Assembly (NCBI GenBank): GCA_963650995.1
Contig: CAVJMS010000004.1
Coordinates: forward strand, 20,485-84,484
Source of the DNA: Succinatimonas sp. CAG:777
GTDB lineage: Bacteria > Bacillota > Clostridia > Lachnospirales > Lachnospiraceae
DNA length: 64,000 nt
Direction: 5' to 3'
Both the position numbers and the translations under genes were made by a program. Shown piece after piece: positions 1 to 64,000 of the stretch (position 1 is its first letter; each line of letters starts with the position of its first letter). Below the pieces are notes generated by a model. That model had not been told where the DNA came from, did no database searches, and saw only the letters and a program-made list of their open reading frames with translations.

Positions 1-1171
1 TCTGGAATCGCTTGCACTGCTGCTTTCGATTCTGACGCTCTGGTTTCTCTATGATTATATGGAGGGGCTTGGCTTTCGAAGCTATGCGCTTTCGTGCCTC
101 AGCTTTTTCCTTGTGATTTTCACCCATGAACGCTATATTGCACTGGCACCGCTGTTTTATCTTGCGGTGCTGACGCAGCATTTGATGAACCGCCGTACTG
201 GACGCCGAAGCTTTCCGCTTCTGCAGCTTTTGATGCCGGTTCTGATGCTCGGTATTTTCTTCGGTGCCCGGATATGGGTGGCCGGTGAGGCGATGCCGAT
301 CGGCACCGCCGGAACGAAGGTGCAGGATACATTTTCCCTGATCCAGGCGCTTCAGTATGCCTTTATGCAGGTGGCGTATATTTTCGGTGTCAATGCCGGC
401 GAGAAGCTCTTCTGCGGCATCCATTTCCTGGACTCTGCGCGTTATGTACAGCTTCTGGTGGCGCTGAGCTGCGGGGTTCTTCTTTTTATGGTGCTTCTCT
501 ATCTCCGGACGGTATGGAGAAAGGGCAGCATTTCACCCCGTCTGATCGGTGAAAATCTCCTGTTTATTTTCTTTATTGCACTCTGCATCGGTGCAAGCTC
601 CATCACGATCCGGCTCGAAACGCGCTGGGTCTATGTGAGCTATACGGCGGCGCTTCTGTATCTGTCCTATATGCTCGGGCGGATCCGACGGCATTCAGGC
701 GCCGGAGATCGAAGGGCCGTCAACGTGAAGGCTGCAGGACGGGGCGGACGGACCGCCGTGCTTTTTGCAGGCGGCTTTCTGCTCTACGGACTCCTGATGA
801 CGCCGGTGGAGCATTATGACCGCATGCATTACTCGGATATTTTCTTCTTCCTCTCCCAGGACCGCGTGAATTCGCTTGCAGACCGTACGATCAATGCAGT
901 CGGCGCGGAGAACTTCCTCGGGAAGAAGCAGGTCTATATTTTCTATAATTATTATGAAATGACGGATTTCTATGCGGAATATTTTTATAAGCCCTTTGAT
1001 CCGGAAAAGAGCGGACAGGGGACGGAAATCCATTTTATTGATACGCCGGAGGATCTGCCGGAGGATGCGACGGAAGAGAATTCGATCGTACTGCTGGAGT
1101 ATCATGAGCGGGAATACCTGGATGTAACACTGCAGGCATTCGGAAAGGCGGCATGGGATGACATCGCATAA
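1..1171 (+). CDS. Polytopic membrane protein, possible GT-C-fold glycosyltransferase (5' end outside window)
   Basis: Frame open from base 2; many hydrophobic segments, a 'HERY' motif and a soluble C-terminal domain; lies in the glycan locus. Confidence 0.55.
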   Translation, partial: LESLALLLSILTLWFLYDYMEGLGFRSYALSCLSFFLVIFTHERYIALAPLFYLAVLTQHLMNRRTGRRSFPLLQLLMPVLMLGIFFGARIWVAGEAMPIGTAGTKVQDTFSLIQALQYAFMQVAYIFGVNAGEKLFCGIHFLDSARYVQLLVALSCGVLLFMVLLYLRTVWRKGSISPRLIGENLLFIFFIALCIGASSITIRLETRWVYVSYTAALLYLSYMLGRIRRHSGAGDRRAVNVKAAGRGGRTAVLFAGGFLLYGLLMTPVEHYDRMHYSDIFFFLSQDRVNSLADRTINAVGAENFLGKKQVYIFYNYYEMTDFYAEYFYKPFDPEKSGQGTEIHFIDTPEDLPEDATEENSIVLLEYHEREYLDVTLQAFGKAAWDDIA

Positions 1172-2630
1172 GGACAGGTTAAAGCTTCTCCTTCCGTTTC
1201 TCGGTGCGGCCTTTTCGGTCTGGTATGTCCTGCATGCCACGGTGGATGTGGTATATTCCGACTATATACGGCTTGTCAACAGCTATCTGTCGGATATTTC
1301 CTTCCGGGACAGCTTTTTCGTGCCGGACATTCTGACACGGATTCCGATCAGTTATCCGATCCGCTGGATCAATGTACATTTCTTCGGCTATTCGGTGCAG
1401 TTTGACCGGATGCTCGGCATTCTCGGGCTTTTTCTTACGATGCTTGTAATGTCACGGTATCTGATGCGGGAACATGCGGCATGGGTGCTCTGCCTCATCG
1501 TTATGCTGACGGGATTCGGACTGGATAAATGGGAGCTTCTCATCAACGGCTCCGGCTATGCACATTTTCTGAGCTACAGCCTTTTCTTTTATCATTATTT
1601 CGTACTGGAACGAGTGTTTACCGGGACAGCGAAACGATGGGATACGGCGCGGCTCTGTCTTCTTCCGTGGATATCGCTCCTCGCGGCAGGACCCTATATC
1701 GTGCAATATACGGCGACGCTGCTGGCCGGAATCGCTTATCTTTGGTTTCTCAGAAACCGGAACCTCCATCGGCGGCTGCTTCCGCTGTATGGGCTCTGTG
1801 CGCTGCTGCCGCTTTTTCTGTACCTTTTAAGCAACACATGTGCGATTTATGAACATCCGGTGGAGGACATCGGACTTCTCACGACGCTTCGCAGCTATCC
1901 CGGATTTTCTGTGCATTTTCTTCTGAACGGCTTTGCGTCCACGGTGCTTTCCGGTTCGGTGTTGGAGACGCTGCTCGCGGCCGGACGCCTCAGCCGACAT
2001 GCGGTCTATGTCCTGGGGGCCGTGGTGGTGCTTTTTTACGCAGTTTCGGTCATTCTGTACTTTCGAACCGGACAGTACCGGCGGACGATTTTTCCGCTTC
2101 TCCTTCTTGTGAGCGGCGCCGGCAGCCATCTGCTCGTATTTCTGTCCCGGTATCTGTATCTTACAGAGGACTATGCATGGCAGAGCCGCTACGGGATGCA
2201 GTACCTCCCGGGCACCCTCGGGCTTCTTCTGATCTACGGTTCTGCAGCTTCCTATTACGGCCGGAGACTTCGGACAATGAAGACGGCCGCTTCGGCTATG
2301 GCACAGCCGTCCGGGAAACGGAGCGCCGGGCGCAGCCGCCGGAGACCGGAAGAAAGGGGCAGCCGGATCGAAGCGGCGGCGTTCCTTTTCCTCTCGCTGC
2401 TTCTGCTTCTTTCCTTCACGCTGGGCAGCTGTTATACTGATAAGCACGAAATAGAGACCATGCCGTTTCGAAAGACGTATTTCGCCTCAATGGCGGCATC
2501 CGCGCGGCAGTATGAGAGCCTGTCGGATACAGAGCTCAATGCCATCTTTGAGTATCATCACGGCGAGGACCGGGTACGGCATGCACTGAATATATTAAAG
2601 GAAAAACACCTAAATGTTTTTCAGGAGTGA
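1158..2630 (+). CDS. Polytopic membrane protein, possible GT-C/Gtr-type glycosyltransferase
   Basis: 490 aa with ~10-12 hydrophobic segments; acidic first loop (DVVYSDY); 'QSRYG' motif; overlaps both neighbours. Confidence 0.5.
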   Translation: MTSHKDRLKLLLPFLGAAFSVWYVLHATVDVVYSDYIRLVNSYLSDISFRDSFFVPDILTRIPISYPIRWINVHFFGYSVQFDRMLGILGLFLTMLVMSRYLMREHAAWVLCLIVMLTGFGLDKWELLINGSGYAHFLSYSLFFYHYFVLERVFTGTAKRWDTARLCLLPWISLLAAGPYIVQYTATLLAGIAYLWFLRNRNLHRRLLPLYGLCALLPLFLYLLSNTCAIYEHPVEDIGLLTTLRSYPGFSVHFLLNGFASTVLSGSVLETLLAAGRLSRHAVYVLGAVVVLFYAVSVILYFRTGQYRRTIFPLLLLVSGAGSHLLVFLSRYLYLTEDYAWQSRYGMQYLPGTLGLLLIYGSAASYYGRRLRTMKTAASAMAQPSGKRSAGRSRRRPEERGSRIEAAAFLFLSLLLLLSFTLGSCYTDKHEIETMPFRKTYFASMAASARQYESLSDTELNAIFEYHHGEDRVRHALNILKEKHLNVFQE

Positions 2631-2632
2631 CT

Positions 2633-3406
2633 ATGAAAGTTCTGATTTTAGCAGGGGGCTTCGGCACACGCATTTCGGAGGAGTCGCATCTTCGTCCGAA
2701 GCCGATGATCGAGATCGGAGAGATGCCGATTCTCTGGCATATCATGAAGTATTACTCAAGCTACGGCTATAATGACTTCATCATTCTGGCCGGATACAAG
2801 CAGTATGTGATTAAGGAATACTTCGCAAATTATTTTCTTCATAATTCGGATGTCACCTTCGATCTCAGCAGCAATCAGATGGAGGTTCACAACAATATGA
2901 ATGAGCCGTGGCGGGTGACGATCGTGGATACCGGGCTTCGTACCATGACCGGCGGCCGGATGAAGCGCGTGCAGAGCTATGTCGGGGACGAGCCCTTCAT
3001 GCTGACCTACGGCGACGGCCTGTCCGATGTAGATCTTGATGCGCTGATGAAATTCCATCGCTCCCACGGACGGATTGCCACCATCACCACCGTATCCTTG
3101 GCGCAGCAGAAGGGCGTACTGGATATCGACAGTCAGAACCGGATCCGGGCCTTCCGGGAGAAGGAGCAGGAGGACGGCGCCATTATAAATGGCGGCTTCA
3201 TGGTATTCCAGCCGGAGATTTTCCGTTATCTCACGGATGACCGCTGCGTGCTGGAGCAGGAGCCGATGCATCGCCTGGCGGCCGACGGCGAGCTGATGAG
3301 CTTTTATCATGCCGGCTTCTGGCAGTGCATGGATACGCAGCGGGAGAAGAAGCTTCTGGAGGAGCTGTGGGCCGGCGGGCATGCACCGTGGTGCCGAAAA
3401 GTCTAA
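2633..3406 (+). CDS. rfbF: Glucose-1-phosphate cytidylyltransferase
   Basis: ILAGGFGTRISEESHLRPKPMIEIG, TGGR, LTYGDG, GFWQCMDT motifs. Confidence 0.95.
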   Translation: MKVLILAGGFGTRISEESHLRPKPMIEIGEMPILWHIMKYYSSYGYNDFIILAGYKQYVIKEYFANYFLHNSDVTFDLSSNQMEVHNNMNEPWRVTIVDTGLRTMTGGRMKRVQSYVGDEPFMLTYGDGLSDVDLDALMKFHRSHGRIATITTVSLAQQKGVLDIDSQNRIRAFREKEQEDGAIINGGFMVFQPEIFRYLTDDRCVLEQEPMHRLAADGELMSFYHAGFWQCMDTQREKKLLEELWAGGHAPWCRKV

Positions 3407-3433
3407 AGAAATGCTGATTTCATCAGTATTTCC
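3407..3433. repeat. REP-like palindrome, copy 1
   Basis: AGAAATGCTGAT-TTC-ATCAGTATTTCC directly after the rfbF stop. Confidence 0.7.
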
Positions 3434-3469
3434 ACGGACGCAGCATAAACAGGCAGAAAAGGACAGGCT

Positions 3470-4603
3470 ATGACGAAATTTGAACTGCTGGAGCAATTTT
3501 ACAGAGGAAAACGGGTGCTGGTCACCGGACATACCGGCTTCAAGGGCAGCTGGCTCTGCAGCATGCTGCTTCTCCTGGGGGCAGAGGTATACGGCTATGC
3601 GCTGGCGGCTCCGACGGAGCCGTCGCTCTATGAGATTCTGCAGCTTGAAAAATGCATGCACTCGGAGATCGGGGATGTTCGTGATTATGAAAAGCTGAAA
3701 CAGTATGTAGACACGGTCCAGCCGGACGTGGTGCTGCATCTTGCGGCACAGCCGATCGTCCGCACCTCCTATATCTATCCGCGGGAGACCTTCGAAACCA
3801 ATGTCATGGGGACGGTAAATCTTCTGGAAGCGGTTCGGAACTATAACCGGACACATCTGGTTCCAGTTTCATCCCTTCTCAATGTCACCACCGATAAGGT
3901 ATATGAAAACCCGGAGCAGGCGGACCATGCCTTCACGGAGGGGGAGAAGCTGGACGGCTATGATCCCTACAGCAATTCAAAATCCTGCTCCGAGCTCGTG
4001 ACGCACAGCTATCAGCGCTCCTTTTTCAATGCATCCGTGTCTCCGGACGGCGCGGTGACATCGATTGCGACGGCCCGCGCGGGCAATGTCATCGGCGGCG
4101 GTGATTTCGCAAAGGACCGCATCCTTCCGGACTGCGTACGGGATACCATGGCGGGAGAGACCATTCATGTACGGAATCCCTACAGCACGCGTCCGTACCA
4201 GCATGTGCTGGAGCCGCTCTATGTATATCTTCGGATCGCCATGACGCGCCTGGAAAAGGGGCATGCATCCGGAGCAGACAACTGCTATAATGTCGGACCG
4301 GATGAGGAGGATGCATTAACGACGGGTGCACTGGCGGATTTATTTGTGAAATACTGGGGCGATGCTGCGTCCTGGCAGAGCGATGCCGAGGCGAATGCAC
4401 CGCACGAGGCGTCGTACCTTCGATTAAACACCGACCGGCTGAAGCAGACCTTCGGATGGCATCCGCGCTGGCATGCGGCCGAAGCCGTGCAGGAAACGGT
4501 TTCCTGGTACCGGGCATGGGCGGCGCATGCGGACATGAAGAACGTAACGGAGACGCAGATCCGGACATTTTTAGCTGATCAGGCAGAAAAGAGTACAGAA
4601 TGA
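3470..4603 (+). CDS. rfbG: CDP-glucose 4,6-dehydratase
   Basis: VTGHTGFKGSWL, HLAAQP, YSNSK, RAGNVIGGGD, RPYQHVLEPL motifs. Confidence 0.95.
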   Translation: MTKFELLEQFYRGKRVLVTGHTGFKGSWLCSMLLLLGAEVYGYALAAPTEPSLYEILQLEKCMHSEIGDVRDYEKLKQYVDTVQPDVVLHLAAQPIVRTSYIYPRETFETNVMGTVNLLEAVRNYNRTHLVPVSSLLNVTTDKVYENPEQADHAFTEGEKLDGYDPYSNSKSCSELVTHSYQRSFFNASVSPDGAVTSIATARAGNVIGGGDFAKDRILPDCVRDTMAGETIHVRNPYSTRPYQHVLEPLYVYLRIAMTRLEKGHASGADNCYNVGPDEEDALTTGALADLFVKYWGDAASWQSDAEANAPHEASYLRLNTDRLKQTFGWHPRWHAAEAVQETVSWYRAWAAHADMKNVTETQIRTFLADQAEKSTE

Positions 4604-5949
4604 CAGAAAAGACAGAGCAGCAGGCCAGGGAGGAAATCCTTCAGCTGGTAGCAGAGTATGCAAAAAATTATAAGGTGACGGCGATGCAGAAGCCCTATCA
4701 TGCGGGGGACCGCATCCCTTATGCAAGTCGTGTATATGATGAGAAGGAGATGGTGAATCTCGTGGACAGTGCCCTGGAGTTCTGGCTGACTGCCGGACGC
4801 TATACGGAGGCATTTGAAAAGAAGCTCGGCGAGTACCTCGGCGTGCGTTATGTGAGTCTGGTGAATTCCGGCTCCAGCGCAAACCTTCTGGCCTTCAGCG
4901 CGCTGACAAGTCCGCTCCTCGGAGAACGGCGGGTGAAGCGGGGCGATGAGGTGATCACGGTGGCCGCCGGCTTTCCGACGACCGTCACGCCGATCATCCA
5001 GTACGGTGCGGTTCCGGTCTTTGTCGATGTAACGCTGCCGACTTGTGACATTGACGTAACGAGGCTTGAGGAGGCCCGGTCCGAACGGACGAAGGCGGTG
5101 ATGCTGGCCCATACGCTCGGAAATCCCTTTAACCTGAAGGCGGTGAAGGAATTCTGTGACCGTTATCAGCTTTGGTTAGTTGAGGATAACTGCGACGCTC
5201 TGGGCTCCACCTATACGCTCGATGGGGAGACCTGCAAGACGGGCTCCGTCGGAGATATCGGAACCTCCAGCTTCTATCCGCCGCATCATATGACGATGGG
5301 CGAGGGCGGCGCCTGCTATACAAAAAATCCGCTGCTTCACCGCATCATGCGCTCCATTCGTGACTGGGGACGGGACTGCTGGTGTGCACCGGGGCATGAT
5401 GACACCTGTCATCACCGCTTTGACGGACAGTACGGCGAGCTGCCGAAGGGCTATGATCATAAGTATGTATACAGCCATTTCGGCTATAATTTGAAGGCGA
5501 CGGACATGCAGGCCGCGATCGGGTGCGCGCAGCTTGAAAAATTCCCGGATTTTGTGGAGAAGCGGAAGCATAATTACCGCTTTCTGCGGGAGAGGCTCGT
5601 GCAGGGCGGCGCAGAAAAAGCACTGATTCTTCCGGAGGCTGAGAAAAATTCGGATCCGAGCTGGTTCGGTTTTCTGATGACCTGCCGGGAGGGCGTAGAC
5701 CGGGAGAGCGTTGTTCGTTACATGGAGGAGCACGGCGTACAGACCCGCATGCTCTTTGCCGGAAATCTCGTAAAGCATCCGTGCTTCGATGAGATGCGGG
5801 CGAGCGGCGAGGGCTACCGCATTGTCGGCACGCTGGATGTGACGGACCGCATCATGCGGGATACCTTCTGGGTCGGACTGTATCCGGGCATGACGGATGA
5901 GAAGCTGACATATATGGCAGACGTACTGCTGAACAGTTACCGGAAATGA
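4600..5949 (+). CDS. rfbH: CDP-4-keto-6-deoxyglucose 3-dehydrase (E1, RfbH/DdhC)
   Basis: NSGSSANL, EDNCDALG; SFYPPHHMTMGEGG with His in place of the PLP Lys; RDWGRDCWC...C Fe-S region. Confidence 0.92.
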   Translation: MTEKTEQQAREEILQLVAEYAKNYKVTAMQKPYHAGDRIPYASRVYDEKEMVNLVDSALEFWLTAGRYTEAFEKKLGEYLGVRYVSLVNSGSSANLLAFSALTSPLLGERRVKRGDEVITVAAGFPTTVTPIIQYGAVPVFVDVTLPTCDIDVTRLEEARSERTKAVMLAHTLGNPFNLKAVKEFCDRYQLWLVEDNCDALGSTYTLDGETCKTGSVGDIGTSSFYPPHHMTMGEGGACYTKNPLLHRIMRSIRDWGRDCWCAPGHDDTCHHRFDGQYGELPKGYDHKYVYSHFGYNLKATDMQAAIGCAQLEKFPDFVEKRKHNYRFLRERLVQGGAEKALILPEAEKNSDPSWFGFLMTCREGVDRESVVRYMEEHGVQTRMLFAGNLVKHPCFDEMRASGEGYRIVGTLDVTDRIMRDTFWVGLYPGMTDEKLTYMADVLLNSYRK

Positions 5950-5980
5950 AGCATACGAAAGGGAATGGGAGCAGAAGGAA

Positions 5981-6940
5981 ATGAGTGAAGAAAAGAGCTT
6001 TGATCTTGACAGGATTCATGCAGCCAATCTGGAGATTCTCCGGGCGGTGCGCGACATCTGTGAGCGGCACGGCATTACCTATCTCATCGATTCCGGTACG
6101 CTTCTCGGCGCTGTGCGGCATCACGGCTTCATTCCATGGGACGATGACATTGATCTCTGCTTCCGGAGGGAAGACTTCGAGCGTTTTGCGGCGGTCGCCC
6201 AGACGGAGCTCCCGGAGCATATGCAGCTGGTGCTTCCGAACGAATACCGGGGCGGCGAAGCCTTCTATGATTTTGTTCCCCGGGTTCTGTATCTGTATTC
6301 CCGCAGGCATGCGGAGAATGACGAGGACATGCAGTTTTATGAAGGAAAGCTGAACCATCTCTGGGTGGATCTCTTTATTCTCGACCGTCTGCCGGAGCGG
6401 CCGCTGGCCGCCCGGATGATGAAGCTGAAGCAGCAGATCGCCTTCGGTCTCGGCATGGCGCACCGCCGCCGCCTGGACTGGAGCCGGTACCGCGGGCTGC
6501 AGCGGTTGGAGGTGCAGGTGCTGGCCGGCATCGGACGTCTTCTTCCGATGCCGTGGATTTTTCGTCTGCAGGAGCGCTGGGCCCGGAAGTATACCGACCG
6601 CTATGTGAAAATGGAGAAAAAGCACGACCCGGCATCCGCCGGAAAGGGACATTCCTTCTTTTCGAACTATCAGCCGGATTTTCAGTACTGCACGGTGGAG
6701 GATGACTGGGAGGAGCCGATCCTTTTTTCCTTTGAGGGGGATCGCTTCACCGGGCCGAAGGCCTGGGACCGGATCCTTCGTATGCTGTACGGAGATTATA
6801 TGAAGCTTCCTGACCCGGAGGACCGGCATCCGTCCCACAGCGGGCAGGAGCTGGAAATTCTGGACGGATCGTCCGCGGCAGCTGCATTTGCAGAGGCGGA
6901 AGGAAAGAAGGATGCGGCATGCCCGGAAGGAAAGCTATGA
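5981..6940 (+). CDS. LicD-family phosphotransferase
   Basis: GTLLGAVRHHGFIPWDDDID motif, DLFILD, and C-terminal YGDYMKLP. Confidence 0.9.
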   Translation: MSEEKSFDLDRIHAANLEILRAVRDICERHGITYLIDSGTLLGAVRHHGFIPWDDDIDLCFRREDFERFAAVAQTELPEHMQLVLPNEYRGGEAFYDFVPRVLYLYSRRHAENDEDMQFYEGKLNHLWVDLFILDRLPERPLAARMMKLKQQIAFGLGMAHRRRLDWSRYRGLQRLEVQVLAGIGRLLPMPWIFRLQERWARKYTDRYVKMEKKHDPASAGKGHSFFSNYQPDFQYCTVEDDWEEPILFSFEGDRFTGPKAWDRILRMLYGDYMKLPDPEDRHPSHSGQELEILDGSSAAAAFAEAEGKKDAACPEGKL

Positions 6941-7881
6941 AATTGTTGAGTATTGTGGTCTCGGCATACAATGAAGAGGCCGGACTTCAGGAGTTCTACC
7001 GGACAGCGGCCGGTTATGCCGATGCGCTGAAGGTGCAGGGCTGGGAATATGAATTTGTATTTGTGAATGACGGCTCCTCGGACCGTACGGGTGAGATCCT
7101 GGACCGGCTGGCCTCGGAGGATCCGGCGCATGTACGGCTGCTTCATTTTTCCCGGAATTTCGGCCATGAGGCAGCGATGACGGCTGGGCTGGATTATGCA
7201 GAGGGCGACGGGCTGGTTTTCATGGATGCGGATCTGCAGCATCCGCCCCGGTATCTTTCGGAGATTACGGCGAAGCTTGATGATGGCGTGCAGGTGATCT
7301 CGATGGTCCGGACAGAAAATAAGAGCGCCGGATGGCTTAAAAATATCACATCCGGCGCCTTTTACTGGCTCATCAACCGTGTGTCGGAGGTGCGGCTCGA
7401 GCCGAATGCGTCGGACTTCTTCGCCATTACGCGGGACGTGCAGACGGTGCTGAAGAAGAATTACCGGGAAAAGGTGCGCTTTCTCCGGGGCTATGTGCAG
7501 AATGTCGGCTTCCAGAAGGATATCATCTGCTATGAGGCCGCACCCCGGGCAGCGGGCCGCAGTCACTATTCTATGAAAAAGCTGTTTGTATTTGCAATGA
7601 ATACCATCATGTGCTTTTCCAATATGCCGCTGAAGCTCGGCATTTTTTCGGGCCTCGGCAGCGGCTTTCTCGGCCTTTTGGTGCTGATCTATACATTGGT
7701 GACACGGAAGGGCGCGCCCTCCGGCTATGCGACGATCGTGGTGCTGCTCTGCTTCATGTTTGCAGTGCTTTTCATCGTGGTCGGCATCATCGGTGAATAT
7801 GTGGCGGTGCTTTTTGAAGAATTGAAGGACCGGCCGATCTATATCGTGGAAAACAGCCGGAATGTGCACAAAAAGGCATAA
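6937..7881 (+). CDS. GT2 polyprenyl-phosphate glycosyltransferase (GtrB/YkcC-like)
   Basis: AYNEE, VNDGSSD, SRNFGHEAA, MDADLQHPP; two C-terminal TM helices; GIIGEY...RPIYIV. Confidence 0.9.
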   Translation: MKLLSIVVSAYNEEAGLQEFYRTAAGYADALKVQGWEYEFVFVNDGSSDRTGEILDRLASEDPAHVRLLHFSRNFGHEAAMTAGLDYAEGDGLVFMDADLQHPPRYLSEITAKLDDGVQVISMVRTENKSAGWLKNITSGAFYWLINRVSEVRLEPNASDFFAITRDVQTVLKKNYREKVRFLRGYVQNVGFQKDIICYEAAPRAAGRSHYSMKKLFVFAMNTIMCFSNMPLKLGIFSGLGSGFLGLLVLIYTLVTRKGAPSGYATIVVLLCFMFAVLFIVVGIIGEYVAVLFEELKDRPIYIVENSRNVHKKA

Positions 7882-7931
7882 AAAAATATGCCGAAATACT
7901 GAAAAATATACAAAAAAATCAAAGAATTTTT

Positions 7932-7970
7932 AAGGCGGAGAGAAGAATAATCTATTCTCTCCGCCTTTTT
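7932..7970 (+). terminator. Intrinsic terminator after the glycan locus
   Basis: AAGGCGGAGAGAA...TTCTCTCCGCCTT followed by a T tract. Confidence 0.75.
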
Positions 7971-8044
7971 CTGCCCGTATAATGTGGATAAATGAAGCGG
8001 GGAAGGCCCCGACAGTGAAACAATCATAGGAGGATTGGATTATT

Positions 8045-9154
8045 ATGAAAAAAGCACTTAGCTTAGTTACCGTTTCGGCAATGGCAGTTTCCATGCTTGC
8101 AGGCTGCGGAAGCTCCAGCACGACCGCGACGACGGCAGCAGCCACCGAGGCTGCAACGACAGCAGCAGCTACCGAGGCAGCCGGTGAGGCCGCAACCGAG
8201 GCTGCAGCCGCAACATCCGATACAGATCTTTCCGATAAGAAGGTCGGCGTATGTATTTATCAGTTCTCTGATAACTTCATGACCCTCTTCAGAACAGAGC
8301 TTCAGAGCTATCTTGAGTCCCTCGGCTTCAAGGCAGAGAACATCGAGATCGTAGACGGCGCAAATGATCAGGCAACCCAGACCAACCAGATTCAGAACTT
8401 CATCACGAAGGGTGTTGACTGTCTCATCATCAACCCGGTCAACTCTTCCTCCGCAGCCACCATCACAGATATGGTAACTGCAGCTGATATTCCTCTTGTA
8501 TATATCAACAGAGAGCCGGATGAGCAGGAAGAGCAGAGATGGGCAGATCAGAACATGAAGGTTACCTATGTAGGATGTGACGCACGTCAGTCCGGAACCT
8601 TCCAGGGCGAGATCATTGCTGATCTTGATAACCACGGTGATATCAACGGTGACGGCAAGGTTTCCTACATCATGATCGAAGGCGATCCGGAGAACGTAGA
8701 TGCCCAGTACAGAACAGAGTATTCGGTAAAGGCACTCAAGGATGCCGGCATCGAGGTAGAGGAGCTCGATGATCAGGTCGGCAACTGGGATCAGGCACAG
8801 GCACAGTCCCTGGTTGCAAACGCACTTGCACAGCACGGCAAGGACATCGAAGTTGTATTCTGTAACAACGACTCGATGGCTCTCGGCGCACTGCAGGCGA
8901 TTGAAGCAGCAGGCGAGACCGTTGGTACTGATGTTTATCTTGTAGGTGTAGATGCACTTCAGGAGGCATGTGACAACGTCAAGTCCGGCAAGCAGACCGG
9001 TACCGTATTCAACGATCATATTTCCCAGTCTCATACCGCAGCAGATGCAGCTGTAAAGTACATCAGCGGCGAAGACAACGAGCATTACATCGGCTGCGAT
9101 TACGTAAAGGTAACGAAGGACAATGTAGACGATGTTCTTGCTTCTCTGAAGTAA
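8045..9154 (+). CDS. mglB: Galactose/glucose ABC transporter binding lipoprotein
   Basis: Lipobox LAGC; Ala/Thr linker; DINGDG Ca-site, CNNDSMALGA, GTVFND as in MglB. Confidence 0.85.
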   Translation: MKKALSLVTVSAMAVSMLAGCGSSSTTATTAAATEAATTAAATEAAGEAATEAAAATSDTDLSDKKVGVCIYQFSDNFMTLFRTELQSYLESLGFKAENIEIVDGANDQATQTNQIQNFITKGVDCLIINPVNSSSAATITDMVTAADIPLVYINREPDEQEEQRWADQNMKVTYVGCDARQSGTFQGEIIADLDNHGDINGDGKVSYIMIEGDPENVDAQYRTEYSVKALKDAGIEVEELDDQVGNWDQAQAQSLVANALAQHGKDIEVVFCNNDSMALGALQAIEAAGETVGTDVYLVGVDALQEACDNVKSGKQTGTVFNDHISQSHTAADAAVKYISGEDNEHYIGCDYVKVTKDNVDDVLASLK

Positions 9155-9186
9155 TCACAGGAAATAAATCATACAACGTATATAAG

Positions 9187-9225
9187 GAGGATGCGGGTGC
9201 ACGGGCTGCATCCGCATCCTCTTTT
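9187..9225 (+). terminator. Stem-loop after mglB (partial terminator or mRNA stabiliser)
   Basis: GAGGATGCGGGTGCA/TGCATCCGCATCCTC followed by TTTT, inside the operon. Confidence 0.65.
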
Positions 9226-9256
9226 AAAAGCATAAAAGCAATACTTGGAGGGCAAA

Positions 9257-10765
9257 ATGGCGGAATATAAACTGGAGCTGAGGAATGTTTGCAAGTCATT
9301 CCCCGGTGTAAAAGCGCTGGATCATGCGAATCTTGCCGTTCGTCCGGGTACTGTTCACGCACTCATGGGAGAAAATGGTGCCGGAAAGTCTACACTGATG
9401 AAGTGCCTCTTCGGTATCTATCACATGGATGAGGGCGAGATCTATCTGGATGGTCAGAAAACGACGATTGAGAACCCGGATGATGCGATGCATAAGGGCG
9501 TCGCCATGGTGCATCAGGAGCTGCAGCCGGTACCTGCGAGAAATATCGCGGAGAATATGTATCTGGGCCGCTTTCCGGTGCATAAGTACGGTCCGCTGCA
9601 GGTGATTGATCATAAGAAGATGTTTGCGGAAACCGAGCGCTGGCTGAAGGAGCTGGGACTCGATTATGATCCGAAGGCACTCCTTGGATCCCTTTCCATC
9701 GGCCAGATGCAGATGGTTGAAATCGCAAAGGCTGTTTCGCATGAGGCGAAGGTAATCATCTTCGATGAGCCGACCTCCTCCCTTTCCGACAAGGAAGTTG
9801 ATTTCCTTTTTAAGGTTATGAACCAGCTGCGGGATCGCGGCGTAGCGATGATCTACATTTCACATAAGATGGATGAGATCAAGAGGATCGCGGATGACCT
9901 TACGGTCATGCGGGACGGTACCTATGTCGGCACCTGGCCGACGGCAGACCTCACCACTGACCAGATCATTGCAAAGATGGTCGGCCGGGAGCTTACGAAG
10001 GTATATCCGGATCATGTCCATGAGATCGGTGAGGTTATTCTCGAGGCAGAGCATGTCAGCTCCATCCATGCGAAATCCTTCCAGGACTGCAGCTTTAACA
10101 TCCGGAAGGGTGAGATCCTCGGCTTCGGCGGACTGGTCGGTGCACAGCGGACGGAGCTTATGGAGGGCCTCTTCGGCATCCGTCATCTGGCATCCGGTAC
10201 CATTAAGTTCCATGGCAAGGAAGTCAAGATCAAGCGCTCCCGGGATGCGATGGATGTCGGACTCGGCATGATCACCGAGGATCGACGGGGCAACGGTATT
10301 TTCGGATGCCTGTCCATCAAGGACAATGTCGGTATTTCCATTTACAATCAGCACCTGAAGGCCGGCTTTGTGCTGGATCATCCGACCATCAACAAGATCG
10401 TGGATGACAGCATCAAGCAGCTTTCCATCAAGACACCAAGCATGAAGCAGCACATCGAGAACCTGTCCGGCGGTAATCAGCAGAAGGTCATCGTATCCAG
10501 ATGGCTGGCACGTGATCCGGAAATCCTGATCATGGATGAGCCGACCCGAGGCATCGATGTAGGCGCCAAGCATGAGATTTATGAGATCATGGAGCAGCTG
10601 GCCGATCAGGGCAAGTCCATCATTATGATCTCCTCCGAAATGCCGGAGCTTCTCGGCATGGCAGATCGCGTATATGTAATGTGTAACGGCAAGATTACCG
10701 GTGAGATCGATCAGAAGGAAGACATGACCCAGGAGAAGGTAATGTCCTTTGCAACACAGTTCTGA
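9257..10765 (+). CDS. mglA: Sugar ABC transporter ATP-binding protein (tandem ABC domains)
   Basis: GENGAGKSTLMKCLFG, FDEPTSSL, LSGGNQQK, DEPTRGIDVGAK. Confidence 0.88.
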   Translation: MAEYKLELRNVCKSFPGVKALDHANLAVRPGTVHALMGENGAGKSTLMKCLFGIYHMDEGEIYLDGQKTTIENPDDAMHKGVAMVHQELQPVPARNIAENMYLGRFPVHKYGPLQVIDHKKMFAETERWLKELGLDYDPKALLGSLSIGQMQMVEIAKAVSHEAKVIIFDEPTSSLSDKEVDFLFKVMNQLRDRGVAMIYISHKMDEIKRIADDLTVMRDGTYVGTWPTADLTTDQIIAKMVGRELTKVYPDHVHEIGEVILEAEHVSSIHAKSFQDCSFNIRKGEILGFGGLVGAQRTELMEGLFGIRHLASGTIKFHGKEVKIKRSRDAMDVGLGMITEDRRGNGIFGCLSIKDNVGISIYNQHLKAGFVLDHPTINKIVDDSIKQLSIKTPSMKQHIENLSGGNQQKVIVSRWLARDPEILIMDEPTRGIDVGAKHEIYEIMEQLADQGKSIIMISSEMPELLGMADRVYVMCNGKITGEIDQKEDMTQEKVMSFATQF

Positions 10766-10854
10766 CAGACCTTCGGAGCGGCCGATGCATCCGCCGGAGA
10801 GGCGGTGATGCAAGGCAGATCCGGTCACGGTAGCATACAGTAAGGGGAAATAAA

Positions 10855-11859
10855 ATGCAAAAGTCACAGAAAACGAAAATCAGCGATTTTCTCATTAACA
10901 ATGGTGTCATCATCGTTATGTTCATTCTCGTGATCTATACGGGACTGACGACCAAGAACTTCTTAACAGCCAACAACTTCCTGAACCTTCTTGCGAACAT
11001 GTCATACAGACTGGTGATCGCACTTGGTATTTCCGGCTGCGTTATCACCGGCGGATGTGATCTTTCCGGCGGACGTATGGTCGGCTTCGGTGCATGTATC
11101 GCCGGTACGCTGCTGCAGAAGCAGGATTACGCAGGCCGTTTCTTCCAGGATGGCTTCATGGCATCCATCACACCGATGAATCCGCTGCTGGTACTGGTAC
11201 TGGTTATGATCATTTGCGGATGCTTCGGCGCCATTACAGGCTGGTTCATTGCCTACCTCAGCGTACCTCCGTTCATTTCCACACTGGCAATGATGGAGAT
11301 CATCTACGGCCTTGGCCTCATCTATACAGGTGCAACTCCGTTGGGCGGCTATATCACAAGCTATACGGCTTTCTCCACCGGCCGTTTCCTGAATCTGAGC
11401 TTCCTGATCTGGATGGCCATCATCATGGGCGGCATTACCTGGTTCATCTATAACATGACCCGTCACGGCAAGTATATGTATGCCATCGGCGGCAATGCAC
11501 AGGCTGCAGAGGTAGCCGGCGTACCGGTGAAGCTTACCCTCGTGCTCATCTATGCAAAGGCTTCCGCATTCTTCGCAATGGCCGGCTTCATGCTCGGTGC
11601 CAAGGCCGGCGGTGCATCCATCAATACCGGTCTTTCCTATGAGATGGAAGGTATCGCAGCCTGCGCCCTCGGCGGTGTATCCGTAACCGGCGGACGTGGT
11701 AAGGTTTCATCCGCTGTCGTCGGTGTTGCCGTTCTCGAGCTTCTGAAGGTTGCACTTCAGTTCCTCGGTGTGGATGCGAACTCGCAGTACATTGCCATCG
11801 GTATCGTTATCTTCGTTGCAATTTCTCTCGATATCAGAAAGTACGTACAGAAGAAGTAA
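10855..11859 (+). CDS. mglC: Galactose/methylgalactoside ABC permease
   Basis: DLSGGRMVG, VPPFISTL, GKYMYAIGGN, GGVSVTGGRG; follows mglBA. Confidence 0.85.
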   Translation: MQKSQKTKISDFLINNGVIIVMFILVIYTGLTTKNFLTANNFLNLLANMSYRLVIALGISGCVITGGCDLSGGRMVGFGACIAGTLLQKQDYAGRFFQDGFMASITPMNPLLVLVLVMIICGCFGAITGWFIAYLSVPPFISTLAMMEIIYGLGLIYTGATPLGGYITSYTAFSTGRFLNLSFLIWMAIIMGGITWFIYNMTRHGKYMYAIGGNAQAAEVAGVPVKLTLVLIYAKASAFFAMAGFMLGAKAGGASINTGLSYEMEGIAACALGGVSVTGGRGKVSSAVVGVAVLELLKVALQFLGVDANSQYIAIGIVIFVAISLDIRKYVQKK

Positions 11860-11888
11860 TTGAGGGAAGATACCTGATCGTTTATAAT

Positions 11889-11919
11889 AAGGACTGTGGC
11901 GCTGCCGCAGTCCTTTTTT
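11889..11919 (+). terminator. Intrinsic terminator after mglC
   Basis: AAGGACTGTGGC/GCCGCAGTCCTT plus T tract. Confidence 0.8.
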
Positions 11920-11993
11920 CGTACAGAGCCGAACGGAGCGCGTGCATCCGGCGCTAAATAGATACAGTATTTTATATAAGACGAGAGGTTTTT

Positions 11994-12371
11994 ATGACAT
12001 ATATGATGACAATGCTGACACAGACATCAGATCCCTTCAGTGCATTTCTTGCGCAGCACGGTGTACAGCTGGTGCTTGGCGTACTGGTGATTTACTGTGC
12101 CGTGAAGCTGCTGGTTTTTCATGATCCGGATTTTATCCGTCCGAAGGAATGGGGGAAGGTGAAGGAGGAAAACCGCTTGCCGTATACGCATGAGATGGGC
12201 ATACTCGTGCTGATGTTCGGCATCTGTATTTTCGTCATGGAGCTGGTCAGCCAGTATGATGGCCTGATGGGGCTTTTATTTATGATCCTGTCCATTGCAG
12301 TGGTATTTTACCGCTTTAAAAAGATCGAGGAAAAATACGGCACGACGGATCATCATCAGAAGGCAGAGTAA
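11994..12371 (+). CDS. Small hypothetical membrane protein (3 TM)
   Basis: 125 aa, GAGG RBS, three hydrophobic segments. Confidence 0.7.
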   Translation: MTYMMTMLTQTSDPFSAFLAQHGVQLVLGVLVIYCAVKLLVFHDPDFIRPKEWGKVKEENRLPYTHEMGILVLMFGICIFVMELVSQYDGLMGLLFMILSIAVVFYRFKKIEEKYGTTDHHQKAE

Positions 12372-12410
12372 GGGCCGGAGAGCTGCAGATCCGAAGAGAG
12401 GAGGCTTTCG

Positions 12411-14030
12411 TTGAATACGTACAAGGTACTGCTGGCGGATGATGAAGAGGATGTCATCCGGGTCATCATGCACAAGATCAACTGGGAAAGCCTGGGCTTC
12501 GAGGTGCAGGGCTATGCGCACAACGGGCTGGAGGCGCTGGAAATGGCCGAGGAGCAGCAGCCGGATGTGGTGATGACGGATATCAAGATGCCGTATATGG
12601 ACGGATTAGAGCTCAGCCGGCGTCTGAAGGAGCAATATCCGACGGTCAAGATCATCATATTTTCCGGCTTTGATGAATTTGAATATGCAAAGGAGGCGAT
12701 CCGGCTGGAGGCAGAGGAGTATATTCTGAAGCCGATCGATGCCGAGGAGCTCAGCACGGTTTTTCAGCGCATTCATACCGCTCTTGATCGGGAGTTCGAC
12801 GAGAAGCAGAACATCCATATGCTGAAAAACTATTATCTTGAGAGCCTTCCGATCCTGCAGGAAAACTTCTGTACGGCGCTGATCGAGGGACGTGAGCCTG
12901 CGGAGTCGCTTTCGCGGGATATGATGGACTATCAGATCAGCCTGGAGGGCCCGTGGTATGCCATCGTGATTCTTCATAACAGCATCTCCCTGGCACCGGA
13001 GGGCATTAATCCGCTGCTGATCACGGTATCCGTCCGAAAGCTCTGGGAGGAGCATCTGGACCCTCGCTGGAAGGCACGCTTCTTTTCCTATCTCGGAAAC
13101 ACGGTGATGATCGTACAGCTCGAGCAGCCGACAGCCCTGACGCGGCTGACGAACGACTGTCAGGTCCTGTGCCGGCTCAGCAAGCATGTTTCCCATGCCA
13201 CCATCACCGCCGGCATCGGCAAGGCCGTCGGCAGCATTCTGAGTCTTCCGGAGGCCTATGCCAAGGCCCGGGAGGCGATTTCCTATCGGGTGATCTACGG
13301 ACGCGGACAGGCCATCAACATTATGGAGGTGGCGCCGGAGACGCGGAAGGAGCCGGTGCCGGAGGCGACCGGCGAGGACAGGGATGAATGCATGTATCCG
13401 ATCTTCAAGGCCATCAAAATCAATACCGAAGAGGAGGTGGACCGTCAGATTGATGCATTTCTGGCTCGGGAGGCACCGGTGAATCCATCCCTGCAGGAAT
13501 ACCGTTTCTTCGTTATGGAGCTCGTGACTGCACAGCATCATTTCATTACGGCCAATCACCTCTCTCTGGAGCAGGTCTTCGGCCGTGAGGAGGATATTTA
13601 TCAGAAGGTGCTGCACTTTGACCGCCGGGAGCTCAGTCTCTGGCTGAAGGAGAGTGCACATCGGATGCAGGAGCTTCTCCGGGCCTCCAGATGTGATACC
13701 ACCCGCAGCTTTGTGGCGAAGGCGGAAGCCTATGTGCATGAAAATTACAGCAGTAAGGATCTGACCGTAGAAAGCATCTGTGATTATCTTGGCATCAGCG
13801 CAGCCTATTTTTCAACGGTTTTCAAGCGTGAAACCGGAAAGACCTTCATCAATTATCTGACGGATGTCCGCATGGAGCGTGCGGTGCATATGCTGCTCGA
13901 TGAAAATGAAAAAACCTATGTGATCGCAGAGGCCGTGGGCTACAGCGATCCGAATTACTTCAGCTATGCCTTCAAGAAAAAATTCGGCATATCGCCGTCG
14001 AAATACAAGGCACAGCAGCAGGGCGGCTGA
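12411..14030 (+). CDS. AraC-family response regulator (YesN type)
   Basis: TTG start after GAGGAGG; receiver LADDE...TDIKMP...KP; C-terminal AraC HTH (YFSTVFK, GYSDPNYFS). Confidence 0.92.
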   Translation: MNTYKVLLADDEEDVIRVIMHKINWESLGFEVQGYAHNGLEALEMAEEQQPDVVMTDIKMPYMDGLELSRRLKEQYPTVKIIIFSGFDEFEYAKEAIRLEAEEYILKPIDAEELSTVFQRIHTALDREFDEKQNIHMLKNYYLESLPILQENFCTALIEGREPAESLSRDMMDYQISLEGPWYAIVILHNSISLAPEGINPLLITVSVRKLWEEHLDPRWKARFFSYLGNTVMIVQLEQPTALTRLTNDCQVLCRLSKHVSHATITAGIGKAVGSILSLPEAYAKAREAISYRVIYGRGQAINIMEVAPETRKEPVPEATGEDRDECMYPIFKAIKINTEEEVDRQIDAFLAREAPVNPSLQEYRFFVMELVTAQHHFITANHLSLEQVFGREEDIYQKVLHFDRRELSLWLKESAHRMQELLRASRCDTTRSFVAKAEAYVHENYSSKDLTVESICDYLGISAAYFSTVFKRETGKTFINYLTDVRMERAVHMLLDENEKTYVIAEAVGYSDPNYFSYAFKKKFGISPSKYKAQQQGG

Positions 14031-14051
14031 TCCGCAGAAACCTCATCCGAT

Positions 14052-15992
14052 ATGTATGTGAAGAAAACAAATTCGTTGGACGGAAAGAACAGAAGAGCAG
14101 CGGTGCGGATCTCCGCGCACTGGATGCCCCGCACCATTCAGAGCACCATTCTGACGGCCTTTTCGGTCATCTCCTTTCTGCTTCTTCTGGTGCTCGGGCT
14201 TGTGCTGTATCAGCTGTTTGCACGCCGGATGCGGACCGCCTCTCAGGAATCCTCCGGGCAGATCCTGCAGCAGGCGGTGGTGAATCTCGAGGATTACCTC
14301 GCGAATACGCGCCGGATCTCGGATGCCGTCTACTATAATGTCATTAAAAATGCCGACCTGAGCGTCGACAGCATTGATCATGAAATGGAGCTGATCTATG
14401 AAGCCCATAAGGATTCGCTCGTCAGCATTGCGCTTTTTACGGCCGACGGGCGTCTCCTTTCGGCGTCTCCGCTCACGACACTGAAGGAAGATCTGGATGT
14501 GACGGAGCAGAGCTGGTTTACATCTGCGCTTCGGAAGACAGATAATCTTCATTTCTCTACACCGCATGTCGAAAATCTTTTTCTGGATCCCAGCTGCCAT
14601 TATCGCTGGGTGATCTCCCTGAGCCGCGCGGTGGAAATCAACGAAAACGGAACAATGACCACCGGCGTGCTGCTAGTGGATATGAACTACTCGATCATTG
14701 ACCGCATGATGGAGCGTATCAATCAGGACAGCGGCGGTCAGTATATTTATCTGACGGATTCCGGCGGAAGTATTATTTACCATCCGAAGCAGATGCAGAT
14801 CAATTACGGCATTCTGGCAGAAAACAACATCAATGAAGCACATTACCGGGACGGCGCACGGCAGGAAAGCTTCGAGGGAGAGCATCGGCAGGTGCTGGTC
14901 AGCTCGGTGGCCTATACCGGCTGGAAAATGATCGCGGTGATTCCGGCGAGTGCTTACGGCGTGGACGGCAGCAGCCTGCGCTTCGTGGTGATTCTTCTCG
15001 TGGCGATTTCGGTGCTTGTCATGCTTCTGATCAATCAGCTGGTGTCAAAACGCATCTCCATGCCGCTGAACCGGCTGAATCGTTCCATTGCCCGCATGGA
15101 AGAGGGCGACATGATTCCGGAGGATATCTATGTAGGCGGCTCCGAGGAGGTGGAGCATCTGGGGCGTACCCTGCGCGTCTCCATGAGCCGCATCAATCAG
15201 CTGATGAAGGATATTGTGACGGAGCAGGAGGAAAAGCAGAAATCGGAGATGGATGCGCTGCAGTCCCAGATCAATCCGCACTTTCTTTATAATACGCTGG
15301 ATTCCATCGTCTGGATGATCGAAGGCGAGCATAACCGGGAGGCGGTATTTATGGTGACGCAGCTCGCGAGTCTTTTCCGCATCAGCTTAAGCCGTGGAAA
15401 AAACATTATCCCGATCGAGCAGGAGCTTCGCCATGCGGAGAATTATATCAACATTCAGAAGGTACGGTATAAAAATAACTTCACTGTGCATTTCGAACTG
15501 GATGAGAAAATCAAGGATTATCTGACGATTAAGCTGATTCTGCAGCCGATCATTGAAAATGCCATTTACTACGGTGTCGGTGATATGGATCCGGAGGACG
15601 GCGGTGAGATCCGCGTGCGGGGATGGATGATCCCGGATGATGCGGCGGAGAACCGCATTGCCGTCGGAGACATTTATATTGCCGTCAGCGATACGGGCTA
15701 CGGCATGGCGCCGGAGGTCTGTGAGAACCTCCTTCGGGACGATACGGAGGCGCGGAAGCGCGTACCGAAGCATGGCTCCGGTGTAGGCCTTCGGAATGTG
15801 CATAACCGCATCCGGCTCCGCTTCGGTGCATCGTACGGCCTGATGGCAGTTTCAGAGCCGGATGTGGGCACCACCGTTACGGTTCATCTGCCGGCAGTGC
15901 CGGATACGGAGGAGAACCGGCAGCTTCTGGAGAGCGGACACTATACGGCCGGTGCAGGACATTTCCCGGAAGGAGGAAAGCAGGATGCGTGA
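14052..15992 (+). CDS. Sensor histidine kinase (YesM type; Cache/HAMP)
   Basis: Two TMs; LQSQINPHFLYNTL, QPIIENAI, GVGLRNV; exact start uncertain. Confidence 0.92.
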   Translation: MYVKKTNSLDGKNRRAAVRISAHWMPRTIQSTILTAFSVISFLLLLVLGLVLYQLFARRMRTASQESSGQILQQAVVNLEDYLANTRRISDAVYYNVIKNADLSVDSIDHEMELIYEAHKDSLVSIALFTADGRLLSASPLTTLKEDLDVTEQSWFTSALRKTDNLHFSTPHVENLFLDPSCHYRWVISLSRAVEINENGTMTTGVLLVDMNYSIIDRMMERINQDSGGQYIYLTDSGGSIIYHPKQMQINYGILAENNINEAHYRDGARQESFEGEHRQVLVSSVAYTGWKMIAVIPASAYGVDGSSLRFVVILLVAISVLVMLLINQLVSKRISMPLNRLNRSIARMEEGDMIPEDIYVGGSEEVEHLGRTLRVSMSRINQLMKDIVTEQEEKQKSEMDALQSQINPHFLYNTLDSIVWMIEGEHNREAVFMVTQLASLFRISLSRGKNIIPIEQELRHAENYINIQKVRYKNNFTVHFELDEKIKDYLTIKLILQPIIENAIYYGVGDMDPEDGGEIRVRGWMIPDDAAENRIAVGDIYIAVSDTGYGMAPEVCENLLRDDTEARKRVPKHGSGVGLRNVHNRIRLRFGASYGLMAVSEPDVGTTVTVHLPAVPDTEENRQLLESGHYTAGAGHFPEGGKQDA

Positions 15993-16962
15993 AAATCAGG
16001 TTTTTCTCCGGCCGGCGGTCGGTGCACTTTTAGTAATCATTCTGTTCTGCACGGTTATGCTGGTCCGGGGAACGGATGATACACATTATCAGGTGGTTGT
16101 GGTGGTCAGCGATTCCTCCTCGGAGCGGTGGAATTCTTTGAGGGCCGGGCTTACGCAGGCGGCCTGGGACAACAACATTGACCTTAACTGCATCTATACG
16201 GATTACCTCGACAATATCAACGAGCAGAGCAGTCTCATCAGTGAGGCGATTACGGACGGCGCCGACGGCATTATCACCGATTTCTGTCTCAGCATGGGGA
16301 CAGAGGACATCGTGGAAAAGATCAGCTCCCGGGTGCCGGTGGAATTTATCATTACCAATGTGGATGCCAATGCCGACGTATCCGGAAATTATGCCACGGT
16401 CATGGTGGATAATTATGCGGTCGGCCGGGCCATCGGAAATGAACTGGTGATCAGCTACGGCGATCAGCTGTCGGACATGAGCATCGGCATCGTGGCAGGC
16501 AATCAGCAGAAATATGCACTTCAGGACCGGCTGCGGGGACTCCGGGATGCGATTGCAGAAAAGCAGCCGGACATTGCGTGGACGGTGCAGGAAAGCCGGT
16601 TTCTTGCGCATACCCTGCAGCGTGCCATGGAGGACCATCCGGTGCAGCTGATCGTCGGCCTTGACAACAACAGCCTGGAGGCGGCCGTGAACTATGTGAC
16701 GGAAAGCGGTGCAGGCGATCTTCCGCTGTATGGGGCGGGCTGCAGTGAGAAGCTGGTATATTACATTGACAACGGAACCATTGCCTCCATGATTCTGCCG
16801 GATGAATTCAGCATTGGCTACCAGAGCCTGTCGGATCTTGCAGAGAAGCTCCGAAACCGGACGAGCACGCTGGAGGACCGGGTGCTGGGCTATAATGTGG
16901 TGCACCGGGACAATCTGTTCCGGGAGGAAAATCAGCGGATTCTGTTTCCGATCGTGCAATAA
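15985..16962 (+). CDS. Membrane-anchored sugar-binding protein, possible sensor co-receptor
   Basis: AGGAGG RBS; N-terminal TM without lipobox; periplasmic-binding type I features (DNYAVG, IGYQS). Confidence 0.75.
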   Translation: MRENQVFLRPAVGALLVIILFCTVMLVRGTDDTHYQVVVVVSDSSSERWNSLRAGLTQAAWDNNIDLNCIYTDYLDNINEQSSLISEAITDGADGIITDFCLSMGTEDIVEKISSRVPVEFIITNVDANADVSGNYATVMVDNYAVGRAIGNELVISYGDQLSDMSIGIVAGNQQKYALQDRLRGLRDAIAEKQPDIAWTVQESRFLAHTLQRAMEDHPVQLIVGLDNNSLEAAVNYVTESGAGDLPLYGAGCSEKLVYYIDNGTIASMILPDEFSIGYQSLSDLAEKLRNRTSTLEDRVLGYNVVHRDNLFREENQRILFPIVQ

Positions 16963-17006
16963 GGGTGAAGCGGCACAGGCGTCACCGGAGAGGGGAGTGT
17001 CAGGCC

Positions 17007-18053
17007 ATGAGAGAAAAGAACAAAGGATGGTGCCGGACCGTCACCGGCTGTGCGGCCCTGGCCCTTCTGCTGTCCGGCTGCGGAAGCAGGCAGCAGCTGT
17101 CGAGCCGGAAAACCGACGGGAAAATCAAAATCGGTGTGTCGGTATATGATCAATACGATACCTTCGTATCGGAGCTTGTGCAGGATCTGAATCAGGAGGC
17201 CCTGGCGGCGGGGCGCCGAAGCCAGCAGGATATCGTGGTGGAGGTCTATAATGCCGCCCAGAGTCAGACCAAGCAGAACGAGCAGGTGCGGGACATGATT
17301 CAGGCGGACATGGATGTGCTCTGCATTAATCTGGTGGATCGTACCGCGCCGACGGAGGTGATCAATGCGGCGCGTACCGCGGATGTTCCCATCATTTTTT
17401 TCAATCGGGAGCTGGTGGAGGAGGATCTGCTCCGTTGGGACCGGCTCTATTATGTAGGAGCGGATGCTTTTAACTCCGGAAAGATGGAGGGAGAGCTGGC
17501 GGCGGATGCCGTACGGGACGGGAATGTGGATCGAAACGGGGACGGCGTCATACAGTATATTATGCTGGAGGGAGAAGCCGGCCATCAGGATACGATTGCC
17601 CGCTCCGAAAGCAGCGTCAGCCGCCTGGAGGAGCTCGGAATCCGTCTGGACCGTCTGGATTATGCCATTGCGAACTGGAACCGTGCGCAGGCCACTACCC
17701 AGATGGATAAATTTATACGGCAATACGGAAATGAAATCGAGATGGTACTGTCCAACAATGATGAAATGGCCCTGGGGGCCGCAGATGCATATGACGGAAG
17801 CGATACGGATGCAGAGAACCGGCCGATCATCCTCGGTATCGACGGAACCTCCGGCGGACTGAATGCCGTTCGGGAGGGAAAGCTGACCGCTACGGTATAC
17901 AATGATGCCCGGGGGCAGGCCAAGGCGATGTTTGAGCTTAGCTGCCGTCTGACACTCGATGAATCCCTGGAGGATCTCGGACTGATCAGTGAAAAATATA
18001 TCCGGCTTCCCTATGAAAAGGTGACGAGGGACAATGTTTGGGAATTTCACTAA
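17007..18053 (+). CDS. MglB-like sugar-binding lipoprotein
   Basis: LSGC lipobox; DRNGDG, NNDEMALGA, ATVYND. Confidence 0.85.
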   Translation: MREKNKGWCRTVTGCAALALLLSGCGSRQQLSSRKTDGKIKIGVSVYDQYDTFVSELVQDLNQEALAAGRRSQQDIVVEVYNAAQSQTKQNEQVRDMIQADMDVLCINLVDRTAPTEVINAARTADVPIIFFNRELVEEDLLRWDRLYYVGADAFNSGKMEGELAADAVRDGNVDRNGDGVIQYIMLEGEAGHQDTIARSESSVSRLEELGIRLDRLDYAIANWNRAQATTQMDKFIRQYGNEIEMVLSNNDEMALGAADAYDGSDTDAENRPIILGIDGTSGGLNAVREGKLTATVYNDARGQAKAMFELSCRLTLDESLEDLGLISEKYIRLPYEKVTRDNVWEFH

Positions 18054-18084
18054 GGAAATGCGGATTTAATCAGCATTTCCTTAG
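18050..18084. repeat. REP-like palindrome, copy 2
   Basis: CTAAGGAAATGCGGAT-TTA-ATCAGCATTTCCTTAG. Confidence 0.75.
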
Positions 18085-18120
18085 ATGCCTCCGGCGGATC
18101 GCACGGATGTACGCGGTATG

Positions 18121-18738
18121 TCAGGAACAGACGGCCTCCTGCCAGTACTGTTCGCCATGCTCGATCATGGAGAGATAGCTTTCTTCCATAACGCGGCGGA
18201 AATCACGAAGCTCCGCCTCCAGTCCGAAGCGGGCCGGAATCAATGCTGTAACCTCGTGAATTTCGGCGGCGATTTTCTTTCCGATCCGCTCATCGCCGAG
18301 ACGGAACAGGCCGAAGACCGTGGAACCGTAGCTGTGATCGCCGATGCAGGTTCGGATCCACAGTGCGGCGAACTGACGCCATTCCTCTTCAAGAACCGCA
18401 TCAAAGGGCTCCTCCAGTACGCAGAGCTCTGTAAGACAGCGGCGGATTTCCTTTGCCTGTTTTTTTCGGTTCAGAAAATTCGTGCCGAGTCTTCCCTCGA
18501 TGAGAAGCCCCATCCAGGCCGCGACGAAGCCGTCCTTCCGCGGCTGTCCCAGGCGGCTCTTCGGGTAGCGCTTCTGAAAAAGCATAAGACGGCGCTGATC
18601 AGCCGGATCATCGGCATTCGCTTCCAGTCGTGCCAGGAGCAGCTTCTCCCGAAGCTCAGCATCTTCAATTTCATAATAACGCGCCGGCCAGTTCCTGAGA
18701 TCGTCTGCGGCCGGCGTTTTTTCTGTCTTTAAAAGCAT
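18121..18738 (-). CDS. Conserved hypothetical protein (possibly DUF6553-like)
   Basis: 205 aa ORF downstream of the YesL-like gene; family name is recollection only. Confidence 0.6.
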   Translation of the reverse strand: MLLKTEKTPAADDLRNWPARYYEIEDAELREKLLLARLEANADDPADQRRLMLFQKRYPKSRLGQPRKDGFVAAWMGLLIEGRLGTNFLNRKKQAKEIRRCLTELCVLEEPFDAVLEEEWRQFAALWIRTCIGDHSYGSTVFGLFRLGDERIGKKIAAEIHEVTALIPARFGLEAELRDFRRVMEESYLSMIEHGEQYWQEAVCS

Positions 18739-18763
18739 GGAGCAGGGCTCCTTTCATTTGGGA

Positions 18764-19537
18764 TTACTGCAGATCGTCCAGCGGCTTTTTCAGTCCGTCG
18801 AGGGCCTGAAGTGTATCGCCGGAGGCATCCTCCTTCAGGCTGCCGTCGATGTTCACATCTTCAAGAATCGGACGAAGCTCCTGACTTTTTTCCGGCTCCT
18901 CCTTCGGCATGAAGCGAAGGAAAATGTGCTCAAACATGGTGGAATTGATCCAGGCGATCAGTGCAAAGCCCATGAGCAGCATAAAAGCAGACAGCCACGG
19001 CATGTAGAAGAGGAGAATGTACCAGATCAGCACAATGACGGCATCCGAGATCAGCATGGCGATGGTGGAGCCGATGTAGCGGACGGACATGAGAAGCGCA
19101 TTGAGCACGGTGCGCTTCGTCGTATTGTCGAAGCGGCTCAAAAGCGGCCAGACATACAGAAAAATGAAGATCCATACCACGGCCAGGGTTCCGATCACGG
19201 CCCGAAGGAAGAAACGCATCGTATCGGCGCCGGTCATGACGTTCCGGAAGAAATAGAAGTCAAAGCCCAGTACTGCAGCAGCCAGAAGCAGGAGCACCCA
19301 GATCAGGGTAGCCTGCTTCAGGTTCTGACGGAAGGAGCGGAAAAACATCCGGAAGTCTCCGTAATCCTCGTTTCGTACATATTTTAATGTACAGTAGTAG
19401 AGCGCCGTCGTGGAGGCGCCGAGCGTCACCACCGGGAGCGAAAAGACGAGCCAGAGAAGATTCAGTACCACCATATCGCCCAGCCGTCCGATGAAGCGCC
19501 AGATCGGATTATCGTAATTAAAAAAGCCCTGCAGCAT
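18764..19537 (-). CDS. YesL/DUF624 family membrane protein
   Basis: LNLLWLVFSLPVVTLGASTTALYY and FFRSFRQNLKQAT motifs. Confidence 0.88.
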   Translation of the reverse strand: MLQGFFNYDNPIWRFIGRLGDMVVLNLLWLVFSLPVVTLGASTTALYYCTLKYVRNEDYGDFRMFFRSFRQNLKQATLIWVLLLLAAAVLGFDFYFFRNVMTGADTMRFFLRAVIGTLAVVWIFIFLYVWPLLSRFDNTTKRTVLNALLMSVRYIGSTIAMLISDAVIVLIWYILLFYMPWLSAFMLLMGFALIAWINSTMFEHIFLRFMPKEEPEKSQELRPILEDVNIDGSLKEDASGDTLQALDGLKKPLDDLQ

Positions 19538-19569
19538 AGTTCACCTCGTAATGCAAAGATACTGTGATT

Positions 19570-21195
19570 CTAGCATACTTTGCGGTCTCTGTTCAATGAA
19601 ATCCGAAGCGCATCCTGCTCCTTGAGATAAAGGCCGGCGTCCTTCAGAAAGGCGGCGGCGATCAGAATGATGACGGCGCCGATCGGAAAGGCGGCGATAA
19701 TGCTGACGGACTGGAGGTTTGCCATGGAGCTGTCGGAGAATACGAGAGCAAGCGGCAGCAGGATGAGCAGCACCGACCAAAGGGCCTTGATCCATGTTTT
19801 CGGCTCCTCGTTTGCTCCGAGCGCCTTATAGCTGTATTGCGCAGCCACAAGCGCGATGGAATCGAAGGAGGTGGCGTAAAAGGCAATCATGGTGATGACC
19901 AGCAGAACCAGCACCGCGCCGGACAGCGGCAGCTGCTGCAGCACGGAAATGATCGTTGTATACAGATTTTCAGTTTTTTCATATATACCGACGATATTGA
20001 GACGGCCGGACATCTGAAGCCCCAGCCCGTAGTTTCCGAGGACAATGAAACTTACAAAGGTACTGCCCATGCCGAATACATAGCCGCCGAGAATGGTGGA
20101 GCGGATGGTGCGGCCGCGGGAAATAAAGCCGATAAAGAACGGCGCAGCTACACACCAGACCATCCAGTAGGCCCAGTAGAACACCGTCCAGTTCTGTACG
20201 AAGCCGGTGCTTCTTTCGGGATCGGTATAGGTAGAGAGTCCGATGAAGTTCTGCATGAGCCGTCCGACAGCCGAAAATCCGGTTTCCAGTATGAAGCGTG
20301 CTTCTCCTCCGAAGAGAAGCACATACAGAAGAAGGCCGTAAAAGCAGTAGGTGCAGACATTGGCCAGCAGTGAAACACCGCCCATGCCGCGCAGCACGGA
20401 GAAGGTATATACTGCACAGGTCAGAAGAAGGATGCCCATGGTAAGCATCCGGTCGGACATCGGAATACCGAAAAGTGATTTCAGGGCCTCACTGAGAAGC
20501 GGTGTAGCTACCGAAAAGGTCGTTGCGGTGCCGGCCAGCAGGGCAAATACCGCCAGGAGGTCGATGAGGCGGCCCGGCAGCCGGTCGGTATAGCGGCCGA
20601 GAATCGGCCGGCAGGCTTCGGAATATTTCTGACGCGTGCGTTTCCGCACATGAAGCATGAAGCCGAAGGCGGTCGCCAGGACGAGATAGAAGCCCCACGG
20701 CGTCGGCCCCCAGTGAAAGAGCGGAAAGGTCGAAGACCAGTCCATCCGGCTGCCCATTTCTGCGGTATGCGGGTCCTTCCAGTAAAGCAGCCATTCGCAC
20801 AGAGAGTAAAAAAGGATGTCGGCCGCCAGTCCGGCCGTAAACATCATGGCGCCCCATTGGAAGAAGCTGTATTTCGGCTTTTCATCCGGCGCCCCGAGGA
20901 CAATGCTTCCGTAGCGGGAGAAGGCGATATAGAGAGACAAAAGTGTGGTTCCGAAGCCGATCAGAAGATAGTACAGGCTGAAGCTGTCTCCGAGGAAGGC
21001 GCGGATGCCTCCGAGCACGGCATTGGACTTCGAAGGGAAAAGAAAAAAGAACACGGCCAGAGCGGCAATGAATACAAAGGGAACCCATGTCAGCATCCAG
21101 TCGATGCGATGGGCATCGGAAATGTCCGAAGCATTCGGAATAAAATGAAGAAAATGCGGTTTTTTCATGGTGCTGCGCGCTCGCTTCTTGTTCAT
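19570..21195 (-). CDS. BCCT family (betaine/carnitine/choline) transporter
   Basis: ~12 TM; WGAMMFTAG, FHWG, WTVFYWAYW, ISRGRTIR. Confidence 0.9.
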   Translation of the reverse strand: MNKKRARSTMKKPHFLHFIPNASDISDAHRIDWMLTWVPFVFIAALAVFFFLFPSKSNAVLGGIRAFLGDSFSLYYLLIGFGTTLLSLYIAFSRYGSIVLGAPDEKPKYSFFQWGAMMFTAGLAADILFYSLCEWLLYWKDPHTAEMGSRMDWSSTFPLFHWGPTPWGFYLVLATAFGFMLHVRKRTRQKYSEACRPILGRYTDRLPGRLIDLLAVFALLAGTATTFSVATPLLSEALKSLFGIPMSDRMLTMGILLLTCAVYTFSVLRGMGGVSLLANVCTYCFYGLLLYVLLFGGEARFILETGFSAVGRLMQNFIGLSTYTDPERSTGFVQNWTVFYWAYWMVWCVAAPFFIGFISRGRTIRSTILGGYVFGMGSTFVSFIVLGNYGLGLQMSGRLNIVGIYEKTENLYTTIISVLQQLPLSGAVLVLLVITMIAFYATSFDSIALVAAQYSYKALGANEEPKTWIKALWSVLLILLPLALVFSDSSMANLQSVSIIAAFPIGAVIILIAAAFLKDAGLYLKEQDALRISLNRDRKVC

Positions 21196-21223
21196 TTTTA
21201 GACCTCCTCGAATAATTTTGAAC

Positions 21224-21252
21224 AATATAGCATTGCCTGCGGCAGACGTCAA
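21224..21252 (-). promoter_or_regulatory. Sigma-A promoter of the BCCT gene
   Basis: Minus strand TTGACG-17 bp-TATATT. Confidence 0.65.
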
Positions 21253-21354
21253 GAAAAAGTCCCTATAAAAGGGAGGAGGGCAGGCAGCCTTGCGGCCCCT
21301 GCCCGAATATTATGAAAAAAATCTTCTTAAACAGATAACTCATTTGTTATCTTG
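21253..21354 (-). ncRNA. Candidate sRNA 1 (anti-AUG/anti-SD, csRNA-like)
   Basis: Own -10 (TATATT); 5' hairpin; UUUUUUUCAUAAUA; GCAA-capped hairpin; CUCCUCCC; hairpin plus U tract; paralog near 46.2 kb. Confidence 0.55.
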
Positions 21355-21359
21355 GCTAT

Positions 21360-21445
21360 AATATAAAAGTCAATGGTGAACAAAGTATGTGAGCGGCATG
21401 AACATTTTGTAAACATTGAAATTCAAATATGAACGGAAAATGAAC
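21360..21445 (-). promoter_or_regulatory. -10 box plus GTTCAT/GTTTAC direct repeats (response-regulator-like sites)
   Basis: + strand hexamers GTGAAC 21376, ATGAAC 21398, GTAAAC 21409, ATGAAC 21429, ATGAAC 21440; the first is 10 bp from the -10. Confidence 0.55.
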
Positions 21446-21457
21446 GGCCGCCGGAGC

Positions 21458-22294
21458 TCACTTCTTCCGGCTCTGAATCAGATAGCACGGTACGCCGACA
21501 AACAGCATGCCGCCGAGGATGTTTCCGAGGGTGACCGGAATAAAGCTGTGCAGGCTGTTCAGTGCAGTCAGCTGCTGAAGCTGCATTTCGGTAATGCCGT
21601 AGACCTCCTGGGCCTTGGCCGCATAGACGGGATTACCGGCGGCCAGAATACCGGACGGAATGTAGAACATATTGGCGACACAGTGCTCGAAGCCGCCTAC
21701 CACGAAGGCAAGGATCGGGAAGAAGATCGCCCAGACCTTTCCGGCAATGTCCGAGGCCGCTGCGGCCATCAGCACGGCGATGCATACGAGGATGTTGCAG
21801 AGAATGCCGGAGCAGATGCCGTGCAGCGGGGTGATGGAGATCTTTCCGAGCGCAACCTTGATGGTATAGGCGCCGAGCAGTCCGTCGGTATAGTCGAGGT
21901 TTCCGGAATAAAAGATCAGGAGATCCACCAGCAGTGCGCCGACGAGGTTGCTGAGATATACGATGCAGAGACTACGGAGACAGCTCCGGGTCGTCACCTT
22001 TCCGCACATGACATCCATCACCATCAGGCAGTCACCGGTGAAGAGCTCGCCGCCGACGAATACGATCATCATGAGACCGACCGGGAAAATGCAGCCGGCC
22101 AGGGCCCGGGCGAGTCCGACGTTCGAAATGTTGTGGACGGCTGTACTGCTGGTCGCGCCGCCCAGGGCAATGAAGGCGCCCGCCATGATACCGAGAAGAA
22201 TCATCTTCCCGAGCGGCAGCTGGGATTTTCGCTTGCCGCCCTCCAGTGTGGCGCTGATGACCTCGGCCGGCGTGTTGAAATGCTGTTCTGTCAT
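21458..22294 (-). CDS. Formate/nitrite transporter family protein
   Basis: GIMAGAFIALG, GGELFTGD, CNILVC, GFEHCVANM, GNILGG. Confidence 0.93.
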   Translation of the reverse strand: MTEQHFNTPAEVISATLEGGKRKSQLPLGKMILLGIMAGAFIALGGATSSTAVHNISNVGLARALAGCIFPVGLMMIVFVGGELFTGDCLMVMDVMCGKVTTRSCLRSLCIVYLSNLVGALLVDLLIFYSGNLDYTDGLLGAYTIKVALGKISITPLHGICSGILCNILVCIAVLMAAAASDIAGKVWAIFFPILAFVVGGFEHCVANMFYIPSGILAAGNPVYAAKAQEVYGITEMQLQQLTALNSLHSFIPVTLGNILGGMLFVGVPCYLIQSRKK

Positions 22295-22452
22295 AATTTC
22301 TCCTTTTGCAATCCTTCGGTGCTGCCGGAGAGAATCTGCCTTTTTATATACAGGGCCCCTCCGGGCTGACATTGTTTATTTAGTGTCAAGGTGCTGTAAG
22401 TATACAGTACACTTCGTGCAGGAAAATAGTTCTAAATTTCATACAGCACATC

Positions 22453-22506
22453 TTGATGATCACAAACGGCATGTGGTATACTGAAACTGCTCTGAAAACG
22501 CTTACA
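22453..22506 (+). promoter_or_regulatory. Promoter and cre/LacI-type operator upstream of the PfkB kinase
   Basis: TTGATG...TGGTATACT, then TGAAAACGCTTACA (22493-22506) matching TGWAANCGNTNWCA. Confidence 0.65.
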
Positions 22507-22591
22507 GACATGAAACATGCACAAAAGCGTTTTTAAGTAAACCAGTTAGGTTCTGTCGGCATAGTGCAGGCAGTTTAAAATGGAGGAAGTT

Positions 22592-23689
22592 ATGGATTTA
22601 AATTTAAGACCAGCCAATGAGTGTGCATTCGATGCAGTTTCGCTGGGCGAGGTTATGCTTCGTCTGGATCCGGGTGAGGGCAGAATCAGAACTGCCAGAT
22701 CCTTCCGTGCATGGGAAGGCGGCGGAGAGTACAACGTAATCCGCGGACTTCGTAAGTGCTTCGGTCTCAAGACCGCTGTTCTGACAGCACTTGCAGACAA
22801 TGAGGTCGGCCATCTGGTAGAGGACTTCATGATGCAGGGCGGCGTGGATACATCCCTTGTAAAGTGGATGGACACCGACGGTATCGGCCGTGTATGCAGA
22901 AACGGTTTGAACTTCACGGAGAGAGGCTTCGGCATCCGTGGTGCAAAGGGCTGCTCGGATCGTGCAAATACCGCCATCTCAAAGGCTACACCGGCTGATT
23001 TTGACTTTGATTACATTTTCGGTGAGCTCGGTGTTCGTTGGCTTCATACCGGCGGTATCTATGCAGCTCTTTCCGAGCAGGCTTCCGAGACCGCGATTGC
23101 TGCCATCAAGGCTGCAAAGAAGTACGGCACCATCGTTTCCTACGACCTGAACTATCGTCCTTCCATGTGGTCAGCGATCGGCGGCCAGGCAAAGGCACAG
23201 GAAGTAAATAAGGAAATTGCACAGTATGTGGATGTTATGATCGGCAACGAGGAAGACTTCACAGCCTGCCTTGGCTTCCAGATCGAGGGCCAGGATGAGT
23301 CTCTGAAGGAGCTGAACATCGACGGCTACAAGAAGATGATCAACGAGGCTGTAAAGACCTACCCGAACTTCAAGGCCGTTGCAACCACACTTCGTACCGT
23401 ACATACCGCAACCGTAAACGACTGGTCCGCACTTTGCTGGGCAGACGGCGAGATCTATAAGGCAGCAGATTACAAGGGCCTCGAGATCATGGATCGTGTC
23501 GGCGGCGGTGATTCCTTCGCATCCGGCCTCATCTATGGCCTCATGACCACCGGTGATGCAGAGAAGGCCGTAAACTACGGTGCTGCACACGGTGCACTTG
23601 CAATGACGACACCGGGTGATACCACGATGGCAACCAAGAAGGAAGTCGAGGGCATCATGGGCGGTGCCGGCGCACGCGTACAGCGTTAA
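22592..23689 (+). CDS. kdgK: PfkB-family sugar kinase, 2-keto-3-deoxygluconate kinase-like
   Basis: LGEVMLRL, GGGEYNV, SYDLNYRPSMW, GNEED, DRVGGGDSF. Confidence 0.75.
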   Translation: MDLNLRPANECAFDAVSLGEVMLRLDPGEGRIRTARSFRAWEGGGEYNVIRGLRKCFGLKTAVLTALADNEVGHLVEDFMMQGGVDTSLVKWMDTDGIGRVCRNGLNFTERGFGIRGAKGCSDRANTAISKATPADFDFDYIFGELGVRWLHTGGIYAALSEQASETAIAAIKAAKKYGTIVSYDLNYRPSMWSAIGGQAKAQEVNKEIAQYVDVMIGNEEDFTACLGFQIEGQDESLKELNIDGYKKMINEAVKTYPNFKAVATTLRTVHTATVNDWSALCWADGEIYKAADYKGLEIMDRVGGGDSFASGLIYGLMTTGDAEKAVNYGAAHGALAMTTPGDTTMATKKEVEGIMGGAGARVQR

Positions 23690-23711
23690 TTCTTCCGAAA
23701 CGGACATAAAG

Positions 23712-23741
23712 AAAAAGGAGCAGCGATGCTGCTCCTTTTTT
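23712..23741. terminator. Bidirectional terminator
   Basis: AAAAAGGAGCAGC/GCTGCTCCTTTTT between convergent genes. Confidence 0.85.
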
Positions 23742-23756
23742 AATGCAAATCCGTGC

Positions 23757-24452
23757 TCAGCCGGCGAAATTTATAACGATCGGGACCAGAATGACGGTCA
23801 GAATACCGGCGACGCAGATGCTGATGGAGCTCATGGCGCCTTCGATTTCACCAAGCTCCAGGGCCTTCGCCGTACCGACCGCATGGGCACTGGTGCCGAG
23901 GGCCAGTCCCCGGGCAATGGGATGGTCGATATGAAACAGACGGAAAATGGTTTCTGCAATCATGTTTCCGAGAATACCGGTCATGACGATGGCCGCTACG
24001 GTCAGGGTGACGATGCCGCCGGCCTCTTCGGAAACGCCCATGCCGATGGCGGTTGTGATGGACTTCGGAAGAAGAGTGGAAATGTGCTCGGCGCTCAGTC
24101 CGAACAGCCTGCCCATCAGAAGAATGCTGAGAATGGAGCAGACGGTACCGGCCGTAATGGACGCCAGCACTGCAGTCAGATTGTCCTTCAGGAGACGAAG
24201 CTGCTTATACATCGGGATGGCCAGGCATACGGTGGCCGGTGTCAGCAGATAGCTTAAGAGACTGGCGCTGTCCTTGTAATCCTCATAAGGGATATGAAGC
24301 ACCAGCAGCACGGCTACAATCAGAACCGTGGAGACCAGCAGCGGATTCAGAAGAGCGAAGCGGAAGCGTGCCTTGATCTGAACCGCCAGAAGGAACAGGA
24401 AAATACTCAGAAACAGTCCGAAATAGCTGGAATTTAATAAGGCTTCTCTCAT
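23757..24452 (-). CDS. LrgB/CidB family protein
   Basis: LLTPATVCLAIPMY, PKSITTAIG, GTSAHAVGT. Confidence 0.93.
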   Translation of the reverse strand: MREALLNSSYFGLFLSIFLFLLAVQIKARFRFALLNPLLVSTVLIVAVLLVLHIPYEDYKDSASLLSYLLTPATVCLAIPMYKQLRLLKDNLTAVLASITAGTVCSILSILLMGRLFGLSAEHISTLLPKSITTAIGMGVSEEAGGIVTLTVAAIVMTGILGNMIAETIFRLFHIDHPIARGLALGTSAHAVGTAKALELGEIEGAMSSISICVAGILTVILVPIVINFAG

Positions 24453-24853
24453 AGCATCGTCTCCTCCCGATGAGCTTCTGTCTGCTCCAGCGCCTGATCC
24501 TGCAGGGATTCCTGTTTATTCAGAATCACTGAAGCGGTGCGTCCGGTCACGACCATTACAATGACCGTCGATACCGCAATGATCACAAGGTACGGAAGCA
24601 GCACCGGCAGCAGAATGTCGATGACGCTCATGATACCGACCGAGGCCGGAATAAACATCATGGTCATGGTATCGAGAAGAAAATTTCCGGTATCCTCCAC
24701 ATCCGGAAGCTTTACAAGGCCGCACATCAGGGCGGCCAGAAGAAGGATCATCCCATAGACACCGGCCGGTACCGGCAGCGGCAGCAGCGTGTTCAGAAGC
24801 TCTCCCGCGAAGGTGAAGGCGATGATCCACATCACCTGTTTTACATACTTCAT
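24449..24853 (-). CDS. CidA/LrgA family holin-like protein
   Basis: GELL..LLPLPVPAGVYG, MFIPASVG; coupled to lrgB. Confidence 0.92.
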   Translation of the reverse strand: MKYVKQVMWIIAFTFAGELLNTLLPLPVPAGVYGMILLLAALMCGLVKLPDVEDTGNFLLDTMTMMFIPASVGIMSVIDILLPVLLPYLVIIAVSTVIVMVVTGRTASVILNKQESLQDQALEQTEAHREETML

Positions 24854-25011
24854 GGCTCTCTCTTTTCTGCATGCCGGATGCTCAGGCGGCTCCTGCCGCA
24901 GGACGGCCTGCACTGTTTTCATTAAAGTATCTGCAGGGAGATAGGATATACCCGCAGGAAGCCGGTGTAAAGCGAAAATGTTTCATTGAGAAGACTTCCG
25001 GATGTTCAATA

Positions 25012-25143
25012 TTCAGAGCCATCCAGCAAAATGCTTCGCATTTCGCTGGATATGGCGTATCCGCCACATAAAATCCCAAAAAAACAGGCATGAAAACGCG
25101 GGCGTTCCATGCCTGTTTTTTTGGGATTTTGCATGGCTCTGAA
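25012..25143. repeat. ~130-bp structured dispersed element, copy A
   Basis: Terminal IR TTCAGAGCCAT/ATGGCTCTGAA enclosing three hairpins; homologous to 63315-63452. Confidence 0.8.
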
Positions 25144-25156
25144 CGGTTGCACATAA

Positions 25157-25185
25157 TTGACAGTTATATCAGACGATACTATAAT
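25157..25185 (+). promoter_or_regulatory. Consensus sigma-A promoter
   Basis: TTGACA-17 bp-TATAAT. Confidence 0.85.
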
Positions 25186-25261
25186 AAAAAAAGGAACGAT
25201 CAGCCGAATGGATACCGCCTGCGCGGTATCCATTCTCTTTGAATAAGGGGGAGTATAAAAT

Positions 25262-25990
25262 ATGCCTACAGGAATTATCATCAATGTACTGTCAGTTGCC
25301 GTCGGAGGGCTCATCGGAACAGCAGCGGGCCACAAGCTGAGTCTGGATTTTAAGGAAAATCTCAACATGATCTTCGGGGCCTGCGCCATGTCCATGGGGA
25401 TCAGCAGCATTGTCCTGATGGAAAACATGCCGGCGGTGATTTTTGCAATCGTCGTCGGAACCGCCGTCGGTCTTGCGATTCACTTCGGAGATGCCATCGC
25501 GAAGGCCTGCACCTGGATGGAGGGCATCGTTTCGAAAGTGGTGAAGCGGAAGGAATCGGCCATCTCCGAGGAGGAATTCCGCTCCGCGCTCATTACCATC
25601 ATTGTCCTTTTCTGCGCCAGCGGTACAGGAATTTACGGCTCCATTGTGGCCGGCATGACCGGTGACCAGACGATTCTGATCGCAAAATCCGTCCTGGATA
25701 TCTTTACGGCCATCATCTTTGCCTGCCTCCTGGGACCGGTGGTTTCCTTCATTGCCCTTCCGCAGTTCGTGGTATTTATGATTCTCTACGCACTGGCGGG
25801 GGTGATCTATCCGCTGACCACGCCGGCCATGATCAATGATTTCAAGGCCTGCGGCGGCATTCTGCTGCTGGCGACCGGCTTCCGCATGATCAAGGTGAAG
25901 ATGTTTCCGACGGCGGACATGATCCCGGCGATGATTCTCGTGATGCCGATCAGCTTTTTCTGGACCAATGTACTGATGCCGCTGCTGTAA
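25262..25990 (+). CDS. DUF554 family membrane protein
   Basis: GIIINV..GGLIG, LFCASGTGIYGSI, AKSVLD, GGILLLATG. Confidence 0.88.
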   Translation: MPTGIIINVLSVAVGGLIGTAAGHKLSLDFKENLNMIFGACAMSMGISSIVLMENMPAVIFAIVVGTAVGLAIHFGDAIAKACTWMEGIVSKVVKRKESAISEEEFRSALITIIVLFCASGTGIYGSIVAGMTGDQTILIAKSVLDIFTAIIFACLLGPVVSFIALPQFVVFMILYALAGVIYPLTTPAMINDFKACGGILLLATGFRMIKVKMFPTADMIPAMILVMPISFFWTNVLMPLL

Positions 25991-26101
25991 GGGATACGGT
26001 ATCTGATTCCGTGCACTTCTGCGGTTGTGCTTTACGGAAAAATCATTATACTAGAATCTGATAGTCATTGGCTCAGGTTCTGGTTCATATGGAGGGTAAA
26101 G

Positions 26102-26971
26102 ATGGAAGAGTTTAAGCCTGTGAAGGAAGGTAAGGTTCGTGAGATTTATGATCTCGGCGATAAGCTCATCATGGTCGCAACCGACCGTATTTCCGCGTTT
26201 GATGTGATTCTGCATAATCAGATTACGGAAAAGGGCAAGGTGCTCACGCAGATGTCGAAGTTCTGGTTTGAGCTCACGAAGGACGTGATTCCGAACGATC
26301 TTATTTCGGTAGAGAATAAGGACATGCCGGAGTATTTTCAGCAGTCGGCGTTTGAGGGCAGAGCAACGCTGTGCAAGAAGCTTGAGATGATTCCGATCGA
26401 GTGCATTGTCCGCGGATATATCACCGGCTCCGGTTGGGAAAATTATAAGAAGGACGGCACCATCTGCGGAATGAAGCTTCCGGAGGGACTTGTGGAGTGC
26501 CAGAAGCTTCCGGAGCCGCTGTATACACCATCCACCAAGGCCGAGCTCGGCGATCATGATGAGAACATCAATTTCGAGCAGTCCATCGAGGTGCTGGAGA
26601 AGGCCTTCCCGGGCAAGGGCGCGGAGATCGCAGAAAAGATCAAGGATGCCACCATCGCGGTTTATAAGAAGTGCGCGGATTATGCATTGACGAAGGGTAT
26701 CATCATTGCCGATACGAAATTTGAGTTCGGCCTCGATGAGGACGGCAATGTTCTGCTGGCGGACGAGGTTCTGACACCGGACAGCTCCCGCTTCTGGCGG
26801 CTCGATCAGTACAAGCCGGGCGAGGGTCAGGCCAGCTTCGACAAGCAGTTTGTCCGCAACTGGCTGAAGGCAAATCCGGACAACAATGCAACACTTCCGC
26901 AGGATGTGGTAGATAAGACCATTGCCCTCTATAAGGAAGCATATACCATGCTGACCGGCGAGGAAATCTAA
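26102..26971 (+). CDS. purC: SAICAR synthetase
   Basis: EGKVREIY, TDRISAFD, ECIVRGYITGSGW, ADTKFEFG, DEVLTPDSSRFW. Confidence 0.97.
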   Translation: MEEFKPVKEGKVREIYDLGDKLIMVATDRISAFDVILHNQITEKGKVLTQMSKFWFELTKDVIPNDLISVENKDMPEYFQQSAFEGRATLCKKLEMIPIECIVRGYITGSGWENYKKDGTICGMKLPEGLVECQKLPEPLYTPSTKAELGDHDENINFEQSIEVLEKAFPGKGAEIAEKIKDATIAVYKKCADYALTKGIIIADTKFEFGLDEDGNVLLADEVLTPDSSRFWRLDQYKPGEGQASFDKQFVRNWLKANPDNNATLPQDVVDKTIALYKEAYTMLTGEEI

Positions 26972-27003
26972 GGAAATGCTGATTAAATCAGCATTTCCCT
27001 AAG
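26968..27003. repeat. REP-like palindrome, copy 3
   Basis: GGAAATGCTGAT-TAA-ATCAGCATTTCC at the purC stop. Confidence 0.75.
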
Positions 27004-27020
27004 TTACCGTAATTTATATG

Positions 27021-27058
27021 AAACGGACGGAGTGGGAGACTGCGCCGTCCGTTTTTTT
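27021..27058 (+). terminator. Intrinsic terminator after purC
   Basis: AAACGGACGG...CCGTCCGTTTTTTT. Confidence 0.75.
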
Positions 27059-27086
27059 CATGAGAGGATCGACAGGGAGAGTCCAT

Positions 27087-28259
27087 ATGGCAGATCAGGC
27101 GTCCGGAAAGGAAAACCACGGCATCACCGAAAAAAAGGTCGAGTACATCGAGCTTTTTTTTGACCTTATTTTTGTATACAGTCTTCGTACCATCAATTCA
27201 CTTTTTCATGCCTATGAGGAGTCCTTTCCGCCGCTCCGTACGATTACGACCTTCCTCTTTCTGACGGCGGTGGTCATGCAGGTGTGGATGTTTACCACCA
27301 TGTTCTTTAACCGCTACGGCCGGAAGGCGCTGCGGGATTATGTCAGCATTCTCCTGAATATGTATCTTCTCTACTATATGGCGAGCGGCTCGAACCTTCA
27401 CTGGGTAGAGCATTATATCCGCTATCACGGCGCCTGGGCACTGATTATGCTGAACCTGGCGGCCCGAAGTATGGATCAGCTGGCATTTTCGCAGGATCTC
27501 AAGGAAAGCGACCGCCGGATTCTTTTGAATGATGTGCGGCTTCTGCTTTGCGAGGCCATCATTATCCTGTTCTCCATCGTGATTTATCAATGGAGCGGTG
27601 TTGTGCTGTCGCCGATTGCCCTGATCTACGGCTATGCCGCGAAGCTGGCGGAATACCGCGCCTATCGGACGAGTCCCTGTGACTTCCCGCATCTGGCGGA
27701 GCGAAATCTCCTTCTGGTGATTCTGACCTTCGGCGAAATGATCATCGGTATTTCCGGCTTTTTCGAGTCCGGACGCAGCATCTGGATGAATGTCACGCCG
27801 TTTCTGATCGTGATCGGCATGTTCCTGAGCTACGCCTTTCTGCATGACAATGTGCTCGACCACCACTGCCGGACCTCCGGCCTCGGTTATCTCGCCGTGC
27901 ATGTCATCATGCTTCTGGTAATCAATTCCATTACGATTGCCATGGAGCTGCTGGCGCGTCCGATGGTGCCGATTCTTCCGAAGAGTACATGGATGGTATC
28001 CATGCTGTTTCTGTACTATGTCTGCCTTCTGGGCCTTGACCGCTATGCAAAGAAGGAACTGCGGGCGAACCGCATCCGGTCGTTTGTCTGCATTCTGTCC
28101 ATGCTCTTAATGTACTTCGGACTCATGCAGCTTGCGGCGCAGCATCTGCTCGCGGGCGCCGTCATTACCCTGGTGCTCGTTTACGGCATTTTCTTCCTGA
28201 TACTGCACATGCATCACAGCAGCCTTCGGAAGATGAAGCTGGGCGGCTATATTTCCTGA
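27087..28259 (+). CDS. Low temperature requirement protein A (LtrA) family membrane protein
   Basis: ELFFDLIFVY, NRYG, HLAER..LLVILTFGE. Confidence 0.88.
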   Translation: MADQASGKENHGITEKKVEYIELFFDLIFVYSLRTINSLFHAYEESFPPLRTITTFLFLTAVVMQVWMFTTMFFNRYGRKALRDYVSILLNMYLLYYMASGSNLHWVEHYIRYHGAWALIMLNLAARSMDQLAFSQDLKESDRRILLNDVRLLLCEAIIILFSIVIYQWSGVVLSPIALIYGYAAKLAEYRAYRTSPCDFPHLAERNLLLVILTFGEMIIGISGFFESGRSIWMNVTPFLIVIGMFLSYAFLHDNVLDHHCRTSGLGYLAVHVIMLLVINSITIAMELLARPMVPILPKSTWMVSMLFLYYVCLLGLDRYAKKELRANRIRSFVCILSMLLMYFGLMQLAAQHLLAGAVITLVLVYGIFFLILHMHHSSLRKMKLGGYIS

Positions 28260-28275
28260 CAGACGGAGGCAGAGT

Positions 28276-29571
28276 ATGAAATTGATTCATTGCGCGGATC
28301 TTCATCTGGACAGCCGGATGAGCACGCATCTTTCGGAGGAAATGGCCCGGGAACGTCGGCAGGAGCTCGTCGGTACCTGGCTTCGGCTCCTCGAGTATGC
28401 CGTGCAGCATCAGGTCGAGGCGATTCTGATTGCAGGCGACCTTTTTGATACGCCGGTGGTCAGCAGGACGACCGGCCATGCGGTGCTGGAGAGTATAGCC
28501 GCGCATCCGGACATCACGTTTTTTTATCTCAAGGGAAATCATGATACGGACTCCTTTCTGAACCAGGCGGATACGAAGCCGGCGAATCTCTGCACTTTTC
28601 AGGATACCTGGCGTCAGTACCGGCTCCGGGACCATATTGTGATCGCCGGCCGGGAGTTCGGAAGCTCCGGCGTACTGAACGCGATGGCCGCCGGGAATCT
28701 CAGACTGCAGGAGGAGGATATCAATCTCGTTCTTCTGCATGGGCAGGTCAATGCTTCCCGCGCGGCGGAGGAGGCCTCCGCGGAGCAGATCCACCTGCCG
28801 GCCTATGCGCATCAGGGCATCGATTATCTGGCACTCGGACATGTGCATCAGTATCAGGAGGGCATGCTGGACGGCCGCGGCATCTGGTGCTATCCCGGCT
28901 GTCTGGAGGGCCGCGGCTTCGATGAATGCACGCGGCACGGCTTCGTTCTCCTGGATATTGATGAACAGGCGCATCAGATCCGGCGGCAGCTCGTGGACAT
29001 CAGCGCCCGCCATCTGTGGACGATCCGCCTCGATGTCAGCGGAAGCACAAGCTCCATGGCAGCCCTCCCGCGTATTCGGGCGGCCCTGTCGCTGCTCAGC
29101 GGCATGCCGACGGCTGACAGCGGCGTAGCCGGGCTCAGTGACGAAGAGGTGCAGGCCATTCTGTCCGCCGGGGCCGGCGTCCGCATGCGCCCGCAGGATC
29201 TCGTGAAGCTGGTGCTGAGCGGTGAGCTTTCCATGGAAGCGGAGTTTAATGCAGACTTTCTGGAGACGCAGCTTTCCCCAATGTTTTATTATCTCCGGAC
29301 CGTGGATGAAACCCATCGCCGGGCGGACCCGCAGGCCTATCGCTTTGATAAGTCGCTGAAGGGTGCGTTTGTGCGTTCACTGGAGCAGGATGAGACGCTG
29401 GATGAAGACATGAGGGCCCGGGTCATGGAGGCCGGGCTTCGGCTTCTCCGGGGCGAGTCCATCGAAGGCTGCCGGTGCGGAACCGGTTCCGGCGATATGG
29501 CACGCCATGACGCAGCATTCGCCGCCGGCGATGGCAGAAGGATTGTACAGAATGAAATTAATCAGCTGTAA
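28276..29571 (+). CDS. SbcD/Mre11-like metallophosphoesterase (YhaO-like)
   Basis: CADLHLD, AGDLFD, GNHD, LHG, LALGHVH, YPGCLEGRGFDE. Confidence 0.9.
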   Translation: MKLIHCADLHLDSRMSTHLSEEMARERRQELVGTWLRLLEYAVQHQVEAILIAGDLFDTPVVSRTTGHAVLESIAAHPDITFFYLKGNHDTDSFLNQADTKPANLCTFQDTWRQYRLRDHIVIAGREFGSSGVLNAMAAGNLRLQEEDINLVLLHGQVNASRAAEEASAEQIHLPAYAHQGIDYLALGHVHQYQEGMLDGRGIWCYPGCLEGRGFDECTRHGFVLLDIDEQAHQIRRQLVDISARHLWTIRLDVSGSTSSMAALPRIRAALSLLSGMPTADSGVAGLSDEEVQAILSAGAGVRMRPQDLVKLVLSGELSMEAEFNADFLETQLSPMFYYLRTVDETHRRADPQAYRFDKSLKGAFVRSLEQDETLDEDMRARVMEAGLRLLRGESIEGCRCGTGSGDMARHDAAFAAGDGRRIVQNEINQL

Positions 29572-31762
29572 AATAGAAAATTTCGGAAAGCTTCAGAATA
29601 CGGAATTCACCTTTCAGGACGGGCTCAATGTCATCTTCCGGGAAAACGGCTTCGGCAAGTCGACGCTGGCGGCCTTTCTGCGCATTATGTTTTACGGACT
29701 GTCCGGTGAGCGGAAGAGCCAGGATAATGAGAATGAGCGGAAAAGGTACCGCCCGTGGCAGGGCGGTGCCTTCGGCGGAACCGTGATCTTTCAGCTGGAG
29801 AACGGCCGAAGCTATCGCCTGAGCCGGAGCTTCGGCGAACGGAAAAGCCAGGATCAGTTCCGTCTGTATGATGCGGAGACGAATCTTCCGTCACAGGATT
29901 TTACGGAGGAGATCGGAGAGGAGCTGTTTCAGATTGATGAGCTTTCCTTCCGCCGCACCTGCTTCATCGGACAGCAGGCGCTCGAAACCGGCGTAACCTC
30001 GGAGATCAATGCACGCATCGGCAATGTCTCCGAGGATCCGGAGGACATGAAGCGCTATGCAGAGGTGATGGAGAAGCTGAAGGACGAGTTAAATGCGCTC
30101 TCGCCGAATCGCCGGACCGGTGCGATTTTCAGAAAGCGTCTGGAGCTGGAGAGCCTGCAGACGGACTGCCGGGGCCGGGAGGCTCTGGAGCAGCAGGCGC
30201 TTTCGGAGGATGATGCCGAGTACAGGCTGCGGGAGACGCGGCAGCATCTGCGGGAGCAGCTCGAGCATACGGGTCAGCGTCTGCAGAACGAGAGCATGCA
30301 GCAGGATGCACGGGAGCAGCACCGAAGCTACCTGTACCTGTGTGAACGGCTTGAGGAGGAAAAAAAACGTTACCAGGAGCAGGAGCGGCGCTTTTTCGGT
30401 GCGGACTTCGACCGTCTGCCGGCTTCGGAACGGCTGCAGCGGCTGCAGCAGGCGCAGCGCCGTCTGCAGGAGGTCTTCCGGAACGGGCTTCCGACCGAGG
30501 CGGAGCTTCGGGAAGCAGCGGCACAGCTGTCACGCCTGGATGCACTTCGGGAGGGCGAGCGGCATACGCGGAGGAAGCCGGAGACGCCGAAAAATAAAAC
30601 CGCGTCCGGCACGGCGCGTATTCTCCGTCTGTGCGGGCTGCTGCTTCTTACAGCAGCGCTGCTTTCCTTCATGCTGTCGATTCCGCGGGGCCTTTGTGCC
30701 GGGCTGTTCGGTTTCGGCGCTGTCCTTCTGGTGCTTTCTGTTTTTCTGCATGCCGGCAGAGCGTCTTCCGGAGGTGCTGCGGGAGAGCCGGAGGCAGCAG
30801 CAAAAAGCGGAGCTGCTGAGCGGGCCGCCCTTCTGCGGGCACTCGACAGCTTCCTGCAGCGCTTCTATCCGGATCTTCGGTGCGGAGGAGCGAAGACCGC
30901 CGATGCCGCGCGCCCGGGACGGCTGACGCTTCTTCGGCAGCTGGAGCAGGATGTACTTTCATATCGTCACCTGGAGGATCTTCGTACGGCGGCCGAAGCG
31001 CTTTCGAAGCGGCAGCAGGCCGTGGAGGCCTTTAAACAGACGTATGATCCGGCGGCACAGCCGTCCTCTGCCGGACAAGGAGAAACAATTGTTTCGTTGA
31101 CAACGAAGCTGAACAGCCTTCGTACGCAGCTTGAAGAGACGGAAGAAAAGCTGCAGCTGCTTTCTGGGCAGCGGAAGCAGCACGAAGCGCAGCTTTCGGA
31201 GCTGTATGAAAAGGAGCGGCGTCTGGCGGCCGGACAGGAGGAGCTTTCAGAGCTGGAGGAGCGAAGCCGGCTGCTGACCCTGGTGCGGGATCACCTCGTC
31301 CGGGCCCGGAATGATTTTTCAAAGCAGTACATGGATCCGCTGATGCGTTCGTTTTCATACTACTATCGTATGCTCTGCAGCAAAGAGGCGGCGTATATAA
31401 AGCCGGAGGAACGAACGGCGGCGCTTCCTTCACTGCCGGAAGAGAACACGGCCGTGAAAGATCCGGAGCTGCCGTTTTTAATGGATGCGGATTTCAACCT
31501 GCAGCTTACGGAAAACGGACGGGAGCACAGTCCGGAGCTTCTTTCGGCCGGCTTTCGGAATCTTGTGGCGCTGGCGCGGCGCATGGCTTTTGTGGATGCC
31601 ATGTATGAGAAAGAGCGGCCGTTTCTGATTCTCGATGATCCCTTTGTGAATCTCGATGCGGACCATCTGGAGGGCGGACTTCGTTTTCTTCAGGACATCG
31701 CGGAACATGGTCAGGTGATTTATTTTACCTGTGTGCAGAGCCGGGCGGGTATTTCGTCATAA
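29552..31762 (+). CDS. Rad50/SbcC-like ATPase (YhaN-like) with central TM segments
   Basis: IENFGK, Walker A ENGFGKST, coiled coils, LSAG signature, LILDDPFVNLD Walker B. Confidence 0.85.
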   Translation: MKLISCKIENFGKLQNTEFTFQDGLNVIFRENGFGKSTLAAFLRIMFYGLSGERKSQDNENERKRYRPWQGGAFGGTVIFQLENGRSYRLSRSFGERKSQDQFRLYDAETNLPSQDFTEEIGEELFQIDELSFRRTCFIGQQALETGVTSEINARIGNVSEDPEDMKRYAEVMEKLKDELNALSPNRRTGAIFRKRLELESLQTDCRGREALEQQALSEDDAEYRLRETRQHLREQLEHTGQRLQNESMQQDAREQHRSYLYLCERLEEEKKRYQEQERRFFGADFDRLPASERLQRLQQAQRRLQEVFRNGLPTEAELREAAAQLSRLDALREGERHTRRKPETPKNKTASGTARILRLCGLLLLTAALLSFMLSIPRGLCAGLFGFGAVLLVLSVFLHAGRASSGGAAGEPEAAAKSGAAERAALLRALDSFLQRFYPDLRCGGAKTADAARPGRLTLLRQLEQDVLSYRHLEDLRTAAEALSKRQQAVEAFKQTYDPAAQPSSAGQGETIVSLTTKLNSLRTQLEETEEKLQLLSGQRKQHEAQLSELYEKERRLAAGQEELSELEERSRLLTLVRDHLVRARNDFSKQYMDPLMRSFSYYYRMLCSKEAAYIKPEERTAALPSLPEENTAVKDPELPFLMDADFNLQLTENGREHSPELLSAGFRNLVALARRMAFVDAMYEKERPFLILDDPFVNLDADHLEGGLRFLQDIAEHGQVIYFTCVQSRAGISS

Positions 31763-31797
31763 AAAAACGGACAGGGCAGCGCCCTGTCCGTTTTTTT
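31761..31797. terminator. Bidirectional terminator
   Basis: A7-CGGACAGGGC/GCCCTGTCCG-T7. Confidence 0.88.
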
Positions 31798-32503
31798 AAT
31801 GTCGATGTGTCTTCGGCGCATTTTCGCTTTCGGATTCGCCGCTCAGATTCTGCGAGACGGTGATCTCCTGATTGTCGATATGCTCCTTCATCAGTGTCTT
31901 CGCGCGGATGATGTTCCGGATCTGGATGGCCTGCAGGATTTCCTCATGCTCCCGGATCAGGGTGCCGCGCTTTGCCTCGTCCTTGATGTATTCCAGACGA
32001 TAACGGTACATCTGTTCGCGGAGATTGTTGATCATCTGTACCAGCTTTTCATTGCCGGAGGCCTTGTAGATGATGTCATGGTAGGCTTCATCCGCTTCTG
32101 CAATTTCGATCTCACTGCCGCCGTCGGCGACCACCTGCTTAAAATGGTCCTCTGCCGCACTCAGCTCCTTCAGTTCCTCATCACTGATGCGCTGGCAGGC
32201 CAGGTCCGTCGCCAGCTCCTCCAGTGCACCCCGGACCTCCAGTGTATCCTGCAGGTTCTTGTGGGAAATCTGTGCGACTTCGGCGCCGCGCCGCGGAATC
32301 ATCAGCACCAGTCCCTCGAGCTCCAGCTTCCGGATGGCCTCCCGGATCGGCGTACGGGATACGCCCAGCTTTTCCGCCAGCTGAATTTCCATCAGCCGCT
32401 CACCCGGCTTCAGTTCGCCCTTCAGAATGGCCTGGCGAAGCGTATTGAACACCAGATCCCGTAAAGGGAGATATTCGTTCATATTTACTGTAAAATCATT
32501 CAT
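31796..32503 (-). CDS. GntR (FCD) family transcriptional regulator
   Basis: LKPGERLMEIQLAEKLGVSRTPIREA HTH; FCD domain. Confidence 0.93.
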   Translation of the reverse strand: MNDFTVNMNEYLPLRDLVFNTLRQAILKGELKPGERLMEIQLAEKLGVSRTPIREAIRKLELEGLVLMIPRRGAEVAQISHKNLQDTLEVRGALEELATDLACQRISDEELKELSAAEDHFKQVVADGGSEIEIAEADEAYHDIIYKASGNEKLVQMINNLREQMYRYRLEYIKDEAKRGTLIREHEEILQAIQIRNIIRAKTLMKEHIDNQEITVSQNLSGESESENAPKTHRH

Positions 32504-32535
32504 TCCTTGCTTTTCCTCCGTGGAAGCGGTTTCGT

Positions 32536-33438
32536 TCAGTGCTGCGATGCACCCCGGTGTAGGTGCCAGGGTTCCGTGAGATAGACCTGCTTCGTGAGGC
32601 CCCGGTTTTTCGGCGCCTGCAGAAGCTGACAGCAGCGCCGTGCCTTTTCTCTGTCATCAAAGATGCCGAAAACGGTCGGTCCGGAGCCGGACATCATGGC
32701 ATTCAGCGCGCCCTGCTCCAGCATAAACGCCTTGATTCTTTCGATCTCCGGATGCTCCCGGACGGTTACGGTCTCGAGAATATTGCCCATATGCTCTGCA
32801 GTGGCATAAAGATCTCCGGCACGCAGAGAGGAAATCACTTCATCCACATTCGGATGCGCTGCAGCCGGCAGCGTATTGACATGAAGCCCTTCATATACGG
32901 CCTTGGTGGACACGGAAACCGGCGGCTTCGCCAGTACGATCGCACAGTGCGGAAGGGACGGAAGCGGCGAGAGCTGCTCTCCGATGCCCTCCGAAAGCGC
33001 CGTGCCGCGCATCAGACAGAAGGGGATATCTGCACCGAGCTGTACGCCGCGCTTCTGAAGCTCCGGAAGACTGAGCCCGAGCTGAAACAGACGATTCATG
33101 CCGTAGAGCACCGCGGCGGCGTCTGAGGATCCGCCGGCCATGCCGGCCGCCACTGGAATCACCTTTTTCAGGGTCATGCGGACGCCCTGCCGAAGCTGAA
33201 ATTCATCGCTCAGCAGTTTTGCGGCCCGCCACATAAGATTTTTCTCATTGACCGGAAGAAAGGACAGATTCGTTTTCAGCTGAATGCCGGGCTCTGCGGT
33301 GCGCTCGATATCAATATTGTCATGAAGCTTTACGGTCTGCATGATCATGCGGACATCGTGGTATCCGTCCGGCCGCTGTCTCAATACATCAAGAGACAGA
33401 TTGATTTTTCCGTATGCCTGCAGCTTGATCTGATTCAT
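32536..33438 (-). CDS. ispE: 4-diphosphocytidyl-2-C-methyl-D-erythritol kinase
   Basis: GKINLSLDV, PVAAGMAGGSSDAA, GADIPF, MSGSGPTVF. Confidence 0.96.
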   Translation of the reverse strand: MNQIKLQAYGKINLSLDVLRQRPDGYHDVRMIMQTVKLHDNIDIERTAEPGIQLKTNLSFLPVNEKNLMWRAAKLLSDEFQLRQGVRMTLKKVIPVAAGMAGGSSDAAAVLYGMNRLFQLGLSLPELQKRGVQLGADIPFCLMRGTALSEGIGEQLSPLPSLPHCAIVLAKPPVSVSTKAVYEGLHVNTLPAAAHPNVDEVISSLRAGDLYATAEHMGNILETVTVREHPEIERIKAFMLEQGALNAMMSGSGPTVFGIFDDREKARRCCQLLQAPKNRGLTKQVYLTEPWHLHRGASQH

Positions 33439-33525
33439 GTGATCCCCCGTGGTCTTTGTATACATTGCACTTATTTTAGAACATTGACGCGCGTAAAGCA
33501 AGACGTCTGCCGAACTTGTTGCGGA

Positions 33526-33603
33526 TTGACAATGCAGCAGCTGTTTATTATACTTTAAAAACGAAGGTGACAACATGTCACTAATAATGACATACTGTCA
33601 TTA
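33526..33603 (+). promoter_or_regulatory. Promoter and tandem TetR operators
   Basis: TTGACA-17-TATACT, then two TGACA-N3-TGTCA palindromes (33568-33580, 33588-33600). Confidence 0.8.
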
Positions 33604-33629
33604 GAAAGAAACAAAGGAAAGGAGCATGC

Positions 33630-34271
33630 ATGGCAACGGAAAGATTCATGAAGCTTTCCCAGGACAAGAAGGACCGGATTCTGGATGCGGCAGTGCAGGA
33701 ATTTGCACGGGTGCCGTTTGAGGATGCGTCGATTAATCAAATCATCAAGGCAGCAGGCATCTCGCGCGGCAGCTTTTATACGTATTTTGAGGACAAACGG
33801 GATCTTCTCTACTACATTTTTCAGAATATGAATGAGCGGCATGAGCAGTGCTTCAAGGAGCTGCTGCTTCGGAAGCAGGGCGATTTCTGGGAGGCGCTGC
33901 ATACATGGGTGACATCGATTTCGGAGCAGATCCAGTCCGGGTGTCTTCAGCTGGAGATCAGCCTGATGACGCAGCAGGGCATGATGCATCGGATGATGGA
34001 GTTTGCAGAAAGTGAGGGCATCGATTCCCTGAAGGAACAGAAATTCGAGTGGCTCTGCAGCCGGGTCTGTAAGGACTGCATCAAAGGCGGTGAGGACGCG
34101 GAAACCTTCATTGCAGTCATACGGCTCGGCTTTACCGTAGCCATGATGACACTGATGGCGCTGATCGGACATAGGAGCATGGCCCGGGAGCAGATTCTTC
34201 GGAACTTTGAGATTTCACTGGAGGTTCTTCGCGCAGGTGCGGATCCGCGGGCGGCGAAGAATATCAATTAG
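33630..34271 (+). CDS. TetR/AcrR family regulator
   Basis: ASINQIIKAAGISRGSFYTYFEDK HTH. Confidence 0.92.
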   Translation: MATERFMKLSQDKKDRILDAAVQEFARVPFEDASINQIIKAAGISRGSFYTYFEDKRDLLYYIFQNMNERHEQCFKELLLRKQGDFWEALHTWVTSISEQIQSGCLQLEISLMTQQGMMHRMMEFAESEGIDSLKEQKFEWLCSRVCKDCIKGGEDAETFIAVIRLGFTVAMMTLMALIGHRSMAREQILRNFEISLEVLRAGADPRAAKNIN

Positions 34272-34292
34272 GAAAGCAGGAGAGCATTTATT

Positions 34293-35438
34293 ATGAAAAA
34301 ACAGGTAAAGATCATTCTCGGGGCGGCTGCGGCGGCGGTCCTCGTCGGACTTGTGGCAGCCCGCATGATGAAGCCGCAGGAGGAAATACAGACCAAGGGC
34401 CTGCCGGCGGTTTCGGTGACGGCGGCTTCCCGCGGCGATGTTTCGGAGCGCACGTCCCTCATGGGCACCATTCAGCCGTCCGATACCTATTATGTGACGC
34501 CGAAGGCGGCCGGGGAGCTCGTCGAAATTTATGTGACGGACGGTGAGACGGTGCATGCCGGCGATCCGATTGCAAAAATCGATAATCAGAAGCAGATCGA
34601 TGCGGCGAAGGCGACGCTGGATGCGGCCAATGCTTCCGCCCAATCCGCACGTCAGCAGGCGGATACGGCGCAGGATGCGCTGGATCGCATGACACCGCTC
34701 TATGAGGCCGGCGATATTGCCGCGCAGACCTATCAGCAGACCCTGCATTCGGCCAATGCCGCACAGGCGCAGGTCACGGCAGCCGAGGCACAGGTCGACA
34801 GCGCGCAGCTGAACTATGATACGCAGTGTGAATATGCGACCGTGACCGCACCGGCCGACGGCATTGTCCAGAGCTGCAGCATGACAGAACATGCGATGGT
34901 TTCCCAGTCCTCCCAGCTCTGTGTCATCACAGGCACGGGCGCGAAGCTTGTGAAGTTTAATGTCACGGAAGAGATGCTGAAAAATCTTCACCTTGGGCAG
35001 ACCGTGACGGTGGAAAAGAACGGCAGCAGCTATGAGGGCATCCTTACGAGGCTCAGCCAGCTGGCCAATGCGCAGACCGGACTGTTTCCGGTGGAGGCCG
35101 CACTGAGCGGGGCGGATGCATTGGCAGACGGTACCAGCGCGAAGCTTTCCCTGGTATCCGCGCATTCTGAAAATGCACTGCTGGTTCCGGTGGACTGCGT
35201 CTATTACTCCGGCGGAAATCCGTATGTATATACCTATCAGGACGGCTGTGCGAAGCGAACCTACATTGAGACCGGCCTTTCCGATGATGAGAATTATGAG
35301 GTGACGGACGGTCTGGACGGTACGGAGCAGATTGTCAGCAGCTGGACGGAGGATATCTATGACGGTGCAGAGGTGCGCCTTCTGAATGAGGACGGATCGC
35401 TGCAGGGAGACACCGCAGCGTCCGGTGCCGCAGAGTGA
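34293..35438 (+). CDS. RND efflux membrane-fusion/adaptor subunit
   Basis: N-terminal TM, lipoyl half-motifs, helical hairpin, VTAPADG. Confidence 0.9.
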   Translation: MKKQVKIILGAAAAAVLVGLVAARMMKPQEEIQTKGLPAVSVTAASRGDVSERTSLMGTIQPSDTYYVTPKAAGELVEIYVTDGETVHAGDPIAKIDNQKQIDAAKATLDAANASAQSARQQADTAQDALDRMTPLYEAGDIAAQTYQQTLHSANAAQAQVTAAEAQVDSAQLNYDTQCEYATVTAPADGIVQSCSMTEHAMVSQSSQLCVITGTGAKLVKFNVTEEMLKNLHLGQTVTVEKNGSSYEGILTRLSQLANAQTGLFPVEAALSGADALADGTSAKLSLVSAHSENALLVPVDCVYYSGGNPYVYTYQDGCAKRTYIETGLSDDENYEVTDGLDGTEQIVSSWTEDIYDGAEVRLLNEDGSLQGDTAASGAAE

Positions 35439-35455
35439 TCCGCAGGAGATGAAAC

Positions 35456-38400
35456 ATGCATAAAATAACCGAATTTGTTATAAAACGGCCGGTGACCACG
35501 CTTCTTGTGGTGATCAGTCTCATTTTTTTCGGATTCATGTCCATTGCAAACCAGAAGATGGAGCTGATGTCCGATATTGATATGCCGATGATGATCATTA
35601 CGACCACCTACGGCGGAGCCTCACCGGAGGACGTCGACAAGCTGATTACGAAGCCCATTGAGGACGGTGTTGCCGTGCTTTCCAATGTGAAGGAAATCAC
35701 CTCGCGCTCCGCCGAAAACTACGGCATCACCATCGTGCAGTATGAGTACGGCACCAATATGGATGAGGCCTATGATGCGCTGAAAAAGAAGATCGACGCC
35801 ATCAAGAGCGATCTGCCGGACGGCGCCGATGACCCGACCTTCCTGGAGATGAATATGAACGAGCAGGCCTCCATGTACCTGTCCGTTCAGAATCCGTCGC
35901 AGGAGAATATGTACAACTATGTAGAAAACGACATAGTGCCGGAGCTCAACAAGCTGAGCGCGGTGGCTTCTGTGGATACGTCCGGCGGACAGAAGCAGTA
36001 CGTGCAGATTCAGCTGATCCCGGAGAAGCTGCAGCAGTACCACCTGTCGATGTCGACGGTGGCACAGATTGTGACGGCGGCGGACTTCAGCTATCCGGCC
36101 GGCACCACCGGCGTCGGTTCCCAGGAGCTTTCTGTCACGACCTCGGTGGAATATTCGGACGTACAGTCCCTGAAGAACATTCCGATTGTGACCGGAAACG
36201 GCAGCACGATTTATCTGAAGGATATCGCACTGGTGCAGATGGCAAAGGAGGATGCGTCGGCGATCGGCCGCTATAACGGTCACGATACCATGATGCTGAG
36301 CATCACGAAAACCCAGGACGCATCGGCCGTTTCCATGTCGAAGGCTGTTATGGCCGAGATGGAGGAGCTGCAGGCGAAGGATTCGAACCTGGAGGTCGTG
36401 GTCATCGAGGACCAGGCCGATATGATCAAGAGTTCGCTGAGCTCCGTATTTGAAACCATGATCATGGCGGTCATCATTTCCATGATTATTATCTTCATTT
36501 TCTTCGGAGACTGGAAGGCATCGCTCATCGTCGGCACCTCCATTCCGATTTCGATCCTGACGGCACTGGTGGCCATGTGGGCCGTAGGATATTCGCTGAA
36601 CATGATCACGATGTCGGCCCTGGTGCTGGGCGTCGGCATGATGGTGGACAACTCCATCGTTGTATTGGAGGCCTGCTTCCGTGCGCTGGATCAGTATGTG
36701 GCCGTGGGCGTGAAGACCCGGCGCTCGGCGGCTGTTGAAGCCGTACGGACGGTCGGTGAGTCGGTGCTGGGATCGACGATCACCACCTGCGTGGTTTTCC
36801 TGCCGCTCGGCTTCCTGCAGGGCCTGTCCGGTCAGTTCTTTGCGCCGCTCGGATTTACAATTGTATTCTGTATGCTGGCATCGCTTCTGTCGGCGGTTTC
36901 CATTGTTCCCCTCTGCTTTGTATTCTATAAGCCGAAGGAAAATGAGAAGGCGCCGGCCTACAAGGGCGTCCGCATGCTGCAGAACGGCTACCGGAAAATC
37001 ACGGAGAAGCTTCTCGATCATAAGGCGGCGGTGATGCTTACCTCACTGGCACTTCTGGTGCTGGCCCTCTTCCTGGCGACGCAGGTCAGGACAGAGCTGA
37101 TGCCGCAGACGGATGAAGGTCAGATCAATATTACGGTTTCCACGCGCCCGGGTCTGAAGCTTGAATCGGTGGATGAGATTCTGCAGAAGATCGAGGCCAT
37201 GGTGGCGGCTGATCCGGATACGGAAAACTACATGGTAAGCTCCGGCGGCTCCGGCATTCAGTCCATGATGAGCTCCGGCGGCTCCACGGTGACCGCTTAT
37301 CTTCGTTCTGACCGCAGCATGTCCACCAAGGACAAGGCGAGCGCATGGCGGAAGGAGCTCGATGCCGTGAAGGATGCGGTGGTGACGGTAGAGTCCTACA
37401 GCTCCATGTCCTCCATGTCTTCCAGCTCGGATACCTATTCAAGCTATATTACGGCCACCGGCTACAGCGATCTCAAGGAAGCCTCCGAAAAGATCGTTTC
37501 CGAGCTGCAGCAGCGGCCGGAGGTGACGGCGGTGCATTCCTCGATGGAAAATGCGGCACCGCTCATCAAGTTCCGTGTGGATCCGATCAAGGCGGCGGCA
37601 GAGGGGCTGACGCCGGTACAGGTCGGGCAGCAGCTCTACAGCATGCTTTCCGGTACGACGGCCATGACCATGCAGGTGGACGATGAGGATGTGGATGTCA
37701 AGGTAGAGTATCCGAAGGATGAGTACGATAACCTGGAGAAGGTGGAGGCCATCTTCCTGACAACGCCGTCGGGCGCGCAGGTGCAGCTCAAGGATATCTG
37801 CGATATCAGCTTCGAGGATTCGCCGGCCACGATCGTACGGGATGACCGGAAGTACCGCGCAACGATTACGGCCGATTATACGGATGCGGCGAATGCGCAT
37901 ACCGCGGATACCCTGGAAAAAGAGGTGCTCAGCAAATATCTGGTCAACGGTGTCGAAGCCGCGGAGAGCTCCAATGCTAAAATGATGGCCGAGGAGTTTG
38001 GCTCATTGGGCACCGCCATCGTGATTGCGATTTTCCTGATCTGGGTAGTGATGGCAGCACAGTTTGAATCCATGCGCTTCTCCTTCATGGTCATGACGAC
38101 CCTGCCGTTCTCCCTCATCGGCTCCTTCTTCCTGCTCTGGATCATGGATGCCACCATTTCCATGCCGTCGCTGCTCGGATTTCTGATGCTCATCGGTACG
38201 GTGGTAAATAACGGTATTCTTTATGTGGATACCGTCAATCAGTACCGCATGGCGATGCCGCTTCGGCGCGCACTGGTGGAGGCCGGTGCCACCCGTCTCC
38301 GTCCGATTCTTATGACGACGCTGACGACGGTCATCTCCATGGTGCCGATGGCAGCGGCCTTTGGTGAAAACGGCCAGATGATGCAGGGTCTTGCACTGGT

Positions 38401-38647
38401 GGATGTGGGCGGTCTTACAGCCTCTACGATCCTTGCACTTCTGATGCTGCCGATTTACTATTCGGTGATGGATCGGAAAAAGAAAAACGTTGACCTGGAT
38501 GTGCCGGAGGCCGGCTACATGGAGGGCAGAAACCCAGCGGAATATTATCAGCAGAAGGCGGCAGCCGAGTGGGAGCGTTACGGCACGGTGGACGATGACC
38601 CGACCCCGGCGGAGCGCTCGGATATGTCGGAAGGATTTCCGGACTAA
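35456..38647 (+). CDS. RND efflux permease (AcrB/SwrC family)
   Basis: 1063 aa; KRPVTT, GASPEDV, GMMVDNSIVV, RLRPILMTT. Confidence 0.95.
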   Translation: MHKITEFVIKRPVTTLLVVISLIFFGFMSIANQKMELMSDIDMPMMIITTTYGGASPEDVDKLITKPIEDGVAVLSNVKEITSRSAENYGITIVQYEYGTNMDEAYDALKKKIDAIKSDLPDGADDPTFLEMNMNEQASMYLSVQNPSQENMYNYVENDIVPELNKLSAVASVDTSGGQKQYVQIQLIPEKLQQYHLSMSTVAQIVTAADFSYPAGTTGVGSQELSVTTSVEYSDVQSLKNIPIVTGNGSTIYLKDIALVQMAKEDASAIGRYNGHDTMMLSITKTQDASAVSMSKAVMAEMEELQAKDSNLEVVVIEDQADMIKSSLSSVFETMIMAVIISMIIIFIFFGDWKASLIVGTSIPISILTALVAMWAVGYSLNMITMSALVLGVGMMVDNSIVVLEACFRALDQYVAVGVKTRRSAAVEAVRTVGESVLGSTITTCVVFLPLGFLQGLSGQFFAPLGFTIVFCMLASLLSAVSIVPLCFVFYKPKENEKAPAYKGVRMLQNGYRKITEKLLDHKAAVMLTSLALLVLALFLATQVRTELMPQTDEGQINITVSTRPGLKLESVDEILQKIEAMVAADPDTENYMVSSGGSGIQSMMSSGGSTVTAYLRSDRSMSTKDKASAWRKELDAVKDAVVTVESYSSMSSMSSSSDTYSSYITATGYSDLKEASEKIVSELQQRPEVTAVHSSMENAAPLIKFRVDPIKAAAEGLTPVQVGQQLYSMLSGTTAMTMQVDDEDVDVKVEYPKDEYDNLEKVEAIFLTTPSGAQVQLKDICDISFEDSPATIVRDDRKYRATITADYTDAANAHTADTLEKEVLSKYLVNGVEAAESSNAKMMAEEFGSLGTAIVIAIFLIWVVMAAQFESMRFSFMVMTTLPFSLIGSFFLLWIMDATISMPSLLGFLMLIGTVVNNGILYVDTVNQYRMAMPLRRALVEAGATRLRPILMTTLTTVISMVPMAAAFGENGQMMQGLALVDVGGLTASTILALLMLPIYYSVMDRKKKNVDLDVPEAGYMEGRNPAEYYQQKAAAEWERYGTVDDDPTPAERSDMSEGFPD

Positions 38648-38660
38648 GGAGAAAAGGCAG

Positions 38661-39839
38661 ATGAACTGGAACAGAAAATGTGTGACAGCCGTCACGCTGG
38701 CCCTCGCGCTGGGGGCCTCCGTGCCGGCTTATGCCGCAAAGGCCACGGTCGACCGGGCGCCGGCCCAGACCTCCTATGAGCGGGAACGGAGCGATGCCGA
38801 GTGGGCGTCGCTCCGGGATAATGTAATTACATGGGAGGAGCTGCAGGACCTGGTGCATGAATATAATCCGACCGTTTCGGCGCTTTGGCTGAATTACCGG
38901 CAGAACGATAAAAGCGGGACCTATGATCTTGATTATGACGATGTGCTGTCGGCGATTGAGGATACCTATCAGAATTCCATCGGCAGCAGCGACGTCGGGG
39001 ATGCGGCGGCGGAGCTGACCCGCAGTACAGCACTCGCGAATGTCGACACCACCATACAGAACGCAGACCGCACGGTGGCAGAGCTCAGCAATCAGAAAAC
39101 GGAGTACAGCATGACGGAGGCCATCCGGCAGCAGATCATTTCGATGTATACGTCGGAGCTTACGAAGGAGCTGAATCAGCGGACGGCGGATTATGATGAA
39201 ACCCTGATCGATCCGGCCAGGCGGAAGCTGGAGGCCGGCACCGGCACGGAGCTCGAGCTTCTGAATGCACAGAAAAATGCAAAGGATGCGCAGGTTTCGG
39301 CGCAGAGCGCCGCGGCCGTTGCCCTGAAGGCCCGTCAGACGGTGCTGGTAAACCTCGGCTGGGCCTATGATGCCGAGCCGGAGATCTGCGCGGTGCCGGA
39401 GGTGACGGATGCCATGATTGCCGCGATCGACCGGAGCAGTGATCTGGAAACGGCGCTCCGTAAAAATTATCAGCTTCGCATCGATGAGCGGAAGCTTGCG
39501 CTTTGCGAGAGCGATGCAGCACGGAGTACTGCGGAAATCACGGTCAGCAATGATAAAAATCAGGTGCAGTCGGATATGACCTCCCGCTACAATGCGCTTC
39601 TGAGTGCCCAGAGTGAGCTTCAGAAGGCGGAGCTGCAGCTTCAGAACCAGAAAACCAGTGAGGAACGTACGTCCCGAAGCTATGCGGCCGGTTCGGCCAG
39701 TGCCCGTGAGCTGGAGGCCGCGCAGTATCAGACAGAGGCTGCGGAATATACGGTGAAGCTTGACCGTTATGCGGTGCAGAGTGCATACTTTGCATACCTG
39801 GCGGGCCGGGACGGTCTGGCCGGCAGCAGCACATCCTGA
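38661..39839 (+). CDS. Secreted alpha-helical TolC-like protein 1
   Basis: Signal peptide (…PAYA); heptad helices, AG..T..EL / AG..S..EL motifs; in the RND operon. Confidence 0.6.
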   Translation: MNWNRKCVTAVTLALALGASVPAYAAKATVDRAPAQTSYERERSDAEWASLRDNVITWEELQDLVHEYNPTVSALWLNYRQNDKSGTYDLDYDDVLSAIEDTYQNSIGSSDVGDAAAELTRSTALANVDTTIQNADRTVAELSNQKTEYSMTEAIRQQIISMYTSELTKELNQRTADYDETLIDPARRKLEAGTGTELELLNAQKNAKDAQVSAQSAAAVALKARQTVLVNLGWAYDAEPEICAVPEVTDAMIAAIDRSSDLETALRKNYQLRIDERKLALCESDAARSTAEITVSNDKNQVQSDMTSRYNALLSAQSELQKAELQLQNQKTSEERTSRSYAAGSASARELEAAQYQTEAAEYTVKLDRYAVQSAYFAYLAGRDGLAGSSTS

Positions 39840-39852
39840 CGGGAGGTTGAAG

Positions 39853-41106
39853 ATGAAGAATGAAAAACGCATCGCTGCCCTGCTGCTCGGCCTTCTGCTG
39901 ACGGTTCATGCAGGCGGGCAGCCGGTATGGGCAGCAGTTACGACCGTCAGCCATCCGCTGTACGGGGAGAATCCTTCACTGACCGGACAGGATGCGGCGG
40001 GGCGTCCGGACGGCATGGACGAGGCCGCATGGGCTGCCCTGTGCGATGATACGATTGAATACAGTGAGATTCCGGAGCTGGTGGAGTACCGGAGCATCCT
40101 CGGGCAAACGCAGAGTGCCCTGATTTCAGCGAATTCCGCAGCCCTGGTGCAGATGAGCGATGCCTGGTCCGGGGCAATCACGGAGCTTCGGGACACCATT
40201 TCCGACCTGCGGGAGCAGGCTGGGGAGGTTTCGACGGAGGAAGAAAAAAAGGCGCTGCTCGGGCAGGTGAAGCTGCTCGAGCAGAGTCTGAACGGCAGCA
40301 GCGGCCTCGGCGAAAATCAGAAGCAGACGAAGAGCAGCATTTCCACGCTGGTCACGAAGCTGAAACAGGGGCTATATCCGACGAAGCTTACGATGATCGC
40401 CGGCATGAACAGTGCCTTTATCGCATACCAGAGCCTCGCCGAGCTGCAGAAAATGTATACCGCACAGGTCACGATGTATCAGAGCATGTATGAGCGGGCA
40501 CAGCGGCAGGAGGCGCTCGGTATGTCGACGGCACTGGACACGCAGCTTGCATTGGCGGAGCTTCAGGGGGCGGAGCTTCAGCTTTCCGATGCCGATGAGA
40601 AGCTTCGCTCGGTGCAGTATGCGATGGCGCTTACGCTTGGATGGAGTGCAGATGCAGCCGCCAAGGTACACATCGGGACGCTTCCGGCCTATGATCCGGA
40701 TTATATGGCAGGACGGAATCTTACGGAGGACATTGCCGAGGCGAAGCTTTACAATGTGAGCTACGGTACGGCGATGGGCACGGTGGAAAAAAACATAACC
40801 GGTTATACCGAGGTGGATATTAACCGCCGCTCGGCGGAGCAGAACCTCAATGTGACGATGTCAGAGCTGTATCAGAATGCGGAGCAGGCCGGTACGGAAT
40901 ATGAGGCGGCGGAGCTTGGCCGTCAGGTCAGCGAGCGGCAGAAGCAGTCGGCCGACCGCATGTACAATGCAGGTCTTCTCAGCCTTCCGGACTACAAGGG
41001 CGCGCTTCTTCAGTACATTGCATCCGACATGCAGGCCGGTCTGTCCGCTGTCAATGCATCGGCCGCTGTCCTGAACTATCAGGCGGCGCTCCGCGGCATC
41101 GTATGA
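39853..41106 (+). CDS. Secreted alpha-helical TolC-like protein 2
   Basis: Signal peptide; paralogous to the preceding protein (W..L.D..I...E...LV..Y); LGMST.LD and YNAGLLS motifs. Confidence 0.6.
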   Translation: MKNEKRIAALLLGLLLTVHAGGQPVWAAVTTVSHPLYGENPSLTGQDAAGRPDGMDEAAWAALCDDTIEYSEIPELVEYRSILGQTQSALISANSAALVQMSDAWSGAITELRDTISDLREQAGEVSTEEEKKALLGQVKLLEQSLNGSSGLGENQKQTKSSISTLVTKLKQGLYPTKLTMIAGMNSAFIAYQSLAELQKMYTAQVTMYQSMYERAQRQEALGMSTALDTQLALAELQGAELQLSDADEKLRSVQYAMALTLGWSADAAAKVHIGTLPAYDPDYMAGRNLTEDIAEAKLYNVSYGTAMGTVEKNITGYTEVDINRRSAEQNLNVTMSELYQNAEQAGTEYEAAELGRQVSERQKQSADRMYNAGLLSLPDYKGALLQYIASDMQAGLSAVNASAAVLNYQAALRGIV

Positions 41107-41114
41107 CGGAGTTT

Positions 41115-41147
41115 TAGGGAAATGCTGATTTTATCCGCATTTCCCAG
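41115..41147. repeat. REP-like palindrome, copy 4
   Basis: GGGAAATGCTGAT-TTT-ATCCGCATTTCCC. Confidence 0.7.
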
Positions 41148-41259
41148 GTCATGTCTGTCCGCGGACAGGGTCGTCCCGACGACTATATTCAAAGTAAAGG
41201 GGCTGTGTTATACTCCTGGTATGTTGCAAAAAGGATCGTGAAGCAGGTACGGATCGTAC

Positions 41260-41311
41260 TTGACATCGATCGAAAATGTGTTTACAATATCAAGCACGAG
41301 AACGTACGTTT
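41260..41311 (+). promoter_or_regulatory. recA promoter with LexA (Cheo)-like boxes
   Basis: TTGACA-17-TACAAT; GAAAATGTGTTT (41272-41283) and GAACGTACGTTT (41300-41311) resemble GAAC-N4-GTTC. Confidence 0.75.
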
Positions 41312-41325
41312 TATATGGAGGAGTT

Positions 41326-42429
41326 ATGGCAGCAAAGACCAGCAAACCACCGGTTGATTATAACCAGGATCATGAACAGAAATTAAAGGCCCTTGATGTG
41401 GCCTTGACACAGATTGAAAAGAATTTCGGCAAGGGCTCCGTGATGAAGCTTGGAGAGTCCGCCGCTAATCTGAATATTGAAACCGTCCCGACCGGCTCCC
41501 TGTCGCTGGATATCGCACTGGGGGCCGGCGGCTATCCGAAGGGCCGCATCATCGAGATTTACGGACCGGAATCCTCCGGAAAGACGACCCTTGCACTGCA
41601 TGCGGTGGCAGAGGTGCAGAAGCGCGGCGGCATCGCCGGCTTCATCGATGCCGAGCATGCCCTGGACCCGAAGTATGCCCAGAATATCGGCGTGGATATC
41701 GACAACCTCTATATTTCCCAGCCGGATTCCGGCGAGCAGGCCCTGGAGATTGCAGAGACCATGGTGCGCTCCGGTGCCATTGATATTCTGGTGGTGGACT
41801 CCGTGGCGGCTCTGGTGCCGAAGGCGGAAATCGACGGTGAGATGGGTGACAGCCATGTCGGACTGCAGGCGCGGCTGATGTCGCAGGCCCTCCGCAAGCT
41901 GACGGCGGTGATTGCGAAGTCAAACTGCATTCTGATTTTCATTAACCAGCTGAGAGAGAAGGTGGGCGTGATGTTCGGAAATCCGGAGACGACGACCGGC
42001 GGACGCGCCCTGAAGTTCTATGCATCGGTTCGTCTGGATATCCGCCGGGTAGAGACGCTGAAGCAGAACGGCGATGCAGCCGGAAACCGTGTACGCGTGA
42101 AGGTGGTAAAAAACAAGATCGCACCGCCGTTCAAGCAGGCGGAGTTTGACGTGATGTTTGGTGAGGGCATTTCGAGGGCCGGGGATGTACTGGATCTGGC
42201 CGTGAACGAAAACATCGTGGAGAAGTCCGGTGCATGGTTCGCTTACCGGGATGAGAAAATCGGACAGGGCCGCGAGAATGCCAAGGAATACCTGAGGAAG
42301 AACCCGTCGATTATGGCGGAAATTGAAGCTCAGGTACGAGAGAAATACGGACTGCCGAAGGATACGCTGGAGGAAGCCGCCGAAGCACCATCCTCTGCGG
42401 CACCGGATACGGCTGAAGAGCAGATCTGA
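41326..42429 (+). CDS. recA: Recombinase A
   Basis: [42 protein letters not shown]. Confidence 0.99.
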
Positions 42430-42496
42430 GACACGAACATCTGCCGGATGATTCCTTTACGGAATGATCCGGCTTTATTTATGGCAGGAGGCAGGA

Positions 42497-43054
42497 ATGA
42501 AAAAAGCAGAGGATCTTTTTTTGGAACAGCCGGAGAAGGCCGCCTATGTGCTGGATCCGGACCGGATGAGTGCGCATGACAGGCTGCTGAACCGCTGCAA
42601 GGAGCGCTGCCTGTATCTTCTGGAGCATTCGGAGAAGACCGAAGCGCGGCTTCGGGAGAAGCTTCGGAGGTCCGGAAAATATACCGAGGACATCCTTGAT
42701 GAAGCCATGGATTTTCTGAAGCGCTACGGATATCTGGATGACCGGCGTTTTGCGGAGCGGCTGCTTCAGAGCTATGCCGGGCAGAAATCCATGCGGGAAA
42801 TTGAGCAGAAGCTTTATCAGCGCGGCGTTTCTTCCGCAGATATCCGTGCGGTGTTGGCCGATTTTCAGGAGAACGAAGCGCAGGCGGCAGAGGCTGAGCT
42901 TGCAGCTGTACAGAAGGCCCTTCGTAAGAAGTGCCGAAACAGCAAGGAGCTGTCGATCGAGGAGAAGCGGAAGCTCGGTGCAGCGCTGCTTCGCAAGGGC
43001 TTTTCCTACGAGCTGGTTACGAAGGCGCTTTCGACGGATGAGGAAGACGTATGA
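42497..43054 (+). CDS. recX: Regulatory protein RecX
   Basis: Follows recA; GYLDDRRFA, KLYQRGV, LLRKGFSY. Confidence 0.9.
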   Translation: MKKAEDLFLEQPEKAAYVLDPDRMSAHDRLLNRCKERCLYLLEHSEKTEARLREKLRRSGKYTEDILDEAMDFLKRYGYLDDRRFAERLLQSYAGQKSMREIEQKLYQRGVSSADIRAVLADFQENEAQAAEAELAAVQKALRKKCRNSKELSIEEKRKLGAALLRKGFSYELVTKALSTDEEDV

Positions 43055-43770
43055 AGGGAAGGTCAGAGAAAAACTCAAAAACAGGCATGAAGTCCTTTTT
43101 GAAGCGGACGGTTTGCGGCGACCGGCCGGTCCTGTGGATCGGAGGACTGCTGCTTCTCATGGAGATCTGGAAACAGCTTGTGCTGTGGCTCGCGGTCGGC
43201 CGCGGACAGTACAATGTCTGGTATTTTCCGTTCCAGCTTTGCTCCATGCCGATGTATCTGTCCGTTCTGTACGGCCTTCACAGGAAGCGGAAGGGACGCC
43301 GGGCCGAAGCTCTGAAGCGGGCCATCATGACCTTCCTGCAGGACTACGGCTTTCTGGGCGGTGTGCTGACACTGATCGTGCATGACGGGCTGTTGCATCC
43401 CGGGCATCCGCTTTTAACCGCCCATGGCTTTCTCTGGCATATTCTCATGGTGATATGCGCACTCTATATTCACCGAAGCGGCCTTGCGGGCCGGAGCGGC
43501 CGGGATTTTTTAATGACGGTTCCGATCTTCTGTACGGCTGCACTGATCGCGGAGGGGATCAATACAGCGCTTCATCCGTACGGCGACTGTGACATGTTTT
43601 ACATTTCGCCCTATCACCTCAGCTCCCAGCCGGTCTTTCATAACCTTGATCTCGTGCTCGGGCGACCGGCCGGAATTCTTCTCTATCTTCTCTGTATTCT
43701 TGCCGGTGCTTTTCTGGTGCATGTGCTCTTTTCTGTACATCCTGTAAAACATAATTGCAGACCCGTGTGA
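43051..43770 (+). CDS. YwaF-like integral membrane protein
   Basis: PFQLCS motif, multiple TMs, HGFLWH. Confidence 0.7.
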   Translation: MKGRSEKNSKTGMKSFLKRTVCGDRPVLWIGGLLLLMEIWKQLVLWLAVGRGQYNVWYFPFQLCSMPMYLSVLYGLHRKRKGRRAEALKRAIMTFLQDYGFLGGVLTLIVHDGLLHPGHPLLTAHGFLWHILMVICALYIHRSGLAGRSGRDFLMTVPIFCTAALIAEGINTALHPYGDCDMFYISPYHLSSQPVFHNLDLVLGRPAGILLYLLCILAGAFLVHVLFSVHPVKHNCRPV

Positions 43771-43813
43771 CTTGTGCTAACATACCGACGCAAAAAAACA
43801 GTCGGAGGCCGCC

Positions 43814-44266
43814 ATGGAAGATAAATACGATTGCCTGAAACTGGAAAATCAGCTTTGCTTTCCGCTCTATGCATGTGCAAAGGAAGTTGTACGATGCTAT
43901 AAACCCTTTCTGGACCGGATGGATCTTACATATACGCAGTACATCGTTATGATGGTGCTGTGGGAAAAGAAGGAAATGAATGTAAAGACATTGGGAGACT
44001 GTCTTTATCTGGATTCCGGTACCCTGACCCCGCTTCTCAAACGGCTGGAGCTCAAGGGTCTGATTACGCGGGAGCGTTCATTGCAGGATGAACGTGCGCT
44101 GAAGGTGACCATTACGGAAAAAGGTGCGCATCTTCGGGAAATTGCCATGGAGATCCCGGAGAAAATTCAGAGCAGCATGCGTCTCGATCCGGAGGAACTT
44201 CGTGTTCTTTATTCACTTCTTTATAAGACCCTGGAAGCGGTCGGCAGCAGCGCTGCGGAAGCATAG
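43814..44266 (+). CDS. MarR family regulator, OhrR-like
   Basis: LENQLCFPLY (redox Cys motif), LDSGTLTPLLKRLE, DER. Confidence 0.9.
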   Translation: MEDKYDCLKLENQLCFPLYACAKEVVRCYKPFLDRMDLTYTQYIVMMVLWEKKEMNVKTLGDCLYLDSGTLTPLLKRLELKGLITRERSLQDERALKVTITEKGAHLREIAMEIPEKIQSSMRLDPEELRVLYSLLYKTLEAVGSSAAEA

Positions 44267-44333
44267 CCTGCAGCCGGCTGCTTTTTCGGCCTCTTGCTGG
44301 AGAAACGCCGGTCCCTGCTTCCGTTCCTTTCGG

Positions 44334-44362
44334 TTGACATAGTTGTTGTATTTATATAAAAT
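44334..44362 (+). promoter_or_regulatory. rny promoter
   Basis: TTGACA-17-TAAAAT, ~150 nt upstream of the GTG start. Confidence 0.7.
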
Positions 44363-44515
44363 CAAATAGTTGAGTTGATGTATATTGGGAGATTATAGTA
44401 ACTATTCCCAATATAATATATATAAATAGAATTGGAGAACGCCGGGGATCGATACCCGGCGTCTGCACATATCTGTTTGTACATTCACAACATCATACCG
44501 AAGGAGGTACACAAA

Positions 44516-46057
44516 GTGACCATTGTTATCGTGCTGGCAGTGGCCGTTGCGGTGGGCCTCATCATGTTCTTTATTGGGTCAAACAAGGCAAAGAACGACT
44601 TTGAAAAAACGGTCGGATCTGCAGAGAAAAAATCCAGAGAGATCATTGATGACGCGATCAGAACGGCAGAGAATAAGAAGCGGGAGGCGCTTCTTGAAAC
44701 GAAGGAGGAGGCTCTGAAGGCAAAGAACGACCTTGATAAGGAAATCAAGGACCGCCGGAAAGAGGTATCCGATCTCGAACACAGAACACTGAAGAGAGAA
44801 GAGGCATCGGAGAAAAAGGCCGTTTCCCTGGATCAGAAGGAGCAGGAGCTCCGGAGACGGCAGGAAAAGATGCAGGCCAAGGAAGCAGAAATCGATGAGC
44901 TTCATAATAAGAAGCTGACCGAGCTGGAGCGGGTGTCTGGTCTGACCAGAGATCAGGCAAAGTCCGAGCTTCTCAAATCCCTTGAGGAGGATACGAAGCA
45001 TGATTATGCAAGGATGCTTCGCGAGTATGACAACCAGGCCAGGGAGGATGCGGAGAAGAGCGCACGGAATTACATTGTGGATGCGATCCAGCGCTGCGCA
45101 GCGGATCAGGTAACGGAATCCACCGTTTCCGTGGTGCAGCTGCCGAACGATGATATGAAGGGCCGCATCATCGGCCGCGAGGGACGGAATATCCGCACCC
45201 TGGAGCAGCTGACCGGCGTAGAGCTGATCGTAGACGATACACCGGAGGCTGTCGTCCTTTCCGGCTTTGATCCGGTGCGGCGGGAGGTTGCCCGCATCGC
45301 GCTGGAGAAGCTGATTGTAGACGGACGTATTCATCCGGCCAGAATCGAAGAGGTCGTGGAGAAGGCACAGAAGGAAGTAGAGGAAACCATCCGTGAGGAG
45401 GGTGAGGCTGCAGTCCTCGAGGTGGGCGTACATGGCCTCCACGGAGACCTTGTGAAGCTTCTGGGACGCATGAAGTTCCGGACTTCCTACGGACAGAATG
45501 CACTGCGTCATTCCGTTGAGGTGGCACAGATTTCCGGACTGCTGGCCGAGGAGCTGGGACTGGATGTCCGGATGGCGAAGCGGGCCGGCCTTCTGCATGA
45601 TATCGGAAAGGCCATCGACCATGACATGGAGGGTACGCACGTACAGCTTGGCGTGGATCTCTGCACGAAGTATCATGAGCCGGAGATCGTGATCAATACC
45701 GTGGCTTCCCACCACGGCGGCACCGAGCCGACGTCCCTGATTGCCAGCCTTGTGGCTGCCGCGGATGCGATTTCAGCGGCCCGTCCGGGTGCCCGCCGTA
45801 AGTCCCTGGAAACCTATACGAACCGTCTGAAGGAGCTCGAGGAGATCACAAATTCCTACAAGGGCGTGGAGAAGTCCTTTGCCGTGCAGGCCGGCCGTGA
45901 GGTACGGATTATGGTCGTACCGGAGCAGGTATCGGATGATGATATGACGATTATGGCACATGATATTGCAAAGCAGATTCAGGAGCAGATGCAGTATCCG
46001 GGTGTCATTAAGGTAAATGTAATTCGTGAGTCCCGTGCTGTGGATTATGCAAAATAA
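44516..46057 (+). CDS. rny: Ribonuclease Y
   Basis: GTG after AAGGAGG; N-terminal TM, coiled coil, KH ([13 protein letters not shown]), HD (LLHDIGK). Confidence 0.97.
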
Positions 46058-46083
46058 GCTGTCACATGGAAGGGCAGCAATAG

Positions 46084-46117
46084 AAAAAGCCTGCGGAGAG
46101 GATCCGCAGGCTTTTTT
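46084..46117. terminator. Bidirectional terminator (rny / sRNA 2)
   Basis: AAAAAGCCTGCGGA/TCCGCAGGCTTTTTT. Confidence 0.85.
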
Positions 46118-46288
46118 GATGATAAGAACTGATCCGCCGGCAGCTGACCGGCCGAAAACTTCCTAAACATGAGGAGACCCCGGCGGACCGAAGGTCCAAC
46201 CGGGGTAATTATGAAAAATCTATCGATTGGGAAAATATACTAAAAAATTGAACTTTCACATTTCAACTTTCGTTTAACTTTCCTACGA
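46084..46288 (-). ncRNA. Candidate sRNA 2 (paralog of sRNA 1)
   Basis: GAUUUUUCAUAAU, CCCCGG...UUCG...CCGGGG hairpin, CUCCUC; same promoter architecture; both ends uncertain. Confidence 0.5.
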
Positions 46289-46293
46289 TTGTT

Positions 46294-46337
46294 AATATAC
46301 TATCGGAATATGAATAAATTATGAACAAATGGTAAAC
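46294..46337 (-). promoter_or_regulatory. -10 box plus three 11-bp-spaced direct repeats
   Basis: + strand AATATA 46294-46299, ATGAAT 46310, ATGAAC 46321, GTAAAC 46332. Confidence 0.6.
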
Positions 46338-46499
46338 GTTTTTCTTTTTTGGCAAACCGGTTCAGAAGAGAAGGAAGGTGCATGCCGAGCTGCAGCCGGG
46401 CAGCTGCAGCCGGCCGCTTTTGCCGCGGCTTCGTTGTCTTAAATTTAACTTTGTGTTAATGTATACACAATACAGAAACGTTCCATCGGAGGAGAATAC

Positions 46500-48218
46500 A
46501 TGCCGAAAAACAAAACCCTTATTCCGCATAATACAGAGCGTGAGGTGCTGGTGACGGGCCATCGCAACCCGGATACGGATTCCATCTGCGCTGCCATTGC
46601 CTATGCCAATCTGAAAAACAAAATCAGCGGAGGAAGCCGCTATGTTCCGTGCCGTGCAGGTGAGCCGTCCCGGGAAACGGCCTTCGTGCTGGACTATTTC
46701 AAGGTACCGGAGCCCAGACTCATTCATACCGTAAAAACCCAGGTTTCGGATATTGAGTATCGTCAGACGCCGGGCGTCAACCGCAACATGTCGCTGAAAA
46801 AGGCCTGGACGATGATGAACGAGGGTAATGTCGTCACCCTGCCGGTCGTCACGAAGCGGAATGCGCTCGAGGGCGTCATTACCATCGGTGACATCGCAAA
46901 GTCCTATTTCAATGTCTATGATTCGCAGATCATCTCGAAGGCTCATACGCAGTTTTCCAACATCCAGGAGACCCTGGAGGCTACTGTGATCACCGGCGAT
47001 GTCAAGCGCTTCTGCACGGAAGGCAAGGTGCTCATTGCGGCAGCCAATCCGGAGATGATGTCCTATTATATCGGAAAGCATGACATTGTCCTGCTCGGAA
47101 ACCGTGCAGAGAACCAGCTCTCGGCCATGGACAACGGGGCCGACTGCATTATCATCTGCGAGGGCGCCGACGTGTCCCCGACCATCAAGAACCTGGCGGA
47201 GCAGAACGGCATGATCATCATGGTGACAAGCTATGATGCCTATACCGCAGCGCGTCTCATCAACCAGTCGATGCCGATCAGCTTCTTCATGACGCAGGAA
47301 AATCTGATTACCTTTACGGAAGATGACTTTATTGACGATATTCATGATATAATGGCAAGCAAACGTCATCGTGATTTCCCGATTCTCCGGAAGGACGGTG
47401 CCTACCTCGGCATGATTTCCCGTCGGAATCTCCTCGGAAATCACGGAAAGCAGGTCATTCTCGTGGATCACAACGAGTCCGGACAGGCAGTGGAGGGCAT
47501 TGAATCTGCAGATATTCTGGAGATCATCGACCATCACAAGATCGGTGCGGTGCAGACCATGTCGCCGGTCTACTTCCGGAATCAGCCGCTGGGCTGCTGC
47601 TCCACGATCATTACTATGATGTATCGTGAGAATGACATTGAGATCGACCGGCAGACGGCCGGCCTTCTGATGTCGGCGATTATTTCGGATACGCTGCTGT
47701 TCCGTTCCCCGACCTGCACGCCGAAGGATGAGGCAACGGCCCGGGAGCTGGCGGATATTGTGGGCGTGGACATTGAGAAATATGCCTTCGATATGTTTTC
47801 TGCCGGCTCCAATCTGAAGGGAAAAACCGTGAAGGATATTTTCTATCAGGATTTCAAGCACTTCACTGCCGGTAAGGTACGCTTCGGCGTGAGCCAGGTG
47901 ACCTCCCTCAACAAGGAGGAGCTGGAGGGGCTGAAGGACGAGCTGGAATGCTTTGCACTGGATATCATGAAGGCAGAGGGCATCGACATGAGCTTCATCA
48001 TGCTGACCAACATCCTGGATCGAAGCACGGATCTTTTGGCGATCGGCCCGGGAGCCGGCCCGCTGGTCAACAATGCCTTTGCTGTGGAGTGCGTCCGAAG
48101 AGGCGGAAAGGACTCAAACGAAAAGGTTCTGGATGCCTGGTCGGTGGAGCTGCCGGGGGTTGTCTCCCGTAAGAAGCAGCTGGTGCCGCAGCTGACGCTC
48201 TTTGCAGAGCAGCTGTAA
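46500..48218 (+). CDS. ppaC: Mn-dependent inorganic pyrophosphatase with CBS and DRTGG insert
   Basis: GHRNPDTDS, CBS-DRTGG-CBS, VDHN, IDHH, SRKKQ. Confidence 0.92.
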   Translation: MPKNKTLIPHNTEREVLVTGHRNPDTDSICAAIAYANLKNKISGGSRYVPCRAGEPSRETAFVLDYFKVPEPRLIHTVKTQVSDIEYRQTPGVNRNMSLKKAWTMMNEGNVVTLPVVTKRNALEGVITIGDIAKSYFNVYDSQIISKAHTQFSNIQETLEATVITGDVKRFCTEGKVLIAAANPEMMSYYIGKHDIVLLGNRAENQLSAMDNGADCIIICEGADVSPTIKNLAEQNGMIIMVTSYDAYTAARLINQSMPISFFMTQENLITFTEDDFIDDIHDIMASKRHRDFPILRKDGAYLGMISRRNLLGNHGKQVILVDHNESGQAVEGIESADILEIIDHHKIGAVQTMSPVYFRNQPLGCCSTIITMMYRENDIEIDRQTAGLLMSAIISDTLLFRSPTCTPKDEATARELADIVGVDIEKYAFDMFSAGSNLKGKTVKDIFYQDFKHFTAGKVRFGVSQVTSLNKEELEGLKDELECFALDIMKAEGIDMSFIMLTNILDRSTDLLAIGPGAGPLVNNAFAVECVRRGGKDSNEKVLDAWSVELPGVVSRKKQLVPQLTLFAEQL

Positions 48219-48280
48219 TAAAAACGCTTCAGGGCAGGCGCCCTGCCCTGAAGATCTGTGTGTATAGAAGGAGAGCATAT

Positions 48281-48805
48281 ATGAACATTACTCTGATCGG
48301 CATGCCGTCCAGCGGCAAATCCACCATCGGTGTTCTGCTGGCGAAGCGGCTCGGCATGAGCTTTGTGGATGTGGACATTGTGATTCAGGAAAAAACGGGG
48401 AAGCTTTTGAAGGAGATCATTGCCGAACGGGGGCAGAAGGGCTTTCTTCAGGTGGAGGGCGACATTGCCGCGGCGCTGGAGGCAGAGAATTCGGTGATCG
48501 CACCGGGCGGCTCTATCTGCTATGAGGACTGGGCCATGAAGCATCTTCAGTCGATCGGAAAGGTGGTCTATCTCGACATCAGCTATGATGAGATGGTACG
48601 CCGCATCGGCAATGTGGTGGATCGGGGGGTCGCGATTCCGGACGGATATACGCTGAAGGATCTGTATGATGAACGTACAGCGCTCTATGAAAAGTATGCG
48701 GATATCCGCATCGATGAGCGCGGCCGGACCGCGGGCCAGATCGTGGATGAGCTTCGTGAAGTATGTACAAGCCGGTATGGGGATGCGCTGAGTCAGGAGC
48801 TGTAA
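48281..48805 (+). CDS. aroK: Shikimate kinase
   Basis: LIGMPSSGKSTIG, D.D, PGGS, ER..LYEKYAD. Confidence 0.85.
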   Translation: MNITLIGMPSSGKSTIGVLLAKRLGMSFVDVDIVIQEKTGKLLKEIIAERGQKGFLQVEGDIAAALEAENSVIAPGGSICYEDWAMKHLQSIGKVVYLDISYDEMVRRIGNVVDRGVAIPDGYTLKDLYDERTALYEKYADIRIDERGRTAGQIVDELREVCTSRYGDALSQEL

Positions 48806-48869
48806 GAAAGTGCTCTTTTGCCTCAGGGGAAGATTCGCAGCTTTCCGGATCGGCAGGAGAGAGGATGAG

Positions 48870-51515
48870 ATGGCAGAGACGTATACCAAGAGACTGGTGC
48901 TGGGCATGCTGGCCCATGTAGATGCAGGAAAAACGACCCTGTCCGAGCGCATGCTCTACAGTGCCGGACGGATCCGGAGGCTGGGGCGTGTAGATAAGGG
49001 CGATGCCTATCTGGATACGGATCAGATGGAAAAGGAGCGCGGCATCACCATTTTTTCAAAAATGGCGACCCTGCAGCTCGAGGACATTCAGGTGACGCTC
49101 CTGGATACTCCGGGACACGTGGATTTTTCTGCCGAAATGGAGAAAACCCTGTCGGTGCTGGATTATGCGATTCTTCTGATCAATGGTGCGGACGGCGTGC
49201 AGGGACATACCGAGACTCTGTGGCAGCTGCTTACGCGCTATCATGTACCGGCTTTTTTATTTGTCAATAAAATGGATCAGCCGGGTACGGACAGGCAGGC
49301 GCTGATAAAGGATCTGGAAAAGCACTTCGGAAATGCCGTGGTGGATTTTTCGGAGCTTGGAAAGTATGCCATGCCGGAGGAGCTGAAGGAAAGCATTGCC
49401 ATGTGCGATGAACAGTGCATGGAGAAATATCTGGAAAGCGGCGTACTGGAGCCGAAGGATGTGCGGAATATGATTCTGGACCGGAAGCTGTTTCCGGTCT
49501 TTTTCGGTTCTGCACTGAAGGGGGACGGCGTAGAACACTTTCTCGAGGGACTCTGTCGTCTTACAGAGATTCCGCTTTATCCGTCCAGCTTCGCTGCACG
49601 GGTATTTAAGATCGGCCGTGACAGCCAGGGGCATCGCCTTTCCTATATGAAGATTACCGGCGGCGAGCTGCGGGTCAGGACCGAGCTTCCAAACGGCGAA
49701 AAGGTGCCGGAGCTTCGCTTCTACAGCGGTGCGAAGTATACAACGGCGAATGCTGCCGAAGCCGGTTCCATCGTGGCGGTGCCGGATCTGCAGAAGCTGA
49801 AGACAGGGGATGCCCTGGGCTGTGAGCCGGCCGGCCGGGATCCGAGTCTGGAGCCGGTGCTGGATTACGAGCTTCGCTCGGAGGAAGCCGACCCAGCGGA
49901 GCTCTACCGCCGCCTGCAGCCGCTGTCAGATGAGTTTCCGGAGCTTCATATCCGCTGGAACAGCGAACAGAAGAAAACGCATGTGCGGCTGATGGGAGAG
50001 GTGCAGACGGAGATTCTGAAACGGATGGTGGCGGACCGCTTCGGCTTTTCTGTTGATTTTTCCGAAGGCGATATTCTGTACCGGGAAACCATCGCTGCAG
50101 CAGTGGAGGGCGTCGGACATTTTGAACCGCTTCGGCACTATGCCGAGGTTCATCTTCTGATGGAGCCGCTTCCGCGGGGCAGCGGACTTCAGTTCCGTAC
50201 GGACTGCCCGACGGATGCACTTTCGGTGAACTGGCAGCGCCTGATCCTGACGCATCTCCGGGAAAAGGAGCATGCCGGGGTGCTGACGGGCAGTCCGCTG
50301 ACGGATATCCGCATCACAGTGATTGCAGGACGTGCCCATGATAAGCATACGGAGGGCGGCGACTTCCGTGAAGCCACCTACCGCGCTGTACGGCAGGGAC
50401 TCCGGCGGGCGGAGAGTATACTCTTAGAGCCGTATTATGCCTTTACGCTGGAGGTGCCGGAGGCATATGTCGGCCGGGCCATGACGGATCTTTCAAACCG
50501 TCATGCGCATTTTGATGCACCGGCCATGTCGGACGGGCAGGCGGTGCTGGAGGGAACCGCACCGGTCGTGTCCCTTCGGAATTATCATGCAGAGCTTGTA
50601 AGCTATACGAAGGGGCGGGGACGGCTCTTCCTGCGCTTTCACGGCTATGACGGCTGTCATGATACGGAAGCGGTTCAGCAGAAGCGGGGCTATGATCCGG
50701 ATCGGGATCTTCAAAACCCATGCGGCTCGGTGTTCTGCGCCCACGGAACCGGCTTCCTCGTGCCCTGGCAGGAGGTGAAGAGCTATATGCACGTGCCGTC
50801 GCCGCTGACGCTTTCGGCCCCGACAGAAAAACGCGATCTGGAAGCAGACGCATTGCGTCTGGAGCGGCTCTGCAGCCGGGAGAAGGACACGTCGGAATAT
50901 AAGAGCGGCGGACGCTATATCGGCGATCAGGAGCTGGAGGATATTTTTGTCCGGACCTATGGCCCGATCAAAAATCGTGCGCAGGCCGTGAATATCGCGG
51001 ATGCGCGCACCGTTCGTGCCCGTGAAAAGGAAGAAAACAGGGAAAAGAATAAGGATAAACGCCGGGAGGCCGGAGCGCCGGTGAAGCGGAGCGCCTATCT
51101 TCTGGTGGATGGCTATAATATTATCTTTGCCTGGCCGGAGCTGAAGGAGCTGGCAGCAGAAAATCTGGATGCCGCCCGGGGGCGGCTTCTCGATATTCTC
51201 TCAAATTACGCAGCCTATACCGGGCGGGAGCTGATTACGGTATTTGATGCCTATCGGGTGGCCGGCCACGTGGTGGAGACGCTTCGCTATCATAATATTT
51301 CGGTTGTATATACCCGGGAGGCTATGACGGCCGACGAATACATCGAGCAGGAGGCCCGCGTGCTGACGAAGCAGTATGATGTCACGGTTGCCACCTCCGA
51401 TCAGGTGGTGCAGGTCATCACCCTGGGAGCCGGTGCCGTCCGCTGGTCGGCGGAGACGCTCCTCGAGGAGGTGCAGCGCTGCAGCACGGAGCTTCGGGAG
51501 GAGTGGCATGTATAA
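48870..51515 (+). CDS. EF-G/TetM-like translational GTPase fused to a C-terminal NYN (YacP/Rae1) RNase domain
   Basis: AHVDAGKTT, ERGITI, DTPGH, NKMD; domains III-V; C-terminal VDGYN, VFDA, TADEYIE, VATSD. Confidence 0.88.
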   Translation: MAETYTKRLVLGMLAHVDAGKTTLSERMLYSAGRIRRLGRVDKGDAYLDTDQMEKERGITIFSKMATLQLEDIQVTLLDTPGHVDFSAEMEKTLSVLDYAILLINGADGVQGHTETLWQLLTRYHVPAFLFVNKMDQPGTDRQALIKDLEKHFGNAVVDFSELGKYAMPEELKESIAMCDEQCMEKYLESGVLEPKDVRNMILDRKLFPVFFGSALKGDGVEHFLEGLCRLTEIPLYPSSFAARVFKIGRDSQGHRLSYMKITGGELRVRTELPNGEKVPELRFYSGAKYTTANAAEAGSIVAVPDLQKLKTGDALGCEPAGRDPSLEPVLDYELRSEEADPAELYRRLQPLSDEFPELHIRWNSEQKKTHVRLMGEVQTEILKRMVADRFGFSVDFSEGDILYRETIAAAVEGVGHFEPLRHYAEVHLLMEPLPRGSGLQFRTDCPTDALSVNWQRLILTHLREKEHAGVLTGSPLTDIRITVIAGRAHDKHTEGGDFREATYRAVRQGLRRAESILLEPYYAFTLEVPEAYVGRAMTDLSNRHAHFDAPAMSDGQAVLEGTAPVVSLRNYHAELVSYTKGRGRLFLRFHGYDGCHDTEAVQQKRGYDPDRDLQNPCGSVFCAHGTGFLVPWQEVKSYMHVPSPLTLSAPTEKRDLEADALRLERLCSREKDTSEYKSGGRYIGDQELEDIFVRTYGPIKNRAQAVNIADARTVRAREKEENREKNKDKRREAGAPVKRSAYLLVDGYNIIFAWPELKELAAENLDAARGRLLDILSNYAAYTGRELITVFDAYRVAGHVVETLRYHNISVVYTREAMTADEYIEQEARVLTKQYDVTVATSDQVVQVITLGAGAVRWSAETLLEEVQRCSTELREEWHV

Positions 51516-53082
51516 GCAGCGCTGGCAGCGGATGCCGATGGAACGGAAGGTGCAGAGCTTTGCACTGATCATCGTTCTGATCATCCTGCTGTCGGCCGGC
51601 TTTGCGATGTTTACTATGAACTATTCGCTTCACGGATACCGGCAGATTCTCGATGACAACCGCGCCTGCCAGGCCTTCATGCAGGCGATGGAGAACGAGG
51701 GGGATGCGTTTGCATCCTATATTTCCGCCCGCACGTTCAGCTCCCGGGAAGCGCTTCAGAAGGCGATCGAGGTGACGGAGCGCTCCATCTCAGAGCTCCC
51801 GTTTTCATATGCGTCCATCGGCTCCGAGCGCTACGCCAGAACCTGGAATATCAAAAATGCCTATCGGCAGTATGCGGCCTTTCGGGACGAAACGATTTCG
51901 GACGATATCAGCCGGAGCGAAGCACTGAAGCGGCTGCATGAGTACTATCAGCGGGAGTCGTATCTTGAGCAGTATTCCCGGCGGCTCCTGCAGCTGACGG
52001 TAGAGGCCGGGTCCAATGCCTACATACAAAAGCTTCCGTTTTTCCGTACCCTGCCGTTTATTTTCATTAACATGATCTTCGTGATGCTGGCCATTGTACT
52101 CAAGATGGGCAGTATTTTGAAGGATTCCATCGCACGTCCGGTGCAGAAGCTCAGCCGGGAGGCGCAGCGCATTGCCCGCTCGGATTTCTCCGGAGAGGAT
52201 ATTCAGGTGGAAAATGAGGACGAGCTCGGCGAGTTGGTGCGGATCTTCAACAATATGAAGCATGCGATGGAAAACAACCTGCATACGCTTCAGGAGAACC
52301 ATCGCATGACGGAGCTTCTGCAGCAGGAGAAGCTGGAAAACAGCGAAATGGAGAAGCGCCTCAATGCGAACCGCCTTGAGCTTCTGAAGAGCCAGATCAA
52401 TCCGCATTTTTTGTTCAATACACTGAACATGATCGGCTCCATGGCGGATCTCGAGGATGCATCGACCACCGAACGCATGACGAAGGCCCTGGCCCAGCTG
52501 TTCCGCTATAATCTGAATACCCGGGAGCAGATTGTTCCCATCGGCATGGAGCTTCGGATTGCGGAGAGCTACATGTATCTTCAGAAAATGCGCTTCGGCA
52601 GCCGGATCCGTTATGAGGTAAGCGGTGATGCGGAGGCCGACGGCATTCGCATCCCATCCTTCACGATGCAGCCGCTGGTGGAGAATGCCATCGTGCACGG
52701 CCTCTCGAAGAAGGAGCAGGGCGGCACGGTGCGCGTGACCATCCGGCAGGAGGAGAGGGAACACCGTGTGCTGCTCAGCATTTCGGATGACGGACTCGGC
52801 ATGAGCGCAGAGCGGCTTTCCGCACTGCTGCAGCGCATGCATAATCCGGAGGAAAACCGGACGGCGCGGATCGGCATCGGGCTTGGTAATATTTACCGCC
52901 GCATCCGTACGCTGTATCCGGAGGGCGGCGATCTCTGCATCGAATCCGCAGAAAATGCGGGCACGCGGATCACGCTGATGATTCCGCAGCTGCAGACGGA
53001 GCGAATGCAGGCGGCGGAAAAAGCTGCGTCTCCGCGGGAGATGCCTGCGGCCGCAGCATACAAAGAGACGGAAGAGGCGTAA
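51508..53082 (+). CDS. Sensor histidine kinase (YesM type)
   Basis: TM-HAMP, LKSQINPHFLFNTL, QPLVENAIVHG, GIGLGNI. Confidence 0.92.
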   Translation: MYKQRWQRMPMERKVQSFALIIVLIILLSAGFAMFTMNYSLHGYRQILDDNRACQAFMQAMENEGDAFASYISARTFSSREALQKAIEVTERSISELPFSYASIGSERYARTWNIKNAYRQYAAFRDETISDDISRSEALKRLHEYYQRESYLEQYSRRLLQLTVEAGSNAYIQKLPFFRTLPFIFINMIFVMLAIVLKMGSILKDSIARPVQKLSREAQRIARSDFSGEDIQVENEDELGELVRIFNNMKHAMENNLHTLQENHRMTELLQQEKLENSEMEKRLNANRLELLKSQINPHFLFNTLNMIGSMADLEDASTTERMTKALAQLFRYNLNTREQIVPIGMELRIAESYMYLQKMRFGSRIRYEVSGDAEADGIRIPSFTMQPLVENAIVHGLSKKEQGGTVRVTIRQEEREHRVLLSISDDGLGMSAERLSALLQRMHNPEENRTARIGIGLGNIYRRIRTLYPEGGDLCIESAENAGTRITLMIPQLQTERMQAAEKAASPREMPAAAAYKETEEA

Positions 53083-53092
53083 GGAGGCGGCC

Positions 53093-53911
53093 ATGTATAA
53101 AATTCTGGTGGCAGACGATGAAATCATTGAGCGGAAGGTGCTGCTGAAGAAGCTGCACCGGAAATACGACAGGGAGAACGTTTCCTTTTATGAAGCGGAA
53201 AACGGGCGGGAGGTGCTGGCGCTGTATGAACAGTACGGCGCGGACATTCTCCTTCTGGATATTGAGATGCCGGGGATCACAGGCCTGGAGGCGGCGGCTG
53301 CGATCCGAAAGAAGGATAAGAACTGCGCCATCCTTTTTCTGACCGCCTATAATGAATTTGATTATGCAAAAAAGGCGATCGAGGTGCATGCGCTGGAGTA
53401 TCTGCTGAAGCCCTATGAGGACAATGAGCTGTTTCTGGCCATCGACAGCGCGATGCATTATGAGGATGAGATACGGGCCGGAGAGCTGCACCCGCTGCCG
53501 AATGTAGAGGAGAAACCGCCGGCCGCGGGCACCGGGGATGATGCAGCGGATCGGCCGGCGGAGGACACGAAGACAGAAGAGGGCGGTGAAGAGCAGATTA
53601 CCGCCCGGATCCGGCATTTCGTCGAGAAACACTATATGGACGATATTTCGGTGCTGGATATGGCCGTCACCTTCGGATACAGTGAGGCCTATTTCTGTAA
53701 GCTCTTCAAGCAGAATTTCGGAAAGAACTTCGTGACCTACCTGACGGAATATCGGGTGAAGCTTGCAAAGAAGGCCTTGGAGGACCTTAGCTGCAATGTC
53801 AAGGATGTCGGGCAGCAGGTCGGCTACGGAGACAGTAATTATTTCACGAAGGTATTCCGTCGGATTACCGGCATGAGTCCGTCGGAATACCGAAGCCGTT
53901 TGGTACAGTGA
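53093..53911 (+). CDS. AraC-family response regulator
   Basis: VADDE, LDIEMPG, LLKP; AraC HTH GYGDSNYFTKVF. Confidence 0.93.
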   Translation: MYKILVADDEIIERKVLLKKLHRKYDRENVSFYEAENGREVLALYEQYGADILLLDIEMPGITGLEAAAAIRKKDKNCAILFLTAYNEFDYAKKAIEVHALEYLLKPYEDNELFLAIDSAMHYEDEIRAGELHPLPNVEEKPPAAGTGDDAADRPAEDTKTEEGGEEQITARIRHFVEKHYMDDISVLDMAVTFGYSEAYFCKLFKQNFGKNFVTYLTEYRVKLAKKALEDLSCNVKDVGQQVGYGDSNYFTKVFRRITGMSPSEYRSRLVQ

Positions 53912-53912
53912 C

Positions 53913-53943
53913 AGGAAAATGCGGATTTATTCGCGCTTTTGTA
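53913..53943. repeat. Degenerate REP-like palindrome, copy 5
   Basis: GGAAAATGCGGATTTATTCGCGCTTTT after a stop codon. Confidence 0.45.
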
Positions 53944-53968
53944 GGGCACAGCACTTGTTCATAAATTC

Positions 53969-54022
53969 AAAGGCAGGTTATCGTTTGTAGTGCAGTATAT
54001 ACAAACGATAACCTGCTTTTTT
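53969..54022 (+). terminator. Intrinsic terminator
   Basis: GCAGGTTATCGTTTGTA/TACAAACGATAACCTGC plus T tract. Confidence 0.8.
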
Positions 54023-54040
54023 GTGCATCATGAAAAACGT

Positions 54041-54126
54041 GCATAAAAAATATGAACAAAATGTTAAAAAAATACGGCCGATGTCAAAAATTTACCATAC
54101 AGAAGGGGCGTATCCTCGATTATAAT
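54041..54126 (+). promoter_or_regulatory. Activator-dependent promoter of the TRAP operon with 20-bp direct repeats
   Basis: ATGTTAAAAAAATAC (54061) and ATGTCAAAAATTTAC (54081), then TATAAT (54121); no clear -35. Confidence 0.55.
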
Positions 54127-54192
54127 AGACACATGTGTGAAAGGGGTTCACATCGCGTGGACACCAAAATGATAAAATGGAGGATATTTGTT

Positions 54193-55353
54193 ATGAAGAA
54201 GAGAATTGTAAGCGGCGTTCTTGCAGCTACCATGGTTGCATCCCTTGCAGCCTGTGGATCGTCATCGACATCCACGGCTACAACAGCAGCTGCTGCAGAC
54301 ACGAAGGCGGCAGAGGAGACCACCGCAGCCGCTTCGGAGGAGAAGGCAGAGACCGAGGCCGCAGCAGAGGCCGCTTCCTCTGACGGTGAGTATACCGTAA
54401 ACGAGAAGGCTGCAGCAGATCCGGCTGTTACACTGACCATGGCTGAGGTTAACCCGACCGATGGTACCATCTGCGGACAGATGGATACGAAGTTCAAGGA
54501 GGCTATTGAGGCTATTTCCGGCGGATCCATTACGGTAGATCTTCAGGGCTCCGGCGTACTCGGCGCAGAGGCAGACGTGCTTGATTCCATGCTCGGCGGC
54601 GGCGGAGACATCGATATGTCCCGTATCTCTGCATTCGCACTGACATCCTACGGCGCTTCCAAGTCCGTGCTTCTGTCTCTTCCGTATGTATTTGAGTCCA
54701 GAGATCATTACTGGAACTTTGTAAACAGCGACCTCGGCACCGAGATCCTGAATGAGTCCGAGGAGAAGGGCATCGGCGTGAAGGGCCTCTTCTACGGCGA
54801 GGAGGGCTTCCGTCATTTCTTCACGGTTGAGAACAAGCCGGTTTCTGCGGTTGCTGATCTTAAGAACATGAAGATCCGTGTTTCCAATGACCCGATCATG
54901 CAGAAGATGGTAGAGTCCCTGGGCGCTACACCGGCCACTGTTTCCATGACCGAGCTCTATTCCGCACTTCAGACCAATACCGTAGACGGTGCAGAGCAGC
55001 CGATCGCAAACTATGCATCGAACCGTTTCGATGAGGTAGGAAAGAACCTTACACTGGACGGACATACACTTGGCGCCATCGAGGTTGTGATCTCCGATGA
55101 TGCATGGAACAACAAGCTGACCGACAACCAGAGAGACGTTATCACCGAGGCTTCCAAGATCGCTTCCGACTATTGCCGTACGATTTCTCAGGAGACCGAG
55201 GACAAGGTGCTTGAGGAGCTTAAGGGCCGCGGCTGCAACGTGATCGAGATTTCAGACAAGACCGAGTGGCAGGAGGCTTGCCAGCCGATCATCGATCAGT
55301 ATGCGACCGGCGATCTCAAGGATACACTTGACAAGATCAAGGCACTTGCTTAA
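54193..55353 (+). CDS. TRAP transporter binding lipoprotein (DctP)
   Basis: LAAC lipobox, LPYVFES, KIRV, LYSALQT..VDGAE. Confidence 0.92.
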   Translation: MKKRIVSGVLAATMVASLAACGSSSTSTATTAAAADTKAAEETTAAASEEKAETEAAAEAASSDGEYTVNEKAAADPAVTLTMAEVNPTDGTICGQMDTKFKEAIEAISGGSITVDLQGSGVLGAEADVLDSMLGGGGDIDMSRISAFALTSYGASKSVLLSLPYVFESRDHYWNFVNSDLGTEILNESEEKGIGVKGLFYGEEGFRHFFTVENKPVSAVADLKNMKIRVSNDPIMQKMVESLGATPATVSMTELYSALQTNTVDGAEQPIANYASNRFDEVGKNLTLDGHTLGAIEVVISDDAWNNKLTDNQRDVITEASKIASDYCRTISQETEDKVLEELKGRGCNVIEISDKTEWQEACQPIIDQYATGDLKDTLDKIKALA

Positions 55354-55547
55354 TTCCGGCAGACAGAGAGTAAACGTCGTTTTCGAATGACATGCGGGGA
55401 GGTGCATACGGCATGCGCAGCATGGAACGAGCACCTTCCCTTTTCATTCAGATGAAGTAATTGTTCAGGAATGCTTCCGGCATATATACGGAGCAGATCC
55501 GAGTATATGCCGCAGGCATTCCTGAAGACATCAGGCTGGAGGCTTTT

Positions 55548-56102
55548 ATGATTGAGACATTAAAAAAATTCGAGCCCGTATATGAGTGGGTATATAAGAT
55601 CGTTATGTTGCTCTGCAAACTGCTTTTGATGGCAGATATCCTGATCATGATCTGGGTTGTGCTCGGACGCTATCTTGACTTTATCCCGGCACCGGGCTGG
55701 GGCGAGGAGGTCATCCTTACGCTGATGGCGTACATGTCGGTACTGTCGGCCGCACTGGCGATCCGCCGGAATGCACATATCCGCATGACCACCTTTGACC
55801 GTTACCTTCCGGTTTCACTGATCAAGGCACTGGATCTTCTGGATGATATCGCCGTTATGGCACTGGCCATCGTCATGCTGGTGGTCGGCTGGCAGTATGC
55901 AACCGGCATCGGTGCGAAGGGCACCTACATTTCGATGCCGTGGCTCAGCAAGATCTGGATGTATTTCCCGATTCCGCTGGCCGGCTTTGCAATGATTTTC
56001 TTCGAGCTGGAGCGTCTGGTGGTCGATGTAGAGCACATTCTGGATAAGAACTATGTGCCGGATGACGGCATGGACTTTGATGCACCGAAGGAGGATAAAT
56101 AA
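55548..56102 (+). CDS. TRAP small permease (DctQ)
   Basis: 4 TM; LGRY...WGEE, AHIR. Confidence 0.9.
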   Translation: MIETLKKFEPVYEWVYKIVMLLCKLLLMADILIMIWVVLGRYLDFIPAPGWGEEVILTLMAYMSVLSAALAIRRNAHIRMTTFDRYLPVSLIKALDLLDDIAVMALAIVMLVVGWQYATGIGAKGTYISMPWLSKIWMYFPIPLAGFAMIFFELERLVVDVEHILDKNYVPDDGMDFDAPKEDK

Positions 56103-57437
56103 ATGATTAACACAACAGCGATTGCGGTTCTCCTTGTTACGTTCTTTATCATGGTATTTCTTCGTGTACCGATTGCATATTCGGTTGCACTTTCTTCCAT
56201 CTTCTGTCTGATGTATCAGGGCCTTCCGCTCAATACCGTTGCGCAGCAGATGGTGAAGGGCATCTCGTCCTTCTCACTGATGGCCGTACCGTTTTTCATC
56301 ACCATGGGTGTTTTCATGGGTACCGGCGGTATTTCGGAGAAGCTTCTGGATCTCGCAGACGCCTGCGTCGGCTGGATGACCGGCGGTCTCGCCATGGTAA
56401 ACATCGTGGCATCCTATTTCTTCGGCGGTATTTCCGGTTCGGCATCGGCAGATACAGCTTCCCTGGGCTCCCTGGAGATTCCGATGATGGTAAGCCGCGG
56501 CTATGATGTGGATTTCTCAACCGCCGTTACCATCGCCTCCTCCGTTGAGGGTATGCTGGTTCCGCCGTCCCATAACATGGTTATTTATGCAACGACGGCC
56601 GGCGGCATTTCCATCGGCTCCCTCTTCCTGGCAGGTTACCTTCCGGGTGCCGTGCTGGCGGGCTCTCTGATGGTCGGCTCCTATATCATCTCGAAGAAGC
56701 GGCATTATCCGAAGGGAGATCCGTTCTCCATTAAGCGTCTGGTATCTACCCTCGGCACCTCGGTATGGGCACTTCTGTCCATCGTCATCGTAGTAGTCGG
56801 CGTTGTAGCCGGTCTCTTCACTGCGACAGAGTCCGCAGCTATTGCCGTTATTTATTCACTGCTTGTATCGATCTACATCTACAAGGGCATTACCTGGAAG
56901 GATGCATGGAAGTGTCTCGACGGCTGTATTGATACCCTGGCCATCGTGCTGATTCTGATCTCGACGTCGTCGGTATTCGGCTACTGCCTGACCAGACTGC
57001 ATGTTCCGGATCTGGCAGCAAACCTGATCACCGGTGTTTCCAACAACCCGATCGTGATTGCGCTCCTGGTCAACCTGATCCTTCTGATCCTCGGCTGTAT
57101 CATGGATATGGCGCCAATCATTCTGATTTCGACACCGATTCTTCTTCCGATCGTTACCTCGATCGGTATGGATCCGGTACAGTATGGTATTATCCTCGTC
57201 CTGAACTGCGGTATTGGTCTTCTGACACCGCCGGTAGGTGCCGTTCTGTTCATCGGTTCGGCGATTGCCCACAGACCGATGGAGAAGATTGTGGTAGCAA
57301 TGCTTCCGTTCTATGTTATGATGTTGGTTGCACTTATGCTGATCACCTTCATTCCGAATATTTCACTCATCGTTCCGAAGCTGTTCGGTTATGTACAGCA
57401 GGGTACCGGTGTGCTTTCCATGGTCGGGAAGCTATAG
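56103..57437 (+). CDS. TRAP large permease (DctM)
   Basis: AVPFFI, GGISGSASAD, VPPS, FTATES, GLLTPPVG. Confidence 0.95.
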   Translation: MINTTAIAVLLVTFFIMVFLRVPIAYSVALSSIFCLMYQGLPLNTVAQQMVKGISSFSLMAVPFFITMGVFMGTGGISEKLLDLADACVGWMTGGLAMVNIVASYFFGGISGSASADTASLGSLEIPMMVSRGYDVDFSTAVTIASSVEGMLVPPSHNMVIYATTAGGISIGSLFLAGYLPGAVLAGSLMVGSYIISKKRHYPKGDPFSIKRLVSTLGTSVWALLSIVIVVVGVVAGLFTATESAAIAVIYSLLVSIYIYKGITWKDAWKCLDGCIDTLAIVLILISTSSVFGYCLTRLHVPDLAANLITGVSNNPIVIALLVNLILLILGCIMDMAPIILISTPILLPIVTSIGMDPVQYGIILVLNCGIGLLTPPVGAVLFIGSAIAHRPMEKIVVAMLPFYVMMLVALMLITFIPNISLIVPKLFGYVQQGTGVLSMVGKL

Positions 57438-57466
57438 ATGACGGTTTGAGCCTGAACCGTGATCAT

Positions 57467-57499
57467 AAAAGAGCGGCGGTTGAATCCGCCGCTCTTTTT
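57467..57499 (+). terminator. Intrinsic terminator after dctM
   Basis: AAAAGAGCGGCGG/CCGCCGCTCTTTTT. Confidence 0.8.
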
Positions 57500-57577
57500 C
57501 GCTATGATGAGGATGCTGTATGTCGGCGGAACGCACGGATTTGCAGCGGGATCTGCTGCGGCACCGCGTACATCCAG

Positions 57578-57607
57578 CGAGGAAAATGCTTTCATCCGCG
57601 TTTTTCG
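57578..57607. repeat. REP-like palindrome variant, copy 6
   Basis: GAGGAAAATGCTTTCATCCGCGTTTTTC, near-identical to 59331-59361. Confidence 0.55.
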
Positions 57608-57649
57608 GACGCGCAGCAATCCGGTACAATGACAGGAACGAGGTAGAGA

Positions 57650-58150
57650 ATGCGGTATCATTTTAAGTATCAAAACGGTGTCAGGGAGCTCTGGAAGCTC
57701 GCGATGATTTATCAGTACAGCTCGATGGTGGGCGTTGTCAATGTGGTATTTACCTTTGCGATGGCCGTGCTCCTCGGGGCCAGCGTGCAGAACCGCTGGA
57801 TACCGGTGGCAGCCCTGTCCGCCCTTGGCGTCGTATACTTCCCGCTGATTCAGCCATGGATTGTCTATGCCCGCTGCAAAAAGAATGCGGCGAAGCAGGA
57901 GGGAGAGACGGAGCTCGGTTTTTCGGAGGATCACATTTATATCACTGTCGGAGAGCAGCACCAGACGCTTACGTGGAAGGATATTTATGCGGTCCGCCAT
58001 TTCCTGGATCTTGTGGTGCTCTATACCGGACGGGGTCACGGGCTGGTGCTGCCGGGGGCAGCATTTCATGATAAGACGGAGCGGACAGAATTTCTTCATT
58101 TTGCCGAGGCTGCGGCGGCGCATGCGCATGCCGGAAAGCACGCAAAGTGA
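57650..58150 (+). CDS. YcxB-like membrane protein
   Basis: Two TMs, then F....I........W.DI..V.....LVLP..AF pattern. Confidence 0.65.
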   Translation: MRYHFKYQNGVRELWKLAMIYQYSSMVGVVNVVFTFAMAVLLGASVQNRWIPVAALSALGVVYFPLIQPWIVYARCKKNAAKQEGETELGFSEDHIYITVGEQHQTLTWKDIYAVRHFLDLVVLYTGRGHGLVLPGAAFHDKTERTEFLHFAEAAAAHAHAGKHAK

Positions 58151-58175
58151 CATGAGAACCGGAGGTGGAGCCTTT

Positions 58176-59333
58176 TTGAGAAGAGAAAGAGGGCTGTGGA
58201 TCACGGGCCTGGTCATGATGCTTCTGATGGGTTGCAGTTCGGCGACGCCGCCGGCAGCGAGGGAAGCGTCATCGGAGGCAGCCGGAGAATTGGACGGATC
58301 GGAAGCATCCGGGGCATGGAATAAAAGCACCGGTACATCCGAAGCCTCCGCTTCATCCGGGCTCTCGCTGGATCATTTTCTGAGCGGCCGGGAGAAGGAA
58401 GGCATCGTGCCTGAGTATGTATTTACGTATGCCGAGAATCAGACGGGAGACTATCCGACGACACAGGCGGCACGCCGTTTTGCAAAGCTTGTCAATGAAC
58501 AGACCGACGGCCGCATCGAAATTCGGGTCTATCCGAACGCAGAGCTGGGGGATGAGCTGTCGGCGGCACAGCAGCTTTCGTTCGGCGGCATTGATTTCTG
58601 CCGGGCTGCGCTCTCCAGTCTGACGGACTACAGTGCGGAATCCATCGTGCTGCAGATGCCGTACCTCTATAAGGACAGCGAGCATATGTGGCGTGTCCTG
58701 GACGGCAGTATTGGTGACCGGGTCAAGGCGAGCTTTCAAGGCTCCGGCCTCGTGCCGCTTGCGTGGCTGGATGCCGGTGTCCGGAATTTTTATACCGTGG
58801 ATGCGCCCATTGAGAAGCTGGACGATATGAAGGGTCTTAAAATCCGTGTGCAGCAGTCCAGCCTCGCAGCCGATATGGTACAGTGCCTGGGCGCGGTTTC
58901 GGTGCCCATCATCTATGATGCGGTGAAGGAGGCCCTGCAGACCGGAGAGATTGACGGTGCGGAAAACAACTGGCCGTCCTACGAAACCATGCAGCATAAT
59001 GACATTGCCCGCTATTTTACGCTGGATGAGCATATGCGTGTGCCGGAGCTCTTTCTGATCAGCCAGACCACCTGGGATCAGCTGACGGAGGAGGACCGGC
59101 AGATCATTCAGAGCTGCGCTTCCGAGGCCGGCCGCTACGAACGGACGCTGTGGACCGAGCGGGAAAGCTCGGCCCGTGAGAAATGTCTTCGGAACGGAAC
59201 CGTGGAGGTGACGCTGTCGGATAAGGAGAAGGCCCGTTTCCGTTCGGCGGTGACGCCGCTGTATCGGAAGTACTGCAGTGAATATACGGAGCTGATCGAC
59301 GAAATCAATGCACTGCGGGATGAAAAAGGCTGA
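58176..59333 (+). CDS. Second TRAP DctP-family binding lipoprotein
   Basis: TTG after GGAGG (alternative ATG 58152); LMGC lipobox, KIRVQ, IDGAENN. Confidence 0.88.
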   Translation: MRRERGLWITGLVMMLLMGCSSATPPAAREASSEAAGELDGSEASGAWNKSTGTSEASASSGLSLDHFLSGREKEGIVPEYVFTYAENQTGDYPTTQAARRFAKLVNEQTDGRIEIRVYPNAELGDELSAAQQLSFGGIDFCRAALSSLTDYSAESIVLQMPYLYKDSEHMWRVLDGSIGDRVKASFQGSGLVPLAWLDAGVRNFYTVDAPIEKLDDMKGLKIRVQQSSLAADMVQCLGAVSVPIIYDAVKEALQTGEIDGAENNWPSYETMQHNDIARYFTLDEHMRVPELFLISQTTWDQLTEEDRQIIQSCASEAGRYERTLWTERESSAREKCLRNGTVEVTLSDKEKARFRSAVTPLYRKYCSEYTELIDEINALRDEKG

Positions 59334-59361
59334 GGAAATGCTTTCATCCGCGTTTTCCTCA
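59331..59361. repeat. REP-like palindrome variant, copy 7
   Basis: TGAGGAAATGC-TTTCATCC-GCGTTTTCCTCA overlapping the stop codon. Confidence 0.55.
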
Positions 59362-59496
59362 TGCCGGGTATGGCTTTTATGAAGAATAATGCTATACTTT
59401 ATAGACCGTCTGCACGGTCGGACGGATGAAAACATTGTAAGTGATTGACGAATGCGGCAGCGTGCCTTGCTGCCCGGCATTTTAGAAGGTGGATCC

Positions 59497-60897
59497 ATGT
59501 ATCAGATACAATTTGACAAGCCGGTGCACGTACATTTCATCGGCATCGGCGGTATTTCCATGAGCGGACTGGCAGAGATTCTGCTTTCCCGGCATTTTCC
59601 GGTTTCCGGCTCGGACAGTCAGAAGTCCGGGCTGACGGATAAGCTTTCTGCGGAGGGAGCGGTCATTCATTATCCGCAGATGGCGGAGAACATTACGGAT
59701 GACATTGATGTTGTGGTATATACGGCAGCTATTCATCCGGACAATCCGGAGTTTCGTGCAGCGCAGGAGAAGAACATTCCGATGCTGACGAGAGCACAGC
59801 TCCTGGGCGAGATCATGCGGAACTATAAGGAGGCGATCAATGTCTCCGGTACTCACGGAAAGACCACCACCACCTCAATGATCACCGAGATTCTGCTGGA
59901 GGCGCATCGGGATCCGACGGTTTCCGTCGGCGGCATGATGAAGGATATCGGCGGCAACATTCGCGTCGGCGGCCGGGATACCTTCGTGGTCGAGGCCTGC
60001 GAGTATACCAATTCATTTCTCAGCTTTTTCCCGACCGTTGAGGTAATCCTGAATGTGGAAGCAGATCATCTGGACTTCTTTAAGGACATTGATGACATCC
60101 GGCACAGCTTCCGGCTGTTTGCAGAGAAGCTTCCGGCAGACGGACTTCTGGTGATCAACCGGGACATCCAGCATTGTGAATATTTCACGGAAGAACTGAA
60201 GTGCCGTGTGGTGACCTTCGGACATGAGAAGGATGCGGATTATACAGCAAACTTTATAAGCTATGACAAGTTTGCGCATCCGAGCTATACGCTGTTCTAT
60301 AAGGGAGAGGAGCTTGCACGGGTGGAGCTTGGCGTCACCGGCGAGCATAATATTTACAATTCCCTGGCGGCCATCGCCGTCGGTCGGGCACTCAATGTTC
60401 CGATGGAGGCCATTCTCCGCGGCCTGAAGCGCTTCAGCGGAACGGACCGGCGCTTCCAGAAGAAGGGAACGGTGCATGGCTTTACGATCATTGATGATTA
60501 TGCACATCATCCGCAGGAAATTGCAGCCACCATTGAGACTGCAAAGAAATATCCGCACCGGAAGCTTTGGGTGGCCTTCCAGCCGCATACCTACAGCCGT
60601 ACGGCGGCGCTGCTGGATGATTTTGCAGGCGCACTGAGTCAGGCGGATGAAATCGTACTGGCAGATATCTATGCCGCCCGCGAGAAAAATACCATCGGCA
60701 TCAGCTCGGAGGATCTTCGCCGCCATATGCTGGAGCAGAATACGAACGTATACTATATTCCGTCCTTTAAGGAGATCGAGGATTTCCTGCTTCGGCAGGT
60801 ACAGGAGGGCGATCTTCTGATCACCATGGGCGCCGGCGACATTTATAAGGTTGGAGATGACCTTCTGAAGCTGCCGGGTGCTGTGAAAGAAGACTGA
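59497..60897 (+). CDS. murC: UDP-N-acetylmuramate--L-alanine ligase
   Basis: HFIGIGGISMSGLA, GTHGKTTT, EACE, DDYAHHP, FQPHTYSRT, MGAGD. Confidence 0.97.
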   Translation: MYQIQFDKPVHVHFIGIGGISMSGLAEILLSRHFPVSGSDSQKSGLTDKLSAEGAVIHYPQMAENITDDIDVVVYTAAIHPDNPEFRAAQEKNIPMLTRAQLLGEIMRNYKEAINVSGTHGKTTTTSMITEILLEAHRDPTVSVGGMMKDIGGNIRVGGRDTFVVEACEYTNSFLSFFPTVEVILNVEADHLDFFKDIDDIRHSFRLFAEKLPADGLLVINRDIQHCEYFTEELKCRVVTFGHEKDADYTANFISYDKFAHPSYTLFYKGEELARVELGVTGEHNIYNSLAAIAVGRALNVPMEAILRGLKRFSGTDRRFQKKGTVHGFTIIDDYAHHPQEIAATIETAKKYPHRKLWVAFQPHTYSRTAALLDDFAGALSQADEIVLADIYAAREKNTIGISSEDLRRHMLEQNTNVYYIPSFKEIEDFLLRQVQEGDLLITMGAGDIYKVGDDLLKLPGAVKED

Positions 60898-60926
60898 CGC
60901 TGCAAACTGTCTTCATACTGTTTCGT

Positions 60927-60958
60927 CAAAAGACCATGCCGTACGGCATGGTCTTTTT
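60927..60958 (+). terminator. Intrinsic terminator after murC
   Basis: AAAAGACCATGCC/GGCATGGTCTTTTT. Confidence 0.85.
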
Positions 60959-61097
60959 GAATGCAGAGTCCGGACGTCGGAGAGAAAACCTTCCGGGGCC
61001 TGGTATTCAACACTGTGCCGCAGCGTGATGCGCGATGCAGAGGTGCAAAAACCAAAAAAATTTGATGATTGTTTCACGCGGAAATCCACCGTCCCAC

Positions 61098-61377
61098 GGT
61101 GGATAAGTCCGGATTGTACTTAAAAAATACAATTTACGGATACACTTGACATCGATTTTACGCGCTTTCGGACAGCTTTACAGAATTGTGTGCAATTCAG
61201 AATCGGACGGAAGGTGCTTGACATTTCGTCTGTGAACATTATCCACCGCAATGTGGATAACTTCTGTGGATAAAGTTGTGGATGAGGCCGGTTGAAGCGG
61301 CATTTTCCTTGTGCTAAGATCGAGAAACCGAAGCATTGGGCGTCGGTTCGTACAGCCGGCGGCTGTATTGTGGATAG
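61098..61377. promoter_or_regulatory. DnaA-box cluster and promoter of dnaD-dnaC
   Basis: Perfect TGTGGATAA at 61252 and 61265; single-mismatch boxes at 61098, 61239, 61277, 61369; TTGAAG-17-TAAGAT with extended TG (61292-61320). Confidence 0.8.
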
Positions 61378-61397
61378 ATGGGATTTGGGTACTTGAG

Positions 61398-62204
61398 ATG
61401 GGCACACATATTGTTGATAACCTGGCGGTATATGCAACTTGCATTTCCAATGATTTTCTGGATAAATATCTTGCGACGGCAAACGGAGATTATATCAAGG
61501 TATATCTTCTGATGCTCCGGCATAAGGGAGAGCAGTTTACCGTGACGGATGCGGCCGATGCACTGAATCTGACCGACGGCGATATTGAGCGTGCCGTACG
61601 CTACTGGGAAAAGCAGGGCGTATTCAAGGCCGGTGCGGATGCCCTGGTGCGTGAAGAGGCGGCGGAGAGTTCGGATGCAGAGGACGAGCCGGCCGAGTGC
61701 GTACAGATGGAAGCGCCGGTGAAGGAGACCGGAGCGGAGGAATCCGCCGCACCGACACGGCCGGAGACGGAGACCTTGTCCGGCACCGTCGAGGATGTGA
61801 TGGAGGACGAGGAGTTCGCCGGCATTCTCTTTGTAGCGAAGCATGTGCTTCCGGCGCTTCCGAGCGTGCGGCAGGTGGAGGTACTCCGGTATATGTACCG
61901 GGAGCTTCACATGCAGGCCGATGTGATCGAGTATCTTCTTGAATATTGCGCAAGCATTAAAAAAACGACCAGCAAGTACATGCAGGCCGTGGCTATCAAC
62001 TGGCATGAGCAGGGAATTGTCACATTGAACCAGGCGCGGGGGCTCGTGAAGTCCTTTGAGGAGAAGAAGACGAAGAAAAAGTCCGGAAGCTCCAGAGGCA
62101 ATCGTTTTCTGAATATTGAGAAGTCAACGATCGACTATGACAGCATTGCACAGAAACGTGTGCTGAACAGGATGAAGAATGGCACTCACGAATGCACAGT
62201 ATAA
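61398..62204 (+). CDS. DnaD domain protein
   Basis: ISNDFLDKYL..ANGDYIKVYL; C-terminal YM..VAINWHEQGI DnaD-type motif. Confidence 0.85.
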   Translation: MGTHIVDNLAVYATCISNDFLDKYLATANGDYIKVYLLMLRHKGEQFTVTDAADALNLTDGDIERAVRYWEKQGVFKAGADALVREEAAESSDAEDEPAECVQMEAPVKETGAEESAAPTRPETETLSGTVEDVMEDEEFAGILFVAKHVLPALPSVRQVEVLRYMYRELHMQADVIEYLLEYCASIKKTTSKYMQAVAINWHEQGIVTLNQARGLVKSFEEKKTKKKSGSSRGNRFLNIEKSTIDYDSIAQKRVLNRMKNGTHECTV

Positions 62205-63150
62205 TCAGATTATGCATGTCTACGATGTACGGCAGATGCGGAATGCAGAGCGCCAGGCATCGCGAAAACGGGAAGTATATCAGTGTCTTCCGGAGCTGAG
62301 GGCGCTCGAGAGCTCCCTTCATGCCGAGGCGGCGAAAACCCTGCAGCGGATGCAGGAGGGGCAGAAGGACGAGCTGAAGCAGCTGAAGGAAACCATACGA
62401 AAGATCGGAGAGAAGCGCCGGGCGATTCTCTCGAAGAATGGCTATCCGGAAAATTATCTGGATCCGGTATACAGCTGTCCGGACTGCCGGGATACCGGCT
62501 TTATTCACGGACAGAAGTGCCATTGCTTCCAGAAAATGCAGATGCGCTTCATCTACCAGCAGTCGCATATTGCGGCGATTGTCCGCACCCAGAATTTCGA
62601 GCATTTTGATCTGAACCGCTTTGACAATACGCATCCTGTAGACGGCGCTGGCGGCCGGACCAACCGTCAGTATATGGCGGAGGTGCGGTCCATGCTGCTG
62701 GAGTGGACAGAAAACTTTGACCGGCAGCACGGAAATGTCCTTCTGATGGGGAATCCGGGCACCGGAAAAACCTTTCTCATCAATTGTGTCGCCAAGGCGC
62801 TGATGGACAGCTATCATTCGGTTATTTACCTTACCAGCACCGATCTTTTTGAAACCTTCTCCCGGGGCATGCGGCATGAGGATGCCGAGCAGGAGGAGAC
62901 GGAGGAGGCGATCCTTCAGTCGGACCTTCTGGTGATTGACGATCTGGGCACGGAAATGAACAACAGCTATACCACGTCGCGCCTGTTTTATGTACTGAAT
63001 CAGCGCATGGTGCTGCAGCGCTCCGTGATCATTTCAACGAACCTTAATTTCCGCGCGATGCAGGACCGCTATTCGGACCGCATCGTTTCCCGGCTGATGG
63101 CCGGCTATGACATTATCCCGCTGTACGGCGATGATCAGCGGCTGAGATAG
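62179..63150 (+). CDS. DnaC/DnaI-like helicase loader ATPase
   Basis: CPDCRDTG...CHC Zn site, GNPGTGKT, LLVIDDLGTE, ISTNL, RIVSRL. Confidence 0.9.
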   Translation: MALTNAQYNQIMHVYDVRQMRNAERQASRKREVYQCLPELRALESSLHAEAAKTLQRMQEGQKDELKQLKETIRKIGEKRRAILSKNGYPENYLDPVYSCPDCRDTGFIHGQKCHCFQKMQMRFIYQQSHIAAIVRTQNFEHFDLNRFDNTHPVDGAGGRTNRQYMAEVRSMLLEWTENFDRQHGNVLLMGNPGTGKTFLINCVAKALMDSYHSVIYLTSTDLFETFSRGMRHEDAEQEETEEAILQSDLLVIDDLGTEMNNSYTTSRLFYVLNQRMVLQRSVIISTNLNFRAMQDRYSDRIVSRLMAGYDIIPLYGDDQRLR

Positions 63151-63155
63151 GACCT

Positions 63156-63452
63156 GGCGTATCCGCCGAAACATTGCCATCCGTTCAGAGCCAGCCTCCA
63201 AAATGCTTCGCATTTTGTCGGTACGGCGTATCCGCCGACCGGTGCTTTTCGTTCAGAGCCAGCCTCCAAAATGCTTCGCATTTTGTCGGTACGGCGTATC
63301 CGCCGACCGGTGCTTTTCGTTCAGAGCCAGCCTCCAAAATGCTTCGCATTTTGTCGGTACGGCGTATCCGCCGAATAAAATTTCCAAATCAGCCATGGAA
63401 ATGCAAGCATTTCATGTCTGATTTGTGAAATTTTGCTTGGCTCTGAACGAAA
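63156..63452. repeat. 68-bp tandem repeats ending in a full ~130-bp structured element (copy B)
   Basis: Units start at 63182, 63250, 63318; GGCGTATCCGCC at 63156, 63225, 63293, 63361; closing IR TGGCTCTGAACGAAA. Confidence 0.9.
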
Positions 63453-63529
63453 TATATTGACACTCCGGCGGTTCAGCATATATAAACTAGTTTGGTTTGA
63501 GTTTGGAATGTTTCTAAGGAGGAGAAGAA

Positions 63530-64000
63530 ATGTCAGATTCCAGAACATCAGAGTTTATTGAACGCATCCCGGTTGGGCCGCTGGCACTGATGCCGCTTGA
63601 TTCGATTCTTCCGCTGGGAGAGCGGGTGGATGCGTACCTTTCCAAGTGGCGTACCGTACGTGAGAGCGATCACAAGGAGACCATCGCCTTCAACGGCTAT
63701 CAGAAGGAAAGCTACATTGTCCAGGCGAAGGTATCACGCTTCGGCTCCGGTGAGGCGAAGGCCAACATCCTGGAGACCGTACGCGGCGTCGATCTGTACC
63801 TCATGGTGGATGTCATGAATTATGCACAGACCTACAGCCTGTTCGGACAGATCAATCATATGTCCCCGGATGACCATTACAGCGATCTGAAGCGCGTGAT
63901 TGCAGCCACCACCGGCAAGGCCAAGCGTATCAACGTGATCATGCCGTTCATGTACGAGTCCCGTCAGCATAAGCGCACCGGCCGTGAGTCGTTGGACTGT
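63530..64000 (+). CDS. prs: Ribose-phosphate pyrophosphokinase (3' end outside window)
   Basis: Own translation after AAGGAGG: RFGSGEAK, VRGVDLY, SPDDHYSDLKR, MPFMYESRQHKRTGRESLDC. Confidence 0.92.
   Translation, partial: MSDSRTSEFIERIPVGPLALMPLDSILPLGERVDAYLSKWRTVRESDHKETIAFNGYQKESYIVQAKVSRFGSGEAKANILETVRGVDLYLMVDVMNYAQTYSLFGQINHMSPDDHYSDLKRVIAATTGKAKRINVIMPFMYESRQHKRTGRESLDC

Follow-up and report, generated by a model that had tools for sequence, protein, structure and literature searches.

Anatomy of the locus

The window analysed here (the whole stretch of DNA, 64,000 nucleotides) carries two copies of a putative small RNA (sRNA) element. Copy 1 sits on the minus strand between a formate/nitrite transporter (FNT) gene (stop at 21458) and a BCCT gene. 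At this place, the initial annotation had described an ordered series of parts, namely a -10 element, hairpins, anti-start-codon and anti-Shine-Dalgarno (SD) tracts and a final U5 run, and all of them are indeed found in place on the minus strand. The features of copy 1 and its surroundings are the following:

21376..21445, minus strand: phased GTTCAT-type direct-repeat array, with boxes starting at 21445, 21434, 21414, 21403, 21392 (degenerate) and 21381
21360..21365, minus strand: -10 element TATATT, with a predicted start site near 21353
21254..21353, minus strand: putative sRNA copy 1, about 100 nt, UCCUCCC subtype, predicted from sequence comparison
21333..21352, minus strand: 5' hairpin AGAUAAC/GUUAUCU, genus-specific and invariant
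21308..21323, minus strand: anti-start-codon seed GAUUUUUUUCAUAAUA, with CAU at 21314-21312
21278..21304, minus strand: central hairpin between both seeds, pairing kept and sequence free
21271..21277, minus strand: anti-Shine-Dalgarno tract UCCUCCC
21254..21274, minus strand: short terminator-like hairpin and U5 tract, variable among homologues
21224..21252, minus strand: separate sigma-70-type promoter of the BCCT gene, TTGACG-17-TATATT, outside the RNA

The family core of the anti-start-codon seed is UUUUCAUA. The predicted folding energy of the 102-nt stretch is -36.1 kcal/mol (z = -4.07), a value that none of 200 shuffled sequences reaches. The short terminal hairpin is present with its U5 tract and makes the CCC of the anti-SD tract partly inaccessible in copy 1, but it is absent from the genus consensus fold. 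Upstream of the RNA, a repeat array of the response-regulator type (21445-21376), overlooked in the initial annotation, ends with a proximal GTTCAT-type box 10 bp before the -10 element.

A second copy had also been announced, and it is present at about 46,083-46,288, between an RNase Y gene and a CBS/DHH-family gene (44516-48218 of the window):

46294..46337, minus strand: copy 2 promoter with GTTTAC/GTTCAT/ATTCAT repeats and -10 TATATT, the top-scoring box of the genome
46083..46288, minus strand: putative sRNA copy 2, UCCUCAU subtype, core at 46217-46171, 3' end uncertain

The terminator of copy 2 (46117-46083) faces the RNase Y gene. An RNase Y or CBS/DHH-family neighbour recurs beside the UCCUCAU subtype at four other loci (L089, L097, L107 and L114). 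In the 64 kb, the core pattern of anti-AUG tract, hairpin and anti-SD tract occurs twice (21273-21318 and 46171-46217) against 0.00 expected. The pattern RTTCAY-N5-RTTCAY, expected 0.12 times, is likewise found twice, once immediately upstream of each core and on the same strand. Two subtypes can be distinguished by their end, UCCUCCC or UCCUCAU, and the window holds one of each.

Conservation as an independent unit within the genus

When a 701-bp query was compared with same-genus genomes, the part comprising the promoter and the RNA was kept in 33 of 36 of them, separately from the flanking genes; the same query gave no match in 24 genomes of other families. Among the homologues, the neighbours of the RNA unit change in both identity and orientation. 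All 21 distinct genus sequences share CUCCUCCC and the 16-nt tract GAUUUUUUUCAUAAUA without change. The hairpins of the initial annotation are all there, but their comparative support differs: in a genus alignment that was not fitted to a model, 6 of the 11 pairs of the central hairpin have changed on both sides, whereas none of the 6 pairs of the 5' hairpin (GAUAAC/GUUAUC) has done so, which leaves the latter without covariation support. The element thus looks like a stand-alone small RNA gene with its own promoter, as far as sequence comparison can tell.

A family of putative sibling RNAs in Lachnospiraceae

A covariance-model search, which the initial annotation had suggested, found the family in 70 of 100 Lachnospiraceae genera. 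With the refined model, 123 matches were obtained at E <= 0.001, with 1-8 copies per genome: 37 of the 70 genomes with matches have one copy and 33 have two to eight, and copy number correlates with genome size (Spearman 0.37, 70 genomes). Applied to 52 loci, a model built solely from the genus recovered 45 members, each of them at the expected position and strand. All 11 pairs of the central hairpin covary, 94.6% being paired versus 60.3% in shuffled sequences, in an alignment that was itself fitted to the model. The core anatomy was present in each of 20 re-examined regions with multiple copies or weak matches.

The member set started from a loose pattern, which revealed many perfect hairpins between both tracts in other genera, and consists of hairpin-bearing matches chosen by eye from about 150 listed (25 regions); 48 entries, among them both copies of the window, passed a filter on motif and fold. 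The loose pattern alone matched 229 of 250 genomes, but it overcounts through ordinary gene starts and was therefore excluded from the prevalence estimate. A scan of the collection gave at least 120 matches. Among the 80 matches listed, nearly all are labelled as Lachnospiraceae or as member genera, which include Roseburia, Blautia, Butyrivibrio, Acetatifactor and Eisenbergiella, and a few carry other or vague labels. These labels point to Lachnospiraceae as the probable family of the window itself. The AAU that follows CAU is not invariant in the additional siblings.

Outside the family, weak matches alone were found, in 8 of 119 genomes of the order and 2 of 136 of the class, where 27-38 candidates were scored per genome and sensitivity was limited. 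The promoter box was absent from the 7 order and 2 class weak matches examined.

The search in Rfam that had also been proposed returned no match at gathering score to any Rfam 15 family over the element. No match was found in the window, in the element region down to E 10 or at the motif in 20 distant loci (two matches lie away from it), and 17 further loci searched to E 0.5 gave sub-threshold matches only. Two Rfam elements, a Clostridiales-1 RNA (L110:109-276) and a sodium riboswitch (L103:487-548), lie within 1 kb of members and do not overlap them. Taken on comparative sequence support, which is strong, this is a real and uncatalogued family of putative sibling sRNAs.

Some members deserve mention for their location. 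Tandem or close sibling copies occur in L093, L337 and L341, with spacings of about 1.6 kb, 480 bp and 250 bp. Ten matches fall on viral contigs, and four of them (L318, L319, L321 and L323) have the full RNA anatomy and a promoter score; these may be prophage-borne or reflect host flanks.

Strand and coding potential

In the stems of 54 distinct cores, whose commonest hairpin loops are GAAA and GCAA, we counted 43 G-U pairs on the proposed strand versus 3 on the opposite one, a count mildly biased by the selection of members through folding of the minus strand. This bears on the possibility, raised in the initial annotation as a way to dismiss the RNA, that translation of a plus-strand peptide, MKKIFLNR, explains the motif. 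The plus strand would then carry the function, in the form of a gene for a small peptide with SD sequence and AUG joined by a hairpin, and every member can be read there, by construction, as GGAGG, hairpin and ATG AAA AAA. Across 54 members, the opposite-strand ORFs vary from 3 to 39 aa and have no conserved sequence beyond the complement of the seed. Because of this and of the G-U asymmetry, the peptide was rejected; the promoter and the U tract, moreover, both point along the minus strand, and we regard a plus-strand gene as extremely improbable. Equally hard to credit is that the element acts in cis, as a leader or terminator of the neighbouring gene. The BCCT gene does lie directly downstream on the same strand in this genome, but it has its own promoter, starting at 21252, as the initial annotation had argued in denying that this is a BCCT leader, and the gene that follows the RNA is convergent or unrelated in most homologues. 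An independent trans-acting RNA resembling the csRNAs, as originally proposed, is instead supported by its own promoter, changing neighbours, covarying hairpin, G-U asymmetry and lack of an Rfam match.

The promoter box and a candidate regulator

The phased GTTCAT-type repeats of the array have a period of 11 bp. The gap between boxes 2 and 3 is about 10 bp longer in this clade than in other clades of the genus; since the extra length corresponds to one helical turn, the helical phase of the array is kept. When a box matrix was trained without this genome, the two sRNA promoters ranked first and second genome-wide. The box is located upstream of 79 of the 80 members listed, whereas the 76 downstream controls all lack it. 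Where a -10 box was detected, its spacing is the same in 57 of 59 cases and corresponds to GTTCAT-N5-GTTCAT-N10. All 80 listed loci also have the hairpin, a proportion partly imposed by the search pattern. In the reverse direction, exact box matches were sought in 40 genomes; 8 were found in 7 genomes, and all 7 evaluable loci lead into a core, 2 of them into variant cores. The third-best box match of the genome, at about 54049-54070 (minus strand) between the genes for an AraC-type response regulator and a DctP lipoprotein, has neither a -10 element at the usual spacing nor an RNA core.

Nine genes of this genome were taken as the closest homologues of an OmpR-type regulator; one of them, the OmpR-type regulator gene at G000 C13:8701-9384, has an upstream region that ranked 2 of 1,583, behind an sRNA promoter alone. 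Upstream regions of its orthologues score at least 9 in 10 of 15 other genomes of the family and lack a good box in the remaining 5, compared with a background of 15 in 626 windows, which includes the regulator's own upstream windows. Matches 67-75% identical to this regulator were found in all 15 family genomes, whereas 3 of 5 genomes outside the family have 47-51% identity at best. The regulator reaches no NCBIfam cut-off, and its kinase has HAMP, HisKA and HATPase domains alone. The regulator and its box are also found in genomes without an sRNA match (G061, G112 and G167). From these sequence data, we consider it rather likely that this family-restricted OmpR-type protein is the activator of the sRNAs. 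In such a scheme, an OmpR-family response regulator, probably the product of C13:8701-9384, would bind the GTTCAT-N5-GTTCAT-N10-(-10) promoters and switch on the sRNAs.

Other candidates were considered and set aside. A two-component operon on contig C2 has a box score of 10.8 here and of at most 4.0 in all five orthologues. PhoB is disfavoured, the pst locus scoring no higher than 3.4 with the box matrix and the region upstream of pstS containing TTTACA repeats; some sRNA promoter repeats read GTTTAC, and the two boxes may thus overlap. None of three PhoB-like controls had a good box, although these genes lie inside operons and provide a weak control. The genome has a pstSCAB-phoU-phoB-phoR-like operon (L272, G000 C17:9310-15944), in which pstS is itself a predicted sRNA target. 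An OmpR-type regulator with a CiaR-like recognition helix (L271, G000 C13:31988-32665) was rejected, its upstream repeat being a different one (TTTCAG-N5-TTTCAG), close to the CiaR box. A link to envelope stress through FtsH, whose gene comes third for the promoter model here, is unsupported, since only 2 of 9 homologues elsewhere reach a score of 9. The HssR box presumably resembles the GTTCAT-type box of the sRNAs; a text search of the literature for the HssR box found nothing. We also noted a recurrent promoter-like element containing TTGTCC repeats at G000 C20:40580 and C20:43283 (minus strand), with a similar one on C21, in front of several long genes that lack annotation and possibly belong to mobile elements.

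Predicted pairing and candidate targets

According to the initial annotation, folding of the central hairpin brings the anti-AUG and anti-SD sequences together. In keeping with this, CAU and UCCUC are 4-7 nt apart in 52 of 55 members once the hairpin is looped out; a similar spacer, of 5-8 nt, separates GAGGA from AUG in 24 of 30 lipoprotein genes of this genome. Of the six cofolded duplexes drawn, most keep the hairpin and pair both tracts across the SD sequence and the AUG. We propose that the central hairpin would loop out while UUUUCAU(AAU) and UCCUC pair jointly with the target as a three-way junction. The paired region would comprise AUG-AAA-A and the SD sequence of the target, and 30S loading would thereby be blocked without Hfq; a search of this genome, which is 97% complete, gave no Hfq. 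On these grounds, the RNA is likely to pair at translation starts, and pairing with ribosome binding sites appears very probable.

Two candidate targets lie in the window:

8045..9154, plus strand: gene for a sugar-binding lipoprotein, candidate target, start region matching the seed 11/11
54193..55353, plus strand: gene for a DctP-family lipoprotein, candidate target, seed score 10/11

The main targets would probably be exported proteins, since the seed suits MKK-type starts, and above all ABC/TRAP solute-binding lipoproteins; this is the weakest step of the proposed mechanism. Gene calls (1,606 genes) and the lipoprotein class were obtained with simple custom scripts. A near-perfect seed match together with an SD sequence was found for 33 genes of this genome, and 21 of them belong to the lipoprotein class of 50 genes; these matches concern mostly amino-acid, sugar, TRAP and phosphate binding proteins. 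Among the candidate lipoproteins scanned, 16 of 18 match a solute-binding or NlpA family. Among genes with ATGAA starts, ATT precedes the ATG in 18 of 41 lipoprotein genes, versus 2 of 55 genes for other secreted proteins and 13 of 267 for cytoplasmic ones (p = 2.5e-10). These bases are non-coding and match the AAU that follows CAU in the seed. Positions -3 to -1 separate lipoprotein genes from cytoplasmic and other secreted ones also within genes with a strong SD sequence (17/34 versus 7/127). The ATT-lipoprotein signal is strong in this genome, with 16 of 31 pattern matches, but weak elsewhere: the ATT share is 37/323 in 11 other family genomes versus 148/2,140 outside the family, the genomes not being independent. 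Throughout the genome, most solute-binding lipoproteins begin almost identically, with a Cys-Gly-Ser-rich stretch that leads into a long linker of Ala, Thr and Glu (for example, 8045-9154 and 54193-55353). Since the Ala/Thr-rich N-terminal module is common to them, the lipoprotein starts may not be independent.

At the level of the genus, starts complementary to the seed over its full length were seen in 11 genes; 9 of these look exported, although MKK starts favour export anyway. Only 9 of 30 genus genomes contain a start region with full complementarity to the invariant seed. The best predicted target (-27.7 kcal/mol) was matched in only 3 of 36 genus genomes, and no single conserved target was found across the genus genomes. 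Whether lipoprotein genes are the main targets therefore appears evenly balanced on sequence data.

These observations leave room for a different role, in which the RNA, by presenting CCUCC as the 16S tail does and CAU as the initiator anticodon does, would act as a broad damper of translation and titrate many strong AUG-AAA starts under stress. The seeds do fit generic strong starts, many cytoplasmic genes appear in the top-30 cofold lists, especially for copy 2, there is no single conserved target and the ATT enrichment is weak across the family; the separation of lipoprotein genes by positions -3 to -1 in this genome, which holds among strong-SD genes as well, speaks against it, and we judge such a damper unlikely. 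Still less probable is an RNA that binds a protein, such as a U-rich or C-rich single-strand binder or a nuclease, with an incidental likeness to a ribosome binding site. The invariance of the 5' seed within the genus exceeds what imperfect pairing with multiple targets would need, and no Hfq was found, both of which would suit protein binding, but the order, strand and spacing of the two tracts are right for SD plus AUG, and the hairpin between them conserves pairing alone.

We thus favour a reading in which Lachnospiraceae possess a family of trans-acting sibling sRNAs, activated by an OmpR-family regulator and pairing with the SD sequence and the AUG of their targets, and we hold this reading to be probable. 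A more specific proposal is tentative and falls somewhat short of an even chance: one lineage-specific two-component system would act mainly through 1-8 sibling RNAs, which would recognise AUG-AAA-AAA signal-peptide starts as an address through their two-part seed, split by a hairpin, and lower many solute-binding lipoproteins together without Hfq.

Comparison with known systems

Lachnospiraceae are dominant fermenters of the gut and rumen, and an sRNA candidate present family-wide can be tested in cultured strains; start-site tables of C. phytofermentans have been published (PMC5171806, in the text available). For such tests, the promoter signature is now at hand, together with a candidate regulator and a few candidate targets. 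A search of a literature collection with few subscription papers found no description of this sRNA family and, within the same limits, no characterised trans-acting sRNA family for Lachnospiraceae. For the candidate structured RNAs of Fremin and Bhatt 2021 (PMC8040213), the accessible supplements, files 7 and 8 excepted, contained no match to the motif, and those two files may include a corresponding prediction.

The likeness to the streptococcal csRNAs pointed out in the initial annotation holds in part. According to the portions of the literature available, both are sets of sibling sRNAs with promoters of an OmpR-family regulator, a candidate one in the present family, arranged as hexamer-N5-hexamer-N10-(-10) (PMC3091779), and both carry anti-SD and anti-AUG sequences, vary in genomic location and occur in hosts without Hfq. 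In the same portions, the csRNAs are transcribed from the strongest promoters of the CiaR regulator and their known targets include transporter genes, and CiaRH is reported in streptococci only (PMC3091779, PMC4507080, PMC4387999). The two differ, however, in their box, in the nonamer and in how the seeds are arranged. The CiaR box NTTAAG-N5-TTTAAG is found in none of 55 members of the family, where the box is GTTCAT-N5-GTTCAT, and the csRNA nonamer [A/C]UCCUAAA[A/C], as given in the accessible text, is likewise absent from all 55. The csRNA seeds are described there in one unpaired region between two stem-loops, whereas those of the present family flank a covarying hairpin; 13 csRNA structures are described as more complex in the available parts of the csRNA papers.

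LhrC1-5 of Listeria monocytogenes are also multicopy and dependent on a two-component system (LisRK), and their UCCC pairs with the SD sequence of a surface-protein mRNA; as far as the available text goes, the loops and linker of LhrC carry three redundant UCCC sites (PMC4132741). In contrast, each RNA of the family described here has one anti-SD tract and a separate anti-AUG tract, and its loops vary freely. RoxS/RsaE of Bacillus and Staphylococcus is a C-rich anti-SD sRNA under an OmpR-family regulator (ResD/SrrA), but it is one conserved RNA with several C-rich regions, and the accessible text describes no split anti-AUG/anti-SD design (PMC4409812).

If the proposed mechanism holds, the succession of anti-AUG tract, hairpin and anti-SD tract would add a split-seed design, and the class-wide control of nutrient-uptake lipoproteins would bear on substrate switching and on engineering. 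In enterobacteria, GcvB and MicA/RybB/MicL lower a whole class of solute-binding or envelope proteins; they are Hfq-dependent and have other seeds and regulators. By analogy, they are a possible functional parallel and, should lipoprotein starts truly serve as the address, the present RNAs would be a Gram-positive counterpart of the enterobacterial envelope-relief sRNAs, with more copies in larger genomes.
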